Of a stretch of DNA of 64,000 nucleotides, positions 1 through 64,000 are shown piece after piece (position 1 is the first letter of the stretch; every line of letters begins with the position of its first letter). Under the pieces are notes generated by a model. It had not been told where the DNA came from. It saw only the letters and a program-made list of their open reading frames with translations, and did no database searches. The stretch covers positions 34,134 through 98,133 of IMG/VR virus record IMGVR_UViG_3300044695_006284. The stretch is one strand, 5' to 3'. The position numbers and the translations under genes are program-made. Source of the stretch: a virus.

Positions 1-253
1 GTATGATTTCCCAGGAATAGATAAGCCACAAATGCATGGATTTTTTCTATTTAATAATAAATATAACGTTTCTTTTAAAAATAAAGATATTATACAATCT
101 ATAGAGGTGGATAAAAATACAATAATTTTAAATAAACCTACAGATCTAATAAATATAAAGACAGATAAAGAGTGCGCTGCAATAGAGTTTTACATTTTTC
201 CCAATAAAATGCTAAAGCATAATGAGCCAGGCGTATGGATTCCAATTTTGTAA
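1..253 (+). CDS. Hypothetical protein, 5'-truncated by the window edge (possible cupin/DSBH-fold member of the oxygenase array)
   Basis: Frame is open from position 2 (YDFPGIDKPQMHGFF...) to TAA 253; directly precedes the 2OG array. Confidence 0.6.
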   Translation, partial: YDFPGIDKPQMHGFFLFNNKYNVSFKNKDIIQSIEVDKNTIILNKPTDLINIKTDKECAAIEFYIFPNKMLKHNEPGVWIPIL

Positions 254-286
254 CAAAAATGATACAATATATAAAAAGGAGATAAA

Positions 287-985
287 ATGTTACTACAGCC
301 AGAATACTTAGCAACAGGGATAGTTGTGTATAGAAATGCATTTAGCCCTGAAAAAAAATATATAGAAAGACTTGAAAATGCATTAGGGTCAGAAAGCAAT
401 ACAACGCATAGTTGGAATGAAGCCTACACTGGATATGGTTCTAAAAACTTAAAGTATAGAGATTGTGTAGATTATAAGATAAAGTATAATAGCGATAATT
501 CCATAACAACACATTCAAGAAATATAAAAGAGTCGGAGCAAAACGAGTTAGATAAAGACTTGATTAGTATTTGGCAAGATGCATATGATGAACAACTTCC
601 TTGTGTAGATCAATATAGACAAATGTTTAATCTTGCACCACTAAAATACTGGGAAGCAATGAATTTTATTAGATATAATGAAGGCCAACATTTCCAAGTT
701 CACTCTGATCATGGATACTCTTACACATGTGTTCTATCCTTAGTTGGTTACTTAAATGATGACTACGAAGGTGGAGAGCTTCATTTTGATAAACTAAATC
801 TAACAATAAAGCCCAAAGCTGGAGACCTATATCTATTCCCGTCTTCATATGTTTATTCTCATGCTGCTATGCCAGTAACAAAGGGCACTAAGTACTCTGT
901 GGTTACAATGCTTGACTATCTTGAAACAGCGCATACCCCAGAATATCGTGCAATAGAAAAACAATATTCTACAAACTTGTTATAA
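287..985 (+). CDS. 2OG-Fe(II) oxygenase (prolyl-4-hydroxylase-like)
   Basis: HSD motif, YLNDDYEGGEL, KPKAGDL, distal H (YSHAA) and K (GTKY); AAGGAG RBS. Confidence 0.92.
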   Translation: MLLQPEYLATGIVVYRNAFSPEKKYIERLENALGSESNTTHSWNEAYTGYGSKNLKYRDCVDYKIKYNSDNSITTHSRNIKESEQNELDKDLISIWQDAYDEQLPCVDQYRQMFNLAPLKYWEAMNFIRYNEGQHFQVHSDHGYSYTCVLSLVGYLNDDYEGGELHFDKLNLTIKPKAGDLYLFPSSYVYSHAAMPVTKGTKYSVVTMLDYLETAHTPEYRAIEKQYSTNLL

Positions 986-998
986 TAGTAATTAGTAA

Positions 999-1691
999 AT
1001 GCCTAAGATAACATTTCATTCCAATAGAGTATATAACAAAAGCAAAGATGTGCTTGGTCCTAGTCCTGCTAAAAAAGAAGTTCCAGAATGGTTTTCTGAA
1101 TCAAGCAGATACTGGTTTCCAGAGTCAAAAGATTCTCTTTCCTTTAAGGCATGCCCAGCACTTGTAGATGTTTTTGTATCTGGGTATATGCTCAAAACAC
1201 CATGCGACATATACTTTGCCAAAGATTCTTCAGGTACAACTGTTCAGGTTACAGAACCAGGTTATGAAGATTTTTGTGGAGCTCGTCCAGACATGGTTGG
1301 GTTTCCAAAACCACATGGATTTGATAAACATTTTCACTGGTACCCAAATTGGATGCCAGGATTAGATCCAGGATATAGCGCTCTTTATGTTAGCCCAATG
1401 AATCGATTTGATCTTCCATTCATTACTATTTCTGGTATAATTGATAACGACAGGATGAATACCCCTGGGCTTATGCCATTTTTTCTTAAAGATGGGTTTG
1501 AAGGTTTAGTTCCGAAAGGCACACCGTTTGTTCAAATTTTTCCTTTTAAGAGAGAAGAGTGGGACTCAGAAGAAAAAATGTATACTATTGAAGAGATTTA
1601 TGATAGGCATAACTATCAGGCAAATATGTTTAGGGTGCCAGAAGGCGGAGCATATAAGAAAAAAATTTGGTCCAGGAAGAGGTATGACTAA
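999..1691 (+). CDS. Conserved hypothetical protein (DUF6065-like, possible dUTPase-like fold)
   Basis: KACPALVD..SGY N-terminal motif and GTPFVQIFPFKRE C-terminal motif, recalled from proteins found beside phage 2OG arrays. Confidence 0.55.
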   Translation: MPKITFHSNRVYNKSKDVLGPSPAKKEVPEWFSESSRYWFPESKDSLSFKACPALVDVFVSGYMLKTPCDIYFAKDSSGTTVQVTEPGYEDFCGARPDMVGFPKPHGFDKHFHWYPNWMPGLDPGYSALYVSPMNRFDLPFITISGIIDNDRMNTPGLMPFFLKDGFEGLVPKGTPFVQIFPFKREEWDSEEKMYTIEEIYDRHNYQANMFRVPEGGAYKKKIWSRKRYD

Positions 1692-1693
1692 AA

Positions 1694-2404
1694 ATGAAAC
1701 ATGACACAAGTAATAACATAGCAAACTTTAATGCTAAATCGATAACCCCATCTGGATTTTTTGGTAAATCTGAAAAAAATATTGTAGAAGTAGAAAATTT
1801 TTTAAACGAAGAAGAAATAAAAATAATGATGGAGTTTTCAGAAAACAATTCATCATTTGATAAAACAGAAACAGAATACAATGAAAATGGAACACTTATA
1901 TACCAGTCAGATGTTTGGGTAAATAGAGTTGTAACTGGAGACTCATTTGGAGATAGCAATCAGCATGTTCTGGATTTGCTTTTAGATCTAAGGTCTAGAT
2001 TTCAAAAAATAATTGAGTCTTTTTTTAATGTAGAGGTTATTCCTACTGGTCCAGCATGTGTCAGGTGGCCAGTTGGAGCCAGACAGGAACCTCATGCAGA
2101 CAAAGAACTTCATGAGGGCCCAGACAAAGGCACACCCAACGCATTCCCTTGGTATGACCTAGGAACTGTATTTTATTATAACGATAACTATGTTGGTGGA
2201 GAACTTTATTTTCCACTTCAAGGAATAGAGTTTAAGCCTAAAGCTGGGGCAGCTTATTTTTTCCCAGGTGACATGAATTATATACATGGGGTAAGGCCAA
2301 TTGTTTCTGGTTGCAGATACACATCTCCATTTTTCTGGACAATAAAAACATTGCCAGAAAAGTATGACGGACCGAAGGATTTTGTGAGAAATGATTATAT
2401 CTAA
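1694..2404 (+). CDS. 2OG-Fe(II) oxygenase
   Basis: HAD, YYNDNYVGGEL, KPKAG, YIHGV, GCRY. Confidence 0.92.
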   Translation: MKHDTSNNIANFNAKSITPSGFFGKSEKNIVEVENFLNEEEIKIMMEFSENNSSFDKTETEYNENGTLIYQSDVWVNRVVTGDSFGDSNQHVLDLLLDLRSRFQKIIESFFNVEVIPTGPACVRWPVGARQEPHADKELHEGPDKGTPNAFPWYDLGTVFYYNDNYVGGELYFPLQGIEFKPKAGAAYFFPGDMNYIHGVRPIVSGCRYTSPFFWTIKTLPEKYDGPKDFVRNDYI

Positions 2405-3107
2405 ATATAAAGACGATTGTTTTACAATAGACGAGTTTTTAACAAAAAATGAATGTGATTCAATAATTGCGTATCTGGAGTACCTTGTTGATAATAATAT
2501 ATTAGAGTGGAATCAGATATCATTTTATGACTCTTTCGCTATGGGCTTTTGGCCATATGATCCAACACTTGAACACTTTGGGTTACCTCAAAATTATTTC
2601 CATGACATTCTAAAAGAAAAAATTAAAAAAGCTTGCGAGTATGTTCTAGAAAAAGAAGTTTCTGAGGTTAGCTATCATGCACAAAAATGGACAGATGGAG
2701 CGTTTGCAACATTTCATTCTGACAATTCAGACGAACACGGAAATCCGTCAGAGTTTGAAAGAAGTAAATATGCTGCTTTTATATATTTAAATGAAAACTT
2801 TGAAGGTGGATTTTTAAACTTTAGAGATCATGATATAACTGTAGTTCCAAAAATTGGAAGAATTGCAATATTTGCTGGGGGGTACAAGAATGAGCATGAG
2901 GTTACAAAGGTGCACGGCGGAACAAGATACACTATTGGATCTTTCTGGGATAATGCAGATGCAGTTTATACAGAAGAGCAAGTTTTAGAAAGAGAAGAAC
3001 GGTTAAAAAAGACTAGAGCTGAGCAAGATATAACTTATGCTACATGGCAAAAAGAAAAAGAAATGGGTATTGTGCCTGACTATATTGGAAAGAATGGTGA
3101 GAAGTGA
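2391..3107 (+). CDS. 2OG-Fe(II) oxygenase
   Basis: HSD, YLNENFEGG, NEHEV, GTRY. Confidence 0.92.
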   Translation: MIISKYKDDCFTIDEFLTKNECDSIIAYLEYLVDNNILEWNQISFYDSFAMGFWPYDPTLEHFGLPQNYFHDILKEKIKKACEYVLEKEVSEVSYHAQKWTDGAFATFHSDNSDEHGNPSEFERSKYAAFIYLNENFEGGFLNFRDHDITVVPKIGRIAIFAGGYKNEHEVTKVHGGTRYTIGSFWDNADAVYTEEQVLEREERLKKTRAEQDITYATWQKEKEMGIVPDYIGKNGEK

Positions 3108-3952
3108 ACAAGATTGAGATATATCCTAGAGTAATCGTTTATAAAAATGTTTTACCAGATTGGGAAAAGTATTTAAATCTTCTTAAGCGCTCTGAAACAG
3201 AAAACGCTAAGTATTTTTTTGAAGAGTGGTCAGATTGGTACGGTCTTGGAACAATGATGAATCTACCAATGAAAAATAGATATATGGCTTATGAGCTAAC
3301 ATCTGAAGATGAATATGAGTTACTGCAAAAACAGTTTCTAGAAGATCTTACAGAAGCATACTACAAGTGTACGGAAGATTATGTAATATCTAACCAAATA
3401 TCTTTACCAAATTGGGCAAACAACGGAATTTCAATATGTAAGTATTTTGTCTCAGAAGACTATAAAGATATGGCTATGTCTTATCACACGGACTACAGAG
3501 GATTTGATTCAGAGTCTCCAGGTAAAAAATATGCTATAACTTGTACAATTTATTTAAACGATGATTATGAAGGCGGAGGTCTATCGTTTCTGCAGGAAGA
3601 AACTGGAGATGTTATTGACTACAAGCCCGAGGCTGGAGATATTGTTGTTTTCCCATCTGGAAATCCAATAACTGGAACATCTAATTATTTTCATGGTGTC
3701 GACAAAGTAGGCGGCAAGGAAAAATACTTTATAAGATGTTTTTGGTCTTATGATTTTCCTGGAACAGCAGAGTGGCATAGTAATTCAGAAAAGTACGGTA
3801 AAGAAGAATGGGAAGCAATGGAAACAGAAAGAATGAAAAAAGAAATAAAATCTGGAATGTGGCATAAGTATATAGTCAACCCAGGTGAAAAAGATCCAGA
3901 GCATACCCAGCAAACTCCATTTTTTAGAAAAAACAGATGGAGAGTTCGATGA
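3104..3952 (+). CDS. 2OG-Fe(II) oxygenase
   Basis: YHTD, YLNDDYEGGGL, KPEAGD, YFHGV, KYFIR; GTG start overlapping upstream stop. Confidence 0.92.
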   Translation: MNKIEIYPRVIVYKNVLPDWEKYLNLLKRSETENAKYFFEEWSDWYGLGTMMNLPMKNRYMAYELTSEDEYELLQKQFLEDLTEAYYKCTEDYVISNQISLPNWANNGISICKYFVSEDYKDMAMSYHTDYRGFDSESPGKKYAITCTIYLNDDYEGGGLSFLQEETGDVIDYKPEAGDIVVFPSGNPITGTSNYFHGVDKVGGKEKYFIRCFWSYDFPGTAEWHSNSEKYGKEEWEAMETERMKKEIKSGMWHKYIVNPGEKDPEHTQQTPFFRKNRWRVR

Positions 3953-4569
3953 AGATAACAAAACTAGAAGATAAAATATTTTATTATGAAAATTTAATAG
4001 ACGATCCAGAAAAATTTATAGATGATATTTCTATTCCAGATAGAGTGGATAGAAATTTTCAAATTTCAAAGTGGGATGAATGGAAGTCAAGCGATAGCGA
4101 TTTAGTTTATGGAAATAGCAAATCTGGATCATTTTCTAACATTAACTTTTCAACTCAAGAAGATATATCTATATCCTTAAGAGCAATGCAAACAAAGTTT
4201 ATATCAGACATAGTTTTTGCAAACTATATAATGGAAACTAAACATCCTCATTTAAAGCTACCCGATTATTTTAATATCAGAAAGTATAACGTAGGGGCAG
4301 ACATGGGAGAGCATGCAGATTCTAGCGATACAACTGATATGTATCATCCTTTAGTTTCTGGAGTTTTATACATAAACGATGATTATGAAGGCGGCGAGTT
4401 GTCTTTTTCACAGCAAGGAATAACAATAAAGCCTTCTGCTGGAAGCCTGATTGTCTTCCCATCATATGAACCCTACTACCACAGGCCTTTGCCAGTAAAA
4501 AGCGGAGTAAAATATATGATTCCATTTTTTTGGTATCCTGTAGAAACAGAATGGGTAAATAAAAAATGA
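3949..4569 (+). CDS. 2OG-Fe(II) oxygenase
   Basis: HAD, YINDDYEGGEL, KPSAGS, YYHRP, GVKY; start set to ATG 3949 (ATGA overlap) rather than 3937. Confidence 0.9.
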   Translation: MKITKLEDKIFYYENLIDDPEKFIDDISIPDRVDRNFQISKWDEWKSSDSDLVYGNSKSGSFSNINFSTQEDISISLRAMQTKFISDIVFANYIMETKHPHLKLPDYFNIRKYNVGADMGEHADSSDTTDMYHPLVSGVLYINDDYEGGELSFSQQGITIKPSAGSLIVFPSYEPYYHRPLPVKSGVKYMIPFFWYPVETEWVNKK

Positions 4570-5198
4570 TGTACCCTTATGTTGTTGTTGGGACAAATTC
4601 TCTTTATTTTATAAAATCGATTAATGAACCAATATACTTAATAGATTTTATAGAAAAAATAAATTCGCTAGATGAATCTTTCCCTGTTATATCTAAATGG
4701 GAAAACGAGGAAGACAAGCTTTTTAAAAAGACCGTTCATCTAGACGCACAAGATATATCAAATCAAAAAGTTTTGCAAAAAACTTTATACATAAAGAATA
4801 GTTTTTTGTCTAATATAAACTTTTGTAAAAATCTTTATGCAGAGGCAATGGGATTAGATTGTGGCCCAGTAAGTGATTTATCAATATATAAAAAAATGCC
4901 TGGGTATATTGAAAATAATTTAAAAAAAGAAAAAACGGAAAATCTTATAAATGTTTATGTTATTTTAAATTCAGATCCAGATTCCAGACCCTTTTGCCTA
5001 GATAAAGAAAAGGAGCTATACATAAGACCAGAGCCTGCTAGCATATTCATGATACCAGACAGCCTGGACCAGATTGTTGGACAAAATATAACTAGTATTA
5101 CTTACTATGCAAAAGCTTCCTTTTTGATTAATCCTAGAGAGTTCTATAATTCCGAATCTGCTTTAAATCTAGATACTTCCGAATATAAAATCAATTAG
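4566..5198 (+). CDS. Degenerate 2OG-Fe(II) oxygenase-like protein lacking iron ligands
   Basis: Keeps the VYVILNSD...IRPEPASIFMIP pattern and an N-terminus like its neighbours, but has no HxD or distal His. Confidence 0.5.
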   Translation: MMYPYVVVGTNSLYFIKSINEPIYLIDFIEKINSLDESFPVISKWENEEDKLFKKTVHLDAQDISNQKVLQKTLYIKNSFLSNINFCKNLYAEAMGLDCGPVSDLSIYKKMPGYIENNLKKEKTENLINVYVILNSDPDSRPFCLDKEKELYIRPEPASIFMIPDSLDQIVGQNITSITYYAKASFLINPREFYNSESALNLDTSEYKIN

Positions 5199-5200
5199 GA

Positions 5201-5206
5201 TATAAT
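5201..5206 (+). promoter_or_regulatory. -10 box (TATAAT), probable leaderless transcript
   Basis: TATAAT ends 6 nt before ATG 5213; no SD. Confidence 0.6.
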
Positions 5207-5212
5207 GTAAAT

Positions 5213-6973
5213 ATGTCCTACTACCTAGATATAATCAAAGATTCACCAATTGGCTTTTGGAAGCTAGACGAGCTATCTGGTAATATTGCCTATGATTTTT
5301 CTGGTTGTGGAAATAATGGATCTTATGTCGGACAAATATCTAAACTTGGAATGCCAATTGTTTTGGGAGGAGATCATTCAAATAAAATTGATAGCTCAAA
5401 TTATATACAATTTACAATATCAAAAGATTTTTCTGGAACAAATGGAACTGGTGGCTTTGCAACTTTAGATACTTACGACAACGATTTTTCCCTTGAGGCA
5501 TGGATACATCCAAAAACACTTACAGGGCTAACTCCAATTTTAGCAGACTCGGCTGGTATTGGATTATACTGGGACAACGGAAATGTTGTTTTTAAATTAG
5601 AATCTGAAAGAATTGACTATTCGGTTCCAAATCCAAATAGAGTTATTCATATTGTCGGAGTTTATTCTACAAGATTAATGAGCCTTTATGTAGACGGAAA
5701 AGTTGTTCAAACCAAACCACTATCTAGCAAGTTTACAAATACAAGCGTAACTCTTATGTCTGGCCCAGCAAGCTCAGGAGAATATTTTTTAATTGATAGC
5801 CCAGCTATTTATAGATATGCTTTATCTAGCTCTTCCATACTATCACATTACAATCAATTGTTTTCAAATAATGAGGAGCAGATTTCTGTGCCAGATTTTG
5901 GACAGTTATTTTTAGTTTCAGAAAAATACTATAATGCAGAAGGAAGGTATTACTATCCAGAAACGGAAAGCTGGAGATCTTTAACATACAATAATAGTAA
6001 TTTATCTTATGATGAAAGAAATAATAGTGTTTATTTAAGTTCTGGCACTCAAGGAGAAATTTTAGAAGAAATAGTATTGAATACTACAAAGCCCTATGTG
6101 TCTTCTAAAATAAACTGGGTTGCATCAACTGGAGTTTCTATTTATGTTTCAGAAATATCTGATGCTGGTCCGTGGACTATTTGTACAAATGGATCTTCTA
6201 TACCAGGGTTTACAGAAGGATCTAGCTTTTCTTCAAGAAAAGTTTTATATTTTAAAATTCAGTTTAATTCTTCAGACCTAGACAAATATAAGCCAGAGTT
6301 GTATTCGTTACGAATTTATTTTTATACTGAGAAAAAAATGTCTGCCCATAATGGTGGAAACACTATTTCTACATCACAACCATTGTCTGGCTCATCCTGG
6401 GATATTGATTTTTCAACCAACAGCTACCCAGTAAGATCTAGAAATTATCATAATGGTGCTAGGGCAAAATCTTCAGCAATACTTGTTAGCCTAGCAGAAG
6501 AAGTAAAAAGCATAGAGATGATATTTACTCCAAAATCATTATCCAGCGGACATATTCTTTTTAATAAAACTGGCCTTGTAGAAACACAACTTGCTTGGGC
6601 ATCTAACGGATCAATTTCTAAATCAAATATTTCTAGCATATATATAAATGGACAGGATGCAACATCTGCAACAAATATATCTTCTTATCTTTATATAGAT
6701 GAGCCAAACTATATATTTATAACGGCATCATCTTTAATTTCTGGAGACCTGTGGCTTAATGGTAAAGAGATTTTAGGGGTTAGGTCTGGGGTACTAGATG
6801 ATAATTTGTATCAAAATATTGCCACGTATTTAAGCTCTACTATAAGCCCAGAAGAACACTATAATCTTTATATCGGTAAGCCTTCAGCGATAGGCCAAGG
6901 TTCGTCTATAAGCATGACAGAAGAGCCAGTATCAACATACTCTAGAGACAGAGTTGTGTTCCAAATAATATAA
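5213..6973 (+). CDS. LamG/concanavalin-A-like domain virion protein
   Basis: PIGFWKLDELSGNIAYDFSG, FSLEAWIHP, HIVGVY..LYVDG, IDSPAIYRYALS. Confidence 0.8.
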   Translation: MSYYLDIIKDSPIGFWKLDELSGNIAYDFSGCGNNGSYVGQISKLGMPIVLGGDHSNKIDSSNYIQFTISKDFSGTNGTGGFATLDTYDNDFSLEAWIHPKTLTGLTPILADSAGIGLYWDNGNVVFKLESERIDYSVPNPNRVIHIVGVYSTRLMSLYVDGKVVQTKPLSSKFTNTSVTLMSGPASSGEYFLIDSPAIYRYALSSSSILSHYNQLFSNNEEQISVPDFGQLFLVSEKYYNAEGRYYYPETESWRSLTYNNSNLSYDERNNSVYLSSGTQGEILEEIVLNTTKPYVSSKINWVASTGVSIYVSEISDAGPWTICTNGSSIPGFTEGSSFSSRKVLYFKIQFNSSDLDKYKPELYSLRIYFYTEKKMSAHNGGNTISTSQPLSGSSWDIDFSTNSYPVRSRNYHNGARAKSSAILVSLAEEVKSIEMIFTPKSLSSGHILFNKTGLVETQLAWASNGSISKSNISSIYINGQDATSATNISSYLYIDEPNYIFITASSLISGDLWLNGKEILGVRSGVLDDNLYQNIATYLSSTISPEEHYNLYIGKPSAIGQGSSISMTEEPVSTYSRDRVVFQII

Positions 6974-6996
6974 TTTTGTCAGGCTGAGTGACAAAA
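6974..6996. repeat. Inverted repeat TTTTGTCA-N7-TGACAAAA (operator or weak terminator)
   Basis: Perfect 8-bp arms between the LamG stop and the next -35 box. Confidence 0.55.
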
Positions 6997-6998
6997 GC

Positions 6999-7027
6999 TG
7001 GACTTATGTATACAAGAATGGTAAAAT
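6999..7027 (+). promoter_or_regulatory. Sigma70/SigA-type promoter of the portal operon
   Basis: TGGACT-N17-TAAAAT with extended TG; ATG 8 nt downstream. Confidence 0.65.
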
Positions 7028-7035
7028 AATTAACT

Positions 7036-7380
7036 ATGGACATTAAAAGAATTAACGCTCAAATGAAGTCTGGAGAAACCAGGCTTGGAGTGTATGTCTG
7101 GGAAATGCCTGATGGAAGATGGGTCGGAGACGAAGACAATAACTTTTTGTCTATATCGTCCATGATTGGAAACAAAGAAAGAATTGCTTTGCTTGCAACA
7201 GCCGTGGCACACTATGGGATCGATGTTGGCCAACCTAAGTTTATTGAGGGAAGCCGACAAATTGATGATGAAGAGTTTGAGTATCAAAAGCAAAGATTAA
7301 GATGGGGCCTAACTCCAGATCCACTGGACATCGGTGTTCACAAGGAAGAAATGGCTAGACTAAATGGTGGTAAAAAATGA
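7036..7380 (+). CDS. Conserved hypothetical protein upstream of portal
   Basis: 114-aa ORF, ATGA overlap with portal. Confidence 0.75.
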   Translation: MDIKRINAQMKSGETRLGVYVWEMPDGRWVGDEDNNFLSISSMIGNKERIALLATAVAHYGIDVGQPKFIEGSRQIDDEEFEYQKQRLRWGLTPDPLDIGVHKEEMARLNGGKK

Positions 7381-8957
7381 TTGAATACGATGAAGATACA
7401 GTTCAAGATAATGTAGAAATATCTAATGTTGCAGATTGGATGAGATTTAATAATCCCACAACACAAAAATCTGACGATCTGTTTGATATAGATGCCGAAG
7501 AGATATTAAAGCTTTCAGGACTTGGAGCTTCATTTAGAAGAAAAGTGTCTAGAGACCTACAAAAAGCTTTTACTGGTAAAGATGGTGCCGTAACCCAGCA
7601 GCTTCAACACCAACAGGCAGTTAGCGGATACGCCACGTTTGATCTAATTCAGCCAGAGTATAACTTAGATTATCTTTCAACAATTTATGAAATTTCACCT
7701 TACAACTATGCAGCAATAAATGCAAAAGTTGCTAACATTGTAGGACTAGGGTTTGACTTTATTGAATCAAAAAAAACCACAGATACCCTAGAAGATATAG
7801 AAGACGATAAGCAGCTAGAAAGAGCACGTAAAAAGTTAAATAGGATTAAGCAAGACCTACACCGTTGGCTAGAGGATTGCAACGAAGATGAAACATTTAA
7901 AGAAACTCTTGTAAAGTTCTACACTGACATAGAGGCTACTGGTAATGGCTATCTGGAGGTCGGTAGAACAACGACTGGTAAGATAGGGTACATCGGTCAT
8001 ATACCTTCAAAGACAATGCGTGTAAGACGCCTTAGAGACGGTTTTATACAGCTTCTTTATGGCAAAGCTGTTTTCTTTAGAAATTTTGGAGACACAGAAA
8101 CCGTAAACCCAATTGCTGGTCAAGAAGACAGACCTAACGAGATTATTCATTTAAAGAAGTACACTCCAAAGAATAATTACTATGGAATCCCAGACATTAT
8201 TGCTGCACAAAACGCTATGGCTGGAAATGAATTTGCTGGTAAATACAACCTTGACTATTTTGAAAATAAGGCGGTTCCAAGATATATTATTACAGTAAAG
8301 GGAGCAAAGCTTTCTACAGAATCAGAAAGAAAATTGCTTGAGTTTTTTCAGGTAGGATTAAGAGGAAAGAACCACAGATCACTATATATTCCGCTTCCTC
8401 CAGATTCTCCAGATTCAAAAACTGAATTTAAGATGGAGCCAATTGAGGCGGGCTCGCAAGAGTCTTCATTTAATATATATCGCCAATCCAATAGAGATGA
8501 AATATTAATGGCTCACAGAGTCCCAATTAATAAAATTGGCACACCAGCAGGAATCAACCTTGCCGCAGCCAGAGATGCAGATAAGACATTTAAAGAGCAG
8601 GTTTGCAGACCAGCCCAAGAAAATCTAGAAAAGAAATTAAATAAAATTATTCAAGAAATGACCGATGCTCTAGAACTTAGATTTAATGAATTGAGTCTTA
8701 CAGATGCAGATACCCAGTCAAAGATTGATGAAAGATATCTTAGATTCCAAGTAATAACTCCAAATGAAATTAGAGTTAGAATGGGAATGGTTCCAAGAGA
8801 TGGTGGGGATGTCCCAGTAGATCTTGCAGCCCAAGCCGCCGAAATTAAGGCTCAGGCCAACCAAAGCAGAGCACGTGACCAAGAAAGATCTGCAAATTCT
8901 CCAGATAAATCTGGGGAGGGTAGAAATGCAAAAGGAGATGGAAGACAAGTCAACTAG
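7377..8957 (+). CDS. Portal protein
   Basis: DIEATGNGYLEV, EIIHLKKYTP...YYGIP, YFENKAVP, AHRVP, ITPNEIRVRMGM; lies before protease and capsid. Confidence 0.93.
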   Translation: MIEYDEDTVQDNVEISNVADWMRFNNPTTQKSDDLFDIDAEEILKLSGLGASFRRKVSRDLQKAFTGKDGAVTQQLQHQQAVSGYATFDLIQPEYNLDYLSTIYEISPYNYAAINAKVANIVGLGFDFIESKKTTDTLEDIEDDKQLERARKKLNRIKQDLHRWLEDCNEDETFKETLVKFYTDIEATGNGYLEVGRTTTGKIGYIGHIPSKTMRVRRLRDGFIQLLYGKAVFFRNFGDTETVNPIAGQEDRPNEIIHLKKYTPKNNYYGIPDIIAAQNAMAGNEFAGKYNLDYFENKAVPRYIITVKGAKLSTESERKLLEFFQVGLRGKNHRSLYIPLPPDSPDSKTEFKMEPIEAGSQESSFNIYRQSNRDEILMAHRVPINKIGTPAGINLAAARDADKTFKEQVCRPAQENLEKKLNKIIQEMTDALELRFNELSLTDADTQSKIDERYLRFQVITPNEIRVRMGMVPRDGGDVPVDLAAQAAEIKAQANQSRARDQERSANSPDKSGEGRNAKGDGRQVN

Positions 8958-8974
8958 TCCTACTCAACTAGTTA

Positions 8975-9004
8975 TTTGCCTTTTGATACAACAATCTCTA
9001 TAAT
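8975..9004 (+). promoter_or_regulatory. Promoter of the protease/scaffold/capsid operon
   Basis: TTGCCT-N17-TATAAT; the TTTGCCTTTT element is shared with the major-tail promoter. Confidence 0.7.
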
Positions 9005-9013
9005 ATATAACAT

Positions 9014-10330
9014 ATGATCATAGAAAAGTCACATTGGTCTTCTAATGGAAATGCTATTAATTTATCAGTTCCATTTACGAAGGTCAATAGAGAAAAAAGA
9101 ACAGTCTCAGGATTCGCAACATTAGATAACCTGGATCAGACTGGTGATGTCGTTACTCAAGAAGCTAGCATGAAAGCATTTGAAAGCTTTAGAGGTAATC
9201 TAAGAGAAATGCATCAACCACTTGCAGTTGGCAAGGTAGCATCTTTTAGACCAGAAACTTTTTATGATCCTGCAACAAAAGAATTTTACAACGGTGTTTA
9301 TGTTGATGCATACATTTCTAAGGGCGCTCAAGATACTTGGGAAAAGGTACTAGACGGAACACTAACAGGATTTTCTATCGGCGGAAAGATTATTGAATCA
9401 GATAACGAAGTAAACAAATCAACAGGAGCATCAGTAAGGTTTATTAAAGACTATGCACTAGTTGAACTATCAATCGTTGATTCACCAGCAAATGAACTAT
9501 GTAACATTTTATCTATTGAAAAAGTAAATGGACAAATGATTTTTAAAGGCATCGCAGCAGATGTTAAAATGGAAAATATTTTTTATTGTGCAGAAAGTGA
9601 TTCTGTATTTATGTCAACAGAATCAGAATACATATCTCCAGTTACTGGTAAAAAAACAGAACTCATTGGATGGGTAGAATCAAACGACGTAAACAAAGGA
9701 AAAGAAATAGAAAAGATTCTTGATTCACGTAGATCAAGATTGCAAACATTGCCTGACAACACAAATATAAATATGGCAATTGCAGAAGGAGGAAATGAAG
9801 TGGAAAAGCTTAATGTAACAGAAGCAACTCCAGTAGTAGAAGAAGCAGTAGCTCCAGAAGCACCTGCAGAAATTATTGAAGAAGTTGCCCCAGTAGAACA
9901 AGAGTCTGCTGAAGTTGTAGCTGAAGAAACTTCTGCCGAAGTTCTGGAAAAATCAGCAGAACTAACAGTTCAGGAATCACCTGACTTTGTTAAAATGCTA
10001 GGCGACCTTAAGGGTTTCTTCTCAGAGACTTTGGAAAAGGCCTCTGAGGCAAACGCTGCTCAGGTTTCAACAATCAAGGAGACAGTCGAAGCTTTTAGCA
10101 AGAATGTCGATTTGAGAATTTCAGAATTAGCAGAAAAGCACACAGAACTCTCAACAGCAGTTGATTCAATTAAGTCCATCATGGACACAGTTGAAAAAAG
10201 AGTAGACGCAGTAGAATCAGACACTGCAATCAAGAAGTCCTCTGACCTTGGCGGGTCAGCTGGAGTAACAATCAAAAAATCAAAATGGAACGGCACTTTC
10301 CTCGGTTCCGTTAGCGAATTAACAAAATAA
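9014..10330 (+). CDS. HK97-family prohead protease fused to a C-terminal scaffold region
   Basis: VSGFATLDNLDQTGD, REMH, GFSIGG, ELSIVDSPAN; acidic and coiled-coil C-terminus. Confidence 0.9.
   Translation: MIIEKSHWSSNGNAINLSVPFTKVNREKRTVSGFATLDNLDQTGDVVTQEASMKAFESFRGNLREMHQPLAVGKVASFRPETFYDPATKEFYNGVYVDAYISKGAQDTWEKVLDGTLTGFSIGGKIIESDNEVNKSTGASVRFIKDYALVELSIVDSPANELCNILSIEKVNGQMIFKGIAADVKMENIFYCAESDSVFMSTESEYISPVTGKKTELIGWVESNDVNKGKEIEKILDSRRSRLQTLPDNTNINMAIAEGGNEVEKLNVTEATPVVEEAVAPEAPAEIIEEVAPVEQESAEVVAEETSAEVLEKSAELTVQESPDFVKMLGDLKGFFSETLEKASEANAAQVSTIKETVEAFSKNVDLRISELAEKHTELSTAVDSIKSIMDTVEKRVDAVESDTAIKKSSDLGGSAGVTIKKSKWNGTFLGSVSELTK
9800..10330 (+). CDS. Probable nested scaffolding protein (internal in-frame GTG start)
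   Basis: AGGAGG at 9787-9792, 7 nt before an in-frame GTG at the start of the acidic/coiled-coil region. Confidence 0.65.
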   Translation: MEKLNVTEATPVVEEAVAPEAPAEIIEEVAPVEQESAEVVAEETSAEVLEKSAELTVQESPDFVKMLGDLKGFFSETLEKASEANAAQVSTIKETVEAFSKNVDLRISELAEKHTELSTAVDSIKSIMDTVEKRVDAVESDTAIKKSSDLGGSAGVTIKKSKWNGTFLGSVSELTK

Positions 10331-10348
10331 GGGTATGGTGAAAAACTA

Positions 10349-11398
10349 ATGAGTAATGAACTATTAGCAAAAGCAGCTGAAGCAGGCACAACACTAACAG
10401 GTGGAATGACTGGCGCAGCAAACCCTACCGACGGAATTCACGTAGGTTCCGAGGGTAAGGGAGGCTTGCTCAATCCTGAGCAATCCGCAAGATTCCTCGA
10501 TTACATGTTCGATGCAACAGTAATCGGTAAAGTAGCACGTACAGTTCGAATGAGAGCTGACACTACAGAGATTGATCGTATCGGCGTCGGAGAAAAGCTT
10601 ATGAAGCTTGCATCTGAAGCAGAGAACACTGGCACAAACTCAGCAGTACAGTTCTCAAAGATTTCTCTCACAACAAAGAAGCTTCGCCTAGATTGGGAGC
10701 TTTCAACTGAGTCTCTAGAAGACAACATTGAAGGTGCTGATCTAGAAGATCACATTGCAAGACTTATGGCAACACAGGCTGGTAATGACCTAGAGGACGT
10801 AGTCCTTAACGGTAACACAGCTCTATCTTCAGATAACCTATACAAGGCATTTGATGGTATTGTCAAGATTGCAAAGACAAATGGTCGTGTAGTAGCTGGA
10901 GCGGGTGCAGTAGTATCTCGTGACATCTTCAACAAGGCACTAAAGGCTATGCCACGTAAGTACAAGCAGCGTCGTCCAGACCTACGCTTCCTTGCAGGCT
11001 CAAACCTAATTCAAGACTACTTGTACTCAACATCACAGAACATCCAAAACGTTAACCCACAAGATATCGCTTCAAGCATTATCCGTGGAGACCAGGGTGG
11101 TCTAGGTGGTCCAGCAGGATATGTGGCACCATTCGCATTTGGTATTCCAATTGTTGAAGTTCCACTACTTAAGGAAACACAGACAGGTTCATATGCAACA
11201 CCAACAGGAGAGCACGGAGACGTCCACTTGACATTCCCAAATAACGTTGTTATTGGTATCAAGCGTGATGTAACTGTTTACCGCTTCTTCTGGCCAAAGA
11301 AGGACTCAATCGAATATACAATGTATACTCGTGTTGGTACCCAAATTGAGCAGGCAGATGCATGGGTAGTCGTAAAAGACGTTAAGGTTGCTTCTTAA
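10349..11398 (+). CDS. Major capsid protein (HK97 fold)
   Basis: GGLLNPEQSARFL, ELSTESLEDNIEG, AGNDLED..LNG; strongly biased codons; followed by a terminator. Confidence 0.93.
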   Translation: MSNELLAKAAEAGTTLTGGMTGAANPTDGIHVGSEGKGGLLNPEQSARFLDYMFDATVIGKVARTVRMRADTTEIDRIGVGEKLMKLASEAENTGTNSAVQFSKISLTTKKLRLDWELSTESLEDNIEGADLEDHIARLMATQAGNDLEDVVLNGNTALSSDNLYKAFDGIVKIAKTNGRVVAGAGAVVSRDIFNKALKAMPRKYKQRRPDLRFLAGSNLIQDYLYSTSQNIQNVNPQDIASSIIRGDQGGLGGPAGYVAPFAFGIPIVEVPLLKETQTGSYATPTGEHGDVHLTFPNNVVIGIKRDVTVYRFFWPKKDSIEYTMYTRVGTQIEQADAWVVVKDVKVAS

Positions 11399-11420
11399 TT
11401 AAATAAGAAATAACTACCGA

Positions 11421-11450
11421 AAGGCCCCCAATTAATTTTGGGGGCTTTTC
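11421..11450 (+). terminator. Rho-independent terminator after major capsid gene
   Basis: AAGGCCCCCAA-loop-TTGGGGGCTTTT. Confidence 0.85.
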
Positions 11451-11465
11451 ATTTTAATTTTATAG

Positions 11466-11474
11466 TGCTATAAT
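11466..11474 (+). promoter_or_regulatory. Extended -10 promoter
   Basis: TGCTATAAT after the terminator and before an AAGGAG RBS. Confidence 0.65.
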
Positions 11475-11501
11475 TTATGTACATACCAAAGGAGTATATA
11501 T

Positions 11502-11900
11502 ATGTCATTTGACACACTTAAGGTCAAAGAACTAAAGACATTAGCAGCGGACTTCGCAGTTGATGTTGATGGCCTAAAAAATAAAGCAGATGTTATTGCA
11601 GCCCTAACAGAAGAAGGAGTAACTTGGTCAGTTTACCAAGGTACACTTAAAAACATAGAGAACGCAAAAGAAGATGCAGATGAAATTCTTCCTAGACTAG
11701 ATCCAAATCAAAAGCTTGATGAAGATATGGTTCTTGTAAAGATGGATCGACCAAACTACAGATATGATGCACTTGGTTTTACATTTACCTTAGAGCACCC
11801 ATTCGTAGCAATGAAGCCAGATGTGGCTCAAGAAATTTTTGATAAGGAGGAAGGGTTTAGATTGGCTACACCTAGAGAAGTACAGGAGTACTACAACTAA
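11502..11900 (+). CDS. Head-associated protein with N-terminal HeH/Rho-N-like motif
   Basis: LKVKELKTLA....V.GLKNKADVIAAL; lies just after the capsid gene. Confidence 0.55.
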   Translation: MSFDTLKVKELKTLAADFAVDVDGLKNKADVIAALTEEGVTWSVYQGTLKNIENAKEDADEILPRLDPNQKLDEDMVLVKMDRPNYRYDALGFTFTLEHPFVAMKPDVAQEIFDKEEGFRLATPREVQEYYN

Positions 11901-11909
11901 GCCTAACAC

Positions 11910-12893
11910 ATGGCAGAGATATACCAGAACACAAGCACGGCGGCAACAACAAAGCTTTACGTAAAAGGTGAAGCAATTACGCCTAGCTCTACAGTTACTG
12001 TAAAAGTTTACGACATAACTGGAGATCCCGTTATCTCTCCACTAATTAGCCCATCAACAATCCTTGCAACCCTTACAGCGGAAGCAAGCGAAGTTGATCA
12101 GGGCTCTTTTAGTGTTTACCTTCCGACTCAGTATACAACAAGAAATAGAAAGTTTAAATTAGTTTGGGACTGGCAATATAACTCAGATTCGTACTCAAAT
12201 ACCACGTACCTTGATGTTGTAACCCCGTATGTAGACATACAGGAAGCTGCACAGGAGCTAGGTTTTGGGTCGGATGCAAATGATCCTAATCACAAAACTT
12301 ATCAAGAACTAAAGCTAGCAGAAAGATATGCTAGAAATATAATTGAAGGACATACTGGTCAAAAGTTTTATTTATACGATTCAAACTTTTACACAATAGG
12401 AAACGATTCAGACACTCTTTCTTTTCCAATTAAGATAAACCAGTTACACACGTTGCATGCAAATGATCAGCTATTAATAGATAGAATCAATAATGTAAAT
12501 GCATTAGGCATGGTAATAGAAAACACGTTGAGCGGTTTTGGAATAAGAGTAAACCAGTCTGCAATACTTGATAATGATGTATATATTGCAAACGGAATGG
12601 TTCCTCCATCAATAAATGATTCATCTCCAAATATATTTAGAAGAACTCAATCTTATAAGGTTTATGCTAGATTTGGTTGGGCCTACGTTCCAAATGAGGT
12701 CCGAGACGCAACAGTAGAGCTAATGAAGATGTACTTTGCTAAAGATAGAATCTGGAGAGAAAGATATATTAAAAAGATATCTACTACAGACTGGGATTTT
12801 GAATATTCATCTGAAGCATTTAACGGAACAGGATCATCTTACGCAGACAAGCTTCTTGCAGACTACGTCATAACTCAAATGGTCTTATTGTAA
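11910..12893 (+). CDS. Head-to-tail adaptor
   Basis: YARNIIEGHTGQKF, RFGWAYVPNEVRDATVEL, ADKLLADY; synteny. Confidence 0.75.
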   Translation: MAEIYQNTSTAATTKLYVKGEAITPSSTVTVKVYDITGDPVISPLISPSTILATLTAEASEVDQGSFSVYLPTQYTTRNRKFKLVWDWQYNSDSYSNTTYLDVVTPYVDIQEAAQELGFGSDANDPNHKTYQELKLAERYARNIIEGHTGQKFYLYDSNFYTIGNDSDTLSFPIKINQLHTLHANDQLLIDRINNVNALGMVIENTLSGFGIRVNQSAILDNDVYIANGMVPPSINDSSPNIFRRTQSYKVYARFGWAYVPNEVRDATVELMKMYFAKDRIWRERYIKKISTTDWDFEYSSEAFNGTGSSYADKLLADYVITQMVLL

Positions 12894-13318
12894 TGTTTGA
12901 AGCAGTAGATGGTTTAATGACCATGAAAATGGATGTATACAGACAACAAGAGCAGCAGGATAAAGATACTGGTGCAATTATTAGAGAGTTCTCATACATA
13001 AAAACATTAGACTGCTACGCTAGAGGAATTATTACAGAAAGCCGAAACAGAACAAATGATAATCAAAATTTTTCAAATAAATATTCAAATAATCAATATG
13101 TAGAAACAAGAACTGCAGAGCGGCTAACCCCTAGAGACAAGATAAAAAATATTAGAGATGCTAGCGGAAAGCCTATATGGTACGAGCTAAACTATCCAAG
13201 TGATACTCCAACAGTATTTGATGTAATAGGAACAACTCCTATATCAGATCCTTTTGGAAATGTTGTCGGATATAACGCATCATTGCAAAGAGCGGAGAAC
13301 CAGCAAATTGGCATCTGA
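12893..13318 (+). CDS. Head-closure (stopper) protein
   Basis: Size, beta-rich pattern and synteny. Confidence 0.6.
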   Translation: MFEAVDGLMTMKMDVYRQQEQQDKDTGAIIREFSYIKTLDCYARGIITESRNRTNDNQNFSNKYSNNQYVETRTAERLTPRDKIKNIRDASGKPIWYELNYPSDTPTVFDVIGTTPISDPFGNVVGYNASLQRAENQQIGI

Positions 13319-14099
13319 AATTTTAGCTATTAAAGCAGCAAGCGGATTGGTAAATCTTATGGCCAATAAGCCTGTCAGCGGTGCGCTAAAAGACAGCACA
13401 GTAGCACAGATATCTGCAGCACTATTCTACAAAACAAATGTAATGGCAAAGCTAGCATCAAATGCTCAATTTCAATCAGCATTTAGAAATGTAATCTTTG
13501 ATCAATTGCAAGTTGACTTCGGAGATTATATTGATGCAAAATCAAGAACTTCTCCAAAATCTTTTCACCACGTTTATGAGTGGGATAGGGTAGGTCAAGA
13601 CGAGGCAAGATTGTTTAAATTAAAACAACTTCCAGCAGATGGCTTATCATTAAAACTTAATTATGAATTGATCGATTCCAAATCTTTTGTACCTTCTGAA
13701 AATTCTAAGAATAAACATGTCTTTGTAAAAAAGGCTGAAATAATGGAGCAGGGAAAGACTGTAGTTATTGCTCCAAGATTTTCAGAAAGGCTTGTTTTTG
13801 ATATAGATGGATATACTATATTCATGCCAAAAGGACAATCGGTTACTGTTAGAAAGCCAGGCGGAGCGGCAACTAAAAATGCATTCTTTGCACAATATAG
13901 ATACTTCTTTACTGGTAATCTAGTTAACATGTCAATAAAAAAATCGGGATTCCAAAGACTATTTAATTCATCATTGTCTAGAGCATTAGGTGTTCCAGCA
14001 CAAGTTAAAACAGTTAAATATAGCTTCTCGCCAAATCAGCTGGCAAATGAAGCAGAGGCTGCTACATCAGCAGCATTTGCGAGGTTCGTAAATGGCTAA
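13308..14099 (+). CDS. Neck/tail-completion protein (putative)
   Basis: Synteny; start set to TTG 13308 behind GGAG 13294-13297 rather than 13254. Confidence 0.55.
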   Translation: MASEILAIKAASGLVNLMANKPVSGALKDSTVAQISAALFYKTNVMAKLASNAQFQSAFRNVIFDQLQVDFGDYIDAKSRTSPKSFHHVYEWDRVGQDEARLFKLKQLPADGLSLKLNYELIDSKSFVPSENSKNKHVFVKKAEIMEQGKTVVIAPRFSERLVFDIDGYTIFMPKGQSVTVRKPGGAATKNAFFAQYRYFFTGNLVNMSIKKSGFQRLFNSSLSRALGVPAQVKTVKYSFSPNQLANEAEAATSAAFARFVNG

Positions 14100-14601
14100 T
14101 TATAAATTAGATTCAATGTTTGAAATAAGAAAGTTCTTATGGAACAGACTTACATGGCTAGGCATATTTGATGAGAATGATTATTATTCAGATAACCTAG
14201 GCGAGGCACTTGTGCCAATAGTCCCAGTTCAGCAACAGCCAGAAATGAATCAATTCTTGAGCGGCAAGAAGCATATAGTCTATGACAAGGTAGGTATGTC
14301 ATATGAGAATAACTGGATGATATGCTGCGAGCAAATCTTATTAACTCTATATTCACCAGAGATCCTAGACATTGTTGAGATGAGAAACTTCCTAACTGAT
14401 GAGTTTAGAAGAATGGATGAGTCTGCAAGAGATGTTAATAAATGGGCTGGGTTATCAGATAAATTCAAGTTCCATAGCATTCAAGTAGCAGATATATCAT
14501 CTACAGCCCCATCAGAAGAAATCCAAGGATTCTATGCAGCAGATGTAGTATTAGAGATAAAATACTCAAGAATACTAGATGGCAAGGGCAGATTTGCCTA
14601 G
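14092..14601 (+). CDS. Tail terminator protein (putative)
   Basis: Size and position immediately before the major tail gene. Confidence 0.6.
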   Translation: MANYKLDSMFEIRKFLWNRLTWLGIFDENDYYSDNLGEALVPIVPVQQQPEMNQFLSGKKHIVYDKVGMSYENNWMICCEQILLTLYSPEILDIVEMRNFLTDEFRRMDESARDVNKWAGLSDKFKFHSIQVADISSTAPSEEIQGFYAADVVLEIKYSRILDGKGRFA

Positions 14602-14631
14602 TTTGCCTTTTATAAGTTAGTAGAGTAAAAT
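14602..14631 (+). promoter_or_regulatory. Promoter of the major tail gene
   Basis: TTGCCT-N17-TAAAAT; TTTGCCTTTT identical to 8975-8984. Confidence 0.7.
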
Positions 14632-14705
14632 TAGAACAGAGGAAAGGGCCTAGCCAGCCAAAATATATATATTAATTTCATATGAAATCAGGAGGCAATA
14701 CAATT

Positions 14706-15467
14706 ATGGCATATCAAAATACAGGAGACGCCCGCAACATTCTTGTTGGAGCATCACCACTATTCTTGTCAGTAGAAGATTCAACAGTATCTGGTTACGA
14801 CTCAAGCATGGATGCAGGCGAAGCAAACGCTTTCGTTGCAAACAAAAATCGTTTTGTACCAGCATTCTCAACAGGAGAGTCTTATACTACAACACTAAAT
14901 AAAGTTTTAACAACAAAAGGTGCTACTCAGACAGCAACACCGTCAGAGTCAACACCAGCACTTGGTGGAGCTTACCGCAACGTAGGTTACACAAATAACG
15001 GTCTTCAGATCAGCTACCAACCAACATTTGACTCAGTAACTGTTGACCAGTTGCTAGATACAGCTAAGCTGTTCAAGTCTGCGATGATGGTTCAGATCTC
15101 AACAGAAATGGCAGAAGGTACTCTAGAGAACGTTCTTGCAGTATTTGGTCAAAAGGGATCAACACTTACATCAGATGGAACAGGTACATCAGCAGTTGAC
15201 ACACTAGGTTTGGAAGCAGGTGCACTAGGTGCAGCTCCAACAGAGCGTCAGCTAATTGCAGTTGGACAGGCTCCAACTTCAGAAGCATCAGCAACTGAGC
15301 GTGTATATTATGCACGTCGTGTTTTGTCTGTTGAACAGTCACAGTTCTCTTTGGCTCGTACAGCAGCAACAACATTCCCAGTAACATTCCGTCTTCTACC
15401 ATCAGGTGACTCAGCTCACGTTGGTTCAGAATACGGTAAGATTATTGACCGTGTACTAACAGTTTAA
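14706..15467 (+). CDS. Major tail (tube) protein
   Basis: NILVGASPLF, NVGYTNNGLQISYQP, TEMAEGTLEN, FPVTFRLLP; AGGAGG at 14690-14695; terminator follows. Confidence 0.88.
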   Translation: MAYQNTGDARNILVGASPLFLSVEDSTVSGYDSSMDAGEANAFVANKNRFVPAFSTGESYTTTLNKVLTTKGATQTATPSESTPALGGAYRNVGYTNNGLQISYQPTFDSVTVDQLLDTAKLFKSAMMVQISTEMAEGTLENVLAVFGQKGSTLTSDGTGTSAVDTLGLEAGALGAAPTERQLIAVGQAPTSEASATERVYYARRVLSVEQSQFSLARTAATTFPVTFRLLPSGDSAHVGSEYGKIIDRVLTV

Positions 15468-15487
15468 TTATATTAATAATTAATATC

Positions 15488-15513
15488 AAAGCCCCCAAGA
15501 AATTGGGGGCTTT
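15488..15513 (+). terminator. Rho-independent terminator after major tail gene
   Basis: AAAGCCCCCAA-GAAA-TTGGGGGCTTT; same stem as the capsid terminator. Confidence 0.85.
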
Positions 15514-15517
15514 GCTG

Positions 15518-15546
15518 TTGTACCCTTATAATGGTTATGCTATAAT
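15518..15546 (+). promoter_or_regulatory. Promoter of the tail chaperone/tape measure operon
   Basis: TTGTAC-N17-TATAAT with extended TG. Confidence 0.7.
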
Positions 15547-15574
15547 AATTTAGACGATCCTTAAGGAGGATAAA

Positions 15575-15907
15575 TTGGCAACAACAGTATATGATGTAGA
15601 AGAGATTGAACTACAAAGCGGAGCTAAAGTAAAGCTCAAGCCACTATCAATCAAGCAGCTACGAAAGTTTATGGAAGTAATTAAGAAAGTTCAAGATGCA
15701 GAAGATGAAACAGCAACACTTGGAATTTTGGTTGAAGCATGCGGAGTAGCACTAGAAACACAGCTTCCAGACCTAGTTGCTGATCTTGACAAGCTAGAAG
15801 ACGCATTGGATGTTCCAACAATTAATAGAATCCTTGAAGTTTGCGGAGGAATTAAGATGGACGACCCAAACCTAATAGCGGCAGCGGTACTGGCTGGTCA
15901 GAACTAG
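15575..15907 (+). CDS. Tail assembly chaperone (gpG-like)
   Basis: Between major tail and tape measure genes; AAGGAGG RBS, TTG start. Confidence 0.8.
   Translation: MATTVYDVEEIELQSGAKVKLKPLSIKQLRKFMEVIKKVQDAEDETATLGILVEACGVALETQLPDLVADLDKLEDALDVPTINRILEVCGGIKMDDPNLIAAAVLAGQN
15865..15871 (+). other. -1 programmed ribosomal frameshift site C CCA AAC
   Basis: X XXY YYZ heptamer in phase with the chaperone frame; -1 frame is open from 15856 to 16242. Confidence 0.8.
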
Positions 15908-16242
15908 ATTTAGCCGCTTTAGAAGGACAAGTTTTTCTTCTGGGTCACTGGAAGAATTACGAGGAATTAGAAGAAAATTTATCAATGCCAGAATTGGTTC
16001 AAACCATAACAGCGATAAATGAAAAAGAGCATAACCAAAGAAAATTTGCAGCGTCACTAAAAGGAATACAATTAGATGATGGTGCAGAAGAAAAAGAAAA
16101 AGGTTCTACCTTTGAAGATATCCAAAGAAGAGCACTTGGAATAAATGCATCAGCAGATGATGTTGTTGGTTTACAAGGGCCCTTTGCAGCGAAAGCTGGA
16201 TTTGGAATTGGCGCAGGGTTAGGATACTCTAGGAGTAATTAG
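15871..16242 (+). CDS. Tail assembly chaperone gpT portion (gpGT fusion of about 222 aa via -1 frameshift)
   Basis: Protein-like frame PNSGSGTGWSELDLAALEGQVFLLGHWKNY... begins well upstream of ATG 15985. Confidence 0.75.
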   Translation, partial: PNSGSGTGWSELDLAALEGQVFLLGHWKNYEELEENLSMPELVQTITAINEKEHNQRKFAASLKGIQLDDGAEEKEKGSTFEDIQRRALGINASADDVVGLQGPFAAKAGFGIGAGLGYSRSN

Positions 16243-19200
16243 TGGCTGACGAACAAATTGTAACCAGTATAGTCGCCAAAGCCGACTTATCTAGCCTTGT
16301 GTCTGAAGTACACAGGGCTAGTTCTAGTCTCCAACAATTACAAAGAGAACTTCTTGCATCGAATAGAGCAATATCTGCTTCAACAAAATTAGCAAATAAC
16401 TTATTTAGAGATACACTAACTGGAAGCGGACAGTTTTCTAGTCACTTTGTAAACCTTAATTCGGATGTAGATAAGTTTGGTAAAAACCTAGACTCTGGAA
16501 GATTAAAGCTTAAGAACTATTTCCAGACATTTAGAGAGCATGCTACAACTCAAAAGGGAATGATAAGGGAGCTTGCCAAAGAGCAGGTAATGCTTCAAAA
16601 CTCAGTGCTACAACCTTTAGGTAGAAATGCTCAAGGCCTAATGCAGTACAACGTTATGATTCCAAGAGGTTTGGATGCCGTAAAAAATAGCGCACAACTA
16701 GCTCGCATGGAACTTCAGATAATGAATCGTGCACTATCTGAAGGAGCAGGATCTTTAATTAACTGGGGTAAAAATACTCAGTGGGCAGGTCGTCAGCTTA
16801 CAGTTGGACTTACAGTTCCATTAACAATGTTTGGTGCTGCAGCAGGAAAAGCATTTAGAGAAGCAGATCAAGAGCTTGTAAGACTTACAAAGGTTTACGG
16901 TGGACTAGCTGCAACTTCTGCAGCAGACTTAAAAGCAATTAGAGAAGAAGTTGTGCAAACAGCAAAATCTTTATCTCAAACAATGGGAGCTTCTTTTAAA
17001 GATACAATTGCGCTAGGTGCTGATATTGCGGCAACTGGAAAGATGGGCAACGAACTTTTAGGTTCTATAGAAGAAACAACCAGACTTGCAATCCTTGGAG
17101 AAGTAGATAGACAAGATGCAATGAAAGCTACTCTTTCAATTCAAACAGCTTTTAAGCAAAACACACAGCAACTTACAGAATCAATTAACTTTCTTAACGC
17201 AGTTGAAAACCAGACATCTACAACACTTAACGATTTAGTAGAAGCAATTCCAAAAGCTGGTCCAGTTATACAGCAACTCGGAGGCAGCATAGAAGACTTA
17301 GCTCTTTATATGACTGCAATGAGAGAAGGTGGAATTAATGCATCTGAAGGTGCAAACGCATTAAAGTCAGGTCTAGCTTCTTTAATTAATCCAACAAAAC
17401 AAACAGTCGGTATAATGTCAGATTTTGGCATAGATGTAATGGGAATGGTTGCAAAAAATACTGGTGATACAACTGGAATGTTGCTAGATTTGCAAAAAGC
17501 TTTAAACACTTTAGATCCTCTAAGTAAAGCTAGAGCACTTGAGCAAATGTTTGGTAAGTTCCAGTTTGCAAGAATGAGCGCACTCCTAAACAACCTTGGA
17601 AAAGAAGGAAGCCAGACGCTTCAGGTTATGGATTTAATGAAGGCAAGTACCTCAGATTTGGCGGGAATTGCAGAGCGAGAATTAGGAATGATTACAGAGT
17701 CTGCATCTGGTAAGTATAGAAGAGCTATGGAGTCTTTAAAAGCACAGCTTGCAGATGTAGGAGATGAGTTTCTTGGGGTTGCAACTAAACTTATAAATGC
17801 TGCGTCAAAGATTTTAGAATTCTTCACTAATTTGCCATCACCGATTAAAAAAGCTCTTACTTTTATGGCAGGATTTACAGCATTAGTTGGCCCACTAATT
17901 ATGTTAACTGGTGTACTTGCCAACTTCTTTGGTTATATAACAAAGGGAATAGTCCAGCTCAGATCTTTCTTTATGAAAGCAAATGGATGGAAGATGCTTA
18001 CTCCAGAAATTATTGCTGCTCAAAAAGCAGCAGAAATGGTTGAGAATGCATTTTATTCAGATGCCGCTGCAGCTCAAGTTCTTCATAATGCATTACAAAA
18101 ACTTGTTTTAGATTATCAAAACCTTCAAGCAGCATCAATGAAGAACGCAGTTCCAGTAAACGCAGGAGTCTCTACAGTTGCTGGAAATACAATTGTTGCT
18201 CCTGCTCATGGAAGAAGAGTTGTAGATCCTGATGATCCATACGTTGGAGATCCTAATACTAGAGCAATGTCTCACATTAGACCGAGAGATCCAAATAATC
18301 CAGCCACCTTGTTTGGTGGTGTGCCAGGAGCTATACCAGTAAACAGGGGAATATCTAGAACTCCTCAAATTTATATGCATGATAGACTTCCAAATGTTGA
18401 AGGCCTAACAAGTGTAAAGGGAATATCTACAGGAATTGTTGCACCAGAGGCCGCTAAGTTTCATGCGCTCATGGCCACACTTGGAATGCAAACAGAACAG
18501 GAAATTGCAGCACTAAAGAAAACTATTGCAATGGGTGGAACAGTAAGTAGAGAGCTTTTAGATACATTCGACGACATTCTTCCAATAACTCAAAGATTTG
18601 CAGATAGCGCAGCAACTCAATCTGCACTAATTGTTCAGCAAATGAGAAATGCAGAAATAACTGTTGATCAGGCAAAGGCAAGAATACTTGCGCTTAATGC
18701 ACAAATAGAAGCAGACATGGGATCAGCAGTAAGTATGTATGCTGCTGGACGAGGAAGAACAATTGATTTAACAAGAGCTCCAATGATGGATCAACCAGTT
18801 GTTGATGCTAATGGACAGTTTACACTTAGAGATTTGTATAAGAAAAAGACAAATGCTGCCGTCATGGAAGAGTTTGGAAGAGTCCGTGGTGTAAGAACAT
18901 TTGGCGCACCTTACAGTATTCAAACAACAAGAATGCCTAAATTTAATATAGGTGGAGAGGTTGAATCATTTGGTCCAAACAAAACAGTGGTTTCAGGACC
19001 ATCTTCAGTAAACTATGATGATAGATTGGGAAGTGTTCCACTAGGTGGATATGTTTTGAACCAGCAAGCTGCAATGGATCCAGCAAATGCCCCATTAGTT
19101 GCAATGGCTCCAAGCACATATTTAAATGACGGTGGAAATATTACAGCAGCTCTTACTCCACGGGAAGTAGTTTTTGGTCCTCAAATTCAAAGAATGCCTG

Positions 19201-22200
19201 AGCTATATGCAGCAGTAGATGCTGCAAATAGTGGATATAGTTTTGGCGGGCAGATCATGAGGGGCACATATGGATATGGAAGAGACAGCGTTCTATCAAT
19301 ATGGGCAAAACTAGTTAACTCTAAAGATTATCCAACTGTAATTAAAGCAGCAACAGTTGCTTCTGATGCTGCCATATTATCACAGCTTACTGGCATGGAT
19401 ATTAAAGATGCCACAAAAAGAGTTTCTTCAGATTATGATGAAGCAATAGAGTATGCTAAAAAAGCAGCAAATCAAAATGGAACAAGGAAAACAGACGAGT
19501 TTGTAAAAGCAAGAACAGCTCAGCTTATTAGATTAAGCAAAGAGTTTCCAGGTGCAAATTTAATTTTAGATGAATATTCAAGTAAAAATAAGTACAATCA
19601 AAAGGCAAAAGCATCTCGTATGAAAGCTATATCTCCTGAGACATACGCAGGAACAATGAAAGCTGTAATTAATGATTTAATAAAAGATGGAGTTTTAACT
19701 CAACGCCAAGCAAATAAAGTTTTTGGAATTTTAGGAGACGCAACAGATTTTTACGATCCAATTTCTAAATCTCACACTATAACTGCAAAAAGAACTGCTT
19801 CAATATTTAATGCAGGGGAACTTCAGGACCTACTTGTTGAAGGAGGAATGTCAAAAGCCGAAGCAGCAAAATTTGCCGATGTTACTGGGGTTAGATCAAA
19901 TAATTTTGTTGGTCAATCTACTGGGCTTGCAAAATCATTTAACTCGATGGGCAACTGGTTACAGCGACGTACAGATGGTACTTTTATAGATGAAGTTTCA
20001 CCATTTCAAGACGAAGCAAAGAGCAATTTTATATCAGGAATTAAAAAACTTAAAGATAAGTTGGGAATTAAAGGACCCGCAACAATGGAGGAAATTATTA
20101 GACAGCTGACCCTGCAGAGAATAAAATCTGCATCGGGATTTAACTCTAAAATGATTACAACAGTTGCTGGAAGGTTGCGCCACATCTCGTTTGCAAAACC
20201 AGCACTAGGCCCGCTTGCTGGATCATTTAATAAAGGCGGTATGATTCCAGGCGGATCTATATCTAGAGGTAGATCAAATTATGGAAATATTGCTCCTGCC
20301 TTAAGATTGCTTGCACCAGATAAACAATTAAAGATTTTAGCAAAGGCAAGAGAATTAAGCTCAAGAGGATCGCTAGGTAAATTTGCTGATATGCCAGTAA
20401 CTGAATATGGGCATCAAATTTCTGCAAGCACAGGAATGAGTTATCCAGTACCTGGTGTATCTGGATTGTATAAGGTCGGTAACAAAAAAGTTTTTGTTAA
20501 AGGTGTTCCTAATGAATTAACTGCCGTCCATGAGCCAATTGGCACTCAAATTACAAGAGATCTTTTTGGAATACATTCTCCAGTACAAACAGCTAGAACA
20601 GTTGCAAATCCAGTAGATCCATCAAAAAAAACCAAGCTCCTTGCTTTAGAATCAGATTATGATCCAAGATTTGCAAACACTAATGTGCCATGGGATGAAG
20701 ATACAATTCTTAGACAGCTTGCTAATTCTCTTCTTTTAAACAACAAAGATTTATCTAGAGCAAACGTGTATGGTAATTTTAATCCAGATGTCGGACAAGC
20801 TGGAGTATTACCTAAAGCATCTGGTAATACACGTCTGGCAACAGCTGATGAAATGAACTCTATGGAAAAGCAAGCACTGATTAATCTACTTGCCGTTAAA
20901 GGTGGAGCAAGAAAAGATTTTGCACGTGACACTGCCCCAATAATTGCTAAGATGAGCCCGAAAAAATATGGTCGACGAATGAAGAAAATATTAGAAGATG
21001 CTCGTCCAAAGTTAGTAAAAATAATAAATGGTTTACCTGAAGATCTTAGACCTCCTTATCAAGCAATGCTTAAAAGATTGGATGATGGTATAGAGGTTGA
21101 TTGGAGTCAATATCATGCCGTGCATGCTAATCCAAAGTATCTTAATGCTGGAGGACCAGTTGGTGGCGGTCCAATCAGACGAGGAAGATATGCTTACGGT
21201 CCTAAAAAAGATGGATCACGCAGACCAGGTAACCCAGCAAAAGCAGCTGCTTGGGATGCAAAGCAACGTGAGCAAAGAGAAAGAGACTTGGCTGCAGAAA
21301 GATCTAGAGCGGCATCTCATCAGATTCAAGGTCAGCAAGCACTTACAACAGGACTTGGCAGAGAGGCAGCAAGAACTGGAACAACAAGTTTTTACAATCC
21401 AGGCTCATTAATATTTCCTCAAATTGGGGCTCAGATAAGAGCATCGTTATCTTATATGTCAAATTCAGTTATAAAAGGATCTGTTCGATTAAATCTTGAG
21501 TTATTAGCGGCAGCTAATAAAACTGCAAATGTTTATAATAGAGCGTCATCTATTGTAACAACTTTTGCAAATAAAGCGCAAGCTTCTATATCATCAATAG
21601 CAAACAGCGTAACAAACTTTGGAGCAAGTAAAATAAATGCAATTGTTAGAGCACAAAATGCATTTGCTGCTAATAATTATCCAGTAGGACAAGCACCAGC
21701 ACAAGGATTCTTTGGTCCAGGAATGATTGGAAGGTATAAAGACCTTGGAGATGGAATACAGTCTAGAAAAGTTGGTGTATTAGGAGCAAGAAGAACAGAA
21801 TATCTAGTTGATGGTGTAACCATGAGTGCTAAGCAGGCACGACAAGCTGGAGTATCTATACCTCAAAGAGCAAACGGAATGAGCGTAGGTGCTCAAATGG
21901 GAATTGGTATGGCTGGATCAATGGGTGGAATGGCATTGATGGGCAAAGAAAAAGTAAATATTTTCGGTAAAGAAACTTCTGGAATGAATGCTGGAATGAT
22001 GTTAATGGGAGCAACTTCCATACTTCCAATGCTTCCATACGTTAAAGCACTTACAGCACTTAAATCTGGAGCATCTTCGGCTAAAGCTGCTATTATGGGA
22101 GTTACTGGTGCAGGGGCAAAGGCAGCACAAGTTGTTGCACAGATAGCAAGATTTGCAAAAGCATTTAGCCTTGTAGGAGTAGTTGCAACAGCAGCATTTG

Positions 22201-25200
22201 GTATATTTAAAATGTATCAAAACTATAAGGATGCTCAGCAAGATGCAACAATGGGTCTTTCTATGACCGCAAGAGCAGCAGAAGAAGCTGGAGTAAAATA
22301 TTTTAACCTTAAAGAAACCATGCAGGGTTATATTGATAAACAAAAGGTTGCTGCAGCAGCAGCAAAGTCTTCAGAATTTAATTCAATCGGAATGCCTGGT
22401 CTCCCTAGATCCATAGAAGATTTAAAGAAGGCTAAGGAAGAGGGCAAGGCTCTAAAGGATTTAATAGAATCATTAAATAGAGCAGATGGAAAGCAAGAAG
22501 CTCAAAGAATAATTAATAATCAAAAGGCGCAAATGGTTGCAGCTGGAATGAGCATTGAAGAAGCAAATAAAAAGATTTATGGAGCTTTAGCAAATAGCAA
22601 CAAGGCTTCCCAATCCTACCAGCTATTAGCAGACGTACAATTTGGATCAATTGTAGATAAAGCTTCCGCAGCATCATTTGCAGTAGGAAACTTGGTAAGT
22701 GTATTAAATAGCACAGACGCTTCAAGTACCCTTGTCGGAAGCGGATTCGAAGGACTAATAAATACATTTGATGAAGCAACAAAGAGCCTTGTTGGAACAA
22801 AAGATGCACTTGGAAATGCTATAGATGATTATGAAGCTTATAAGTTGGTTATGTCTAGTGCGGAAGAACAATTCCCTGGATTTAATGAAGAAATAGGTTC
22901 AGATGCGTATGATAAGTTAAAAGAATCTCAATCCCTATTAGCTGGAATTTCAAACGAGGCAGACAGCATAAAGAGTATATTAGCTAAATGGAAACTGTTT
23001 ACTTCTGGAATAAATCTAGATTTAAAAAACATAGACTCCACACTTGCAATAAAGTTAGCTGGTTTTAGTGAAGCAATTGCTACAGGAATTTCTGACTTAA
23101 CGGCTGCTGCAGATAATTCAACTACATATGGTGCAACAGGCGCAGCATTAAAAAAGATGCAGGGAATAATTTCTGCAAATTCTGCAGCATCTCAAAGAGC
23201 TGCTGCAGCCGAACAAAGATCTTCTCAAGAACAGCTAAAAATTATTTCTAAAAAAATTAAGCTAATCGAGGATGAAAAAAATGCAAAGCTTGATTCCTTA
23301 AGAGCAACTCAAGATGCATCAAATTATGCATTAGAGTTGCAAAAGCTTCAGATTCAATACGCAGATGCTGTTTCTCGTGGAGACATGGCTGCGGCAAATC
23401 AAGCAAAACTTGACATAGATCAGCTAACAATGAATAGACAATCAGACCTTGCTCAAAAAGCAATTGAAGATGCGGCAAAAAAAGCAAAGGAACCTTTAGA
23501 AAAACAAGCACAAGCAATTCAAGATAAGTCTGATAAAAAACAAATAGCTATGGCTAACAACCAGGATAATGCCGCACTTGCAGGTGAAATAACTGCAGCA
23601 ATTCAAAAATTACAGACAACATATAATGATCTTACATCCAGAGCAATTACCGCAACATTCCTTCCAGAAAAACAAAGAGTAGCTGAAGAAGCACAAATTC
23701 AATCAGAGCTGATAGCTTTTCTAAAAGAAATGCAAAAAGCTGGTACTGGATCCACCTTGCTTGCCAAAACAGTAAGAGAGTCTTTCCCAGGTTACTTTGA
23801 TAAAGATGGAAAGCCTTTATCACCTGGCACAACAACTGGTGGATCTCCAACAGGATTTGATAGCAAGGGCAAGCCAATATTCCCAAAGATTACAATACCA
23901 AACTTAGACTCACTAGCTCAGTTTGCTAAAGACCTTAAGTCTGTAGTTACATTAGCCGAAGACATCACTGGTGGAATGAATATAAAAGAGCTTGCAAAAT
24001 CTATTGCTACAAGTCTTCACTACTATAAAACAAGAGAAAATAATATCCCAGGTTCAGGAACTGCAACTTCAATTAAGGCCGCAAACATTGTTGCAAAGGA
24101 TGGAAATGCAGCAGCGAACCAAGCAATGAGAATGACAGACTCTCAAACAAAAAAGTTTACTTTACCAAGTGATCCTACTAGAAAATATTCAGTATTTACA
24201 TATAATTCAAAAACGTATGCTGTAGATCCAATTAGCGGCACAGTCTACAATTTTGATTCAAGCTTAGACATACTAGGGGCTCCCGTTAAAGATAGAAAAA
24301 AGATGGCCACTGGAGGATCAGTTAAACATTTTAATCCAGGTGGAAATGTAAGCGGTCCAGGAACTTCAACATCTGACTCAATTCCTGCAATGCTTTCTGA
24401 CGGTGAGTGGGTAATTAAAGCAGATTCAGTTAAGAAAGCTGAAAAAGAATTTGGGCCTTCATTCTTTAGTGATTTAAATGCTGGCAGATTTGCAAATGGC
24501 GGCAAGGTAAGCAAGATGGGCACAGCAGACTCAATGATTAAAGCAGCAGAGTCCATGATAGGGTATCAGGAAGGAAGAGGCAACGATACTATATTTGGAA
24601 AGTTTGCACAAAAAGCTTATGATCTGCAAACCAGATATATCGCATGGTGCGGTGCTTTTATAAACTGGGCAGCAAAAAAATCTGGAGTAGATTTAGCAAG
24701 TATGATTTGGACTCCTGGAGGAGCTCAATCATTTATGAAGAGCGGCAAGTGGACAACTATGAATCCACGTCGGGGAGATTTAGCCTTTATGGATTTCCCA
24801 GGAGACGGCGTAAATAGAATTTCTCACGTTGGTCTTGTAAGCAATGTTTTAGGAAAGAATTCAGTTTCAACTATAGAAGGAAATACATCAGGATCTGGAA
24901 GCCAAAGAAGCGGCGGAGCCGTGCTTAGAAAAGTAAGACAATACAATTTAAAGAATGCTCCAGTTGTAGGATTTGGAAGACCTTCATATAAGCCAGTAGA
25001 TAACATTAAATATGGATACGGCACACAAGAATACTACAGCGCAGATGATGCTAAATCAGATTATGAAAATGAAAGATACACAGTAAATAGAGGAGACACA
25101 TTATCTAGTATTGCTTCAAAGTACGGAATTACTGTTAACAAATTAATGGAAATGAATCCTCAGCTAAAGGATCCAAAGTATATGGGTGGGTCAAGAATTT

Positions 25201-27578
25201 TTGCAGGTACAAAGGTAAGCATAAAGAAGTTTGCAGAAGGTGGAAAAGTCGTAAACTCATTAACTAATTCTGGAAATTGGATTAGTGGGCCTATAACAGT
25301 ACCAAGACAAAAGAAGCCAGGGGTTCCATATTCAAGATCTGGAAAACCAATAGGAAACCCTTTTGGTCAATATTGGGGAGAGCTTTCTAGATTTATTGGC
25401 CCACGTAGCCCAGGAATGGATATTTGGGGCGGAACAGAAATACCAGGGCTTAAGTTTACTGGAAAGGTTCCACAGCATTCAGACTACATGCATCAGATGC
25501 TTGAGCAGCCACGTAAGCCGTTTGCAAGCCCAGGAATGGGTATAGATAGAGATCCAATGCGATATGCAGGCTCTGGCGCCTCTATGGGCGGCATTGGCAA
25601 TGGAGCATACGGACTTGGCCCATTAATGTTCCATGCTGGCGGTCCAGTAGGGCACACTCATTCAAGCGCACCTCATGACCTAGGTATGAGATCGTTTGGT
25701 TTAAGCAGAAAGCAAACCGAAGCTGAGAAGATGAGACTTCAGCTTACTCCACTTAAGTCTGAAAACCAAAAACAAAAAGCAAGAAAGAACAAAAATCTTT
25801 CATATTATGAATCTAAAATAGATGATCCTATAAATAACTACTCAGAGGGATTTGGTAAAGTATTCACTCGTTCCCCATTCGGACTTCTTGCGCCACTTAC
25901 ATCATTAGCTTCAGATCTTTTGGGTGTTTACTTTCAAGGTAAAACTCCAACATTTGCAAAAGATGGAATTGGAAAAGCTTTAAATCCAACATCTTATGAA
26001 TCAGATGTTTCTAGCTTGATGAAAGCTATGATTCATCCTTTCGGAGAAATTGCAAAGGGAAGCGCAACTAAAGGTGATTGGGCTAATGCAGGATTAAATT
26101 TTGTTCCAGGAGTGGGTGCTCTAAAAGGAGTTAATACACTTCGTGCACGTTCTGCAGCATATAATTTAATAAATAAAGCAACTCTAGATTTACCAACAGA
26201 AGCTAGAGTTAGCCTTATTCCAAACGCTACACTTAGAAGTAATTTTGTGGCTCTTAAAAAAGCAGATAAAGTTGACACACCAGAGTTTGCAAAAGCAAGA
26301 TATGAACTTGCGCTATCTGATGCAATAAGAGCAGCAAGGAGAAATAATTTTACTTCACTACCAGATTTAAAAAATACCACTGCCGCTAATCTTATTGAAG
26401 AAAATAAGAATTTGCCAAAAATTATAGAAGAGTCTATTAAGGTAAACGGAAAAGATTATATTTTTAGGTTTGAAAAAGCAGATATTTTACCTACTGATGC
26501 AAAATACATAGACAAATTTATTGAAGGTTTAAAAGAAGGAAGAGTAACTTCAGAAGGCTTTGGCGCAGGTGGAATGCACCAAGCAGAGATTCTAGATCCT
26601 GTTACTAAAAAACAAATGTCCTGGATAAACTATGATCCAGTTACTGGACACATTAGCTATCGTGGAACACATCCAGAATATAGATGGCTTCATCTTTCAG
26701 AAGCTTTATACAATAAAGCAGTTTCAATTACTAGAATAAAACATTCACCTACTTTAACTGACATGGGAAGGCCATCAGCTCTTCGTATCGGTGGGTTTAT
26801 GGCAGATGATCCTTACTATGGTGCAACTTCAATTACTGGCATAAAGAGCTATCTAGATACACTAATGAAACTTAAAAAGTCTAAGAAAGCAAAGCCATCA
26901 ACTGGAGAGCCAAGGAAAGGTATCGGATCTTGGGAAAATAATCATATAACTGAAACCGTATCCTCTGCACCAGCAACTCCTCGCTACCCCATTGACGAAT
27001 TTAATGATCGAAACAGCATAATTGGCTGGCAGTTTGATAGAACTGCTGACCTTGATTCAGCTCTAAGTGCAGCACTTCGCCCAGAAACTATACGGTGGTT
27101 TGGAAGCACATACCGTACATCAGCAAACTTCCCATATGGTCCAGGCGGATATATAGAGCCAGCAGCTTTACCAGAGCTACAAAGAATTATTGAAGCAGAA
27201 AAACTTGCTAGACAGTCGGAGGCTAGCCGTGGCAGTTGGGGTATCATCCGCGGCGACGGATGGGCAAATGGCGGGCTTGTACAAAACTTCTCAAATTCTT
27301 CATTAAAAAATCTAGGTTTACCAATGTTTGAAAATGGAATCAATATGGTTCCTGCAAATATGTTGGCAATGCTTCATAAAGATGAAGCTGTTATTCCAGC
27401 TAACATGAATCCATTTAATCCAAATGCTACGGCGGCAGCATCAGGATCAGTATATAATATTAATGTAGAATTAAATGGAACAAACGTGACAGCAAAAGAT
27501 GTTGCACTAGAAATACGTAATGAAATGAGATTAAAAGAAATGGCAGCTGGAGTAAATAGAATGGTAGGCAAGCAATGA
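16242..27578 (+). CDS. Giant tape measure protein (3778 aa) with inserted kinase-like, CHAP, LysM and GNAT-like domains
   Basis: TP901-type core (FREADQELVRLTKVYG...GINASEGANALKSGL), hydrophobic segments, coiled coils, GPGTSTSDSIPAMLSDGE motif; follows the chaperones. Confidence 0.93.
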   Translation: MADEQIVTSIVAKADLSSLVSEVHRASSSLQQLQRELLASNRAISASTKLANNLFRDTLTGSGQFSSHFVNLNSDVDKFGKNLDSGRLKLKNYFQTFREHATTQKGMIRELAKEQVMLQNSVLQPLGRNAQGLMQYNVMIPRGLDAVKNSAQLARMELQIMNRALSEGAGSLINWGKNTQWAGRQLTVGLTVPLTMFGAAAGKAFREADQELVRLTKVYGGLAATSAADLKAIREEVVQTAKSLSQTMGASFKDTIALGADIAATGKMGNELLGSIEETTRLAILGEVDRQDAMKATLSIQTAFKQNTQQLTESINFLNAVENQTSTTLNDLVEAIPKAGPVIQQLGGSIEDLALYMTAMREGGINASEGANALKSGLASLINPTKQTVGIMSDFGIDVMGMVAKNTGDTTGMLLDLQKALNTLDPLSKARALEQMFGKFQFARMSALLNNLGKEGSQTLQVMDLMKASTSDLAGIAERELGMITESASGKYRRAMESLKAQLADVGDEFLGVATKLINAASKILEFFTNLPSPIKKALTFMAGFTALVGPLIMLTGVLANFFGYITKGIVQLRSFFMKANGWKMLTPEIIAAQKAAEMVENAFYSDAAAAQVLHNALQKLVLDYQNLQAASMKNAVPVNAGVSTVAGNTIVAPAHGRRVVDPDDPYVGDPNTRAMSHIRPRDPNNPATLFGGVPGAIPVNRGISRTPQIYMHDRLPNVEGLTSVKGISTGIVAPEAAKFHALMATLGMQTEQEIAALKKTIAMGGTVSRELLDTFDDILPITQRFADSAATQSALIVQQMRNAEITVDQAKARILALNAQIEADMGSAVSMYAAGRGRTIDLTRAPMMDQPVVDANGQFTLRDLYKKKTNAAVMEEFGRVRGVRTFGAPYSIQTTRMPKFNIGGEVESFGPNKTVVSGPSSVNYDDRLGSVPLGGYVLNQQAAMDPANAPLVAMAPSTYLNDGGNITAALTPREVVFGPQIQRMPELYAAVDAANSGYSFGGQIMRGTYGYGRDSVLSIWAKLVNSKDYPTVIKAATVASDAAILSQLTGMDIKDATKRVSSDYDEAIEYAKKAANQNGTRKTDEFVKARTAQLIRLSKEFPGANLILDEYSSKNKYNQKAKASRMKAISPETYAGTMKAVINDLIKDGVLTQRQANKVFGILGDATDFYDPISKSHTITAKRTASIFNAGELQDLLVEGGMSKAEAAKFADVTGVRSNNFVGQSTGLAKSFNSMGNWLQRRTDGTFIDEVSPFQDEAKSNFISGIKKLKDKLGIKGPATMEEIIRQLTLQRIKSASGFNSKMITTVAGRLRHISFAKPALGPLAGSFNKGGMIPGGSISRGRSNYGNIAPALRLLAPDKQLKILAKARELSSRGSLGKFADMPVTEYGHQISASTGMSYPVPGVSGLYKVGNKKVFVKGVPNELTAVHEPIGTQITRDLFGIHSPVQTARTVANPVDPSKKTKLLALESDYDPRFANTNVPWDEDTILRQLANSLLLNNKDLSRANVYGNFNPDVGQAGVLPKASGNTRLATADEMNSMEKQALINLLAVKGGARKDFARDTAPIIAKMSPKKYGRRMKKILEDARPKLVKIINGLPEDLRPPYQAMLKRLDDGIEVDWSQYHAVHANPKYLNAGGPVGGGPIRRGRYAYGPKKDGSRRPGNPAKAAAWDAKQREQRERDLAAERSRAASHQIQGQQALTTGLGREAARTGTTSFYNPGSLIFPQIGAQIRASLSYMSNSVIKGSVRLNLELLAAANKTANVYNRASSIVTTFANKAQASISSIANSVTNFGASKINAIVRAQNAFAANNYPVGQAPAQGFFGPGMIGRYKDLGDGIQSRKVGVLGARRTEYLVDGVTMSAKQARQAGVSIPQRANGMSVGAQMGIGMAGSMGGMALMGKEKVNIFGKETSGMNAGMMLMGATSILPMLPYVKALTALKSGASSAKAAIMGVTGAGAKAAQVVAQIARFAKAFSLVGVVATAAFGIFKMYQNYKDAQQDATMGLSMTARAAEEAGVKYFNLKETMQGYIDKQKVAAAAAKSSEFNSIGMPGLPRSIEDLKKAKEEGKALKDLIESLNRADGKQEAQRIINNQKAQMVAAGMSIEEANKKIYGALANSNKASQSYQLLADVQFGSIVDKASAASFAVGNLVSVLNSTDASSTLVGSGFEGLINTFDEATKSLVGTKDALGNAIDDYEAYKLVMSSAEEQFPGFNEEIGSDAYDKLKESQSLLAGISNEADSIKSILAKWKLFTSGINLDLKNIDSTLAIKLAGFSEAIATGISDLTAAADNSTTYGATGAALKKMQGIISANSAASQRAAAAEQRSSQEQLKIISKKIKLIEDEKNAKLDSLRATQDASNYALELQKLQIQYADAVSRGDMAAANQAKLDIDQLTMNRQSDLAQKAIEDAAKKAKEPLEKQAQAIQDKSDKKQIAMANNQDNAALAGEITAAIQKLQTTYNDLTSRAITATFLPEKQRVAEEAQIQSELIAFLKEMQKAGTGSTLLAKTVRESFPGYFDKDGKPLSPGTTTGGSPTGFDSKGKPIFPKITIPNLDSLAQFAKDLKSVVTLAEDITGGMNIKELAKSIATSLHYYKTRENNIPGSGTATSIKAANIVAKDGNAAANQAMRMTDSQTKKFTLPSDPTRKYSVFTYNSKTYAVDPISGTVYNFDSSLDILGAPVKDRKKMATGGSVKHFNPGGNVSGPGTSTSDSIPAMLSDGEWVIKADSVKKAEKEFGPSFFSDLNAGRFANGGKVSKMGTADSMIKAAESMIGYQEGRGNDTIFGKFAQKAYDLQTRYIAWCGAFINWAAKKSGVDLASMIWTPGGAQSFMKSGKWTTMNPRRGDLAFMDFPGDGVNRISHVGLVSNVLGKNSVSTIEGNTSGSGSQRSGGAVLRKVRQYNLKNAPVVGFGRPSYKPVDNIKYGYGTQEYYSADDAKSDYENERYTVNRGDTLSSIASKYGITVNKLMEMNPQLKDPKYMGGSRIFAGTKVSIKKFAEGGKVVNSLTNSGNWISGPITVPRQKKPGVPYSRSGKPIGNPFGQYWGELSRFIGPRSPGMDIWGGTEIPGLKFTGKVPQHSDYMHQMLEQPRKPFASPGMGIDRDPMRYAGSGASMGGIGNGAYGLGPLMFHAGGPVGHTHSSAPHDLGMRSFGLSRKQTEAEKMRLQLTPLKSENQKQKARKNKNLSYYESKIDDPINNYSEGFGKVFTRSPFGLLAPLTSLASDLLGVYFQGKTPTFAKDGIGKALNPTSYESDVSSLMKAMIHPFGEIAKGSATKGDWANAGLNFVPGVGALKGVNTLRARSAAYNLINKATLDLPTEARVSLIPNATLRSNFVALKKADKVDTPEFAKARYELALSDAIRAARRNNFTSLPDLKNTTAANLIEENKNLPKIIEESIKVNGKDYIFRFEKADILPTDAKYIDKFIEGLKEGRVTSEGFGAGGMHQAEILDPVTKKQMSWINYDPVTGHISYRGTHPEYRWLHLSEALYNKAVSITRIKHSPTLTDMGRPSALRIGGFMADDPYYGATSITGIKSYLDTLMKLKKSKKAKPSTGEPRKGIGSWENNHITETVSSAPATPRYPIDEFNDRNSIIGWQFDRTADLDSALSAALRPETIRWFGSTYRTSANFPYGPGGYIEPAALPELQRIIEAEKLARQSEASRGSWGIIRGDGWANGGLVQNFSNSSLKNLGLPMFENGINMVPANMLAMLHKDEAVIPANMNPFNPNATAAASGSVYNINVELNGTNVTAKDVALEIRNEMRLKEMAAGVNRMVGKQ
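20463..21140 (+). other. HipA/PI3K-like kinase-fold domain inside the tape measure protein
   Basis: GLYK...VFVK (beta3 Lys), HE (helix C Glu), LLNNKDLSRAN (catalytic loop), DVG (DFG equivalent). Confidence 0.55.
24535..25229 (+). other. CHAP peptidoglycan hydrolase plus LysM domain inside the tape measure protein
   Basis: AWCGAFINW, SHVGLV, TIEGNT, GFGRP; YTVNRGDTLSSIASKYGITVNKLMEMNP. Confidence 0.9.
26560..26800 (+). other. GNAT-like domain inside the tape measure protein
   Basis: HISYRGTHPEYRWLHLSEALY...IKHSPTLTDMG resembles a phage GNAT pattern; motif A is degenerate. Confidence 0.4.
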
Positions 27579-28162
27579 GTTTTCAAAATCTAAGCAAGGG
27601 TTCAATTTTATATATAGAAGCTCTAGATCCATTTGCGATTAATACAGCAACAAATCAATTTAATTATAAGGGGGCCAATGTTTCTGCTCCTGGTAATACA
27701 TATACGGAATCAGCTGCAAATACAAATGGATTAGCATTTGCAAATGCAGGATCATTAGCATTTAGAAGACTAACAGAGCACAATAGAGATCCTCTTTCAA
27801 TAAATACAGAAAGACGTGAGTCTAGCCAAAGAATGGCAAATGGAACACTTAGAAAATATTTTATTGCAGACAAGCTAAATCTTAGTGTTTCTTGGGAAAT
27901 GGTTCCTTCATTTAGAAATGAAACAGTTGATGGTGCATGGGGAGCAGAAGATATAAAAAATTTTTATGAAAGCTCGGCAGGACGAGGAACGTTTAGAGTT
28001 AAAATTAACCCAACAGTTTTTTCTCCTTCTTTAGTTGAAGGCACAGCCGCACTTTCAGACGATTATACTTACACCATGTCTTTTACATCGTGTGATTTTG
28101 CTGTTATCAAAAGAGGCATCCAGCCGTTTTGGAGCGTTAATATATCTTTGGAGCAAGTATGA
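27575..28162 (+). CDS. Minor tail (distal tail-like) protein
   Basis: Directly after the tape measure gene; RMANGTLRKY, SVNISLEQV. Confidence 0.7.
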   Translation: MSFQNLSKGSILYIEALDPFAINTATNQFNYKGANVSAPGNTYTESAANTNGLAFANAGSLAFRRLTEHNRDPLSINTERRESSQRMANGTLRKYFIADKLNLSVSWEMVPSFRNETVDGAWGAEDIKNFYESSAGRGTFRVKINPTVFSPSLVEGTAALSDDYTYTMSFTSCDFAVIKRGIQPFWSVNISLEQV

Positions 28163-31100
28163 TATCGGCAAACGCCACAACAACTAATTTACTTAAAAAG
28201 GGTTACTCGATAACAACTTCAGCAGGAGCAACAATTGAGTATAACCTAAACTCAATGGTAGAGTATATATCTGCTACATCCGATGCAATGGAAAATCCAC
28301 ACCCTGTTGCCTTCCAAAAATTATTTCCAATAGATACTATTTATAAACCATTTAGGCCACTGTCTCCAGGAATTAAGTACTTAGTTCATACAACTGGAAA
28401 TACAGATACACCAAACCAATCCTTTGAAGATCCTAGAGGATATTCTATGGGAACAAAACCAAGACTATACTATCCTGGACCAGATATGGTTTATAAGTAT
28501 TGGCTTGCACCTAAAAATAAAAATATTAATATTTCATTAGAATATTTTTCTAATCAGGAAAAAACTACACCCAAGCTAATACCAGCAAACAAAATAATTG
28601 CAAGATTTGAAACAAGTCACGACACTCCAACTTCATGGACAATAACCGCAGTTAAGCAAGATAATACAACCATATCTGATACTGGAACCACACTTGTTAA
28701 CGGAGAAGCATCAATATACTACAATGGTACTACATGGTCAACAACAGAACCTAGTACTTATACAACAACTCAATATTTTAAAAAGATATCTTTATCTGCA
28801 ATAAATTCAAATACTGGAAAGTTTATAGGGGTAATCGAGTTTAGTCCTAGATGGGTACTTCCACTTGATTCAGATGTAGTTTCATTTTTAATTAACAAAG
28901 AAACAACATCAGACGATTCCTCTATTGTTCCAGTAGGAATAATAACTGCAAACTATTTAAGCTTATCTATAAATAAACCTCATTCTGAATCTGGGAAATT
29001 AATTGTTGAGTATGACAGATCATCCTCTACAATTGATAATACTAAAATTTATTTAGTTAAAAATTCAGTTATTAAGCCATATGTATTTATCGGAGACGGA
29101 TCATCTTCTGAAAAAATTGTTCAAGGATTTTTTTATGTAAGTTCATGGTCACTATCAGAATTTGGAGAAGCTGCAATAGACGCTACAGATGCAGCAAAAA
29201 TATTGCAGGATACAATGTGTCCTCAGATATTGGTTGAAGATTCTCCAGTAACCTCAATAATTAAAAGAGTGTTAGATTCTGTTGGATTTTCTACATATAA
29301 GATTAATATAAAAGAAATTAATAATCAAGATAGATCAATACCCACACTATCATACTGGTGGACAGATGGGGACAAAACAGTTTGGGAAGTTCTTCAAGAG
29401 CTCTGTAGAGATATACAAATGAACGCTGTTGTTAATGAAAATAATATTTTAAACTTTTACAGCAGAGAGTTCATGTATGATAAAACAAAAGATGCAGTGT
29501 GGACATTTACTAGCGAAGATATAAAAAATGGTGCAGATTTAGTATACGCACCCAATATACAATCTTTAACAACAAAAGAGCTTTTTTCTGCAAATCAGGT
29601 TAGGGTTAGGTACTCCACAGCATTTGAGTCTTTAAATAGCGAATCTTCCTCACCGCTTTGGAAGTCTGAAACTTCATTTTTAGGAGCTGGAGCATTAGCA
29701 AAACCAATAACACTTTCCAGTACAGACTTCGAGCTTAATCCAAATACTGTAAATACGGCAAGAGTTGATAGAATTATGGATCAATTTAACGGATATGTTT
29801 TAATTAATGGAGAGGTTATCGAATACGATGGTGTGTGGTATGAGTATCTTCCAAAAGAGGCGGACCCAGCAACTGATGACTTTGAGCAAGTTTTAATTAA
29901 AAGCCAATCAGATATTTGGAGATACTCAACTTTAGCTAAGCCAGGGTATAAGTATTTTAAGCCATTAAATAAATATAATATTAAAAAAAGAGGAGCCCTT
30001 AATACAGCACCGACTTCACACTCAGTCGCACCAAGCTCATACATAAATGATAAAAATAAAAGTGAAAACAATCCAAACAAGTTTAACATGTTTAAGCTTA
30101 CATTGGCAACACCAGATACTGCACAATCTAAATCTGGATCTGGAAACTATTATATTGAAAATAGTTTTGATGGTGAAACAATCAAAACAGGATTTTTAGC
30201 AATCTCTAACCTAGACAAAGATAAAAAAAGTTTTGATATTGCTGTTAAGGAATTTAATTCAATAGATACATCTAAGCAACACTTTTCTTTTGGCACAAGA
30301 ATGTTTTTCGACAGTCGTTTAAATACTCAAGAACAGGTGGGTGGGATAGGATTTTCTTTGGATTCTAGTGGTAAAAACGGATACTACCTTTTGGTAAGAA
30401 CAACAGCATTTGCTGGGTTACAAAAAGATATTATGCTCGTTAAAATTAATAATAACAAGCTTACAGTTTTAAAAGATAGCCAACAAGTCTCTACAAGAAC
30501 AATAGCTGGAATAGAAGCTGGAGAAGAGTACGGAATTGACATATTCGTTAAAAAAACTGGCGTTCTTAAAACTGAAATAACAGTTTTTATAAACGGATTT
30601 AGAATAGAGGCAACTGATTCTGGATCAGACTCTTTCAATACATACATACCTCCAGTACCATTTAGTAAAAATGTTGGACTGCATTGCGGTCAGGGTGTTG
30701 CCTATTTTGAGTATGTTTATGCAGATACAATTTCTGAAGAGCTTTATTTAAAAAATAAAGATCGTTCATCTTATGAGCATAACGGAGTATATTCAGATGA
30801 CACAGTTTCAATGTTGTATGGAGAAATTTTTTATAAAGATAGCAATACATCTGCACGTGCAGATAACACTGGACCAGTTTTTGAATTTGGAACTACAGCT
30901 AGAGAAATTAGAAAAACAAAAGTTTCATATGATGATAGGCCAGCAAAGCCACTTACATTTAGAACTGCTTTAAATAAATATGTAACTCTTTTAGATCAAA
31001 AGCTCCAGCCATTTGGAGCAGAATCATATGTATTAAACAATAGCTCAAATACAATATCTCTAGATGATAACAACAGTAAAAGCTTTTATGTTTTGGGAAA

Positions 31101-31431
31101 TTCGATTCGGCGCTCTGGCGTTATTGATTACGATACAGACCAGTCAGAAGACTCTGCAAACAAAGAATTTGTGGTGTTCGAATCAACCTGGATTCAATCG
31201 GGGGAGGACGCAAAAGAGCTTGCTGATTGGATAAAGTCAAGTATACTCAACAAGGGAAGGTTTGTTGATATAACTATTTTTGGTAACCCATTAATATCGG
31301 CAGGTGATATAGTTAGAGTTAACTATCCAATATTAGGAATTACAGAGTTAGGCGATAAATATATAGTATCAAGATGCACGTTAGAATATAGGGAAGGACT
31401 TACCACCTCAATTTTGTGTAGAGCAATCTAA
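28159..31431 (+). CDS. Large minor tail/baseplate hub protein
   Basis: TVWEVLQELCRD, ITIFGNPLISAGDIV..YP hub-like C-terminus; synteny. Confidence 0.7.
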   Translation: MISANATTTNLLKKGYSITTSAGATIEYNLNSMVEYISATSDAMENPHPVAFQKLFPIDTIYKPFRPLSPGIKYLVHTTGNTDTPNQSFEDPRGYSMGTKPRLYYPGPDMVYKYWLAPKNKNINISLEYFSNQEKTTPKLIPANKIIARFETSHDTPTSWTITAVKQDNTTISDTGTTLVNGEASIYYNGTTWSTTEPSTYTTTQYFKKISLSAINSNTGKFIGVIEFSPRWVLPLDSDVVSFLINKETTSDDSSIVPVGIITANYLSLSINKPHSESGKLIVEYDRSSSTIDNTKIYLVKNSVIKPYVFIGDGSSSEKIVQGFFYVSSWSLSEFGEAAIDATDAAKILQDTMCPQILVEDSPVTSIIKRVLDSVGFSTYKINIKEINNQDRSIPTLSYWWTDGDKTVWEVLQELCRDIQMNAVVNENNILNFYSREFMYDKTKDAVWTFTSEDIKNGADLVYAPNIQSLTTKELFSANQVRVRYSTAFESLNSESSSPLWKSETSFLGAGALAKPITLSSTDFELNPNTVNTARVDRIMDQFNGYVLINGEVIEYDGVWYEYLPKEADPATDDFEQVLIKSQSDIWRYSTLAKPGYKYFKPLNKYNIKKRGALNTAPTSHSVAPSSYINDKNKSENNPNKFNMFKLTLATPDTAQSKSGSGNYYIENSFDGETIKTGFLAISNLDKDKKSFDIAVKEFNSIDTSKQHFSFGTRMFFDSRLNTQEQVGGIGFSLDSSGKNGYYLLVRTTAFAGLQKDIMLVKINNNKLTVLKDSQQVSTRTIAGIEAGEEYGIDIFVKKTGVLKTEITVFINGFRIEATDSGSDSFNTYIPPVPFSKNVGLHCGQGVAYFEYVYADTISEELYLKNKDRSSYEHNGVYSDDTVSMLYGEIFYKDSNTSARADNTGPVFEFGTTAREIRKTKVSYDDRPAKPLTFRTALNKYVTLLDQKLQPFGAESYVLNNSSNTISLDDNNSKSFYVLGNSIRRSGVIDYDTDQSEDSANKEFVVFESTWIQSGEDAKELADWIKSSILNKGRFVDITIFGNPLISAGDIVRVNYPILGITELGDKYIVSRCTLEYREGLTTSILCRAI

Positions 31432-31439
31432 CAGTGAAA

Positions 31440-31448
31440 TGGTATAAT
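31440..31448 (+). promoter_or_regulatory. Extended -10 promoter, probable leaderless transcript
   Basis: TGGTATAAT ends 6 nt before ATG 31455. Confidence 0.65.
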
Positions 31449-31454
31449 AAATAA

Positions 31455-31775
31455 ATGGGAATTCAATCAGGAAAAATATCAGTAATATACGACGACGACC
31501 CTCGCCTTGCCGCCGTATGGAAAGGCAAGCCTCAAGAAACCACAGAAATAGAAGACGCACGTTTTGGCGGCGGTGATGGCGGTGGAGAAGATCCAAGGCA
31601 GGCAGATAGACCACAACGTAGTGATATCGTTTTTAAAGGTTCTGAAACCTACGACGACGACTTTGGAATTAAAAAAGCAAAAGCAAGGTTTAGAATCTAT
31701 AATTCATCAACAGAAAAGATTGACGGATTCTCATTTGCTTTAACTAAGCCAGACGCACAGGGAGGAAGACCATGA
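31455..31775 (+). CDS. Hypothetical tail-region protein
   Basis: 106-aa ORF, ATGA overlap with the next gene. Confidence 0.65.
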   Translation: MGIQSGKISVIYDDDPRLAAVWKGKPQETTEIEDARFGGGDGGGEDPRQADRPQRSDIVFKGSETYDDDFGIKKAKARFRIYNSSTEKIDGFSFALTKPDAQGGRP

Positions 31776-32638
31776 TAACAAAGTTCGGAAAAAGATTTTT
31801 AACAAGCTATATTGCAGGAACCTCCTCATTGGATTCAAAAGAAATGGCGATAGGTATTGCAAATGGATCAGCTTTAGAGTATCCATTATCTGATACAAAC
31901 TCAAGACTAGGTTTTGAATTCTATAGAGTTCCAATTAGGCAGGGCGGAATAGATATAGACACATCCGTATCTCCAATAAAATATACTGTTATATACTCGG
32001 CCACACTTCCTACAAATATTGCAGGTAAGATTAATGAGATTGGAATATATTCTGGGCAATCTAACTCAAAAAATCTTTATTCAAGCCAGTTTCTTTCAAA
32101 TTTTGAATTACCATATGAGTGGACTCCAGAGCCAGCACTAGATCAAATTAATAGTAGAGTTTTAGATAGCTCATTAATATTTACTTCAAACTCAACTTCT
32201 CCACGAGAATACACATACCCTTTGACAAGTTTAGATATTTCTGGATACAACCCATTAGATACAATGTGTCTTTCATACAAAGTAAACGATGCAAATCTAT
32301 CTTCTATAAAAGTTAGACTATACAGTTCTGATTCAGACTACATTCAATTTATTTTTTCTGGACATGTCGTAGGAAACAATATTAAATCTTTGTATATGTC
32401 TGATGCTACAACATCAGGAACATTTAATTCTCAAAGCGTTAACAAGTTAGGAATAACAATTACGCCAACTTCGGCTCAAACATCTGTATCTATGGATGCT
32501 CTTAGAATAAATGACGAAGACACCTTCGATCCACAATATGGATTAATTGCTAGATCTATACTAACATCAGAAATGGTTAAGGTGCTTGGAAGAGAAGCAT
32601 CTATAGAGTTTAAACTAGACTTGTCGTTTGGAAGTTAG
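31772..32638 (+). CDS. Minor tail protein
   Basis: MITKFGKRFL..YIAG, AGKINEIGIY pattern typical of tail collar/fibre-attachment proteins. Confidence 0.6.
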   Translation: MITKFGKRFLTSYIAGTSSLDSKEMAIGIANGSALEYPLSDTNSRLGFEFYRVPIRQGGIDIDTSVSPIKYTVIYSATLPTNIAGKINEIGIYSGQSNSKNLYSSQFLSNFELPYEWTPEPALDQINSRVLDSSLIFTSNSTSPREYTYPLTSLDISGYNPLDTMCLSYKVNDANLSSIKVRLYSSDSDYIQFIFSGHVVGNNIKSLYMSDATTSGTFNSQSVNKLGITITPTSAQTSVSMDALRINDEDTFDPQYGLIARSILTSEMVKVLGREASIEFKLDLSFGS

Positions 32639-32640
32639 CA

Positions 32641-34725
32641 ATGGCTGGCAGATATGAAGATTTAGGAATTACTCAATCCAGAGATGGAGATTACTTTGAC
32701 ATTGTTGTTACAAATTTAGATATAAGTACAGAGTATAATCTTCAAGCAGCATGGGTGTATACAGACAAAACTTTAGGACTCAGTGAGTACTCAGACCGCT
32801 ATACATTTGTAACAGCTGGAGAGCAGCCATTAAATAAGCCAAGATTTTTGCAATCAGATTTAACTACACAATTAAATGCACTTATTGTAAATTGGTCTGG
32901 ATTAGATTATCTCGGATCTGCTTATCCAAAAAGCTTTGCACGAGTGGATGTTTTTGTAAAGGGTGGTACTTTTGGAAATGATTATGTTTTAGCAACAAGC
33001 TTTTTTAAAGCTGGCAAAAAAACAATTATTGCTCAATCAGGTTCATATTCTGTAAAGTTAAGAGCTGTGAGCAATCTTGGAACACCATCGGATTTTAGTG
33101 ATGAGTGGTCTGTAAATACATCTGACCCATCAGAAATTATTGAACCACCAACGCTTCCAATTGGTCTATCTGTATCCCCAGCACCGTTTGGAATCTCCGT
33201 AAATTGGGGAGGAGCATACCAAGCAAACGATCCTTTTTCTGGATTTAAAACAATTGAAGTTTATGCAACAACAAACGCTGGTCTTGGCGCTAGTACAACT
33301 ACAGCATTTGCAAGCTCAGCATTGGTGGCAAACCTAACAGTAACACAATCTTTAAACAGACAAAATGTTGGAATTGATAATCTTAAGCAAGCACTTGGTC
33401 TAGCCACATCAGAATTAGTTTATGCTGCTAACATTTATTTTTATTACATAGCGTATAATAAAAATAACGAGCCTTACAAAGTTTCAGGAGTTCCAACCTA
33501 CACACGGATTAGCGCAACACCACTGTCTCCAACTAAAGCTAATCTAATTGATTTAGAAAACGGAATAATATCAATTGAGAATCTTGTTGCTGGAAATGGA
33601 AAGTTTACTTCATGGCTAAGAGCAGGATCTGATACAGGCGGGGCTAGAATAGAGTTAAATGGTGGAAGCACATTCCCAGACGGCACAACTGGAAGATCTG
33701 TCTATGACGGGTTTACAGTTTATAATTCTGCCAACAGCCCAATATTTAGAGCAAGCACAACAAGCGGTACAGTTCTTTTTGGAGGTCTTGCTCCATCAGA
33801 TATCACAGATATACAATCAAAGGTTACAACTAAGACACAGGTTTTTAGGCAGGCAACAGTTCCAACATCCGTAGCGGTGGGAGACCTTTGGATAAACACA
33901 GAAGACAGTGCTATCGGAAGAAATACAATTTATATTGCCACCTCAGTTGGAGCAAATTCAATAACAGCTACTGGCTGGGTTGTTGCAAAAGATTTAGATA
34001 TCTCAAAAGCATTACTTCAATCTGGAGGGTTTGATTCAAATGGAAATGTAATTAGGGCTATTCAAATTCCAGTTCCAAATGGAACTTCAGCTGGATCAAT
34101 TTATTCTGTAAAAAGTTCATATGGCGCACCAAACCTTCCAGGTTGGTTTTTAGGCTGGAGCGGGCCTTCAGCAAATAGCGTTCCAGTTATGGACATAGGA
34201 AATGATAATGCTTATCTTAGATGGAACGGGTTAGAGCTGGAAGTAAAAGGAAAAATATCCGCAACAACTGGATATATTGGTGATCCTACTGATGGATGGT
34301 CGATTGGAGATATTAGCGGAACTGGCATATATGGAATAAGTTCTTATGATGGTAGCATGGAACTGTCAACTGGTTTTGGAGGACTTGCAATGTTCAGAGT
34401 TGGAAATAACTATTTAACTGCACTTAATGGTTATTTAAGTTTATCCGAATATGTTTCTGGAACATATAGAGATATTCTTACTACATCTGGTGTTGACAGT
34501 TTTGACGGAGGAAAGATATACTTGGGAGACTATATTGCAGGAGTCGGCGGAAGATCTGTGTATGTTAAAAAATCTGCACAAGTTGCTGGAGGTACAGAAA
34601 ATGCTAACTCTGGCGGACTAAGAAATATGTTTACAGCAACAACAACTCTCTACAATACAGTAGGTGCTGGATCTATTTATAGCGGAGCTCTCAACGGAGA
34701 TGTTCTTTTAGTCTATACGCCATAG
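32641..34725 (+). CDS. Fibronectin-III-containing tail protein
   Basis: YSVKLRAVSNLGTPSDFS, PTSVAVGDLWINT, YLRWNGLEL, ISATTGYIG. Confidence 0.7.
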   Translation: MAGRYEDLGITQSRDGDYFDIVVTNLDISTEYNLQAAWVYTDKTLGLSEYSDRYTFVTAGEQPLNKPRFLQSDLTTQLNALIVNWSGLDYLGSAYPKSFARVDVFVKGGTFGNDYVLATSFFKAGKKTIIAQSGSYSVKLRAVSNLGTPSDFSDEWSVNTSDPSEIIEPPTLPIGLSVSPAPFGISVNWGGAYQANDPFSGFKTIEVYATTNAGLGASTTTAFASSALVANLTVTQSLNRQNVGIDNLKQALGLATSELVYAANIYFYYIAYNKNNEPYKVSGVPTYTRISATPLSPTKANLIDLENGIISIENLVAGNGKFTSWLRAGSDTGGARIELNGGSTFPDGTTGRSVYDGFTVYNSANSPIFRASTTSGTVLFGGLAPSDITDIQSKVTTKTQVFRQATVPTSVAVGDLWINTEDSAIGRNTIYIATSVGANSITATGWVVAKDLDISKALLQSGGFDSNGNVIRAIQIPVPNGTSAGSIYSVKSSYGAPNLPGWFLGWSGPSANSVPVMDIGNDNAYLRWNGLELEVKGKISATTGYIGDPTDGWSIGDISGTGIYGISSYDGSMELSTGFGGLAMFRVGNNYLTALNGYLSLSEYVSGTYRDILTTSGVDSFDGGKIYLGDYIAGVGGRSVYVKKSAQVAGGTENANSGGLRNMFTATTTLYNTVGAGSIYSGALNGDVLLVYTP

Positions 34726-34733
34726 GATAATCA

Positions 34734-37700
34734 ATGAGTATTCAGTTAAGATCTGGCAGCCTTTGGAAAAACGTATCTTCAATTAAATTACGTGTTGGAG
34801 GATTATGGAAAGATGTTTCTAGCGCCTATTTAAGAAGCGGCGGAGCCTGGAAGTTTTTATTTAGTAGCGCATTAACTCCATCAATTCAAACAAGAGTAAC
34901 TATTGCATTAAGCGGCGGGATAAATGCTTCTAGTAATATAATGAATGACTCCAATCCTGTTACAATAACATCAACAAGATTTCATTGGGAAGACGCAAAT
35001 GGATACACATACGTCTGGCAAAAATCTCCAGATAATTCAAATTGGGAAAATATTGGAACAGCCCAAGCTACAACAAACCCAGCATCTGGATCTTCATCTT
35101 CCTCACTTGCATTAACACTTTCTCCATCTTACTTTACATCTGGCCCAGACATGTATTTTAGATTTTCATACAGGGCAACAAATTCTACATACGGTACAAG
35201 TGCAAGTTCTGAAAGCTTATCTAAATTAGTTTCATATTATGGAACACCTGTACCAATAGGACAATCACCTTCAATTACTGGAAGCACAGTAGTTGGAAAT
35301 ACTGCATTTGCAAATATCGGTACATGGACAAACTCTCCAACATCCTATGACTATAACGTTTTTTATACAAGTGGATTAAGCGTATACCCTTTAACTTATG
35401 CTGGAGTTAAGTCTGTTTCAAGTAAATTTTTATCAGGATTCTCAGCAGCACTTGTAACATCTTCTGCCCATGGATATAAAACAAATGATACAGTAGTAGT
35501 TTCTGGAATGGACTCTTTATTTAATGGGTCACATACTATAACTGCTAGAACAAACAGTACAATATTTTTTACTTTACCGACACCAACAGCATTTTCTATT
35601 ACAAGTTCAGTTGTATCTGGAACATTCCGTTCATTTAATGGAAATGCATACAGAGCTATATCCAACCTAGACACTTCAACTGCATGGACAGATGCTGGTA
35701 CAGGATATTCTGTTGGAGATAACGTTTACTATAATTCAAATAGATACCGTGCAAACTCATCGCTATCTAGTGTTTCAGCATATAGTGGTGGAACATTTTA
35801 TTCTGTTGGCCAAATAGTTTATGCCAACAACAATAGATATCAGTCAAAAACTAGCGGTAATCAAGGAAACTCTTTTACAAATACAACATACTGGACTAAT
35901 TTAGGAAGCTTTGCCCCTGGAGTAAACTCAATGTGGACAAGTGTAATGCCCAGCAACACTTCATTTTGGACGCTACAATCTTTTTCAGATGAACCAGCTT
36001 CTGGAACAACAACTGCCCCAAATTATTATGAGGGTACTGTTTCAAGTAGTACATCAATACCAATACCTATAACAACATTTGATTATAAACAGGGTATAGA
36101 TTTAAGAGGAGCAACAACTAGTGGATCGGGTGCAGTTTTAAGTTTTGGAGTTAAGGCTTATAATCAGGCTACGCTATCCCCATCTGAATATTTAGGGCAA
36201 GCATTTATATATGGAGTGCCAATTTTATCTATAGGATCAATAACACCATCATATACAACAGCGTCAGTGCCTTTTACATCATCTTATATTTCTGGATACT
36301 TATTAAACCTTTATACTCAGCCATCCATAACCAATGTAATTGGAGGAGCAACTACAGTAACCTACTTTGCTCAAAATACATTTACGTCTGGACAGCAAGT
36401 AACAATAACTGGTGTAAATCCACCTGTATATAATGGTGTTAGAACTATTCAATCAGCAACTACAACATCATTTACAGTTAGTGCCAATATAACTGATTCC
36501 TATATTTCTGGAGGTACAGCAAAAGTTACAGTATCTGGATACCCATTACCAGTTAGTTCTAACGCTTCTCCAAGATCAATAACTGGACTACCACAAGGAA
36601 CTACATACTATTTAGAGATTACTCCATCTAATAATGGAATGACTGGAACAATGCAAACATCTTCATTTACAACACTAATACAGCCAACTATATCTAACAT
36701 ATCGGTTTTTAACTCAACACCATCTCCTTCATCTGCAAGTAGTGTATCCGTATCCAATACGGCTCCATCAAATTCTGGATCTGTTTCATGGATAAATGGT
36801 GCAAATACATCCTTTGCTAATTTAAGATCGGTAACTGGATCTGGATCACTATCAACACAGTCAGACCCAACATCTTTATCAACTACTGGAAGCTTTACTG
36901 TTATATCTACAGGAACAGCAAATGCAACAATTAGAGCAATTAATAACAATAAAAGAGTAAGTGTTACTTGGTCTCAAACAAATGCACAAAGTTATACAAT
37001 AGATTACGCTATAGCTGGAGCTGGACCAGCACCTCTACTGAATGGAAATTCAAGTGATTCTAATCCAGTTGTTCAGTTATTTTCTGATTCAGTAGCTAGA
37101 CTTGTCACTGTATATAACATTACGGTTTACCCTGGATTGAATCAATCTGGTATTGGTGTAACATTATCTCCGCCATCAAATTCTAACTCTGCAACAGGAG
37201 CAAATAAAACAACAGATACTTCTGAATCTGGCAGTGTTACATATACCCAACCAGCAACTCCTCCATCTGGAGGTAGCGTCTCCGTTAATCCAACAAGTGG
37301 AACTGCTGGCTCAACAACATTTACAGCATCTCCATCTGGCTGGAGTGGGAACCCAACTCCGACATACAGCTATGTTTGGTCGTACCTTAATAATAGTTTT
37401 CAATGGGTATCTGTTGGAACTGGATCAACGTTTACGCCTTCAGTAATTTCACCAACCCCGCTGGATTGGAGAGTTGTTTTGACTGCAACAAACTCTGCTG
37501 GAAGCGCACAAGCAACTGCAAACTTTACTGTTAATAACCCCGCTGTTATACCAACCATAACAATGGGGGCAAACAGCAATGTTACCTCATCTTCTGGAAC
37601 AATCAACTGGACATCAACAAATCAAAATAGTTTTAGTTCTAACGGATCATTTGCATCATCTGGTGGTTCAACCGTACGTTCTATATCAAAAACTGGTCTT

Positions 37701-38156
37701 GCTCCTTCAACAAGATATACTGGAACAGTGACTGTAACATCTTCTACTGGGAATACGGCATCTGCTGATTATGATTTAACAACTTCTGCAGCACCAGTTG
37801 CTTCTGTTTCATCCATAACAGGTTCTACTGGCGGAAGAACTGGCACCACATTTTGGAATGATCCAAAAACTACTATGCGATATACATTTCAAAATGCTAC
37901 ATCTGCTACTGCAAGAATACAAAGATCTGCAGATAACGTAACTTGGACAAGCGGTGCTACAGAATCATTATCAATATCCTCAAATGTGGCAACACAATCA
38001 ACTAACCAGCCCACAGGAAATACATCGGCTTCTGCAAACTTTTATTATCGAGCTCAAGTGATAAGCATAAACGGCACTACTTTGGGTACCCCAATAACAA
38101 GTGCATCTTTTAGAAATACCGTAACGCCAATAAGCAACAGAGCTTTATACCCATAG
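34734..38156 (+). CDS. Ser/Thr-rich tail fibre/adhesin with Ig-like and CBM5/12-like repeats
   Basis: W-K-x-V repeats at the N-terminus, PSITGSTVVG...GTWTNSPTSY Ig-like modules, YSVGDNVYYNSNRYRA-type repeats. Confidence 0.7.
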   Translation: MSIQLRSGSLWKNVSSIKLRVGGLWKDVSSAYLRSGGAWKFLFSSALTPSIQTRVTIALSGGINASSNIMNDSNPVTITSTRFHWEDANGYTYVWQKSPDNSNWENIGTAQATTNPASGSSSSSLALTLSPSYFTSGPDMYFRFSYRATNSTYGTSASSESLSKLVSYYGTPVPIGQSPSITGSTVVGNTAFANIGTWTNSPTSYDYNVFYTSGLSVYPLTYAGVKSVSSKFLSGFSAALVTSSAHGYKTNDTVVVSGMDSLFNGSHTITARTNSTIFFTLPTPTAFSITSSVVSGTFRSFNGNAYRAISNLDTSTAWTDAGTGYSVGDNVYYNSNRYRANSSLSSVSAYSGGTFYSVGQIVYANNNRYQSKTSGNQGNSFTNTTYWTNLGSFAPGVNSMWTSVMPSNTSFWTLQSFSDEPASGTTTAPNYYEGTVSSSTSIPIPITTFDYKQGIDLRGATTSGSGAVLSFGVKAYNQATLSPSEYLGQAFIYGVPILSIGSITPSYTTASVPFTSSYISGYLLNLYTQPSITNVIGGATTVTYFAQNTFTSGQQVTITGVNPPVYNGVRTIQSATTTSFTVSANITDSYISGGTAKVTVSGYPLPVSSNASPRSITGLPQGTTYYLEITPSNNGMTGTMQTSSFTTLIQPTISNISVFNSTPSPSSASSVSVSNTAPSNSGSVSWINGANTSFANLRSVTGSGSLSTQSDPTSLSTTGSFTVISTGTANATIRAINNNKRVSVTWSQTNAQSYTIDYAIAGAGPAPLLNGNSSDSNPVVQLFSDSVARLVTVYNITVYPGLNQSGIGVTLSPPSNSNSATGANKTTDTSESGSVTYTQPATPPSGGSVSVNPTSGTAGSTTFTASPSGWSGNPTPTYSYVWSYLNNSFQWVSVGTGSTFTPSVISPTPLDWRVVLTATNSAGSAQATANFTVNNPAVIPTITMGANSNVTSSSGTINWTSTNQNSFSSNGSFASSGGSTVRSISKTGLAPSTRYTGTVTVTSSTGNTASADYDLTTSAAPVASVSSITGSTGGRTGTTFWNDPKTTMRYTFQNATSATARIQRSADNVTWTSGATESLSISSNVATQSTNQPTGNTSASANFYYRAQVISINGTTLGTPITSASFRNTVTPISNRALYP

Positions 38157-38163
38157 GAGAATA

Positions 38164-38391
38164 ATGACACTTACAATAGAAGAAAAAATAAGAGTAGTAG
38201 AGGATAAAATTCTTGAAGCAGAAAGGGTTATAAGGTATACACGCAACCCTTCAGAAGAAGATATTGATGCCCAAATATTAAATGGAATTAGAGAGCAAAT
38301 AATTGAGCAGGTTATAAGACAAACTCAGGCAATTGAGCTGTTTAATAGTATCCTAAATGATCTAAAAAATGGTATTGACCAAATAGGCTAA
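38164..38391 (+). CDS. Small coiled-coil hypothetical protein
   Basis: AGGAG RBS, helical ORF. Confidence 0.65.
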   Translation: MTLTIEEKIRVVEDKILEAERVIRYTRNPSEEDIDAQILNGIREQIIEQVIRQTQAIELFNSILNDLKNGIDQIG

Positions 38392-38402
38392 TATGCTATA
38401 AT
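38375..38402 (+). promoter_or_regulatory. Sigma70/SigA-type promoter
   Basis: TTGACC-N16-TATAAT with extended TG. Confidence 0.7.
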
Positions 38403-38419
38403 ATGAAAGGAGGAATAAA

Positions 38420-38644
38420 ATGACAACAAATTTAACAAATGAAGAAAAGTCTGCAATTGTAAATCAACATATTAAAAATATTGAGTATTCAATTTACAAC
38501 CTAGAGATTTCAGTTATTGAAGAAGAGGCTGTTTCAAATCCAGACTCTGCAAAGATTTCTAATCTTAATTCTGATATTACAGAGTTGAATGCAAAAAAGG
38601 CGGCTCTTACAGCAGAGCTTGCATTACTTACAGTATCGGAATAA
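38420..38644 (+). CDS. Small coiled-coil hypothetical protein
   Basis: AAGGAGG RBS; N-terminus LTNEEK resembles LTIEEK of the preceding ORF. Confidence 0.75.
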   Translation: MTTNLTNEEKSAIVNQHIKNIEYSIYNLEISVIEEEAVSNPDSAKISNLNSDITELNAKKAALTAELALLTVSE

Positions 38645-38647
38645 ATC

Positions 38648-38824
38648 ATGGCAGATAGATCAGATCTAATTATAGCTGCATTGCAGCAAAGAATGGGTGA
38701 GTTAGTTGTAAACTATGAAACTCAAATTGCTGTATTGCGAGCAGATTTAACAGAGTTAATAAATAAACAAGAAGCACAATATGAATATTCAAAATCAATT
38801 GATGCAAAACTAGAAGAGGTTTAA
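38648..38824 (+). CDS. Small coiled-coil hypothetical protein (58 aa, not in ORF track)
   Basis: MADRSDLIIAALQQRMGELVVNYETQIAVLRADLT...; fills the gap between neighbours. Confidence 0.75.
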   Translation: MADRSDLIIAALQQRMGELVVNYETQIAVLRADLTELINKQEAQYEYSKSIDAKLEEV

Positions 38825-38825
38825 T

Positions 38826-39245
38826 ATGTCAGAAACGTTTGCAGACGGGGAGCCAGTAGATCCACAGAAATTAAGAAAAATGCAGGTAGACATATCTAAT
38901 CTTTTGTCTACAGCAAATGATGCTTATAGCCTTAGTAAAGCTACAGCAAAAGATGTAAATGTTTTAAATATTACTCACATTAAAGCACTTAGAATTGATT
39001 TTGAAAATGGATTAAACCCAGGCTATAACGAAGAAAAAATTATTGTAGACTTTAATGGATACACAGATGTGTTTATTACAGCCTCACCAAGGGGTGGTGC
39101 TACACACAGACATGATATAACATGGTCAGTTTCTGGAGTTATAGGAAACTTTACTCTTCATGTTACTAACAACACTAAGCAAAAAATAACTGGTGTAAAG
39201 TTTGATATTATTGCTGCTGGCACAAAGCCAAGCAAAACATCATAA
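38826..39245 (+). CDS. Hypothetical protein, possibly virion-associated
   Basis: 139-aa ORF with beta-rich C-terminus ending FDIIAAG. Confidence 0.6.
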   Translation: MSETFADGEPVDPQKLRKMQVDISNLLSTANDAYSLSKATAKDVNVLNITHIKALRIDFENGLNPGYNEEKIIVDFNGYTDVFITASPRGGATHRHDITWSVSGVIGNFTLHVTNNTKQKITGVKFDIIAAGTKPSKTS

Positions 39246-39251
39246 CACCTA

Positions 39252-39290
39252 TTGACAATCTAAAGTAATATGTTACAATTAATGTAACAT
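39252..39290 (+). promoter_or_regulatory. Strong promoter with overlapping palindromic operator
   Basis: TTGACA-N16-TACAAT with extended TG; ATGTTACA-N5-TGTAACAT at 39270-39290 covers -10 and +1. Confidence 0.7.
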
Positions 39291-39291
39291 C

Positions 39292-39316
39292 AAAGTCACG
39301 TACCCGTGACTTTTTT
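39292..39316 (+). terminator. Rho-independent terminator or attenuator
   Basis: AAAGTCACG-TACC-CGTGAC followed by T6. Confidence 0.75.
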
Positions 39317-39333
39317 ACGTATTAAGGTAAATA

Positions 39334-40134
39334 ATGAGCAACGATTTAAAGTGGATGATTTCATCCGACCAGCAGTTCCCATATCAGGATGATAAGATGA
39401 TCGCACTTTGGTTTAAGGTTATGAAGTGGTTCAAGCCAGATGTCGTTGACTACCTTGGCGACACAGATGATCAAGCTTGTTATAGCAAGTATACTGAAGG
39501 CAAATCAGCAGAGTTTTTAAACTATCATAAAAATGATAGCAAAGATCTTATTGTTCCAATGATGAGACATGAAGCAAAAGGCGCAAGAGATTTTTATGCA
39601 AAGACAAGAGAGATGCTCCCAGATGCTCAGCTTTTTTCAGCACTAGGAAATCACGATATTAGAATCTTTAATTATGTAGATGCTAAGTTGCCAGAGTACA
39701 TTTCTGAAGTAACTCCAGAATCAATGTGGAGCTTAGACTCATTAGGCTATGAGTATATTTATTATAACGAACTGCCAAAGCGCCGTTTTGGAGACATCCA
39801 CGTTCACCATGGACTTTCAATTGCTTCAACTGGTTCAGTAAGAAAAGATATGGAAGATTTACAGATATCTCTTATGAGAGGACACTCGCACAGAATAGCG
39901 TCTCACCTAGTTACTTATGAATTAAGAAACGGTGGGCAAGGAGAAACTCTTCGTGGTTATGAGCTTGGTCACATGTGTGATGAAAAATCAGACGGAATGA
40001 AGTATATGCAGCACCACGATTGGCAAAAAGGCTTTGCCATTGCACATATTGTAAACGACTACCCACATATTCAAATGATCCATGTGGCACCAGATTACTC
40101 ATGTGTTGTTGATGGGAAGCTATTTACGTTATGA
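39334..40134 (+). CDS. Calcineurin-like metallophosphoesterase
   Basis: SDQQ, LGDTDD, GNHD, HHG, GHSH. Confidence 0.88.
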   Translation: MSNDLKWMISSDQQFPYQDDKMIALWFKVMKWFKPDVVDYLGDTDDQACYSKYTEGKSAEFLNYHKNDSKDLIVPMMRHEAKGARDFYAKTREMLPDAQLFSALGNHDIRIFNYVDAKLPEYISEVTPESMWSLDSLGYEYIYYNELPKRRFGDIHVHHGLSIASTGSVRKDMEDLQISLMRGHSHRIASHLVTYELRNGGQGETLRGYELGHMCDEKSDGMKYMQHHDWQKGFAIAHIVNDYPHIQMIHVAPDYSCVVDGKLFTL

Positions 40135-40319
40135 TGAAATGCAATAAATGCCAAGGAAGAGTTTTTGTAGATAGAGTATTTTCACAAAAATTACACGTAG
40201 AGCTTTTCTGCATGATGTGCGGTAAAAGATGGATGATTAATAAGGATACGAGTGCACTAGGTAAATGGATAGAAAAAAGAGAAAACAGCCAGCTAAAAGC
40301 ATTCGGTATTTCTTCTTAA
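40131..40319 (+). CDS. Small zinc-ribbon protein
   Basis: CNKC...CMMCG. Confidence 0.7.
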   Translation: MMKCNKCQGRVFVDRVFSQKLHVELFCMMCGKRWMINKDTSALGKWIEKRENSQLKAFGISS

Positions 40320-40747
40320 ATAATAAAATACATAAAGTATTAAGTCATTCAAGATCTAAAGACCAAATGGTTGCATGGTGCTATCCAGATAAAAAGAGAT
40401 TGCTATATTCTTATTCACAAGTTTTAAAAACTATGGAGAATGCATACTCAACTACGCAGGTAGCTCAGATGCTTGGCAAGCACAAGGTTACTATAGAAGA
40501 TTATATTTTGGACGGGAAAATAAGATACCCTCAAAAAGTATATCCTATAGGTAATCCAGATAGCACATGGTATAAGTTTATGTATAGCGAATCGGACATT
40601 ATGGACATTCATGAGTTTATATTAGAATCAGGATACTCTAATAATATGCCTTCAAAAAATGAGATGAAAGCTCTTCTCAAACACAACACTATATTGTATA
40701 CTAAGACCACTGAAGGAAAATTTGTACCAGTATGGAAAGCAGAATAA
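40265..40747 (+). CDS. HTH DNA-binding protein (MerR/excisionase-like)
   Basis: YSTTQVAQMLGKHKVTIEDYILDG...YSESDI. Confidence 0.7.
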   Translation: MDRKKRKQPAKSIRYFFLNNKIHKVLSHSRSKDQMVAWCYPDKKRLLYSYSQVLKTMENAYSTTQVAQMLGKHKVTIEDYILDGKIRYPQKVYPIGNPDSTWYKFMYSESDIMDIHEFILESGYSNNMPSKNEMKALLKHNTILYTKTTEGKFVPVWKAE

Positions 40748-40854
40748 TGTCAAGCAGAGTAGTGGTATGTGATATATGTAAAAAAGAAATAGAATTACGT
40801 TGGGGCATTTTTGCTCATGACAGTTTAAGCAGGCATAGAAAGGCTGAGCACTAA
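40747..40854 (+). CDS. 35-aa C2H2-type zinc-finger microprotein (not in ORF track)
   Basis: MSSRVVVCDICKKEIELRWGIFAHDSLSRHRKAEH; TAATG overlaps at both ends. Confidence 0.7.
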   Translation: MSSRVVVCDICKKEIELRWGIFAHDSLSRHRKAEH

Positions 40855-41063
40855 TGGAAAAAGGAACTCAAGTTAGAGTAGACTTATCTTTTACACGCAA
40901 TCTGGGTAATTTTGAAAGCATCAAGATTGGTATTGGCGTAGACGATTTTGTTAGAGAAGGCGAAACAGTTGATGCCGCAGCAGATAGAGTCTATAAGTTT
41001 GTTGAAGATAAGCTAATTCAAAAGACACAAGAAGTAGAAGAGGAATTGCGTGGCAGTAAATAA
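40854..41063 (+). CDS. Conserved hypothetical protein
   Basis: FTRNLGNFESIKIG motif; coupled to neighbours. Confidence 0.7.
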   Translation: MEKGTQVRVDLSFTRNLGNFESIKIGIGVDDFVREGETVDAAADRVYKFVEDKLIQKTQEVEEELRGSK

Positions 41064-41364
41064 AGAACCCTACATCCTACTTTCTTTGTATTCTAATCTA
41101 TATGAGGAGGCTTATAAAACAAAGCCAACTATCAATAGGTATAAGGAAAAGTGGGCAATGCAAGATGTAATAGACAGCATAGGGTTTGATCGATCTAAAG
41201 ATGTGTTAGAGTATTACTTTAAAACTGGAAAGAATAGGCACCCGCTTAATTTCTTTTACAACAACTTTGATCGAATAGAGGACATGATGATTCAGATTAA
41301 AGAAGATAAAATTAACAGAAGCCGTCTGTTGCAGGAGACTAAAAGAATGGTTGAGGATAACTAA
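41050..41364 (+). CDS. Hypothetical protein (possible helicase loader)
   Basis: Directly upstream of DnaB, TAATG overlap. Confidence 0.6.
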   Translation: MAVNKEPYILLSLYSNLYEEAYKTKPTINRYKEKWAMQDVIDSIGFDRSKDVLEYYFKTGKNRHPLNFFYNNFDRIEDMMIQIKEDKINRSRLLQETKRMVEDN

Positions 41365-42599
41365 TGAATACAGAAGCAGAACTCATTTCGGCAGTTTGTA
41401 AAAACAAAGATATCAGCACCATTCTTGCAGACAATTCGGACGACCTGTTTGTATCCCATAAGGATATCTGGGAAGGCCTTAAGTCATACTACTATAAGTT
41501 TAGAGCAGTACCAGAGGCTGGAATCCTACAAGATAAATTTAAAGACTTTGAGCCAGTTGAAACAAAAGGTGAGACGGGATATTATCTAGATAAACTAAAG
41601 AATGAATTTGTAGGCAATAAGTTAAAAACAATTCTTATGCAGGCTGGTTCATCTTTAAAAGAAGATGCTCCATCTAGAGTGCTTGGAACAATGCAATCGC
41701 AACTTGCAAACTTGAGCAGGTACACAAATAATGTTAAAGACTTAGACATAACAGATTTAGATTCAGCAGAAAGACACTACGAGTCAGTAAGAACTAGATC
41801 TTTAGCTATGGGCGGAAGTCCAGGTATCCTAACAGGTTTTGATGCAATTGATAAAGCATACCCAACTGGAATGGCTCCAGGACACCTCATTGTCGCAATT
41901 GGCTGGCCAGGACGTGGTAAGACTTGGTTTACATCATACCTTGCATGCAAAGCTTGGGAGCAAGGGTTTAAGCCTATGATTGTGTCCCTTGAAATGGCTC
42001 CAGAGAATATGCGAGATAGAATTTATACCATGCTCGGCTCTGGTTTATTTAGAGCAAGCGACCTATCCAAGGGTGACATTAATATTGACGATTTTAAAAC
42101 ATGGGGAAAGAAAAAGACTGAAGGCAAGAACAGTTTCATTCTTGTTTCAAATGAGGGGGCAGGGGAAGTAACTCCAGCAACTATTCAGGGCAAGATTGAT
42201 CAGCATAAACCAGACCTGGTTATTCTTGATTACCATCAATTGTTTAATGATAATAAGAGAAGCAATTCTGAAGTTGAAAGAAATAGAAATATTTCAAGAG
42301 ACTTTAAGTTGTTGGCTGTAACAAATGGAATTCCCATTATTGATATTACTGCTGCTACAGCAGATGATATTTCAGATCAAAAAGAACCACCAATGATGAG
42401 TCAGGTTGCATGGTCAAAAGCAATTGAGTATGATGCTGATATGGCTATTGCTATTCATAAGCATGCTAATACAGATTTAATTGAGGTTGTATCTAGAAAG
42501 AATAGGCATGGACACGACTTTAGATTCTTTCTCGACTGGGATATAAATAGGGGAGTTATTACTCCGATCTATGAAGACCTGCCAGAGCTGAGCAAGTGA
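41364..42599 (+). CDS. dnaB: Replicative DnaB-like helicase
   Basis: GWPGRGKT Walker A, SLEM, ILDY, IEYDAD, KNRHG. Confidence 0.93.
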   Translation: MNTEAELISAVCKNKDISTILADNSDDLFVSHKDIWEGLKSYYYKFRAVPEAGILQDKFKDFEPVETKGETGYYLDKLKNEFVGNKLKTILMQAGSSLKEDAPSRVLGTMQSQLANLSRYTNNVKDLDITDLDSAERHYESVRTRSLAMGGSPGILTGFDAIDKAYPTGMAPGHLIVAIGWPGRGKTWFTSYLACKAWEQGFKPMIVSLEMAPENMRDRIYTMLGSGLFRASDLSKGDINIDDFKTWGKKKTEGKNSFILVSNEGAGEVTPATIQGKIDQHKPDLVILDYHQLFNDNKRSNSEVERNRNISRDFKLLAVTNGIPIIDITAATADDISDQKEPPMMSQVAWSKAIEYDADMAIAIHKHANTDLIEVVSRKNRHGHDFRFFLDWDINRGVITPIYEDLPELSK

Positions 42600-42886
42600 C
42601 CCATCAAAACATTAAAAGGTTTCAAATAAGAGTTGAGTTCTTAGATGATTCTGACATGATTCGAATAAAAAAACAATACGAAGATCTGCTTGTTGGACAA
42701 ATGAAAGATTCTGGATATGCAAGGGTACTTGACATAGACCCAGCCTTTTCGGTAGAATTTGACGGACAAACATGGGAGTTCTTAATGACTCTCCATGGAG
42801 TTTATGTAGGAAAGAAGAAGGCATGGCAATTAGAGGGTATGACACAAGGAAAATTGATACATCGGAATACTCCTCTGCCCACATAA
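42596..42886 (+). CDS. Hypothetical protein
   Basis: GTGA overlap with the dnaB stop. Confidence 0.6.
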   Translation: MTHQNIKRFQIRVEFLDDSDMIRIKKQYEDLLVGQMKDSGYARVLDIDPAFSVEFDGQTWEFLMTLHGVYVGKKKAWQLEGMTQGKLIHRNTPLPT

Positions 42887-43812
42887 AGTCTATAGTCCAA
42901 AGCCTAGGAATAGATATGGTGGGGGAAACATCTAACGATTTCCTTGCATATTGTCCATTTCATTCAAACAGACATACATCAAGCTTTAGCATAAGCAAAA
43001 CGAAGGGTGCCTATATTTGCTTTAATCCATCCTGCGGAGAATCTGGAACACTTAGCGATCTAGTAAAAAAGATTTTAAACAAAAATGAATTTCAGTCTTT
43101 AAGATATATTGAATCCAAACAAGATGAAGCCCTGGGAAATTTTGATGAATCTCTTAAGGAAATTCTAGAAGACAAGCCAGACTTTGTTGAATTCCCAGAA
43201 GACACGTTAGTTAATTTGCATAATGGATTAATGAATAGCGATAAAGCAAAAGAATATCTAAAATCACGTGGTATTGATTTACAATCAATTTCACATTTTT
43301 CATTAGGTTATTCTGAAAACATGGATATGATAACTGTCCCAGTTCACAGTCCAGATGGCATGCCAGTGGGGGTTGTTGGTAGATCTATTTCTGATAAAAG
43401 ATTTAAGAATAGTAAAGACTTGCCAAGAAGCAAAACTATGTTTAATATCCACCGTGCCAAAAAAATTGGAGATAGAGTTATAGTTGTTGAGTCCAGCTTT
43501 GATGCAATTCGTGTTCATCAGGCTGGTTTTCCAAATGTTGTTGCCACGCTTGGTGGCCATATATCTGGGCAAAACCTTAACCTGTTAAATAGATACTTCA
43601 ACACAGTTATTATTATGACTGATGCAGATAAGGCGGGAAGAGATTTAGGCTCAACAATTGCATATAAGTTAAGTAATAAAAACATCTTGTGGGCATCGCA
43701 TTCTTATGGTAGAATATATCCAGAGGGTGTAAAGGATGCAGGTGACATGTCTGATGAAGACATTAAAGCCTGTATAACAAATGCCATATCTAATTTCGAA
43801 TATAAAAATTAA
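42823..43812 (+). CDS. dnaG: DNA primase (CHC2 zinc finger plus TOPRIM)
   Basis: CPFH...CFNPSC, VESSFDA, DADKAG, KDAGD; start set to ATG 42823. Confidence 0.9.
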   Translation: MAIRGYDTRKIDTSEYSSAHIKSIVQSLGIDMVGETSNDFLAYCPFHSNRHTSSFSISKTKGAYICFNPSCGESGTLSDLVKKILNKNEFQSLRYIESKQDEALGNFDESLKEILEDKPDFVEFPEDTLVNLHNGLMNSDKAKEYLKSRGIDLQSISHFSLGYSENMDMITVPVHSPDGMPVGVVGRSISDKRFKNSKDLPRSKTMFNIHRAKKIGDRVIVVESSFDAIRVHQAGFPNVVATLGGHISGQNLNLLNRYFNTVIIMTDADKAGRDLGSTIAYKLSNKNILWASHSYGRIYPEGVKDAGDMSDEDIKACITNAISNFEYKN

Positions 43813-43870
43813 ACAATAATATAAGTGATTACAAACGGATATATACCGTTACATACATAAGGAGAATAAA

Positions 43871-44545
43871 ATGGGAATAGTAAAAGGTTTGTCAGGAATG
43901 ACAAAGGCAATGGACAAGGTTACATATACCAGTTCAGAAGACAGCAAGGCAAAGTGGTTGAAGATTGAAGATGGAGAAGCAGTAAAGATTCGCTTCTTGC
44001 AAGAGCTTGATCCAGATTCACCACATTATAATGAAAAAATGGGTTGCGGATTTTTTGCAATTGAACACACAAACCCTAAAGATTATCGCCGTAAGGCATT
44101 AGACACAATGGAAGATGAAGGCCGTGACTGGGCTCAAGAACAGCACCGTAAGGATCCAAAGGCTGGCTGGGGCGCAAGAAAGCGTCTTTATATTAACGTA
44201 TTAGTTGATGATGGAAAGACTGAGCCATATGTTGCCATTCTTTCTCAGGGTGTAAGTGGAAAAACAATTACACCAACACTAATTGAATACGCAAATGAAA
44301 TGGGAAGCATCACAAATCTAATGTGGCGTGTAAAGCGTAGTGGTCTTAAGACAGACACAAGCTACACAATTATCCCATTGGCTAAAGATGAAAAGCCATT
44401 TGACTTTTCTGCTGTTGAGCTGTTTGATTTAGAAAAGACAGCAGTGCGTAGTGTTCCATACGCAGAGCAGGAAGCATTCTATACTGGTGAGTCAGCTCCA
44501 GAAGAGCGAGAGTCATCTTCAACAAGCAGCAGCGTAGACTGGTAA
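43871..44545 (+). CDS. gp32-like single-stranded DNA-binding protein
   Basis: WLKIEDGEAVKIRFL, VKRSGLKTDTSY, acidic/Ser tail ending in W; AAGGAG RBS. Confidence 0.75.
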   Translation: MGIVKGLSGMTKAMDKVTYTSSEDSKAKWLKIEDGEAVKIRFLQELDPDSPHYNEKMGCGFFAIEHTNPKDYRRKALDTMEDEGRDWAQEQHRKDPKAGWGARKRLYINVLVDDGKTEPYVAILSQGVSGKTITPTLIEYANEMGSITNLMWRVKRSGLKTDTSYTIIPLAKDEKPFDFSAVELFDLEKTAVRSVPYAEQEAFYTGESAPEERESSSTSSSVDW

Positions 44546-44570
44546 GAGAGAGTATAGGCGGAGAATTAAG

Positions 44571-47500
44571 TTGAACTTCACACATTTGCATGTGCATTCT
44601 TTCTATTCATTAATGGATGGGCTTAATTCTCCTGCCGAACTCGTAAAGGCCGCAAAAGAAGCTGGTCAGACTTCCTTGGCTATTACTGACCACGGAACAT
44701 TGTCTTCACACCGTGACATGCAAATTGCATGTAAGGATCAAGGCATAAAGCCAATTCTTGGAGTAGAAGCATACATTTCCCCAACAGATAGATTTGATAG
44801 ATCTTCTAAGACTGATAAATCAATTCAGGCATATAACCATATCATTCTACTTGCTAAAAACAAAAAGGGATTAGAAAATATTAATACTCTCCAAGAGCTT
44901 GCTTGGACAGAAGGGTTTTATCACAAGCCAAGAATTGACAGAGAGGTTTTAAAAGAATATGCGGAAGGCATTATTGTACTTAGTGGATGTCTTAATGGAC
45001 TTATTAGTAAATGCATCGAAAAGGGCGAACTATCAGAAGCCAAGCTTATACTTCAAGATTTTAAACAGATCTTTATGGAAGATTTCTACGTGGAAGTCCA
45101 ATCACATAACCCCTATGAAATCAACTCGACCCTATTAAAATTAGCGGATGAGTTAGGAATTAAGGCGGTGGCAACAGGAGATGCCCACTTTGCTAAAGAA
45201 GAAGATAGAGTCTTAGAAGAAGCAATGCTTATTCTATCAACCTCTCCTAAATCAGATAAAGATGCAGACTTTGATATGTCTAGACAAATGCCAGATATGA
45301 TGGATAGATTTAATTACCTGTATCCAGACCGTAGAATATCATTCCAAGACTATAATTTATTTATTCAAAGCAGGTCTGAAATTGAGGCGGACTTTAATAA
45401 AGCAGGCATTACTCGTGCAGATATATATGATAATACAATGGAGATTGCAGACAAGATTGAAGAGTATGACTTCTATGAGGGATTAGATCTGCTACCCATC
45501 CCAAAGACCAATGCTGACAAGAAACTAGCTGATATGGCCTTAGAAGGCCTTAGAAGGCTATCTCTGGACAAAGATCAGGTCTACTTGGATAGAATTGCAG
45601 AAGAGTTATCTATAATTAAAGATAAAGCATTTGCTTCATATTTCTTAGTTGTTGCAGATATGATTACATGGGCTAAGTCAAATAATATTATGGTTGGCCC
45701 TGGTCGTGGTTCTGCAGCAGGCTCACTAGTTTGCTACGCCCTTGGAATTACAGATGTAGATCCAATTAAATATGATTTGCTTTTCTTTAGATTTATTAAT
45801 CCAGAACGTAATGACTTTCCAGATATTGATACAGATTTCGAGGACCGTCGTCGTAAAGAGGTTAAAGATTATTTGAAGAAGAAGTTTAAGCACGTAGCAT
45901 CTATTTCTACATTTACTTACTTTAAAGATAAGGGTGTAATTAGAGATGCGGCAAGAGTATTTATGGTTCCTCTTTCTGATGTTAATCGTGCAATGAAGTC
46001 TATTGATACTTTTGAAGATTTTATGGATTCACCAAATACAAAAGAGTTTAGAGCAAAGTACCCAGAAGTAACTTGGCTTGCAGAACGTCTTCGTGGAAAG
46101 ATTCGAAGCGTTGGAGTGCATGCTGCTGGTGTAGTTGTGGCAAAAGATGATTTGAGAAAGTATGCACCAATAGAGTCCAGAGCAGATGCAAATGATGATG
46201 TGTCTGGAAGAATTCCAGTCGTGGCATACGATATGGATACGGTTGCAGATATAGGTCTTATTAAGCTAGATGCCCTAGGTCTTAAGACTTTATCTGTAAT
46301 CTCAGATACTTTAAAATCAGTTAAGGATAGGCACGGTAAAGAAATTAATCTTTACAGCATACCACTTGACGACCAAAAAGTTTACAAGATGTTTAACGAC
46401 GGATATACTAAAGGTGTTTTCCAAGCAGAAGCAACGCCTTACACAAATCTACTTATAAAGATGCAGGTAGATAAGTTTGAAGACTTGGCTGCATCAAATG
46501 CTCTTGTTAGACCAGGAGCAATGAATACCGTAGGTGCTTCATATATTAAAAGAAAGCACGGGGATGAGGCAGTTAACTATATTCATCCCATCATGAAACC
46601 TTTTACAGAAAATACATACGGAGTTATTATTTATCAGGAACAGGTTATGCAAGCATGCGTACACCTAGGTGGAATGACTTGGTCAGAGGCTGACAAGGTT
46701 AGAAAGGTTATTGGTAAAAAGCAGGATGCAAAGGAACTCGGTCCGTTTAAAGATAAGTTTATTCAAGGCGCTAAAAAGCATATCAGCGCCGATGAAGCAG
46801 AGAACCTCTGGAAAACATTCGAAGCTCACGCTGGATACTCATTCAATCGTAGTCACGCTGTTGCTTATTCTATGCTTTCTTATTATACCGCTTGGCTTAA
46901 GTGCTATTATCCTTTGGAATTTTTATTCTCGATCCTTAAAAATGAAGGAGACAAAGATGCCAGAACAGGATATCTAATTGAAGCCAAAAGGCTTGGAATC
47001 AAAGTTAAGCTTCCACATGTAAATGAATCAGATGTAAACTTTTCACTACAAAAAGATTCAATTAGATTTGGTTTAGCTGAAGTTAAATTTATTTCAGACA
47101 GTATTGCAAATAAAATTATTGAAAAGAGACCGTATGAAAACTACAAAGATTTTGTCGACAAGGCATCTAAGAAGGGTAGCGGTATTAACTCTAGGGCCGT
47201 TAACTCTCTTAATGCTATTGGGGGCGCTGCTTTTGATGATAATCCTAGAAGCGGCAAAGAAGGAGAGTCTTATTACGAATTTTTAGGGATACCTTCTTTT
47301 AACCTTTCTAACTTAGAGCCAAGGGTTAAAGCACAAGCAAGACCTATTGATGAATTTGAAGAGCTGGGATCATTCGTAATGTTTGGTATGGCCAAAAGCA
47401 TCAAGCGTGGTAATGGCTGGTCAAGAATTGAACTTGTCGATGAAAGTGGATCTGTAGGATTATTCGATATAGAGCAGACAAAAATAGAAACAAATAAAAT

Positions 47501-47840
47501 GTATTTTGTTCTTGTAGGCGATAATAGAATATCAAGGTACATAGATGTTGATTCTATAAATAAGGATTCTGACGATGCATTTGTTAAATATTTATATGCA
47601 AAGTCATACCCTATTGACGAAAATCAAAGGTTCGTGATAAGCTATACACCATATAAAACAAAAGCTGGCAAAACTATGGCGCACCTTGTTATGTCAGATA
47701 AAGATAAAAATTTAAATAGAGCTATTGTTTTTTCTAGCATGTATCCAATTTCATTGGCTAAAATGCGAGAAGGAATGATTTGCGAGCCAACTCTAAAAAC
47801 CTTAGAAGATGGAACACTTATGGTTAAGGATGTAAGATGA
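44571..47840 (+). CDS. dnaE: DNA polymerase III alpha subunit
   Basis: HLHVHSFYSLMDG, TDHG, GPGRGSAAGS, PDIDTD, HAAG, YQEQVM, YSFNRSH. Confidence 0.96.
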   Translation: MNFTHLHVHSFYSLMDGLNSPAELVKAAKEAGQTSLAITDHGTLSSHRDMQIACKDQGIKPILGVEAYISPTDRFDRSSKTDKSIQAYNHIILLAKNKKGLENINTLQELAWTEGFYHKPRIDREVLKEYAEGIIVLSGCLNGLISKCIEKGELSEAKLILQDFKQIFMEDFYVEVQSHNPYEINSTLLKLADELGIKAVATGDAHFAKEEDRVLEEAMLILSTSPKSDKDADFDMSRQMPDMMDRFNYLYPDRRISFQDYNLFIQSRSEIEADFNKAGITRADIYDNTMEIADKIEEYDFYEGLDLLPIPKTNADKKLADMALEGLRRLSLDKDQVYLDRIAEELSIIKDKAFASYFLVVADMITWAKSNNIMVGPGRGSAAGSLVCYALGITDVDPIKYDLLFFRFINPERNDFPDIDTDFEDRRRKEVKDYLKKKFKHVASISTFTYFKDKGVIRDAARVFMVPLSDVNRAMKSIDTFEDFMDSPNTKEFRAKYPEVTWLAERLRGKIRSVGVHAAGVVVAKDDLRKYAPIESRADANDDVSGRIPVVAYDMDTVADIGLIKLDALGLKTLSVISDTLKSVKDRHGKEINLYSIPLDDQKVYKMFNDGYTKGVFQAEATPYTNLLIKMQVDKFEDLAASNALVRPGAMNTVGASYIKRKHGDEAVNYIHPIMKPFTENTYGVIIYQEQVMQACVHLGGMTWSEADKVRKVIGKKQDAKELGPFKDKFIQGAKKHISADEAENLWKTFEAHAGYSFNRSHAVAYSMLSYYTAWLKCYYPLEFLFSILKNEGDKDARTGYLIEAKRLGIKVKLPHVNESDVNFSLQKDSIRFGLAEVKFISDSIANKIIEKRPYENYKDFVDKASKKGSGINSRAVNSLNAIGGAAFDDNPRSGKEGESYYEFLGIPSFNLSNLEPRVKAQARPIDEFEELGSFVMFGMAKSIKRGNGWSRIELVDESGSVGLFDIEQTKIETNKMYFVLVGDNRISRYIDVDSINKDSDDAFVKYLYAKSYPIDENQRFVISYTPYKTKAGKTMAHLVMSDKDKNLNRAIVFSSMYPISLAKMREGMICEPTLKTLEDGTLMVKDVR

Positions 47841-48061
47841 CAAGTAATACAGAAGATGTTTTTAAAACAATGAACGCTACAAGAGTTTTGGTTGCTATTC
47901 TAAACAAAATTGAATCTATTAGTATACCTACTGAAGATTTTATTAATTCTAACAATCAAGATGTACAGCTTTCTGTAACATATAATGACGAGACTATGTC
48001 GTTTGAATTTAGATTAGAGGATAAACCATCTGGATCTGAAGAAGAATTGCCGAATAGCTAA
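47837..48061 (+). CDS. Hypothetical protein
   Basis: ATGA overlap with dnaE. Confidence 0.65.
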   Translation: MTSNTEDVFKTMNATRVLVAILNKIESISIPTEDFINSNNQDVQLSVTYNDETMSFEFRLEDKPSGSEEELPNS

Positions 48062-48066
48062 TTGTT

Positions 48067-49071
48067 ATGGAAATGCAACTAGACGATATCTTAGCAAAGC
48101 TAGACCCTAAGACTAGAGCCAGGGTTCAATCTGCTGTAGATATCCATATTGAAAAGCAGCCCACACCTAGCATAGGCTTGAACTTCGCATTAAACGGAGG
48201 TTTTGCTTATGGAAGACAGATACTTGTTTGGGGAAATAAGTCTGCAGGAAAGTCTTCTTTCTGTTTGCAGATGATTGCTTTAGCTCAAAAAGAAGGTAAG
48301 ACGTGTGCGTGGATTGATGCTGAGCATTCTTACGATCCCGAGTGGGCAGAAAAGCTTGGCGTAAACTCAAAAGAATTAATATACTCTCCAGCTAAAACTG
48401 TTAATGATATGGTTGATGTTGCAACAAAGCTTATGGAAGCTGGCGTTGATCTAATAGTAGTTGATTCTATTTCAGCATTGCTACCAGCAATTTACTTTGA
48501 AAAAGACGGAAATGAAATGAAGGATTTGCAGGACACTAAGCAAATCGGCGCAGAAGCAAAGGATATGACCCACGCAGTCAAGATGTTAAACTATGCAAAC
48601 AAAAACACATTACTTGTTCTCATCTCGCAGCAACGAAATCAATTTGGATCTATGCATGCTAGTCACATCCCCACAGGTGGCATGGCAGTTAAGTTCTTCT
48701 CTTCAACCGTCATTAAGCTATGGTCTTCTGAAGCTGAGGCTAATGCTATTAAAGCAGGTATTAAAGTTGGTGACAAGATTATTGAACAAAGAGTTGGGCG
48801 ACCAGTTAATTGGATTGTTGATTACAACAAGGTCGGCCCCCCAAATTTATCAGGACAATATGACTTTTACTACCAAGGGCAAGCTCTTGGTATAGATTAT
48901 GTTGGAGAGACATTGGATGTTGCAGAAATGTGCGGGATTATTGAAAAGGGTGGTGCATGGTATACAGTAAATGGAGAACGTTTTCAAGGACGTGCAAAGG
49001 CTGTAGCATATTTAAAGGAAAATCCAGATGTTGTAGACAAATTAATAGGAGAAATAAATGCCAAATATTAA
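48067..49071 (+). CDS. recA: RecA-like recombinase
   Basis: GNKSAGKS, WIDAEH, IVVDSISAL, PTGGMAVKF, KGGAWY, FQG. Confidence 0.93.
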   Translation: MEMQLDDILAKLDPKTRARVQSAVDIHIEKQPTPSIGLNFALNGGFAYGRQILVWGNKSAGKSSFCLQMIALAQKEGKTCAWIDAEHSYDPEWAEKLGVNSKELIYSPAKTVNDMVDVATKLMEAGVDLIVVDSISALLPAIYFEKDGNEMKDLQDTKQIGAEAKDMTHAVKMLNYANKNTLLVLISQQRNQFGSMHASHIPTGGMAVKFFSSTVIKLWSSEAEANAIKAGIKVGDKIIEQRVGRPVNWIVDYNKVGPPNLSGQYDFYYQGQALGIDYVGETLDVAEMCGIIEKGGAWYTVNGERFQGRAKAVAYLKENPDVVDKLIGEINAKY

Positions 49072-49249
49072 TGAGTTTTTTGGTTCAAAAACTGAAGAGC
49101 CTGTAGATAGCAGAGTTGAAAAAATAAATCAGCAAAGACAATGTAGCAAGTGCGAGTTGCATGCTCCATACTATAGCTTTAATCAGGCTACCTTAGAGAT
49201 GTACTGGAAATGCCCATCTGGTCATGAAACAAAGCATAAGCTTAACTGA
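49058..49249 (+). CDS. Small zinc-binding protein
   Basis: CSKC...WKCPSGH. Confidence 0.65.
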   Translation: MPNINEFFGSKTEEPVDSRVEKINQQRQCSKCELHAPYYSFNQATLEMYWKCPSGHETKHKLN

Positions 49250-49557
49250 TGTCAGAAAGAGCAGAAGTAAAAAGAGACGGAGCTAAAGCACAAAAAAATA
49301 GTGGCCGTGGAGAATATCAAAAAGGTGATGCTAAGTGGAAAAGCTTTGTAGTAGATTACAAAGAATCCAAGGCTTCATTTAATTTAAATAAAGATGTATG
49401 GGCTAAAATCTGTACAGATACTTTTAAGGTTAGCAGGGACATGCATCCAGCCCTTAAAATTATTATTGGTGAGGATTCCAAGGTCCGTCTTGGAATCATA
49501 GAGTGGTCAGTACTAGAAGAACTGATTACATTTTGGGAGGAGAATAAAAATGGCTAA
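49249..49557 (+). CDS. PD-(D/E)XK Holliday junction resolvase-like protein
   Basis: E.....GAK...NSG....KGD.....VVDYK. Confidence 0.65.
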   Translation: MSERAEVKRDGAKAQKNSGRGEYQKGDAKWKSFVVDYKESKASFNLNKDVWAKICTDTFKVSRDMHPALKIIIGEDSKVRLGIIEWSVLEELITFWEENKNG

Positions 49558-49942
49558 TCCAATTATTACAATTGTTGGAAGAGTTGGTAGTGAACCAGAA
49601 GCTGTGGGATCAAATGGACTTCGCTTTAGGGTTGCTACTAATGATCGTGTTAAGAATGATGTAACTGGAGAGTGGGAAGACAAGAACACTTCTTGGTGGA
49701 CAGTAAAGGCCTGGCGAACACTTGCAGATCAATCAAAGTCTGTAATTAAAAAGGGCATGGAAGTTATTATTGTAGGAAAGATTTATGAAGACACGTGGAC
49801 AGATAAAGATGGAGTAAAGAAAAGTTCTTATGAGATTAATGCAGACTCAATTTCTGTAACAGCATATACTTTATCTAAAGATAAATCTCCAAGCAATAAC
49901 GACTTTCCTTCATACAAGACATATGCAGAGGTTCCGTTTTAA
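49550..49942 (+). CDS. ssb: Bacterial-type single-stranded DNA-binding protein
   Basis: ITIVGRVGSEPE, FRVATN, TSWWTVKAWRTLA, KGMEVIIVG; C-terminal EVPF. Confidence 0.9.
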   Translation: MANPIITIVGRVGSEPEAVGSNGLRFRVATNDRVKNDVTGEWEDKNTSWWTVKAWRTLADQSKSVIKKGMEVIIVGKIYEDTWTDKDGVKKSSYEINADSISVTAYTLSKDKSPSNNDFPSYKTYAEVPF

Positions 49943-50100
49943 TGAAAGAAATAGTTCTTACAACATTAGTAGGAATTGGTGTGGGCAGTATATTTAGTTT
50001 ATTTAGACTACCTATACCTGCCCCACCAGTATTTTCTGGATTAATGGGTATATTTGGATTGTGGCTTGGATATGGATTAGTTGAAAGGATCATCTCATGA
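49942..50100 (+). CDS. XapX/DUF1427-like membrane microprotein (52 aa, not in ORF track)
   Basis: GIGVGSIFSLFRLPIPAPPVFSGLMGIFGLWLGY. Confidence 0.8.
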   Translation: MKEIVLTTLVGIGVGSIFSLFRLPIPAPPVFSGLMGIFGLWLGYGLVERIIS

Positions 50101-50201
50101 CATCATTTATGATTGGAATAATGATCGGAATTGTTTTTGGATATGCTATGGGTCTTTTTGCAGACAATCTGGATAAAAAGAGTAAAAAGCAAAATGATTA
50201 A
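50097..50201 (+). CDS. 34-aa single-TM microprotein (not in ORF track)
   Basis: MTSFMIGIMIGIVFGYAMGLFADNLDKKSKKQND; overlaps both neighbours. Confidence 0.6.
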   Translation: MTSFMIGIMIGIVFGYAMGLFADNLDKKSKKQND

Positions 50202-51111
50202 AAAAATATTGTCACCGAAGGTTGTTGTATACAGAGATGTATTTAGTAATCCACAAGAGACCCTTGCTTCCATCCTGGACTCTAAAGAAAGAGAAACTCA
50301 TTTTGTTTTTAAAAAATGGGAGCCTTGGGGTCAATATGGATTTTCATCAACAGCTTCGCTTTACGGTAATGATTTTGAAAGAATTATGGATAGTCCAATA
50401 GGAAGATCTGAGAGTAATATATTTTTATCTATAGAAGATGCATATTGGAAGGTTGTAGAGGATTACATAAAAGAATGGAAGAGCGTTGGAGATTGGCCAT
50501 ATGTTACTGATTGGAGCTTTACAAGAGGACAGGACTTCATTGACCTTAAGCCTACAGACCCAATTTTATTAATGTACAACCCAAACCCTCAAGATAGGCT
50601 AGCTATGAGCTATCACACAGATCAACATCAATTTGATTTTGAATCACCTAAAGACCATTTATTTATAACAGTGACAATATATTTAAATGATGATTATGGA
50701 GGTGGAGAGCTGTCTTTTATTAAAGAGGATACCAAAGAGATAAGTTATTTTAAACCAAAAGCTGGAGATATTACGGTGTTCCCGAGTGGACTTCCTTACT
50801 TCCATGGTGTAGAATCCATATCTAGCGGGCAAAAATATTTACTAAGGATGTTTGTTACCTGTAAATATGATGGCTCTGAGTCATGGAATCGTAACAAAAA
50901 AAATTACGGAGCTGAGTTGTGGGAAAAAATGGAAAAAGAAAGAATCGAGTCTGACTGGAATCTTAGCAAGTGGTTTAGGCTACCAGTATTTTTAGACGAT
51001 ACGGAGGAAAACTTGGAGAATCAAAATGTTCATGGGGAAAGAATTTACTTCCCATATAATAGAGAAGAAGCAAAGAAAAATTTTTTAGTTAGGTGGGACA
51101 ATGACAACTGA
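50194..51111 (+). CDS. 2OG-Fe(II) oxygenase (paralog of 3104-3952)
   Basis: AMSYHTD, YLNDDYGGGELSF, KPKAGD, YFHGV, KYLLR; start set to ATG 50194. Confidence 0.92.
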   Translation: MIKKILSPKVVVYRDVFSNPQETLASILDSKERETHFVFKKWEPWGQYGFSSTASLYGNDFERIMDSPIGRSESNIFLSIEDAYWKVVEDYIKEWKSVGDWPYVTDWSFTRGQDFIDLKPTDPILLMYNPNPQDRLAMSYHTDQHQFDFESPKDHLFITVTIYLNDDYGGGELSFIKEDTKEISYFKPKAGDITVFPSGLPYFHGVESISSGQKYLLRMFVTCKYDGSESWNRNKKNYGAELWEKMEKERIESDWNLSKWFRLPVFLDDTEENLENQNVHGERIYFPYNREEAKKNFLVRWDNDN

Positions 51112-51439
51112 TCAAAATACACTAGAGCTTATAAACTCTATAACTGAATTTAACGATCTGCATGATTATATGAAAGATGATCAGCTAGACAAAGCTCTTG
51201 CAATAGTTGTAAAGCTATTACTTAACCCAGATGTTCCAGCAGCTAAAGCACCTCAGCTGATTATTGAGTTGCAAGCAATGTCAACTAAATTTTCAATGAT
51301 GGCATCTTATTATTCAACAATAGCAAAAGATAAAGCTGGTACAGCAAATAATAACAAGAAAAATATTTATTATTCAGCCAAAGAGTCCATAGACAAACTT
51401 GTAGATGCACTTAAGTATGTCGTTAGGTATAATTTGTAA
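51101..51439 (+). CDS. Conserved hypothetical helical protein
   Basis: 112-aa ORF coupled to the Cas4-like gene. Confidence 0.7.
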   Translation: MTTDQNTLELINSITEFNDLHDYMKDDQLDKALAIVVKLLLNPDVPAAKAPQLIIELQAMSTKFSMMASYYSTIAKDKAGTANNNKKNIYYSAKESIDKLVDALKYVVRYNL

Positions 51440-52230
51440 TGGGTAGAAACATAGTAAAAAATTTAAAGTTTAAAAAGCACACAGGAAAGTTCTTTGACCC
51501 AGAGCTTTTTGCATCAATGCTAGATGAGTCGTATAAAAATACAAAACGAGCAGATGGTGAAATGACTAAAAAGTCTTTTAGCCCAAGCTCTCTTGGGTAT
51601 GGGCATGGAACATGTCCTAGATATTGGTATATGGCTTTTTCTGGAGCTGTTTTTATTGATAACAATGATGCAGTTGCAGTTGCAAATATGGCTCAGGGCA
51701 CACAAGCTCATGAGAGGCTTCAAAATTTAATTAAAACTATGCCGCAGTGGGTTGCAGAAGAAGAAGAAATAGTAAATGAGTACCCACCAATACGTGGGTT
51801 CATTGACCTTATTATGGAGTATGACAATGAAACAGTAATTGGTGAAATCAAAACTGCCAAACAAGAAGTTTGGGATGCAAGGCAGGCTGAGATGAGCCCA
51901 TCTGCAAACCACTTGCTACAACTTTTGACATACATGAAGCTTAAAGATGCTAAAGAAGGATTCTTTCTTTATGAAAATAAAAACACTCAAGAGATATTAG
52001 TCATACCAGTATCAATGAATGAAAGAAACAAAAAGATAATTGAGGATGCATTTTTGTGGATGAGAGAGGTGTGGGATAATTTTAAAGACGGGGACCTGCC
52101 CATGAAACCAGAAGGTGCCTCAAAAACAAAGATGCCTTGCACATATTGTCCAATTAAAAAAGAGTGTTATTCAAAAGAGACACCCGTTGGAACGGTTCAG
52201 ATAGAAAGATTTAAGGTGCCAGTGCTATGA
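51439..52230 (+). CDS. Cas4-like (RecB-family) exonuclease, stand-alone
   Basis: SPSSL...CPR, GTQAHE, GFID...EIKT, QLLTY, C-terminal CTYCPIKKEC. Confidence 0.85.
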   Translation: MGRNIVKNLKFKKHTGKFFDPELFASMLDESYKNTKRADGEMTKKSFSPSSLGYGHGTCPRYWYMAFSGAVFIDNNDAVAVANMAQGTQAHERLQNLIKTMPQWVAEEEEIVNEYPPIRGFIDLIMEYDNETVIGEIKTAKQEVWDARQAEMSPSANHLLQLLTYMKLKDAKEGFFLYENKNTQEILVIPVSMNERNKKIIEDAFLWMREVWDNFKDGDLPMKPEGASKTKMPCTYCPIKKECYSKETPVGTVQIERFKVPVL

Positions 52231-52505
52231 TTTGTGCCAACCAGGAGTGTGCAATTCCTTTTGAGCCTAAAACACATAACCAAAAATATCATTCCGATGA
52301 GTGCTGCAGGGTAGCAACTAATAAGAAAATAATGCAGAAGTATTATGAAAAAAAGGCTATAAGGTCTGGATCAAGCAGATTGTGCAAAAAATGTAATGCT
52401 AAGCTAAGTAGATATAATGATCAGTCAATATGCTCAATGTGTCAAAAAAATTCAGCTATAGAAAATAGACTAAAGATACTAGGAATGTTAGATGACATTA
52501 GCTAA
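52227..52505 (+). CDS. Cys-rich zinc-binding protein
   Basis: CANQEC, HSDECC, CKKC, CSMC. Confidence 0.7.
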   Translation: MICANQECAIPFEPKTHNQKYHSDECCRVATNKKIMQKYYEKKAIRSGSSRLCKKCNAKLSRYNDQSICSMCQKNSAIENRLKILGMLDDIS

Positions 52506-53058
52506 ACTAATAAAGACAAAAGCTCATAGAGTTTTAGGAATTGACGCATCTACCAGCTCAATAGCTTTTTGCTTAATGGAAAACAATATACCTATTAAGT
52601 GGGGCAAGGTTAATCTTGTAGGAAATGATATATATGAAAAGATATATAATGCTAAAATAAAAATGTCTGTAATGCTTGATGAATTAAAAAGTGATTATAT
52701 TGCTGTTGAAGGTGCCATACTTGTTAGATCACCTGATGCTGCTATAAAATTATCATACGTATATGGAGTTGTTATCGCTGAGCTTATGTCAACTGGAGCA
52801 TCTGTAATTACAATATCTCCAAGCGCATGGCAGTCACATATTGGAAATAAGAACCCTACAAAGGATGAGAAGGAAGCAATAAGGGTTAAAAACCCAGGAT
52901 ATGCAGACTCCTGGTATAAAAATCAATTAAGAAATATGCGTAAGCAAAGGACAGCTGATTATTTTAACAAAAAATATAATGTGCTGATAGAAGATTTTGA
53001 TGTAGCAGATTCATTCGGTATTGCTTATTATGCAAATGAGGTGCTGACTAAAAGATGA
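52492..53058 (+). CDS. ruvC: RuvC-like Holliday junction resolvase
   Basis: VLGIDAS, IAVE, DVADSFGIA. Confidence 0.85.
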   Translation: MTLAKLIKTKAHRVLGIDASTSSIAFCLMENNIPIKWGKVNLVGNDIYEKIYNAKIKMSVMLDELKSDYIAVEGAILVRSPDAAIKLSYVYGVVIAELMSTGASVITISPSAWQSHIGNKNPTKDEKEAIRVKNPGYADSWYKNQLRNMRKQRTADYFNKKYNVLIEDFDVADSFGIAYYANEVLTKR

Positions 53059-53195
53059 AGTTCTATAAGAATAAGGATTGGCTATACAGGAGGTATGTTG
53101 TTCAAAAGAAAAGTATGGATGAGATTGCAAAAGAATGTAGCGTTACTACAATGACTATATATAGATCTTTAAAGGAAGCGGGAATTATTAAATGA
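53055..53195 (+). CDS. 46-aa HTH protein (not in ORF track)
   Basis: KDWLYRRY...SMDEIAKECSVTTMTIYRSL; ATGA overlaps at both ends. Confidence 0.75.
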   Translation: MKFYKNKDWLYRRYVVQKKSMDEIAKECSVTTMTIYRSLKEAGIIK

Positions 53196-53776
53196 CAAAT
53201 AAGATTTTTTTTATTGGTGACTCGCATACAGCCTTTTTTTCTGGATCTACAAAAGATGTTTATAATGTAAGAGAGTACCATGTTGGCAATTATCAATTTG
53301 TAATGGATGGGGCAGAAGTTTACTTTGGCTGGCAGCATTCAAGGGCAGCTTACCACCTAGACACACACTTATTGAAAGAATTAATAGATCCTTTTTATGA
53401 AATGATAGATGAAAACTCCTTTATAGTATTTTGTTTTGGAGGTATGGATACCCAGTTTCATTTAAAAAAGTATAATAATTGCCAAGAGGTGGTAAAAAAG
53501 TATGTAGATACCTGCATAGAGTTTGCTAAGTCGACTAAGGCAAAAATTATTTTTATGGAGACATGGTATACAAATAATGCCCTAGAGCAATACACCGAGT
53601 TTAATAGCTATCTACATGATTACTGTATAGAAAAAGGTATTCACCCCCCTATTAAAATTATCAATAATATAGTAGAATATAACTATAAGTCAGAAGATTT
53701 TTACAACCATATGGGCAAAAAAGATTCTAAAAAAGTTTTAGAATACTCGTTAGAATTAGTTAAGGGATTATTTTAA
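53192..53776 (+). CDS. SGNH/GDSL hydrolase-like protein
   Basis: FIGDSH, FGGMD, C-terminal D..NH. Confidence 0.6.
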   Translation: MTNKIFFIGDSHTAFFSGSTKDVYNVREYHVGNYQFVMDGAEVYFGWQHSRAAYHLDTHLLKELIDPFYEMIDENSFIVFCFGGMDTQFHLKKYNNCQEVVKKYVDTCIEFAKSTKAKIIFMETWYTNNALEQYTEFNSYLHDYCIEKGIHPPIKIINNIVEYNYKSEDFYNHMGKKDSKKVLEYSLELVKGLF

Positions 53777-53778
53777 AT

Positions 53779-54111
53779 ATGTTAACTCCAGTTTTTGAAG
53801 ACTCAAAAGAATTTAGGTATGACGATCTGTATTTGCTTACAGTAGGAACAGAAGCTGGTAAAGATATTCTTAGCACCTGCCTTGAAATTGCTCACATGTT
53901 AATTAAAAAGAATATTTCATATGGCAACTCTGCTTTAGAGCCAGTTAGAATATTCTCAAAGGCGGGACCAAAAGAACAGCTTTATGTCAGAATTGATGAT
54001 AAGCTTAATAGATTAATTAAGGGTGCTGAGTATCCAGGTGATAATGATATTGACGATTTAATTGGATATTTAGTTTTATTAAAGATAGCAAAAGGGATGG
54101 ATGATGCTTAA
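53779..54111 (+). CDS. DUF1599/Nmad1-like nucleotide-modification-associated protein
   Basis: KKNISYGNS, RIDDKLNR, DLIGYLVL. Confidence 0.7.
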   Translation: MLTPVFEDSKEFRYDDLYLLTVGTEAGKDILSTCLEIAHMLIKKNISYGNSALEPVRIFSKAGPKEQLYVRIDDKLNRLIKGAEYPGDNDIDDLIGYLVLLKIAKGMDDA

Positions 54112-54700
54112 TACAAATGGCTCTATCAGTCTAGGTCAAGATATATATTTATATAAAAATTTTATTACACCTGAGAGCGCTGATCGTCTTTTTAATATTG
54201 CAAAAAATTCCTCGCCAGAAATTTGGAACCCACAATTTGATTTAAAAATGAATCCACAGCATTATGTAACTAATTATTTTGGAGAAGCTCAATTTATTTA
54301 TGAAGCAATGAAAGATTTTCAATTATCAAGTGGTGATCTTGTACTAAGTGACTCGGTATATTTACAGAAATATCATGCAGGACAAGGAATGGCAGTGCAT
54401 TACGACAATAATAAAGTAGAGAAGCAAATAGAGATTGCAAAGAATTATAAGGATGGCGATGAGTTTGAGGTTGTAAAAGAGCCAGTATACGGAATAGTTG
54501 TTTATTTAAATAAGGTGGATGGAGGAGAGCTATTTTATGAAAATCAAGGAGTAGTCTACTCACCCAGCCCAGGAGACATGATAATCCACAGCGCAGAAAA
54601 GCATTGCTCCCACGGTGTTAATAAATTAATTTCTGATTTAAGGGTTGTTTACTCTTCTATGATATACAGGGAAATCAAAGTTCCAATCCTAGTCAACTAA
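54101..54700 (+). CDS. 2OG-Fe(II) oxygenase
   Basis: HYD, YLNKVDGGEL, PSPGD, CSHGV, LRV. Confidence 0.88.
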   Translation: MMLNTNGSISLGQDIYLYKNFITPESADRLFNIAKNSSPEIWNPQFDLKMNPQHYVTNYFGEAQFIYEAMKDFQLSSGDLVLSDSVYLQKYHAGQGMAVHYDNNKVEKQIEIAKNYKDGDEFEVVKEPVYGIVVYLNKVDGGELFYENQGVVYSPSPGDMIIHSAEKHCSHGVNKLISDLRVVYSSMIYREIKVPILVN

Positions 54701-54704
54701 GATG

Positions 54705-54713
54705 TGGTATAAT
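54705..54713 (+). promoter_or_regulatory. Extended -10 promoter of the terminase operon, probably leaderless
   Basis: TGGTATAAT ends 8 nt before ATG 54722. Confidence 0.65.
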
Positions 54714-54721
54714 AAATTTAT

Positions 54722-55258
54722 ATGGAAATAGAATTAGCTGATCACTTTGATCGAATGAACAAGGTAGTTGAAGAGCTACTTAGGGGTAATAGCCCTACCC
54801 AGATTGCTACCTTGACTGGTCTTAAAAGGGCAGAAGTTATTGAGTTGATAGACGAGTGGAAGAGTGTTGTGCACAACGACACATCAGCCCGTGAACGAGC
54901 CAAAGAGGCTATCTCTGGAGCTGACCAACATTACGCAATGCTAATAAAAGAAGCATGGAAAACAGTTGAGGATGCAGATCAAGCAGGTCAGCTTAGCGTT
55001 AAGTCTGGAGCACTTAAGCTAATTGCTGACATAGAAGGAAAAAGGATTGGCATGCTGCAAGAAGTTGGTTTGCTAGATAATGCAGAGATGGCAGGCCAAA
55101 TAGCAGAGGCGGAAAGAAAGCAAGAAGTTTTAGTTAAGATTCTAAAAGAAGTTACTGCAACATGCCCTAAGTGTAAGATGGAAGTAGCTAAACGCTTATC
55201 TCAAATAACTGGAATTGTTGAGCCGATAGAGATAATTGAGGAAGTAAGTGGAGTTTAA
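54722..55258 (+). CDS. Terminase small subunit (putative; N-terminal HTH)
   Basis: GNSPTQIATLTGLKRAEV, helical body, CPKC; overlaps TerL. Confidence 0.65.
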   Translation: MEIELADHFDRMNKVVEELLRGNSPTQIATLTGLKRAEVIELIDEWKSVVHNDTSARERAKEAISGADQHYAMLIKEAWKTVEDADQAGQLSVKSGALKLIADIEGKRIGMLQEVGLLDNAEMAGQIAEAERKQEVLVKILKEVTATCPKCKMEVAKRLSQITGIVEPIEIIEEVSGV

Positions 55259-57038
55259 TTTTGACGACCTCATCGATATACTTGACGGAGAAGAGTTCGA
55301 AGAAAGACCTGTCGATCTAAGAACGTTTGTAACAGACAAAAACTATTTAGGTCTACCTGAGTTATCAGAAAATCAATATACTCTTATTGAAAAATCTTCT
55401 CAGATTTATAAAGAGTCAACCCTTATTAAGCTTTTTGGAGAAAAAGAAGGCTCATTAAGATATAAGCAAACATGTAATGAAGTTGTTGCTCAATTAGGTA
55501 AAGGTAGCGGAAAAGATTATTGCTCAACCATATCTGTTGCTTATATAGTTTATTTACTATTATGTCTTAAAGACCCAGCATCTTATTATGGTAAGCCACC
55601 AGGAGACTCAATTGATATTATAAATATTGCTATCAACGCCCAACAAGCAAACAACGTGTTCTTTAAGGGTTTTAAAAATAGAGTAACTCATTCTCCATGG
55701 TTTATAGGCAAGTACTTTGAGAAAGCTTCAGAAATAAAGTTTGATAAGAATGTTACCGTTTACTCTGGTCACTCAGAAAGAGAAGCATTTGAAGGATATA
55801 ACGTTTTAGTTGCCGTACTTGATGAAATTTCTGGATTCGCTCTAGACAGCACAAGTGGACACGATCAAGCAAAAACTGCAAGTGGTATCTATGATATGTA
55901 CAGGGCATCTGTAGATTCTCGTTTCCCAGATTACGGAAAAGTAATTCTGCTTTCTTTTCCACGTTTCAAGAACGACTATATCCAGCAAAGATACGATGAA
56001 ATTATTTCAGAAAAAGAAGTTATATCAAGATCGCATAGATTCAAATTAGATCCAGACCTTCCAGAAAATACAGTAGGCAACGAGTTTGATATTTTTTGGG
56101 ACGAGGACCAAATTATTTCTTACAAGTATCCAAGAGTATATGCTATACGAAGACCAACCTGGGAAGTTAACCCAACAAGAAGCATAGAGGATTTTAAAAT
56201 TGCATTTTATAGAGATGTAACAGATGCTCTAGGAAGATTTGCTTGCATGCCACCAGAAGCAATTGATGCCTTCTTTAAATCTCGTGAAAAAATTGAGATG
56301 GCATTTAAAGATCTATCAATAGCAGTCGATGGGTTTGGAAGATTTGAAGACTGGTTCTTGCCAGAAGAAGACAAAGATTATTATATACACGTTGACTTAG
56401 CTCAAAAGCATGACCATTGTGCTGTATCTATGGCTCACATCGAAAAGTTTGTTAGTGTAAAGGTTACTGACACTTATTCTCAGCCAGCACCAATTGTTAA
56501 GGTAGACGCTGTGATGTATTGGACACCTACTTCAGACAAGTCAGTGGATTTTGCTGAAGTAAGAGATTATATTCTGTCTCTTAGATCCAGGGGATTTAAT
56601 ATTAAGATATGCACATTTGATAGATGGAACTCTCACGACATGATGCAGCAGCTGAAGCAGTATGGAATAAATACTCAAACTTTATCTGTTGCAAAAAAAC
56701 ATTACGATGACATGGCTATGGTAGTTTTAGAAGAAAGATTAAATGGACCTCATATACCATTGCTTGTAGATGAATTATTAGAGTTAAGAATTATGCGTGA
56801 TAAAGTTGACCACCCAAGAAAAGGATCTAAAGACTTAGCTGATGCTGTTTGTGGTTCAATATATAATGCGATTAGTTTAACAAGAGAAGCTTTTGGAGAC
56901 ATTGAGGTTCATGACTATGCTTCTGTAAAAAAACAATATAGAGAAAGTTTAACACAAGAAAGCCCGAATTTAATTAAGGCACCTTCAGCAATGCCAAGGG
57001 ATCTTTCTGATGCACTAAGTGGAATGGAAATAGTATGA
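55248..57038 (+). CDS. terL: Terminase large subunit
   Basis: GKGSGKD Walker A, VLDE Walker B, HVDLA, TFDRWNS, DHPRKGSKDLADA. Confidence 0.92.
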   Translation: MEFNFDDLIDILDGEEFEERPVDLRTFVTDKNYLGLPELSENQYTLIEKSSQIYKESTLIKLFGEKEGSLRYKQTCNEVVAQLGKGSGKDYCSTISVAYIVYLLLCLKDPASYYGKPPGDSIDIINIAINAQQANNVFFKGFKNRVTHSPWFIGKYFEKASEIKFDKNVTVYSGHSEREAFEGYNVLVAVLDEISGFALDSTSGHDQAKTASGIYDMYRASVDSRFPDYGKVILLSFPRFKNDYIQQRYDEIISEKEVISRSHRFKLDPDLPENTVGNEFDIFWDEDQIISYKYPRVYAIRRPTWEVNPTRSIEDFKIAFYRDVTDALGRFACMPPEAIDAFFKSREKIEMAFKDLSIAVDGFGRFEDWFLPEEDKDYYIHVDLAQKHDHCAVSMAHIEKFVSVKVTDTYSQPAPIVKVDAVMYWTPTSDKSVDFAEVRDYILSLRSRGFNIKICTFDRWNSHDMMQQLKQYGINTQTLSVAKKHYDDMAMVVLEERLNGPHIPLLVDELLELRIMRDKVDHPRKGSKDLADAVCGSIYNAISLTREAFGDIEVHDYASVKKQYRESLTQESPNLIKAPSAMPRDLSDALSGMEIV

Positions 57039-57274
57039 GTATATATCAAGAAAAAGCTAAAGAATGTAAATGTTGCAGTAAGCATGTTCCTCTTCCAACT
57101 AGGTTGAAGGACTATAACGGAACACTAGTTTGCCCTACGACCTTTGACAACATCCATGAATACAAAAGGGTATGGTCTGATATTGGAAAGAGGCCCCCAG
57201 GAAGCATAAGGAAGCATTTTTCAGAGTATGTACAGAAAATAGTAGAAGACTCTATTGACAAAGTTGTAAGCTAA
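57035..57274 (+). CDS. Hypothetical Cys-containing protein
   Basis: CKCC...CPTT; ATGA overlap. Confidence 0.6.
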   Translation: MSIYQEKAKECKCCSKHVPLPTRLKDYNGTLVCPTTFDNIHEYKRVWSDIGKRPPGSIRKHFSEYVQKIVEDSIDKVVS

Positions 57275-57284
57275 ATACTATAAT
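57255..57284 (+). promoter_or_regulatory. Consensus sigma70 promoter for the tRNA
   Basis: TTGACA-N18-TATAAT, 8 nt before the tRNA. Confidence 0.75.
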
Positions 57285-57292
57285 ACAACTAG

Positions 57293-57366
57293 GCAACAAT
57301 AGCTTAGTTGGTTAAAGCCCCGAACTCATAATTCGGTAATCGTAGGTTCAAGTCCTACTTGTTGCA
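57293..57366 (+). tRNA. tRNA with CAT anticodon (elongator Met or Ile2)
   Basis: GCAACAA/TTGTTGC acceptor stem, CCGAA-CTCATAA-TTCGG anticodon arm, GTAGG-TTCAAGT-CCTAC T arm; no initiator features; no encoded CCA. Confidence 0.9.
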
Positions 57367-57377
57367 CAGGAGGTAGC

Positions 57378-57707
57378 ATGTTTAACGAATATGATGATGA
57401 AGAAGAGCTTATGCTTAAAATACAACACTACATAGACATCGGTGCTATTAAAATTGCTGGATTTACACAAGATGGTGAAGCGATATTTGAATTAAATGAA
57501 AACATAACTTCAGTTTTAGCACCAGATTTATGGCAGGCGCATGAAGAGTATGTTGAATCAGAGCTTATAGACCTAGTTAATAATGATTTGATGAATGTTG
57601 AGTATGATGAAAATCTTCGGGCTACATATAATTTTACAGAAGAAGGATATCAGATAGCTAAGCAAAAGGGAATAATTCCTATAGACCAAGACGAACTTGA
57701 TATGTAA
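57378..57707 (+). CDS. Acidic hypothetical protein (possible winged helix)
   Basis: AGGAGG RBS; YNFTEEGYQIA. Confidence 0.7.
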   Translation: MFNEYDDEEELMLKIQHYIDIGAIKIAGFTQDGEAIFELNENITSVLAPDLWQAHEEYVESELIDLVNNDLMNVEYDENLRATYNFTEEGYQIAKQKGIIPIDQDELDM

Positions 57708-58106
57708 ATGGTTAATCAGTATAAAGATTTTGAAAATAGAAGGTTTTTATTTCAAGACATAGCTAAAATATTTCCTAACAATCCCTGGGTTATAAAAGCT
57801 ACTGAAAAAATGAAATCTTATTCAGAAGAAGAATATTTGTCTATGGTTAAAGAAGCATACTTATTTCAGGATAAATTTGATAATGCAATAAATTTAGGGG
57901 TATCGGCAAAAACAGAGCAGGGCCATGATTTATTTATATTGTTTATTCAGCACATAAGATGGTTTTTTGAAATAGATAAAAGATCTTATGATGAGTTACT
58001 CGATTTATGTAGTCCAAATGTGAGTCAGTTTTTAATTGTCAATAAAGACTACTCTGAATTATTATATGATATTCTTATTGAATACAGAGAGGAAGTTGGA
58101 GTATAA
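57708..58106 (+). CDS. Hypothetical protein with weak resemblance to the TipAS domain
   Basis: Helical; GVSAKTEQGHDL....HIRWFF. Confidence 0.4.
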   Translation: MVNQYKDFENRRFLFQDIAKIFPNNPWVIKATEKMKSYSEEEYLSMVKEAYLFQDKFDNAINLGVSAKTEQGHDLFILFIQHIRWFFEIDKRSYDELLDLCSPNVSQFLIVNKDYSELLYDILIEYREEVGV

Positions 58107-59071
58107 TGAAAGCCATTGTTGTTAATAAATTTGGAGGTCCAGAAGTAATGGAGCTATCTGATTTCAAGGAGCCAGTTGCAAAACATAATCAGATATTAGT
58201 AAACACTAGAATGATTGGCGTAAATTATGCTGATACATATCAAACTGAAAATAGTTACTTAGTTCAGTCATTGCCTCCAGTTATTCCTGGAATCGAGGCC
58301 TCATTTGAAATAGATGGTAATCTTTTTGTAGGTCATACAGCAAGCGGTTCTTATGCAGAAAAAGCTATTGTTAATTTAGATAGGGTATTTCAAGTTCCAG
58401 ATGGAGTCTCAGAAGAAGAGGCCTTGTCAGTTGTATGCCAAGGCACAACAGCGTATGGTATATTAAAATATTTTTGTGATGTCAAGCCTGGGGATTTAGT
58501 TTTAATAAATGGGGCTTCAAGTGCAGTTGGTATGATTTTAGTTCAGATGTGTAAGTTATATGGCGCCACAGTAATAGCTGTTACTGGAAGTCAAAAAAAG
58601 ATAGACTTTGTAAAAAGCTTAGGTGCAGATTTTGTTTGCCTAGACAATATGTCTGAGGTAAGAAAGGTTATATCTGAGGCGGGATCAAAGCCAAAATTTA
58701 TTATAGAGTCGTATGGTGGTAAGCATTTTATGAGTTACTATTCAGTTTTAAGTACAGGCGGTCAGATATGTTCATACGGTGCATCATCTAGAGATGGTCT
58801 ACCACATATTGAAATTAGGGATATATTAAAAGATTCAAAAATTGTTTCTGGATTCTGGGGCACTAAGATTTTTGAAGACAAAATAAAATTAAATGAAGCA
58901 GTTGACTATCTGTTTAATCTAATTAAAAATAAAAAAATAAAGATTGTTACAGGAGAAGTTATGAACCTTGAAGATGCAAAGGCTATGCATGAAAAAATTA
59001 GAAGTAGAGAAACTTTTGGAAAGCTTATTTTAATAAATAATTTTAACATGGAGGCTAAAAATGTCATTTGA
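58106..59071 (+). CDS. qor: NADPH:quinone oxidoreductase (MDR/zeta-crystallin family)
   Basis: MKAI....FGGPEV, GVNYAD, PGIE, GSYAE, INGASSAVG, GKLIL. Confidence 0.88.
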   Translation: MKAIVVNKFGGPEVMELSDFKEPVAKHNQILVNTRMIGVNYADTYQTENSYLVQSLPPVIPGIEASFEIDGNLFVGHTASGSYAEKAIVNLDRVFQVPDGVSEEEALSVVCQGTTAYGILKYFCDVKPGDLVLINGASSAVGMILVQMCKLYGATVIAVTGSQKKIDFVKSLGADFVCLDNMSEVRKVISEAGSKPKFIIESYGGKHFMSYYSVLSTGGQICSYGASSRDGLPHIEIRDILKDSKIVSGFWGTKIFEDKIKLNEAVDYLFNLIKNKKIKIVTGEVMNLEDAKAMHEKIRSRETFGKLILINNFNMEAKNVI

Positions 59072-59897
59072 GTTCAATGTTAATTTTTTTAAAGACAGCT
59101 ATTTTGGCGACTTAAAGCCAAATATTGAAGAAAACATAATGTTTTATGAAGAACAATTAAAGATTGATGATGATGCGATAGTCTATAAGTATAACAATAA
59201 AGGATTTAGGTGTGACGATTTTACCAAAGATGTAAATGGGATTCACATGCTATTTGGAGGATGCTCAGAAACTGAAGGTGCAGCTAATCTTTTAGAAGAT
59301 ACATGGGCAAAAGTTTTATATAATAAGATCAAAGAGTCAAATGATGTTGCTGGTTACTATAATGTGGGTAAAGCTGGTCTAACAACATCTACGGTAGTTA
59401 TGAACGTTTTTCAATACATATATGAGTATGGTTGTCCAGACTATATTTTTCTATACTTACCAGATCAGATAAGACATATAACTTGGTCAGGAGACAGAGG
59501 GTTTTATCCAACCTATGAATCACGGGATATTGATATTGGAGAAATAGAATGGAAAAGCTTTTTTAACCAAACCAGGGTTCCAGAAGTAATTAATGTTAAT
59601 ATCTTATACACAAGCTTTCTTTTTAAAATCTTAGTACAGTTTTGTGAGATGAATGGTATTAAACTTTTTTGGTCAACATGGCATACTCAAAGTGCGGATC
59701 CAGAAATTGTTGGAAAAGATTTGTTTAAGGGTTATATTCCAACATTCCCACCTACAAAAGAATATTGGGAAATGAAAATAGAAGACATGAGAGCAAGGGA
59801 TGGATATCACTACGGTAGAGGCTACCATAAGATATGGGCAGAAAAATTTTATAAGGGGTTTTTAGATGATAAAAATAATAAAAAAAATAATAGTTAA
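59061..59897 (+). CDS. SGNH-like hypothetical protein
   Basis: YNNKGFRCDDF, GGCSETEG, NVGKAG, RDGYHYG. Confidence 0.6.
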   Translation: MSFEFNVNFFKDSYFGDLKPNIEENIMFYEEQLKIDDDAIVYKYNNKGFRCDDFTKDVNGIHMLFGGCSETEGAANLLEDTWAKVLYNKIKESNDVAGYYNVGKAGLTTSTVVMNVFQYIYEYGCPDYIFLYLPDQIRHITWSGDRGFYPTYESRDIDIGEIEWKSFFNQTRVPEVINVNILYTSFLFKILVQFCEMNGIKLFWSTWHTQSADPEIVGKDLFKGYIPTFPPTKEYWEMKIEDMRARDGYHYGRGYHKIWAEKFYKGFLDDKNNKKNNS

Positions 59898-59943
59898 AAG
59901 AAAAATAAAAAAAATGATCAAGAAGAGAAGATATACCTACTGA
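59866..59943 (+). CDS. 25-aa highly basic micropeptide (not in ORF track)
   Basis: MIKIIKKIIVKRKIKKMIKKRRYTY; AAGGGG RBS; TGATG coupling to the carbamoyltransferase. Confidence 0.45.
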   Translation: MIKIIKKIIVKRKIKKMIKKRRYTY

Positions 59944-61364
59944 TGATTATATTAGGAATTAATGAAACTTCACATGACGCATCCGTTTCATTAATAAAAA
60001 ATGGCGACATACTATTTGCCGCACACGCAGAAAGATACAGCAAGAATAAAAATGATTGGTATAACAATAGCGAAATAATTTTAGATGCTTTAAACTACGG
60101 AACTCCAGATGCAATTGCATACTACGAAAAGCCATTGCTTAAAAAATCCAGGATGATTCTTCATGGAGGGGCAAGCGACTGGAAGCCAAAATTTCCCATA
60201 GATGTTCCAGTACACTATTTTAAGCACCACTACTCTCATGCAGCAGCAGGATACTATACAAGTTCGTTTAACGATGCTTGTATTGTAGTGCTTGACGCAA
60301 TTGGTGAATTTAATACCTCAACAATATGGGTCGGAGAAGGAGAGAGAATCAATCTTAAGTATAAGCAAAACTACCCAGTAAGTTTTGGATTATTTTACTC
60401 TGCATTTACACAGCTAATTGGTCTTATGCCAAATCAAGAAGAGTATATCATGATGGGGATGGCAGCCTATGGAGATTGGAAAAGATACTATAAGGAAGTA
60501 GATGAGTATTTCCCACAATATGATCAACAAAAGTATAATTTTCACAAAGGAATTAATGACTGGGGTATGGCTATTACAGATCAAGATCGTTTTGATATCG
60601 CAGCAGCAGTTCAAATGGTATACGAGCAAAGATTAAATGATTTTATGCGTATGGCAAAAAGACTAACTGGTAAAAATAATTTAGTTTTTATGGGAGGCTG
60701 TGCACTTAACTCATCCGCAAATACGATTTTGTGGAATATATTTAAAGATATATGGATTATGCCAAACCCAGGGGATGCTGGAAGCTCATTAGGGGCTGCG
60801 GCTGCACTTTATGGAAAGCATTTAAACTGGCAAGGACCTTACCTAGGTCACGATCTCGGAGGAAATTATCCAGTTGATAAAATTTTGAATAGCTTAATTG
60901 TTAATAAAGTTGCTGCAGTTGCAACAGGAAGATCTGAGTACGGTCCGAGGGCTTTGGGAAACAGGAGTATCCTAGCAGACCCCAGAGACCCAAACATTAA
61001 AGATATTGTAAACTCCATAAAGCAAAGAGAAAAATTTAGGCCGTTTGCACCAGTAGTTTTAGAAGAATATGCGTCCGAATGGTTTGATATGAAATACTCA
61101 TCTCCATATATGCAATTTACTCCAAAGTGCTTGAAGCCAGAACTAATACCATCTGTAGTTCATAAAGATGGAACATCTAGAGTCCAAACAGTGAATCAGG
61201 TTCAAAATCCAGGGCTTTATTTATTATTAAATAAGTGGTACGATTTGACTGGTATACCAGTATTGCTAAACACTAGCCTTAACATAAAGGGACAGCCCTT
61301 GCTAAATGATTTAAATGATATAAAAGAATGGCAAGAAAAATATAAATCTAGAATAATTTACTAG
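59943..61364 (+). CDS. Carbamoyltransferase (NodU/CmcH/TobZ family)
   Basis: HDAS, AERYS, HHYSHAA, MGMAAYG, GGCALN, GDAGSSLGAA, EYGPRALGNRS, FRPFAP, NTSLN. Confidence 0.95.
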   Translation: MIILGINETSHDASVSLIKNGDILFAAHAERYSKNKNDWYNNSEIILDALNYGTPDAIAYYEKPLLKKSRMILHGGASDWKPKFPIDVPVHYFKHHYSHAAAGYYTSSFNDACIVVLDAIGEFNTSTIWVGEGERINLKYKQNYPVSFGLFYSAFTQLIGLMPNQEEYIMMGMAAYGDWKRYYKEVDEYFPQYDQQKYNFHKGINDWGMAITDQDRFDIAAAVQMVYEQRLNDFMRMAKRLTGKNNLVFMGGCALNSSANTILWNIFKDIWIMPNPGDAGSSLGAAAALYGKHLNWQGPYLGHDLGGNYPVDKILNSLIVNKVAAVATGRSEYGPRALGNRSILADPRDPNIKDIVNSIKQREKFRPFAPVVLEEYASEWFDMKYSSPYMQFTPKCLKPELIPSVVHKDGTSRVQTVNQVQNPGLYLLLNKWYDLTGIPVLLNTSLNIKGQPLLNDLNDIKEWQEKYKSRIIY

Positions 61365-61383
61365 ATGAAATAAAAGGAGAAAA

Positions 61384-62169
61384 ATGTTTTATAACAACCC
61401 AAATGTAGAGAAAATTTCTGATAACATCTATATATACAGAAATTTTATTCAAAAAGAAAAGCTTGACCAAATACACTCTATAATAAAAGATTTAGAGGAT
61501 GCTAATTTAGAAAGAAACGAAAATTCTCATAACATAGATTGGTATGCTGATAAGTTTTCTCCAGCAATTCCAGAACTTTATGACGTGTGGTGCGACATGA
61601 ATGAGTTTCTTTTGCCAGAATACTGCATTCACCCTCAGATTTCATTAATAGTTACCAAAGAGGGCGAAGAGATGTATCACCATGCAGATTCTCCTGGAGA
61701 AAACATGGAAGAAGAATTAATTGCTTCAGATATATGGAATACATGCTGTGTAATTCATTATGGCGCCATAGCGTACTTTGGAGAATGGGAGGGCGGAGAA
61801 GTTTATTATCCAAATATTAATTCCGAAGGAAAGTTTATTGGAAATTTTGAACCATATCATAGTGACTCTGAGCTTAGAGTTAAGCCTAATGCTGGAGATT
61901 TGGTAATACACGGCGCCTATGGAAGTGAAACTCATGGAGTAAAAAAGATAACCTCTGGAACAAGATATGCTTTTTCTAATTTTGTTTTACCAGTACAAAA
62001 AAATCCTGGTACATTTCCTACATACGGAACAAAAGAAAATGAAGATAGATGGAAAAATGGATGGAATGAATGGATTACACCACAGAACTTTGTTTGGGAG
62101 CCATCTAAAAAGCTTCAAGATGAGCTAGATCAAGGAATTAAATCAGTTAGATATCGTGTCGGAGATTAA
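61384..62169 (+). CDS. 2OG-Fe(II) oxygenase
   Basis: HAD, WEGGEVYYP, KPNAGDL, THGV, GTRY. Confidence 0.9.
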   Translation: MFYNNPNVEKISDNIYIYRNFIQKEKLDQIHSIIKDLEDANLERNENSHNIDWYADKFSPAIPELYDVWCDMNEFLLPEYCIHPQISLIVTKEGEEMYHHADSPGENMEEELIASDIWNTCCVIHYGAIAYFGEWEGGEVYYPNINSEGKFIGNFEPYHSDSELRVKPNAGDLVIHGAYGSETHGVKKITSGTRYAFSNFVLPVQKNPGTFPTYGTKENEDRWKNGWNEWITPQNFVWEPSKKLQDELDQGIKSVRYRVGD

Positions 62170-62176
62170 TTACCTA

Positions 62177-62205
62177 TAGACAATTTTTTATAGCTATAGT
62201 ACAAT
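62177..62205 (+). promoter_or_regulatory. Promoter of the tRNA cluster
   Basis: TAGACA-N17-TACAAT. Confidence 0.65.
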
Positions 62206-62215
62206 TAAGCAATAC

Positions 62216-62288
62216 GCCCTTGTAGCTCAGCGGATAGAGCGAGGCTCTTCTAAGGCCTGCGTCAGAGGTTCGATTCCTTTCAGGGGCG
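62216..62288 (+). tRNA. tRNA-Arg(TCT)
   Basis: GCCCTTG/CAGGGGC acceptor, AGGCT-CTTCTAA-GGCCT anticodon arm, TTCGATT T loop. Confidence 0.92.
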
Positions 62289-62298
62289 CATTGCATTT

Positions 62299-62371
62299 TG
62301 GACCATAGCTCAGTTGGCAGAGCGCAGAGCTGTTAACTCTGATGTCCCAGGTTCGAGCCCTGGTGGTCCAG
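62299..62371 (+). tRNA. tRNA-Asn(GTT)
   Basis: TGGACCA/TGGTCCA acceptor, CAGAG-CTGTTAA-CTCTG anticodon arm, TTCGAGC T loop. Confidence 0.93.
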
Positions 62372-62384
62372 CGCAATAATGTTG

Positions 62385-62457
62385 GTCCCTATAGCTCAGT
62401 TGGTAGAGCAACAGACTTTTAATCTGTGGGTCGTAGGATCGATACCTACTGGGGACA
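62385..62457 (+). tRNA. tRNA-Lys(TTT) with atypical T loop
   Basis: GTCCCTA/TGGGGAC acceptor, ACAGA-CTTTTAA-TCTGT anticodon arm, T loop ATCGATA. Confidence 0.9.
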
Positions 62458-62471
62458 CGTCATATGCAATA

Positions 62472-62480
62472 TGATATAAT
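62472..62480 (+). promoter_or_regulatory. Extended -10 promoter of hsp20
   Basis: TGATATAAT. Confidence 0.65.
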
Positions 62481-62484
62481 TAAC

Positions 62485-62537
62485 ATAGGTTGCCAAATGG
62501 GGCCTATATTAACTTATTCGCTTGAAAGGGGAATAAA
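62485..62537 (+). promoter_or_regulatory. ROSE-like structured 5' UTR (candidate RNA thermometer)
   Basis: Two hairpins; in the second, TTATTC-GCTT pairs with AAGGG-GAATAA, putting UCGCU opposite the SD. Confidence 0.55.
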
Positions 62538-62954
62538 ATGGTAAACAAATTAGCAATGGATCTATTTAATGATCCATTTTTTATTGGCTTTAACAGAGAG
62601 TTAGGCCGATTAAATACTGCATATAAAACAAATTCACAGTCGTACCCACCGTATGATCTTCTTAAGCTAGACGATGATACTTATAAAATTTCACTTGCAA
62701 TTGCTGGATTCTCAAAAGAAGATATTGATGTGTCCGTAGACAACGGAACGTTAATTATCAAAGGTGAGCTTCTAGAAGTTGCAAACGCAGAGGTAGTACA
62801 TAAGGGTATTGCAGGAAGAAAGTTCGTAAGATCCTTTGCACTAGGAGAGTACATGGAAGTAACTTCTGCAGAATTAAAAGATGGAATGTTGCATGTTCAT
62901 GTTGTACGAATTATTCCAGAAGAAAAAAAGCCAAAAAGTATAAAAATTAAATAA
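62538..62954 (+). CDS. Small heat-shock protein (Hsp20/IbpA-like)
   Basis: YPPYDL, LAIAGFSKEDI, HKGIAGRKF, A.LKDGML, IPEEKKPKSIKI. Confidence 0.95.
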   Translation: MVNKLAMDLFNDPFFIGFNRELGRLNTAYKTNSQSYPPYDLLKLDDDTYKISLAIAGFSKEDIDVSVDNGTLIIKGELLEVANAEVVHKGIAGRKFVRSFALGEYMEVTSAELKDGMLHVHVVRIIPEEKKPKSIKIK

Positions 62955-62959
62955 AAGTA

Positions 62960-62985
62960 AGACCTGGGCATGTCTAAAACTGCCC
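62960..62985 (+). ncRNA. Candidate compact H-type pseudoknot
   Basis: S1 AGAC/GTCT, S2 GGGCA/TGCCC, A-rich loop AAAAC. Confidence 0.35.
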
Positions 62986-63004
62986 CACTAACAGAAAGAT
63001 TTAT

Positions 63005-63766
63005 ATGATTATTCAAATTATTGGACTACCAGGTTCTGGGAAAACAGAATTAGCTAAAGCACTTAAAGAACGTATTAACGCTATACATCTTAATGCAGAT
63101 GAGGTTCGTGCAACTGTAAATTCAGATTTAGGGTTTAGCCCTGAAGACAGAATTGAGCAGGCTCGTCGCATGGGCGACATGGCAAGACTTATTGCTAAGC
63201 AGGGTGTTGCTCCAGTAATAGTTGACTTCGTATGTCCAACTGATCTAACCCGTGCAGCCTTTGGCAAGCCAGATATTTTGGTATTCATGGACACAATTGC
63301 AGAGGGTCGCTTTGAAGACACAAATAAAATGTTTGAAAGACCAACAGAGTTTGATGTATCTTTTATTAGCCACAACCTCAATGCTGAAGCAAAGGCATCT
63401 CATATAATTGAAAAGTTTAGTTTGCATGATTGGTCAGCTCCAACAACCCTTATGCTTGGAAGATACCAGCCATGGCATGAAGGACACCATGCTCTTTATA
63501 AAGAGGCGGGAAAGAGAACAAATCAAGTTCTTCTTGGAGTACGTAACACATACAATACAAGCGAGAAAGATCCTCTTAAGTTTGATCAGGTAAAAGAATA
63601 TATTGCCAAGGATGAATTTATGGATGGGGCATTAGTATTAAGATTACCTAACATTACCAATATTGTATATGGTCGTGATGTAGGATATAAAATTGAGCAA
63701 GTAGATTTGGGGGCAACTATACATGCTATTTCAGCTACTGAAAAACGTCGTGAATTGGGCATCTAG
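63005..63766 (+). CDS. cysC: Adenylylsulfate (APS) kinase-like domain fused to an HxGH cytidylyltransferase-like domain
   Basis: GLPGSGKT, NADEVR, DLGFSPEDR, FERP; then GRYQPWHEGH and ISATEKR. Confidence 0.8.
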   Translation: MIIQIIGLPGSGKTELAKALKERINAIHLNADEVRATVNSDLGFSPEDRIEQARRMGDMARLIAKQGVAPVIVDFVCPTDLTRAAFGKPDILVFMDTIAEGRFEDTNKMFERPTEFDVSFISHNLNAEAKASHIIEKFSLHDWSAPTTLMLGRYQPWHEGHHALYKEAGKRTNQVLLGVRNTYNTSEKDPLKFDQVKEYIAKDEFMDGALVLRLPNITNIVYGRDVGYKIEQVDLGATIHAISATEKRRELGI

Positions 63767-63845
63767 TATCGGTAAAGGTATTGCAGATGCAGAAGAAAGA
63801 ATGATAGAAGAGATGTATAGGAAAAAAGAAGATGAAAGTAACTAA
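63750..63845 (+). CDS. Possible 31-aa micro-ORF
   Basis: GTG...TAA bridging the two neighbours with overlaps; no clear RBS. Confidence 0.3.
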   Translation: MNWASSIGKGIADAEERMIEEMYRKKEDESN

Positions 63846-64000
63846 AGCCAGATCATTTGTTAAAGCATTAAGCTATCGCATATGGGGAACACTTTCTTCT
63901 GTAGCAGTTGCTTATGTTATTACAAAAAATGCTTCTCTATCTGTTACAATTGCATTTTGGGAAACGGTAGTTAAGGTATTTATTTACTACGCACATGAGC
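63832..64000 (+). CDS. DUF2061-family membrane protein (3'-truncated by the window edge)
   Basis: RSFVKALSYRIWGT...ETVVKVFIYYAHE. Confidence 0.8.
   Translation, partial: MKVTKARSFVKALSYRIWGTLSSVAVAYVITKNASLSVTIAFWETVVKVFIYYAHE

Follow-up and report, generated by a model that had tools for sequence, protein, structure and literature searches.

Tape measure proteins (TMPs) are usually regarded as rulers and channel formers that carry at most one wall-degrading motif. Among the cases cited in a 2025 study of phage lambda, the TMPs of mycobacteriophage TM4, staphylococcal phage phiIPLA35 and SPbeta contain a single embedded wall hydrolase, and only two TMPs are listed as being known to be cleaved (PMC12617516). 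One of these is pb2 from phage T5, which is cut after R1127, two residues before a GG, and matures to pb2* and pb2C. The cut frees a 92-aa enzymatic (muralytic) piece that is retained in the tip, where the end piece is docked as a trimer (Linares et al. 2023, PMC10038345). The other, lambda gpH, matures to gpH* and gpHC and loses ∼14 kDa from its glycine-rich C-terminal region; both the cut site and the catalyst are described as unknown (PMC12617516). In gp96 of Thermus phage P23-45, a TMP of 5,002 aa, a virion RNA polymerase is fused to the ruler; experiments showed it to work inside the host, and hence that TMPs are able to deliver a functional enzyme (PMC10770324). Polyvalent proteins, in which kinases, GNATs, peptidases and wall hydrolases have been named and for which processing and recombinational variability have been proposed, were described in a paper that mentions tape measure proteins 0 times (Iyer et al. 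2017, PMC5512222).

We compared these systems with the TMP encoded in a 64,000-nt stretch of DNA from an IMG/VR phage (the window). Like pb2, the window TMP combines hydrophobic segments of the channel-forming type, a glycine motif, an enzymatic piece and a C-terminal end piece, and the T5 cut lies directly before AEGG...GEHGTEVV, an element of the same kind as the joints of the window TMP. However, pb2 has one joint and one small cargo (92 aa), whereas the window TMP has ∼12 joints and at least five cassettes, some of them in mid-protein. Lambda gpH likewise has GG motifs, FATGGF with a GE-F-V element and then YATGGYV, both in the glycine-rich region that loses ∼14 kDa, and an end piece that binds the tip, but this end piece follows the motifs without intervening cargo. 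P23-45 gp96 is also a giant TMP with an enzyme, in its case one acting in the host before phage gene expression; unlike the window TMP, it has one N-terminal enzyme, and neither a cassette array nor a junction motif nor exchange between relatives has been reported for it. We could detect no relationship between gp96 and the window TMP family. Several unrelated catalytic domains in one phage polypeptide (here kinase fold, CHAP and GNAT-related) are a feature shared with polyvalent proteins, whereas the polyvalent carriers are mostly head-packaged (MuF and DarB-type) and no shared junction motif has been described for them. In the TM4, phiIPLA35 and SPbeta proteins, as far as the cited account covers them, the muralytic domain aids wall crossing, a part that CHAP-LysM would play in the window TMP, and it is one fixed motif or domain rather than a variable multi-cassette array with repeated joints. 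Our literature search found no paper describing a TMP cassette array with a repeated joint motif.

Results

A single open frame in the window (nt 16242-27578, plus strand, as are all features described below) encodes a protein of 3,778 aa. The gene starts with a GTG that overlaps the stop of a small upstream ORF, and its own stop is overlapped by the ATG of the next gene. The original prediction had called the product a TMP, and this identity is borne out by matches to PF10145 (97.8 bits, cut-off 33.2, 1e-27), to TIGR01760 (99 bits, cut-off 28.8, 2.6e-28) and to the PHROG TMP families (phrog_10030, E 1e-117). By these sequence matches the protein is a TP901-type TMP. It lies in a tail gene context: two small ORFs and a tail tube protein (PF25681, weak; Ig-domain PHROG) are encoded upstream, and a 1,090-aa minor tail protein (phrog_10359) as well as a further tail protein downstream. 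The phage is an uncultured, siphovirus-type phage with a genome of ∼115-125 kb. A megablast search of GenBank phages with the TMP gene gave no match, and what matched in genome collections were phage contigs assigned to MAGs with the labels Bacteroidia, Bifidobacterium, Aquiluna and Rhodobacteraceae. When aa 880-3778 were compared with phages by tblastn, matches were confined to CHAP/endolysin sequences and a short TMP block.

The motif [FLYMW]xxGGx[VI] occurs 13 times in the TMP (aa 901, 961, 999, 1329, 1334, 1634, 2688, 2697, 2750, 2997, 3130, 3632 and 3674, corresponding to nt 18942, 19122, 19236, 20226, 20241, 21141, 24303, 24330, 24489, 25230, 25629, 27135 and 27261). The mean over 2,000 shuffles of the TMP is 0.60 motifs (sd 0.76), with a maximum of 4. 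A recurrent GG motif had been predicted at 11 positions, and all 11 copies are present with the expected residues; two more are found at nt 20241 (MIPGGSI) and 27135 (YGPGGYI). The predicted variant FENGINMV (nt 27327, aa 3696) and three predicted longer linkers, GGQIMRGTYGYG (aa 1002), GGMIPGGSISRGRSNYG (aa 1332) and GGPVGGGPIRRGRYAYG (aa 1637), were also located, and Pfam domain limits together with structure models place the motifs at the borders of the named segments, as had been proposed. Common extensions of the motif are GG...E-x-V, GG...RG..YG and GG-P-V-G-H-x-H, the His-rich GGPVGHxH form being specific to the optional array.

The first tape segment (aa 1-860, nt 16242-18821) contains the TP901-type core (PF10145, aa 239-438) and a membrane-type hydrophobic stretch (aa 537-567), and is 96-100% identical in close relatives. 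It is followed by a junction cluster (aa 861-1015, nt 18822-19286) with four GG motifs (nt 18942, 19035, 19122 and 19236) and two E-x-V type elements, a make-up reminiscent of the end block at the C-terminus of ordinary TMPs. The motif is conserved more strongly than the domains between the joints: columns of the junction cluster are 90-99% conserved among 67 relatives, compared with 30-60% in the cassette that follows (cassette 1). A joint in front of the kinase-like cassette (aa 1329-1352, nt 20226-20297, FNKGGMIPGGSISRGRSNYG) matches the motif and is nearly invariant, and the joint behind it (aa 1634-1658, nt 21141-21215, LNAGGPVGGGPIRRGRYAYG) matches the motif with conserved columns. Almost all relatives align collinearly, at ∼65-70% identity, with the second tape segment (aa 1659-2687, nt 21216-24302), which is helical and rich in Ala and contains Met/Gly-rich and hydrophobic stretches (aa 1964-1992). 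This segment leads into a canonical TMP end block (aa 2688-2756, nt 24303-24509) composed of MATGGSV, FNPGGNV-GPG-SDSIPAMLSDGEWV and then R-FANGGKV, which by tblastn matches 539 phage records at 615 places, nearly all under annotated TMP genes.

A GG element and then an E-x-V element stand shortly before the C-terminal end piece at aa 2697-2730 and 2750-2756, and again at aa 3674-3722. Comparison by eye, which included T5, revealed a like end-block layout in Burkholderia phage vB_SBP33, Pseudomonas phage Nox and lambda gpH. Judged from these sequences, the element is present once or twice before the end piece in ordinary TMPs (lambda gpH, T5 pb2, Burkholderia and Pseudomonas phages) and is multiplied here. 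The likeness is at motif level, with BLASTP E values of 0.39 for the joint against the T5 pb2 element and of 14 against lambda gpH; a link of the joint to lambda-like TMPs is found via Burkholderia phages only (E 4e-10). An NCBIfam search added nothing for the joints.

In predicted structures the segments between the motifs form separate domains, with the motifs in linkers of pLDDT <50, in agreement with the proposal that they fold independently. The joints are conserved linkers, predicted to be disordered, that separate folded units, and the whole junction cluster (aa 861-1015) has pLDDT <50 in the monomer model. Cassette 1 (aa 1016-1328, nt 19287-20225) is a hypervariable, mostly helical folded domain of unassigned family (pLDDT ∼80 for aa 1019-1292), for which the Atlas returned LPD39 (0.83) and LPD38 (0.77), of the LPD families that typically accompany polyvalent proteins, at scores that chance often gives. 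The second cassette (aa 1353-1633, nt 20298-21140; folded core ∼aa 1387-1630) had been called kinase-like, and its fold supports this: VIA-align returned CotH (5jda, Z 9.4), MavQ (7m7a, 9.1), CtkA (3akj, 8.8) and HipA (4pu3, 8.2) with 190-216 aligned residues and kinase-fold proteins in 48 of the 50 best rows, and Foldseek returned CtkA with probability 0.96 (E values 0.01-0.2). All 20 sequences compared, with identities down to 28%, share K1420, E1431, D1503, N1508 and D1516, which correspond to the catalytic set of Lys, Glu, D-x4-N loop and metal-binding Asp. The domain is kept in nearly every family member and is intact-looking by its catalytic residues. Because neither Pfam nor PDB sequences gave a match to a specific kinase family, we file it as kinase-fold and not as a member of the CotH or HipA families.

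The predicted CHAP-LysM cassette (aa 2757-2996, nt 24510-25229) exceeds the Pfam cut-offs for both CHAP (PF05257, aa 2800-2881, 35.1 bits, cut-off 26) and LysM (PF01476, aa 2946-2994, 50.4 bits, cut-off 20.9), and also matches endolysin PHROGs. C2803, the CHAP nucleophile, is the sole cysteine in the entire TMP, and the SHVG His is also present. Behind a FAEGGKV junction follows a Gly/Pro-rich cassette (together aa 2997-3129, nt 25230-25628; 18% Gly, 12% Pro) that is predicted to be disordered. A FHAGGPV-GHTH junction then opens the GNAT-related cassette (together aa 3130-3673, nt 25629-27260), which has a confident fold at aa 3296-3502 and a GNAT-like part at aa 3392-3511. Profile and fold point to a probable relationship with GNAT, in line with the predicted GNAT domain. 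VIA returned HAT1 (Z 6.6) and NatD (6.3) in a range of 6.6-5.1, below the tool's caution line of 8; Foldseek returned HAT1 with probability 1.00 (E 7e-3); and a profile of the cassette (A5) reaches small and multi-domain proteins that Pfam assigns to Acetyltransf_1/7/10. There is no direct Pfam match, and the Atlas returned unnamed viral clusters only. The acetyl-CoA pyrophosphate loop R/Q-x-x-G-x-G/A is degenerate in the window copy (RWLHLS) and reads RGQGLA and RKLGIA in two relatives (L022 and L013, respectively). The protein closes with a WANGGLV junction and the C-terminal end piece (aa 3674-3778, nt 27261-27575), which includes the variant joint FENGINMV...DEAVIP (nt 27327). Pfam searches yielded CHAP and LysM alone with eight separate TMP segments (E up to 5), and PF10145 and CHAP alone with the two longest relatives; Foldseek searches of the PDB with the kinase and GNAT models gave no match at E 0.001 or better, and PDB sequence profile searches nothing significant.

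We compared the window TMP with 120 relatives of 2,095-4,576 aa. When the 121 proteins, including the window copy, were cut at the motif, the segments clustered cleanly into a fixed core order and 47 C-terminal arrays, and motif count increased with protein length (r = 0.78). BLAST HSP ends cluster at aa 2754-2758 (81 ends), 3134-3137 and 3672-3681 (∼50 starts). Distinct HSP end positions fall within 10 aa of a motif in 43 of 103 cases (16% expected), counts that are not independent events because the proteins are related.

The exchanges are visible in DNA. The TMP gene of one relative (L023) is 96% identical to the window up to aa 1008, 3 residues past GGQIM, has no similarity over aa 1009-1331 (the 330-aa cassette) and becomes similar again at aa 1332, at the next GG, with identities of 87% (aa 1332-1720), 71% (aa 1798-2563) and 95% (aa 2687-3775); the DNA flanking the TMP gene is 82-91% identical. 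Cassette 1 is replaced as a unit, with no DNA similarity, in L023 and in two further relatives (L020 and L016). In L016, the Gly/Pro-rich cassette is retained at 89% DNA identity inside an otherwise different array, and the similarity ends exactly at aa 3136. The last ∼90 aa are nearly invariant, even where the neighbouring cassette of the relatives is just 36-39% identical. The alignment of relatives, the HSP ends and the mosaic DNA thus agree with the original prediction that cassettes are gained, lost and swapped at the GG motifs: relatives insert, delete and exchange cassettes at these sites.

Discussion

Our analyses suggest, with a probability of roughly 0.7, a TMP built from conserved tape segments, an end piece and interchangeable cassettes, with the motif at every joint and a putative role as a carrier. 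The tape parts would comprise the conserved segments with membrane-type hydrophobic stretches and the nearly invariant C-terminal end piece, and the cassettes would be the helical domain, the protein-kinase fold, CHAP-LysM, the Gly/Pro-rich stretch and the GNAT-related domain. We envision the TMP as packed into the tail lumen, its end piece docking in the tip; at infection it would exit the tail C-terminus first, so that CHAP-LysM would be the first to meet the wall. The hydrophobic tape segments might next form a channel, and the remaining cassettes may then act on host targets, the joints serving as a putative hand-over or processing element of the TMP. Since modules are swappable at the joints, the tail probably carries ready-made enzymes into the host. 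TMP biology and P23-45 gp96 suggest by analogy that delivery would precede phage gene expression. The size of the folded domains (250-500 aa, present in three or six copies) speaks against this picture, as they would be a tight fit for a tail lumen.

How the joints would work is a separate question. By analogy with the mapped T5 pb2 cut beside AEGG and with the lambda gpH cut in a glycine-rich region, the joints may be cleaved; proteolytic cutting at several of them, as in T5 pb2, is a tentative proposal to which we would give clearly less than even odds. If uncut, the joints could be hinges or docking strands within an intact chain. Self-cleavage in cis by N-O shift chemistry was discounted, as GG is not followed by a conserved Ser, Thr or Cys. 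A true polyprotein, in which each GG motif is cut by one conserved activity (that of a host protease, of a tail assembly factor or of the TMP), the virion contains up to ∼8 polypeptides and these are released serially at infection, is conceivable, and we lean against it. It would be in keeping with a T5 cut that precedes the GG of an AEGG...GE-x-x-E-V-V element by two residues and frees an enzymatic piece, with the size of the gpH fragment (∼14 kDa lost from the glycine-rich C-terminal region; a cut at FATGG, aa 733-737, would yield ∼13 kDa), with an Arg before the second motif both here (R2749-FANGG) and in Pseudomonas phage Nox (R-HATGG), and with joints that are conserved yet disordered, as a recognition site would be. 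However, the likeness of the joints to the T5 and lambda elements is not statistically significant, known cleaved TMPs number only two, the T5 site has an Arg and no aromatic residue at the first motif position, and Pfam searches, which covered six tail genes downstream and three genes upstream, gave no peptidase and hence no protease candidate in the tail module. Cutting the core joints would, moreover, part the two tape segments and could impair the ruler unless it follows assembly. The widest form of this idea strikes us as rather unlikely: the GG joints would be recognition sites of a conserved TMP-processing activity that also cuts T5 pb2 and lambda gpH, the tail would release separate enzymes (wall hydrolase, kinase, acetyltransferase and others) into envelope and cytoplasm at infection, and lineages would re-arm by cassette swaps. 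We consider it similarly unlikely that the chain stays uncut and that the motifs are hinges or short strands that pack three or six chains in register in the lumen, bind the tail assembly chaperones or dock in the tip after ejection like the new C-terminus of T5 pb2*, with the cassettes tethered to the channel. The 90-99% conservation of the junction cluster is beyond the need of a simple cleavage site, joints that are unfolded in the monomer model would fit elements folding only in the assembly, 42 residues upstream of the T5 cut dock as a strand in the opened hub, and the P23-45 authors propose that the TMP-fused polymerase stays on the pore. An uncut chain leaves unexplained why every boundary in the cargo array needs a joint and why the His-rich GGPVGHxH form is limited to the optional array.

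The origin and use of the cassettes can be weighed in the same way. The original prediction had also viewed the motif as a recombination junction; the breakpoints at the motifs uphold this, but a DNA-level signal, with repeated nucleotides driving cassette shuffling, is not supported, and we regard it as highly improbable. We reject it because a search for direct DNA repeats across the TMP gene found none at the motifs: the 13 copies use different codons and have no shared repeat of ≥14 nt, the conservation being at the protein level. The allelic swaps have conserved coding flanks of 60-100 nt, enough for ordinary homologous recombination between co-infecting relatives. Exchange runs via the conserved flanks, together with selection for intact joints, and the breakpoints would coincide with the motifs because only recombinants that keep intact joints yield a working tail. 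That the cassettes are filler, length-setting modules or decayed captured genes without host activity appears improbable. The degenerate acetyl-CoA loop of the window copy, the lack of a Pfam family for most cassettes and the predicted disorder of the Gly/Pro-rich cassette would be compatible with decay or filling, whereas the invariant catalytic residues of the kinase fold and a CHAP nucleophile that is the protein's single Cys speak against it. Cassettes also stay intact units through many exchanges and 47 architectures persist, which argues for selection on cassette content.

Taken together, our findings point to a TMP family in which the ruler would double as a modular carrier and a shared pool supplies at least 47 cargo combinations. 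The joint motif is a testable candidate for the lambda gpH cleavage site and for the determinant of the T5 pb2 cut. The cassettes, mostly without an assigned family, form a defined pool that could be mined for new enzymes acting on the envelope or against the host. If the cargo is delivered, such TMPs would represent a second phage protein-injection route beside the head-packaged ejection proteins, and one whose content could be read from sequence.

Results

A single ORF of 3,778 codons (nt 16242–27578, + strand) contains the whole region and encodes a tape measure protein (TMP), in agreement with the original prediction. Its first 650–860 residues match PF10145, TIGR01760, and several PHROG tape-measure families, and its neighbors are tail genes: the gene for the tail tube lies upstream together with two small ORFs, and a gene for a minor tail protein of 1,090 aa is found downstream with more tail genes. 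The gene start overlaps the preceding stop codon, and its stop overlaps the start of the following gene. A database copy of the protein (P0002, 3,759 aa) starts at nt 16299, 19 codons after the GTG at nt 16242; we prefer the longer form because most relatives begin at the equivalent of 16242 (MADEQIV...). The virus record containing the window is 98 kb long and rated 78% complete in IMG/VR. Megablast of the gene and tblastn of aa 880–3778 returned no close relative among GenBank phages; a large protein collection contains >120 relatives (2,095–4,576 aa, contigs up to 117 kb). Two different contigs in one Bacteroidia MAG (L055, JBBALJ010000003.1; L056, JBBALJ010000006.1) each encode one such TMP (over the N-terminal 900 aa, 57 and 43% identity, respectively). 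The two contigs probably represent separate phages captured by binning, and their GC content of 37%, like that of the window, hints weakly at Bacteroidia as the host.

The window protein contains 13 matches to the motif [FLYMW]-x-x-G-G-x-[VI], hereafter called the joint, compared with a mean of 0.6 and a maximum of 4 in 2,000 protein shuffles. A pattern search of the translated ORF recovered all 11 predicted copies exactly in place and two further ones (nt 20241 and 27135); the variant FENGINMV at nt 27327 and three longer GG...RG..YG linkers are also present. Within the middle region, conservation is highest at the joints, with column values of 90–99% at aa 861–1010 and in the GG...YG linkers, compared with only 30–60% in cassette 1, a mostly helical domain (aa 1016–1328). 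The motif-bearing stretches (aa 880–1015, 1293–1404, and 1631–1650) have pLDDT values <50 in an AlphaFold monomer model. High conservation together with predicted disorder is characteristic of short linear motifs that are either read by a partner or fold only in an assembly. The proposed recombination junction does not hold as a DNA-level signal: a direct-repeat search of the gene found no repeat common to the 13 copies, whose codons differ, and we thus reject the motif as a recombination signal in itself.

AlphaFold models were calculated for aa 880–1650 (from a 20-sequence alignment) and for aa 2997–3778. The first reveals two confident domains, one mostly helical (aa 1019–1292) and one α/β (aa 1405–1629). 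Kinases occur throughout the top matches of an exhaustive structural search with the α/β domain, which resembles the atypical protein kinases CotH (Z 9.4), MavQ (9.1), CtkA (8.8), and HipA (8.2); Foldseek returned the same families, weakly. Lys-1420, Glu-1431, Asp-1503 and Asn-1508 (D-x4-N), and Asp-1516 are invariant down to 28% identity. Because the sequence matches no kinase family model in Pfam or in PDB sequence profiles, the predicted domain (aa 1353–1633; nt 20298–21140, + strand) is labeled kinase-fold only. It is found mid-protein, between two tape segments, in nearly every family member. CHAP (aa 2800–2881) and LysM (aa 2946–2994) domains both score above Pfam cut-offs, and the sole cysteine among 3,778 residues (Cys-2803, nt 24648–24650) occupies the CHAP nucleophile position. 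The second model is confident at aa 3296–3502 only, leaving the Gly/Pro-rich stretch and the last 270 residues unfolded. This confident part resembles GNAT enzymes (HAT1, structural search Z 6.6, Foldseek probability 1.00); its acetyl-CoA loop reads RWLHLS, a degenerate form, in the window copy and the canonical RGQGLA in one relative. The inter-motif segments were expected to fold independently, and the three confident domains bear this out. As for the cargo originally named, the kinase fold, CHAP-LysM, and Gly/Pro-rich stretch stand, and the GNAT relationship is a probable one, by profile and fold, with a degenerate loop. Membrane-type hydrophobic stretches are located at aa 537–567 and 1964–1992. 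The protein thus has two tape/channel segments; some cassettes separate the two, and others follow the second.

A sequence profile of the GNAT-related cassette (A5, aa 3130–3673), run against 1.8 billion proteins, picks up many 100–135-aa proteins and giant multi-domain proteins called GNAT by Pfam. Two of its matches, P0134 (3,303 aa) and P0137 (2,387 aa), contain ∼6–10 tandem GNAT domains (10 and 6 stretches, respectively, match Pfam Acetyltransf_1) and are, judged by profile similarity, distant relatives of the cassette.

In BLASTP comparisons with 120 relatives, the proteins are collinear with the window protein over aa 1–2756 and break thereafter. We found 81 alignment ends at aa 2754–2758 (the end of FANGGKV) and 17 at aa 3134–3137 (the end of FHAGGPV), whereas ∼50 alignments restart at aa 3672–3681, at WANGGLV. 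In the commonest family form (∼2,800 aa), the end piece is joined almost directly to a FANGG-type motif. Forty-three of 103 distinct alignment-end positions (aa 2650–3720) lie ≤10 residues from a motif, with 16% expected, the proteins being related and the ends not independent events. When 121 proteins were cut at the motif and the pieces clustered, we obtained a fixed core order followed by a combinatorial C-terminal array, whose cassettes come from a common pool of ∼40 families. We counted 47 distinct arrays, cassette 7 has 12 different next partners, and protein length correlates with motif number (r = 0.78). The last ∼90 residues (within aa 3675–3778; nt 27264–27575) are almost invariant between relatives whose adjoining cassette is 36–39% identical, as would be expected if they make a contact with the tail tip that is under tight constraint.

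Distant TMPs (28–57% identity) contain internal canonical blocks (the end block corresponding to aa 2688–2756) and GG-bounded segments of 250–330 aa. One of 3,160 aa (L057:9839–19318, on a MAG contig labeled Bifidobacterium, GC 42%) carries three GG motifs in tandem (YANGGVIPGYRNGGIIKGYNTGGFV), and its canonical blocks are found both in the middle of the protein (aa 1531) and close to its end (aa 3059). Another relative (L035:6815–13471, kinase domain only 28% identical) carries the joint FN[DK]GGMIPDVQKFALGG twice, 249 residues apart, which suggests a recent internal cassette duplication.

We compared the window, as reference, with the relative L023 (IMGVR_UViG_3300044641_000963) at the DNA level. 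The two are 96% identical over aa 1–1008, ending three residues past GGQIM, and have no detectable DNA similarity over aa 1009–1331 (∼22% protein identity). Identity is 87% over aa 1332–1720, starting at the GG of the next motif, 71% over aa 1798–2563, and 95% over aa 2687–3775, beginning with the canonical block's first motif; genes flanking the TMP gene are 82–91% identical. A second relative, L016, has only the Gly/Pro cassette in common with the window (89% DNA identity), and the similarity ends exactly at aa 3136. Cassettes have therefore been exchanged as units between diverged lineages, with joints as borders. The predicted swapping of cargo at GG motifs is thus seen in DNA breakpoints as well as in protein alignment ends, and the homologs are not collinear throughout.

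By tblastn, the canonical block occurs at 615 places in 539 GenBank phage records, nearly all of them in genes annotated as tape measures. The TMP of Burkholderia phage vB_SBP33 is 940 aa long and has the block 65 residues from its C terminus. The Pseudomonas phage Nox TMP contains FAGGGQV...SDSIPAWLSNNEVV, 45 residues, R-HATGG, and a final end piece of 78 aa; in lambda gpH, FATGGF with GEFV is followed by YATGGYV. Immediately ahead of the end piece, ordinary TMPs therefore have one joint or two, whereas the window protein has its cargo array inserted downstream of the second joint, with extra joints between cassettes.

Discussion

Our analysis establishes that this TMP combines conserved tape segments with folded cassettes that are exchanged between relatives, and that a conserved motif marks the joins where exchange occurs. 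Cleavage at these joints is plausible by analogy with T5 pb2 and lambda gpH. T5 pb2 is cut after Arg-1127, leaving a 92-aa enzymatic piece in the tip (PMC10038345); in the gene, this site (...SFVPR|AEGGMMYPGVSYQMGEHGTEVVTP) lies two residues before the GG of a joint-type element. Lambda gpH loses ∼14 kDa from its glycine-rich C-terminal region, at an unmapped site and by an unknown catalyst (PMC12617516), and a cut at FATGG would yield a piece of ∼13 kDa. However, the likeness of the joints to the T5 and lambda elements is at motif level only and not significant in pairwise BLASTP, and Pfam finds no protease in the tail module (six downstream and three upstream genes). That the joints are cut is a tentative proposal, to which we give somewhat less than even odds. 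Alternatively, the chain may stay intact and the joints serve as hinges or docking strands, which we consider only slightly less likely; the two readings are not mutually exclusive.

Wall hydrolases embedded in TMPs, a single maturation cut each in the T5 and lambda TMPs, one TMP-fused polymerase, and polyvalent proteins with kinases, GNATs, and hydrolases are already known. Tape measure proteins are nowhere mentioned in the paper on polyvalent proteins (PMC5512222), and in the literature searched we found neither a kinase within a TMP nor a description of joint-delimited cassette arrays in TMPs.

By analogy with T5, lambda, and JBD30, the end piece would be docked in the tail tip and the TMP expelled C terminus first, so that CHAP-LysM would reach the wall first and the hydrophobic segments would then form a channel. 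In P23-45, gp96 is an RNA polymerase fused to the TMP that transcribes pre-early genes (PMC10770324), which suggests that an enzyme fused to a TMP can function inside the host. The same may be true of the kinase-fold and GNAT-related cassettes.

Follow-up and report, generated by a model that had tools for sequence, protein, structure and literature searches.

Phage tape measure proteins (TMPs) are usually viewed as rulers and DNA conduits that carry, at most, wall hydrolases. The TMPs of siphophages make up the conduit for DNA once ejected into the envelope, and their known passengers are wall hydrolases (review PMC6116005). Peptidoglycan hydrolases are embedded in the TMPs of TM4, T5 (pb2) and phiIPLA35, and a kinase fold is absent from the TMP activities listed in that review (PMC6116005). 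The TMP analysed here resembles these proteins in having enzymatic passenger domains, including a CHAP-LysM region of its own, but its kinase-fold domain differs from their hydrolases, which work without ATP on the wall, outside the membrane.

The sole exception that we found to TMPs as rulers, conduits or hydrolase carriers is gp96 of the Thermus phage P23-45, a 5002-aa TMP with membrane and peptidase regions that is fused to a virion RNA polymerase (PMC10770324). This polymerase is a two-barrel enzyme at the N-terminus, its activity has been shown experimentally, and the authors' proposal is that it operates at the TMP pore while the DNA is entering (PMC10770324). Both proteins are giant TMPs carrying an enzyme that acts, or in the present case is predicted to act, in the cytoplasm; gp96 has a proven N-terminal RNA polymerase, whereas the protein described here has a kinase-fold domain in an internal loop, known from its sequence and a structural model.

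Among kinases of invading elements, T7 gp0.7 is made after entry and is not carried in the virion. Together with the kinases of polyvalent proteins, it resembles the enzyme proposed here as a pre-made or early kinase of an invading element that acts on host proteins. The kinases of polyvalent proteins come from Verrucomicrobia/Chlamydia and Bacteroidetes elements and are missing the entire C-terminal subdomain (Iyer et al., 2017; PMC5512222), and the same study of the polyvalent proteins of phages and conjugative elements never mentions TMPs (PMC5512222). A further likeness is that the effector domains of polyvalent proteins recombine in a cassette-like manner (PMC5512222). Unlike those kinases, the domain described here is part of a TMP and possesses a helical C-lobe, at model residues 173-260. 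From HipA, HipT and CtkA, and from PI3K, PI4K and MavQ, it is set apart by its catalytic loop, which lacks the His that HipA and PI3K (DRH) have and is variable at that position; it also differs from HipA-type systems in having no antitoxin partner and in being embedded in a TMP.

We searched the literature for TMP-borne kinases and found none described. Here we describe a domain at residues ~1369-1634 of a giant TMP that is predicted to adopt the PKL fold and is probably catalytically competent, and that belongs to a previously unnamed family, nearly all of whose members are parts of giant TMPs from uncultured relatives of the Streptomyces Stanwilliamsviridae (cluster BE) phages.

The Tape Measure Protein and Its Phage

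The window, by which we mean the whole stretch of DNA analysed, covers the final 64 kb of an IMG/VR virus record that is 98,133 bp long and estimated to be 78% complete. Its GC content is ~32-42% in 2-kb windows. The TMP gene and its annotated domains are as follows:

16242-27578, + strand: TMP gene, 3778 aa in a single uninterrupted frame (ORF list and translation; PhageMin_Tail; PHROG TMP families)
16956-17555, + strand: PhageMin_Tail domain, aa 239-438 (Pfam PF10145, E 1e-27)
24639-25223, + strand: wall-hydrolase cassette of CHAP (aa 2800-2881; PF05257, 7.6e-7) and LysM (aa 2946-2994; PF01476, 3.1e-12), also matching PHROG endolysin families

The assignment as a TMP follows from the PF10145 and PHROG TMP profiles (the whole protein matches PHROG TMP families down to 1e-117), from the hydrophobic segments and from the position in the tail module. 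The gene order, two small ORFs followed by the TMP and then the minor tail proteins, is that found around the annotated TMP of the Streptomyces phage Mildred21. The portal shares 56-58% identity with portals of Streptomyces phages of ~127-133 kb (Stanwilliamsviridae, e.g. Mildred21), and the N-terminal part of the TMP is ~39% identical to the annotated TMPs of those phages. Judged by these similarities, the phage is an uncultured relative of the Streptomyces Stanwilliamsviridae (cluster BE) phages, and the portal identity points indirectly to an actinobacterial host. A search of the whole phage record for WhiB as a host marker found none.

Catalytic Residues and Their Conservation

When 1.84 billion cluster representatives were searched exhaustively with phmmer, 158 relatives of the domain were recovered at E<=1e-3, 114 of them at E<=1e-30. 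Nearly all of them are 2000-4400 aa long and nearly all are giant TMPs, the matched core corresponding to query residues ~45-304. For the conservation counts, 129 domain copies were excised and aligned. The parts of the domain in the window are:

20346-21143, + strand: kinase-fold domain as modelled, aa 1369-1634, with the conserved core at aa ~1373-1632 (AlphaFold2 model; homologue alignment)
20433-20471, + strand: Gly-rich loop between strands 1 and 2, with G1398, S1400, G1408 and Y1410 (alignment; AlphaFold2 model)
20499-20501, + strand: K1420, strand-3 lysine (VFVK) within GLYKVGNKKVFVKG (129/129; model strand 47-54)
20532-20534, + strand: E1431, helix-C glutamate within AVHE (129/129; model helix 57-74)
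20736-20765, + strand: catalytic loop, aa 1499-1508, within LLNNKDLSRANV (alignment; comes after model helix 118-130)
20748-20750, + strand: D1503, predicted catalytic Asp in the same loop (128/129)
20763-20765, + strand: N1508, at +5 from D1503 (129/129)
20787-20795, + strand: D1516-V-G1518 within PDVG, with the DFG-equivalent metal-binding Asp D1516 at 20787-20789 (D, 129/129; G1518, 125/129)

These are the sequence features of a PKL kinase in the expected order: a strand-3 Lys, a helix-C Glu, an Asp with an Asn at +5 and then a DFG-like Asp. The preliminary description had read the Lys, AVHE, LLNNKDLSRANV and PDVG motifs as a HipA/PI3K-like kinase cassette; all four are indeed in frame in one TMP, and their residues are conserved. 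It had also placed the cassette at 20226-21161 (aa 1329-1640), and the domain does lie there, with a slightly shorter conserved core. Across sequences at 30-45% identity, K1420, E1431, N1508 and D1516 never vary and D1503 does so once, confirming the conservation of the K/E/D/N/D residues on which the preliminary description had made its proposal depend. Because the catalytic residues are kept across the 129 aligned homologues, the motifs are more than chance resemblance. In the Gly-rich loop, which lies between model strands 24-27 and 40-44, G1398, S1400 and G1408 are each present in all 129 domains and Y1410 in 125. K1420 and E1431 were assigned to kinase elements by their secondary-structure position, not from superposed coordinates. 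The 13-residue spacing from D1503 to D1516 is shorter than the ~17-23 residues of typical kinases.

The catalytic loop reads L-N-N-K-D-L-S-R-A-N in the window, and the family consensus is R-G-D-K-D-L-x-x-x-N. Positions 1499 and 1501 co-vary perfectly, with R/D in 122 sequences and (M/L)/N in the other seven, so that the R1499L and D1501N changes in the window are, on the evidence of the alignment, best taken as the signature of a lost salt-bridge pair and not as a catalytic defect. A dead enzyme, which L1499 and N1501 might have suggested, was therefore rejected, the catalytic D1503 being kept. In a single homologue (P0058), Val replaces the catalytic Asp. The Ser at position 1505, formerly interpreted as a replacement of the HipA His, turned out to occupy a position that is merely variable (S in 54, Q in 27 and G in 22 of the 129 sequences). 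Comparison of the window with close IMG/VR relatives of its own clade gave dN/dS values of 0.12-0.30 over the domain, which indicates that it is under purifying selection.

Predicted Fold and Structural Neighbours

AlphaFold2 was run with a 39-sequence alignment and returned a model with a pLDDT of 90.4 and a pTM of 0.89. The model has the bilobal organization of the PKL fold, with a sheet and helix C in the N-lobe and a helical C-lobe. The model runs through a strand, the Gly-rich loop, two further strands (the second with K1420), a long helix C (with E1431), two strands and a short helix; then come helix E, the D1503...N1508 loop, two bridge residues, D1516-V-G and the helical C-lobe.

A VIA-align comparison against 48,161 representative chains placed only kinase folds among its best 50 rows. 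The top row was CotH of Bacillus cereus (PDB 5jda; PF08757), with a score of 10.9 over 218 aligned aa at 4.3 A, followed by MavQ (10.1), PI4KIIa (9.7), CtkA (9.7), Fam20 (8.9), actin-fragmin kinase (8.7), ATM (8.4), HipA (8.2), HipT (8.1) and PI3Ks (about 8). The PDB search with Foldseek had CtkA at the top (probability 0.99, E 2.9e-3), and its best 50 matches were likewise all kinases. Against BFVD, the best match was a phage protein annotated as "PI3-/4-kinase catalytic domain" (E 1.4e-5); further matches were large portal-fused, ADP-ribosyltransferase-annotated and head-morphogenesis proteins, some of them from Mycobacterium and Gordonia phages. A language-model search gave, as a lead only, PI3_PI4_kinase and HipA_2 as the nearest Pfam-bearing clusters. 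AlphaFold2, Foldseek and VIA-align thus all yield a kinase fold, the second outcome on which the original proposal had been staked.

The domain is best described as structurally nearest, in its modelled form, to the atypical CotH/MavQ/PI4KII/CtkA group. The rows of this group are tied within about one Z unit, and therefore the structure does not assign a substrate class; with no sequence-level link to any characterised kinase, the substrate class is not readable from the sequence either.

A Separate Sequence Family

Searches with the domain in the window gave no sequence match in Pfam, PHROGs or the PDB. Pfam searches of 39 homologues, even at E<=10, returned noise only, as did phmmer and the 39-sequence profile against PDB sequences (e.g. 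orange carotenoid protein, E 0.21). Several known families were considered in turn. HipA membership was rejected, as neither PF07804 (HipA_C; searched in the window and the 39 homologues) nor PF20613 (HipA_2; searched in the phage genome, with matches in control genomes) was found, hhalign against E. coli HipA gave a probability of 0.4%, and the His of the D-x-H-x-x-N loop is not conserved. PI3K/PI4K membership was likewise set aside, with no PF00454 match in the window or the 39 homologues and a loop that departs from G-D-R-H-x-x-N. Despite its top structural rank, CotH was also rejected: the PF08757 profile found nothing in the phage genome while matching in control genomes, and hhalign of the 39-sequence alignment against an alignment of eight CotH domains gave a probability of 0.1%. 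The confident helical C-lobe of the model excludes the domain from the polyvalent-protein kinases of Iyer et al. (2017).

Of the earlier assignment, the kinase fold and the intact catalytic residues therefore stand, and the attribution to HipA or PI3/4K does not, given the Pfam results, the hhalign probability and the loop His. The description that fits the domain best is that of a new sequence family within the PKL fold, distinct from HipA, PI3/4K and CotH.

Placement Between Hydrophobic Regions

Four further features of the TMP frame the domain:

17850-17939, + strand: first hydrophobic, membrane-type segment, aa 537-566 (Kyte-Doolittle 19-aa mean 1.94)
20226-20246, + strand: upstream GG junction motif FNKGGMI, aa 1329-1335 (regex scan)
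21141-21161, + strand: downstream GG junction motif LNAGGPV, aa 1634-1640 (regex scan)
21885-22217, + strand: second hydrophobic cluster, aa 1882-1992, with Gly/Met-rich weak segments and a strong one at 1971-1989 (Kyte-Doolittle peak 1.84)

The two hydrophobic clusters flank the domain and CHAP-LysM lies beyond them, as had been noticed before; the Kyte-Doolittle and Pfam results agree on this, and the placement holds across the family. All 101 long homologues with a retained PhageMin_Tail region have a hydrophobic segment ahead of the kinase domain, and 89 of the 101 have another one after it. The usual position of the kinase in homologues is aa ~750-1005, roughly 180 aa past the first membrane segment, and the TMP of the window has additional cassettes between that segment and the kinase domain. 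The Mildred21 TMP (2104 aa) also has both hydrophobic regions, at 517-553 and 730-824, with only ~177 aa between them, and a search with the family HMM at maximum sensitivity found no kinase domain in it. The kinase and other cargo therefore appear to have been inserted into the loop between the two membrane-inserting regions.

Among close TMP relatives, defined by 77% or more identity in the N-terminal part, the kinase domain is present in 111/116 and absent in 5/116; these absences, together with that in Mildred21, indicate that the domain is accessory. In one kinase-less relative (P0250), homology to the window TMP ends at aa 1069 and restarts at aa 1628, at that protein's own FNLGGPI motif, which supports a cassette boundary at the GG motif after the kinase. 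The two GG motifs around the domain, at 20226 and 21141, are present as initially reported. Bracketing by such motifs as a family-wide trait was rejected, since a GG motif lies <=80 aa upstream in only 40/128 homologues and <=30 aa downstream in only 22; it is a feature of the window's subfamily.

Proposed Role and Alternative Explanations

The domain most likely serves as an ATP-dependent kinase tethered to the TMP entry pore on its cytoplasmic side, and the phage probably brings this ready-made predicted kinase into the cell along with its DNA. At infection, the C-terminal end of the TMP would leave the tail first, the CHAP-LysM part would cleave the wall, and the two hydrophobic regions would enter the cytoplasmic membrane and make the DNA conduit. 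The long kinase-bearing loop that joins them would land on the cytoplasmic side. We place the loop there because kinases need ATP and the cytoplasm is the only compartment that offers it. In such a topology both ends of the TMP would face outward and each hydrophobic region would need an odd number of membrane crossings; the conserved position of the domain, flanked by two membrane-inserting regions and with CHAP-LysM past them, is consistent with this arrangement. Ahead of any phage gene expression, the tethered kinase could then phosphorylate a membrane-proximal host target, most likely a protein and less likely a lipid, for takeover, anti-defence or stabilising entry.

We consider this explanation as a whole, from a competent PKL domain through C-terminal-first ejection and a cytoplasmic loop to a pre-made kinase acting on a host target, to be reasonably probable. 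The active virion RNA polymerase on the P23-45 TMP makes the delivery of a TMP-borne enzyme feasible, and kinases as pre-made effectors have a precedent in virion-delivered polyvalent proteins (PMC5512222). By our estimate, a folded domain of ~30 kDa, multiplied by the copy number of the TMP, would be a tight fit in the lumen of the tail tube, which counts against delivery. The short spacing from D1503 to D1516 and the accessory status of the domain are further points against the explanation.

It is unlikely, in our judgement, that the domain is instead a membrane-tethered, MavQ/PI4K-like kinase of lipids or of wall-precursor sugars, altering the membrane or wall at the entry site and so aiding the channel or blocking superinfection. 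Actinobacteria do make phosphatidylinositol, an example of a possible lipid substrate; against a lipid kinase speak the lack of a PF00454 match, the loop of the form D-K-D-L-x-x-x-N where PI3/4K have D-R-H-x-x-N, and structural neighbours that are mostly protein kinases (CotH, CtkA, Fam20C, actin-fragmin kinase, HipA).

A role in the producing cell, where the kinase would phosphorylate the TMP or other virion proteins during tail assembly, is quite unlikely. Such a role would sidestep the passage of a folded domain through the tail tube, ATP is freely present in the producer cell, and CotH, the top structural neighbour, is an assembly-linked kinase of the spore coat. However, the domain has no sequence relation to CotH, and its absence from Mildred21 and from the 5/116 close relatives with otherwise alike TMPs means that it is not required for tail assembly. 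An assembly role would also leave unexplained the constant placement between membrane-inserting regions.

Slightly less probable again is a kinase fold with another chemistry, be it AMPylation (SelO-type), glutamylation (SidJ-type), or the driving or gating of TMP rearrangement by an ATPase or ATP sensor. The same K/E/D/N/D constellation serves AMPylation- and glutamylation-type activities in other PKL families, and the sequence gives no family assignment; but SelO and SidJ are not among the best 50 VIA-align neighbours, and the canonical D-x4-N and D-x-G layout is that of a phosphotransferase. A pseudokinase, or a purely structural spacer that lengthens the TMP or gives it a folded plug, is very improbable: the Val of P0058 and the loss of the R1499/D1501 pair in the window's clade could be cited for it, but the five catalytic residues (D1503 in 128/129) and the Gly-rich loop are kept at 30-45% identity, the dN/dS values are low (0.12-0.30), and the R/D loss concerns a co-varying pair away from the catalytic positions.

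Distribution and Wider Meaning

The presence of a conserved, apparently active predicted kinase in hundreds of TMPs, in the loop between their membrane-inserting regions, suggests that siphophage tails may deliver signalling or modifying enzymes as well. More tentatively, and with some doubt, we propose that the giant TMPs of this large group of uncultured phages, probably of actinobacteria, are effector-delivery polyproteins, whose membrane-inserting regions would set a pre-made kinase of the new PKL family at the cytoplasmic face of the DNA-entry pore. The kinase would act there on proteins or lipids of the host, only seconds after adsorption and ahead of any phage transcription. If true, this would be a form of host manipulation by phages not previously described for TMPs. 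The domain also offers a handle on the fate of the TMP after ejection and on the side of the membrane that its parts reach. As a kinase-fold family with no profile in Pfam, PHROGs or the PDB, it could enter annotation resources and be mined for anti-defence functions; in three distant kinase-bearing TMPs, Pfam recognised PhageMin_Tail only.

A tblastn search of the domain against 50,697 phage records gave no match, from which it would appear that no cultured phage carries it. Among 185,579 genomes scanned there was a single relative, and the domain is therefore not common as a prophage or cellular gene. The contig encoding it, 85 kb long and part of a MAG with the label Bifidobacterium, may be a phage contig placed in that bin.

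Exchangeable cargo on the tape measure scaffold

The 3778-aa tape measure protein (TMP) is split into cassettes by 15 in-frame motifs of the form [hydrophobic]-x-x-G-G-x-[VILM], which extend over window positions 18525-27281 (TMP aa 762-3680). In P0250, a close relative of the TMP without the kinase domain, the homology stops and restarts at a GG motif of this kind. The precomputed Pfam annotation of two other close relatives, P0266 and P0267, lists OmpA-like (PF00691) and PF18013 domains instead of the kinase domain, and this shows that the same TMP scaffold swaps different cargo. The GG motifs are frequent within the subfamily of the window TMP; in many distant kinase-bearing TMPs they are scarce or missing (0-2 per protein).

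The kinase domain and its structural analogues

The kinase domain contains a highly conserved basic loop:

20886-20915 (TMP aa 1549-1558; model residues 181-190), basic loop [GA]-V-K-G-G-A-[KR]-[KR]

This loop, the sole low-confidence stretch of the domain model (block mean pLDDT 56), may be mobile, with a substrate-binding or regulatory role. The catalytic Asp is replaced (G-D-K-V-L) in a single case among the 129 homologues, the 863-aa metagenomic fragment P0058, where it may reflect either an error in sequencing or a variant that is a pseudokinase.

The Foldseek neighbours of the model in BFVD include proteins of Mycobacterium phage Onyinye (1340 aa) and of Gordonia phages GodonK (1479 aa) and Sixama (774 aa), as well as a 1201-aa protein annotated as portal. 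In cultured actinophages, structurally similar kinase-fold domains seem to reside inside large virion proteins of the portal, MuF and ADP-ribosyltransferase types. No sequence similarity between these proteins and the TMP kinase family was detected by tblastn; they could serve as experimentally tractable analogues of a virion-carried kinase.

Phage affinity and tRNA genes

The portal resembles those of Streptomyces phages:

7377-8957, portal gene, 56-58% identity with the portals of cluster-BE phages of Streptomyces

Cluster-BE phages (Stanwilliamsviridae) have genomes of about 130 kb. Despite this Streptomyces-phage-like portal, the GC content of the phage genome is only about 32-42%, and the combination is consistent with hosts among low-GC actinobacteria, perhaps freshwater ones. 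A search of the virus record, which is 78% complete, detected no WhiB gene. Four tRNA genes are present, three of them tightly clustered:

57293-57367 and 62216-62458, tRNA genes Met-CAT, Arg-TCT, Asn-GTT and Lys-TTT
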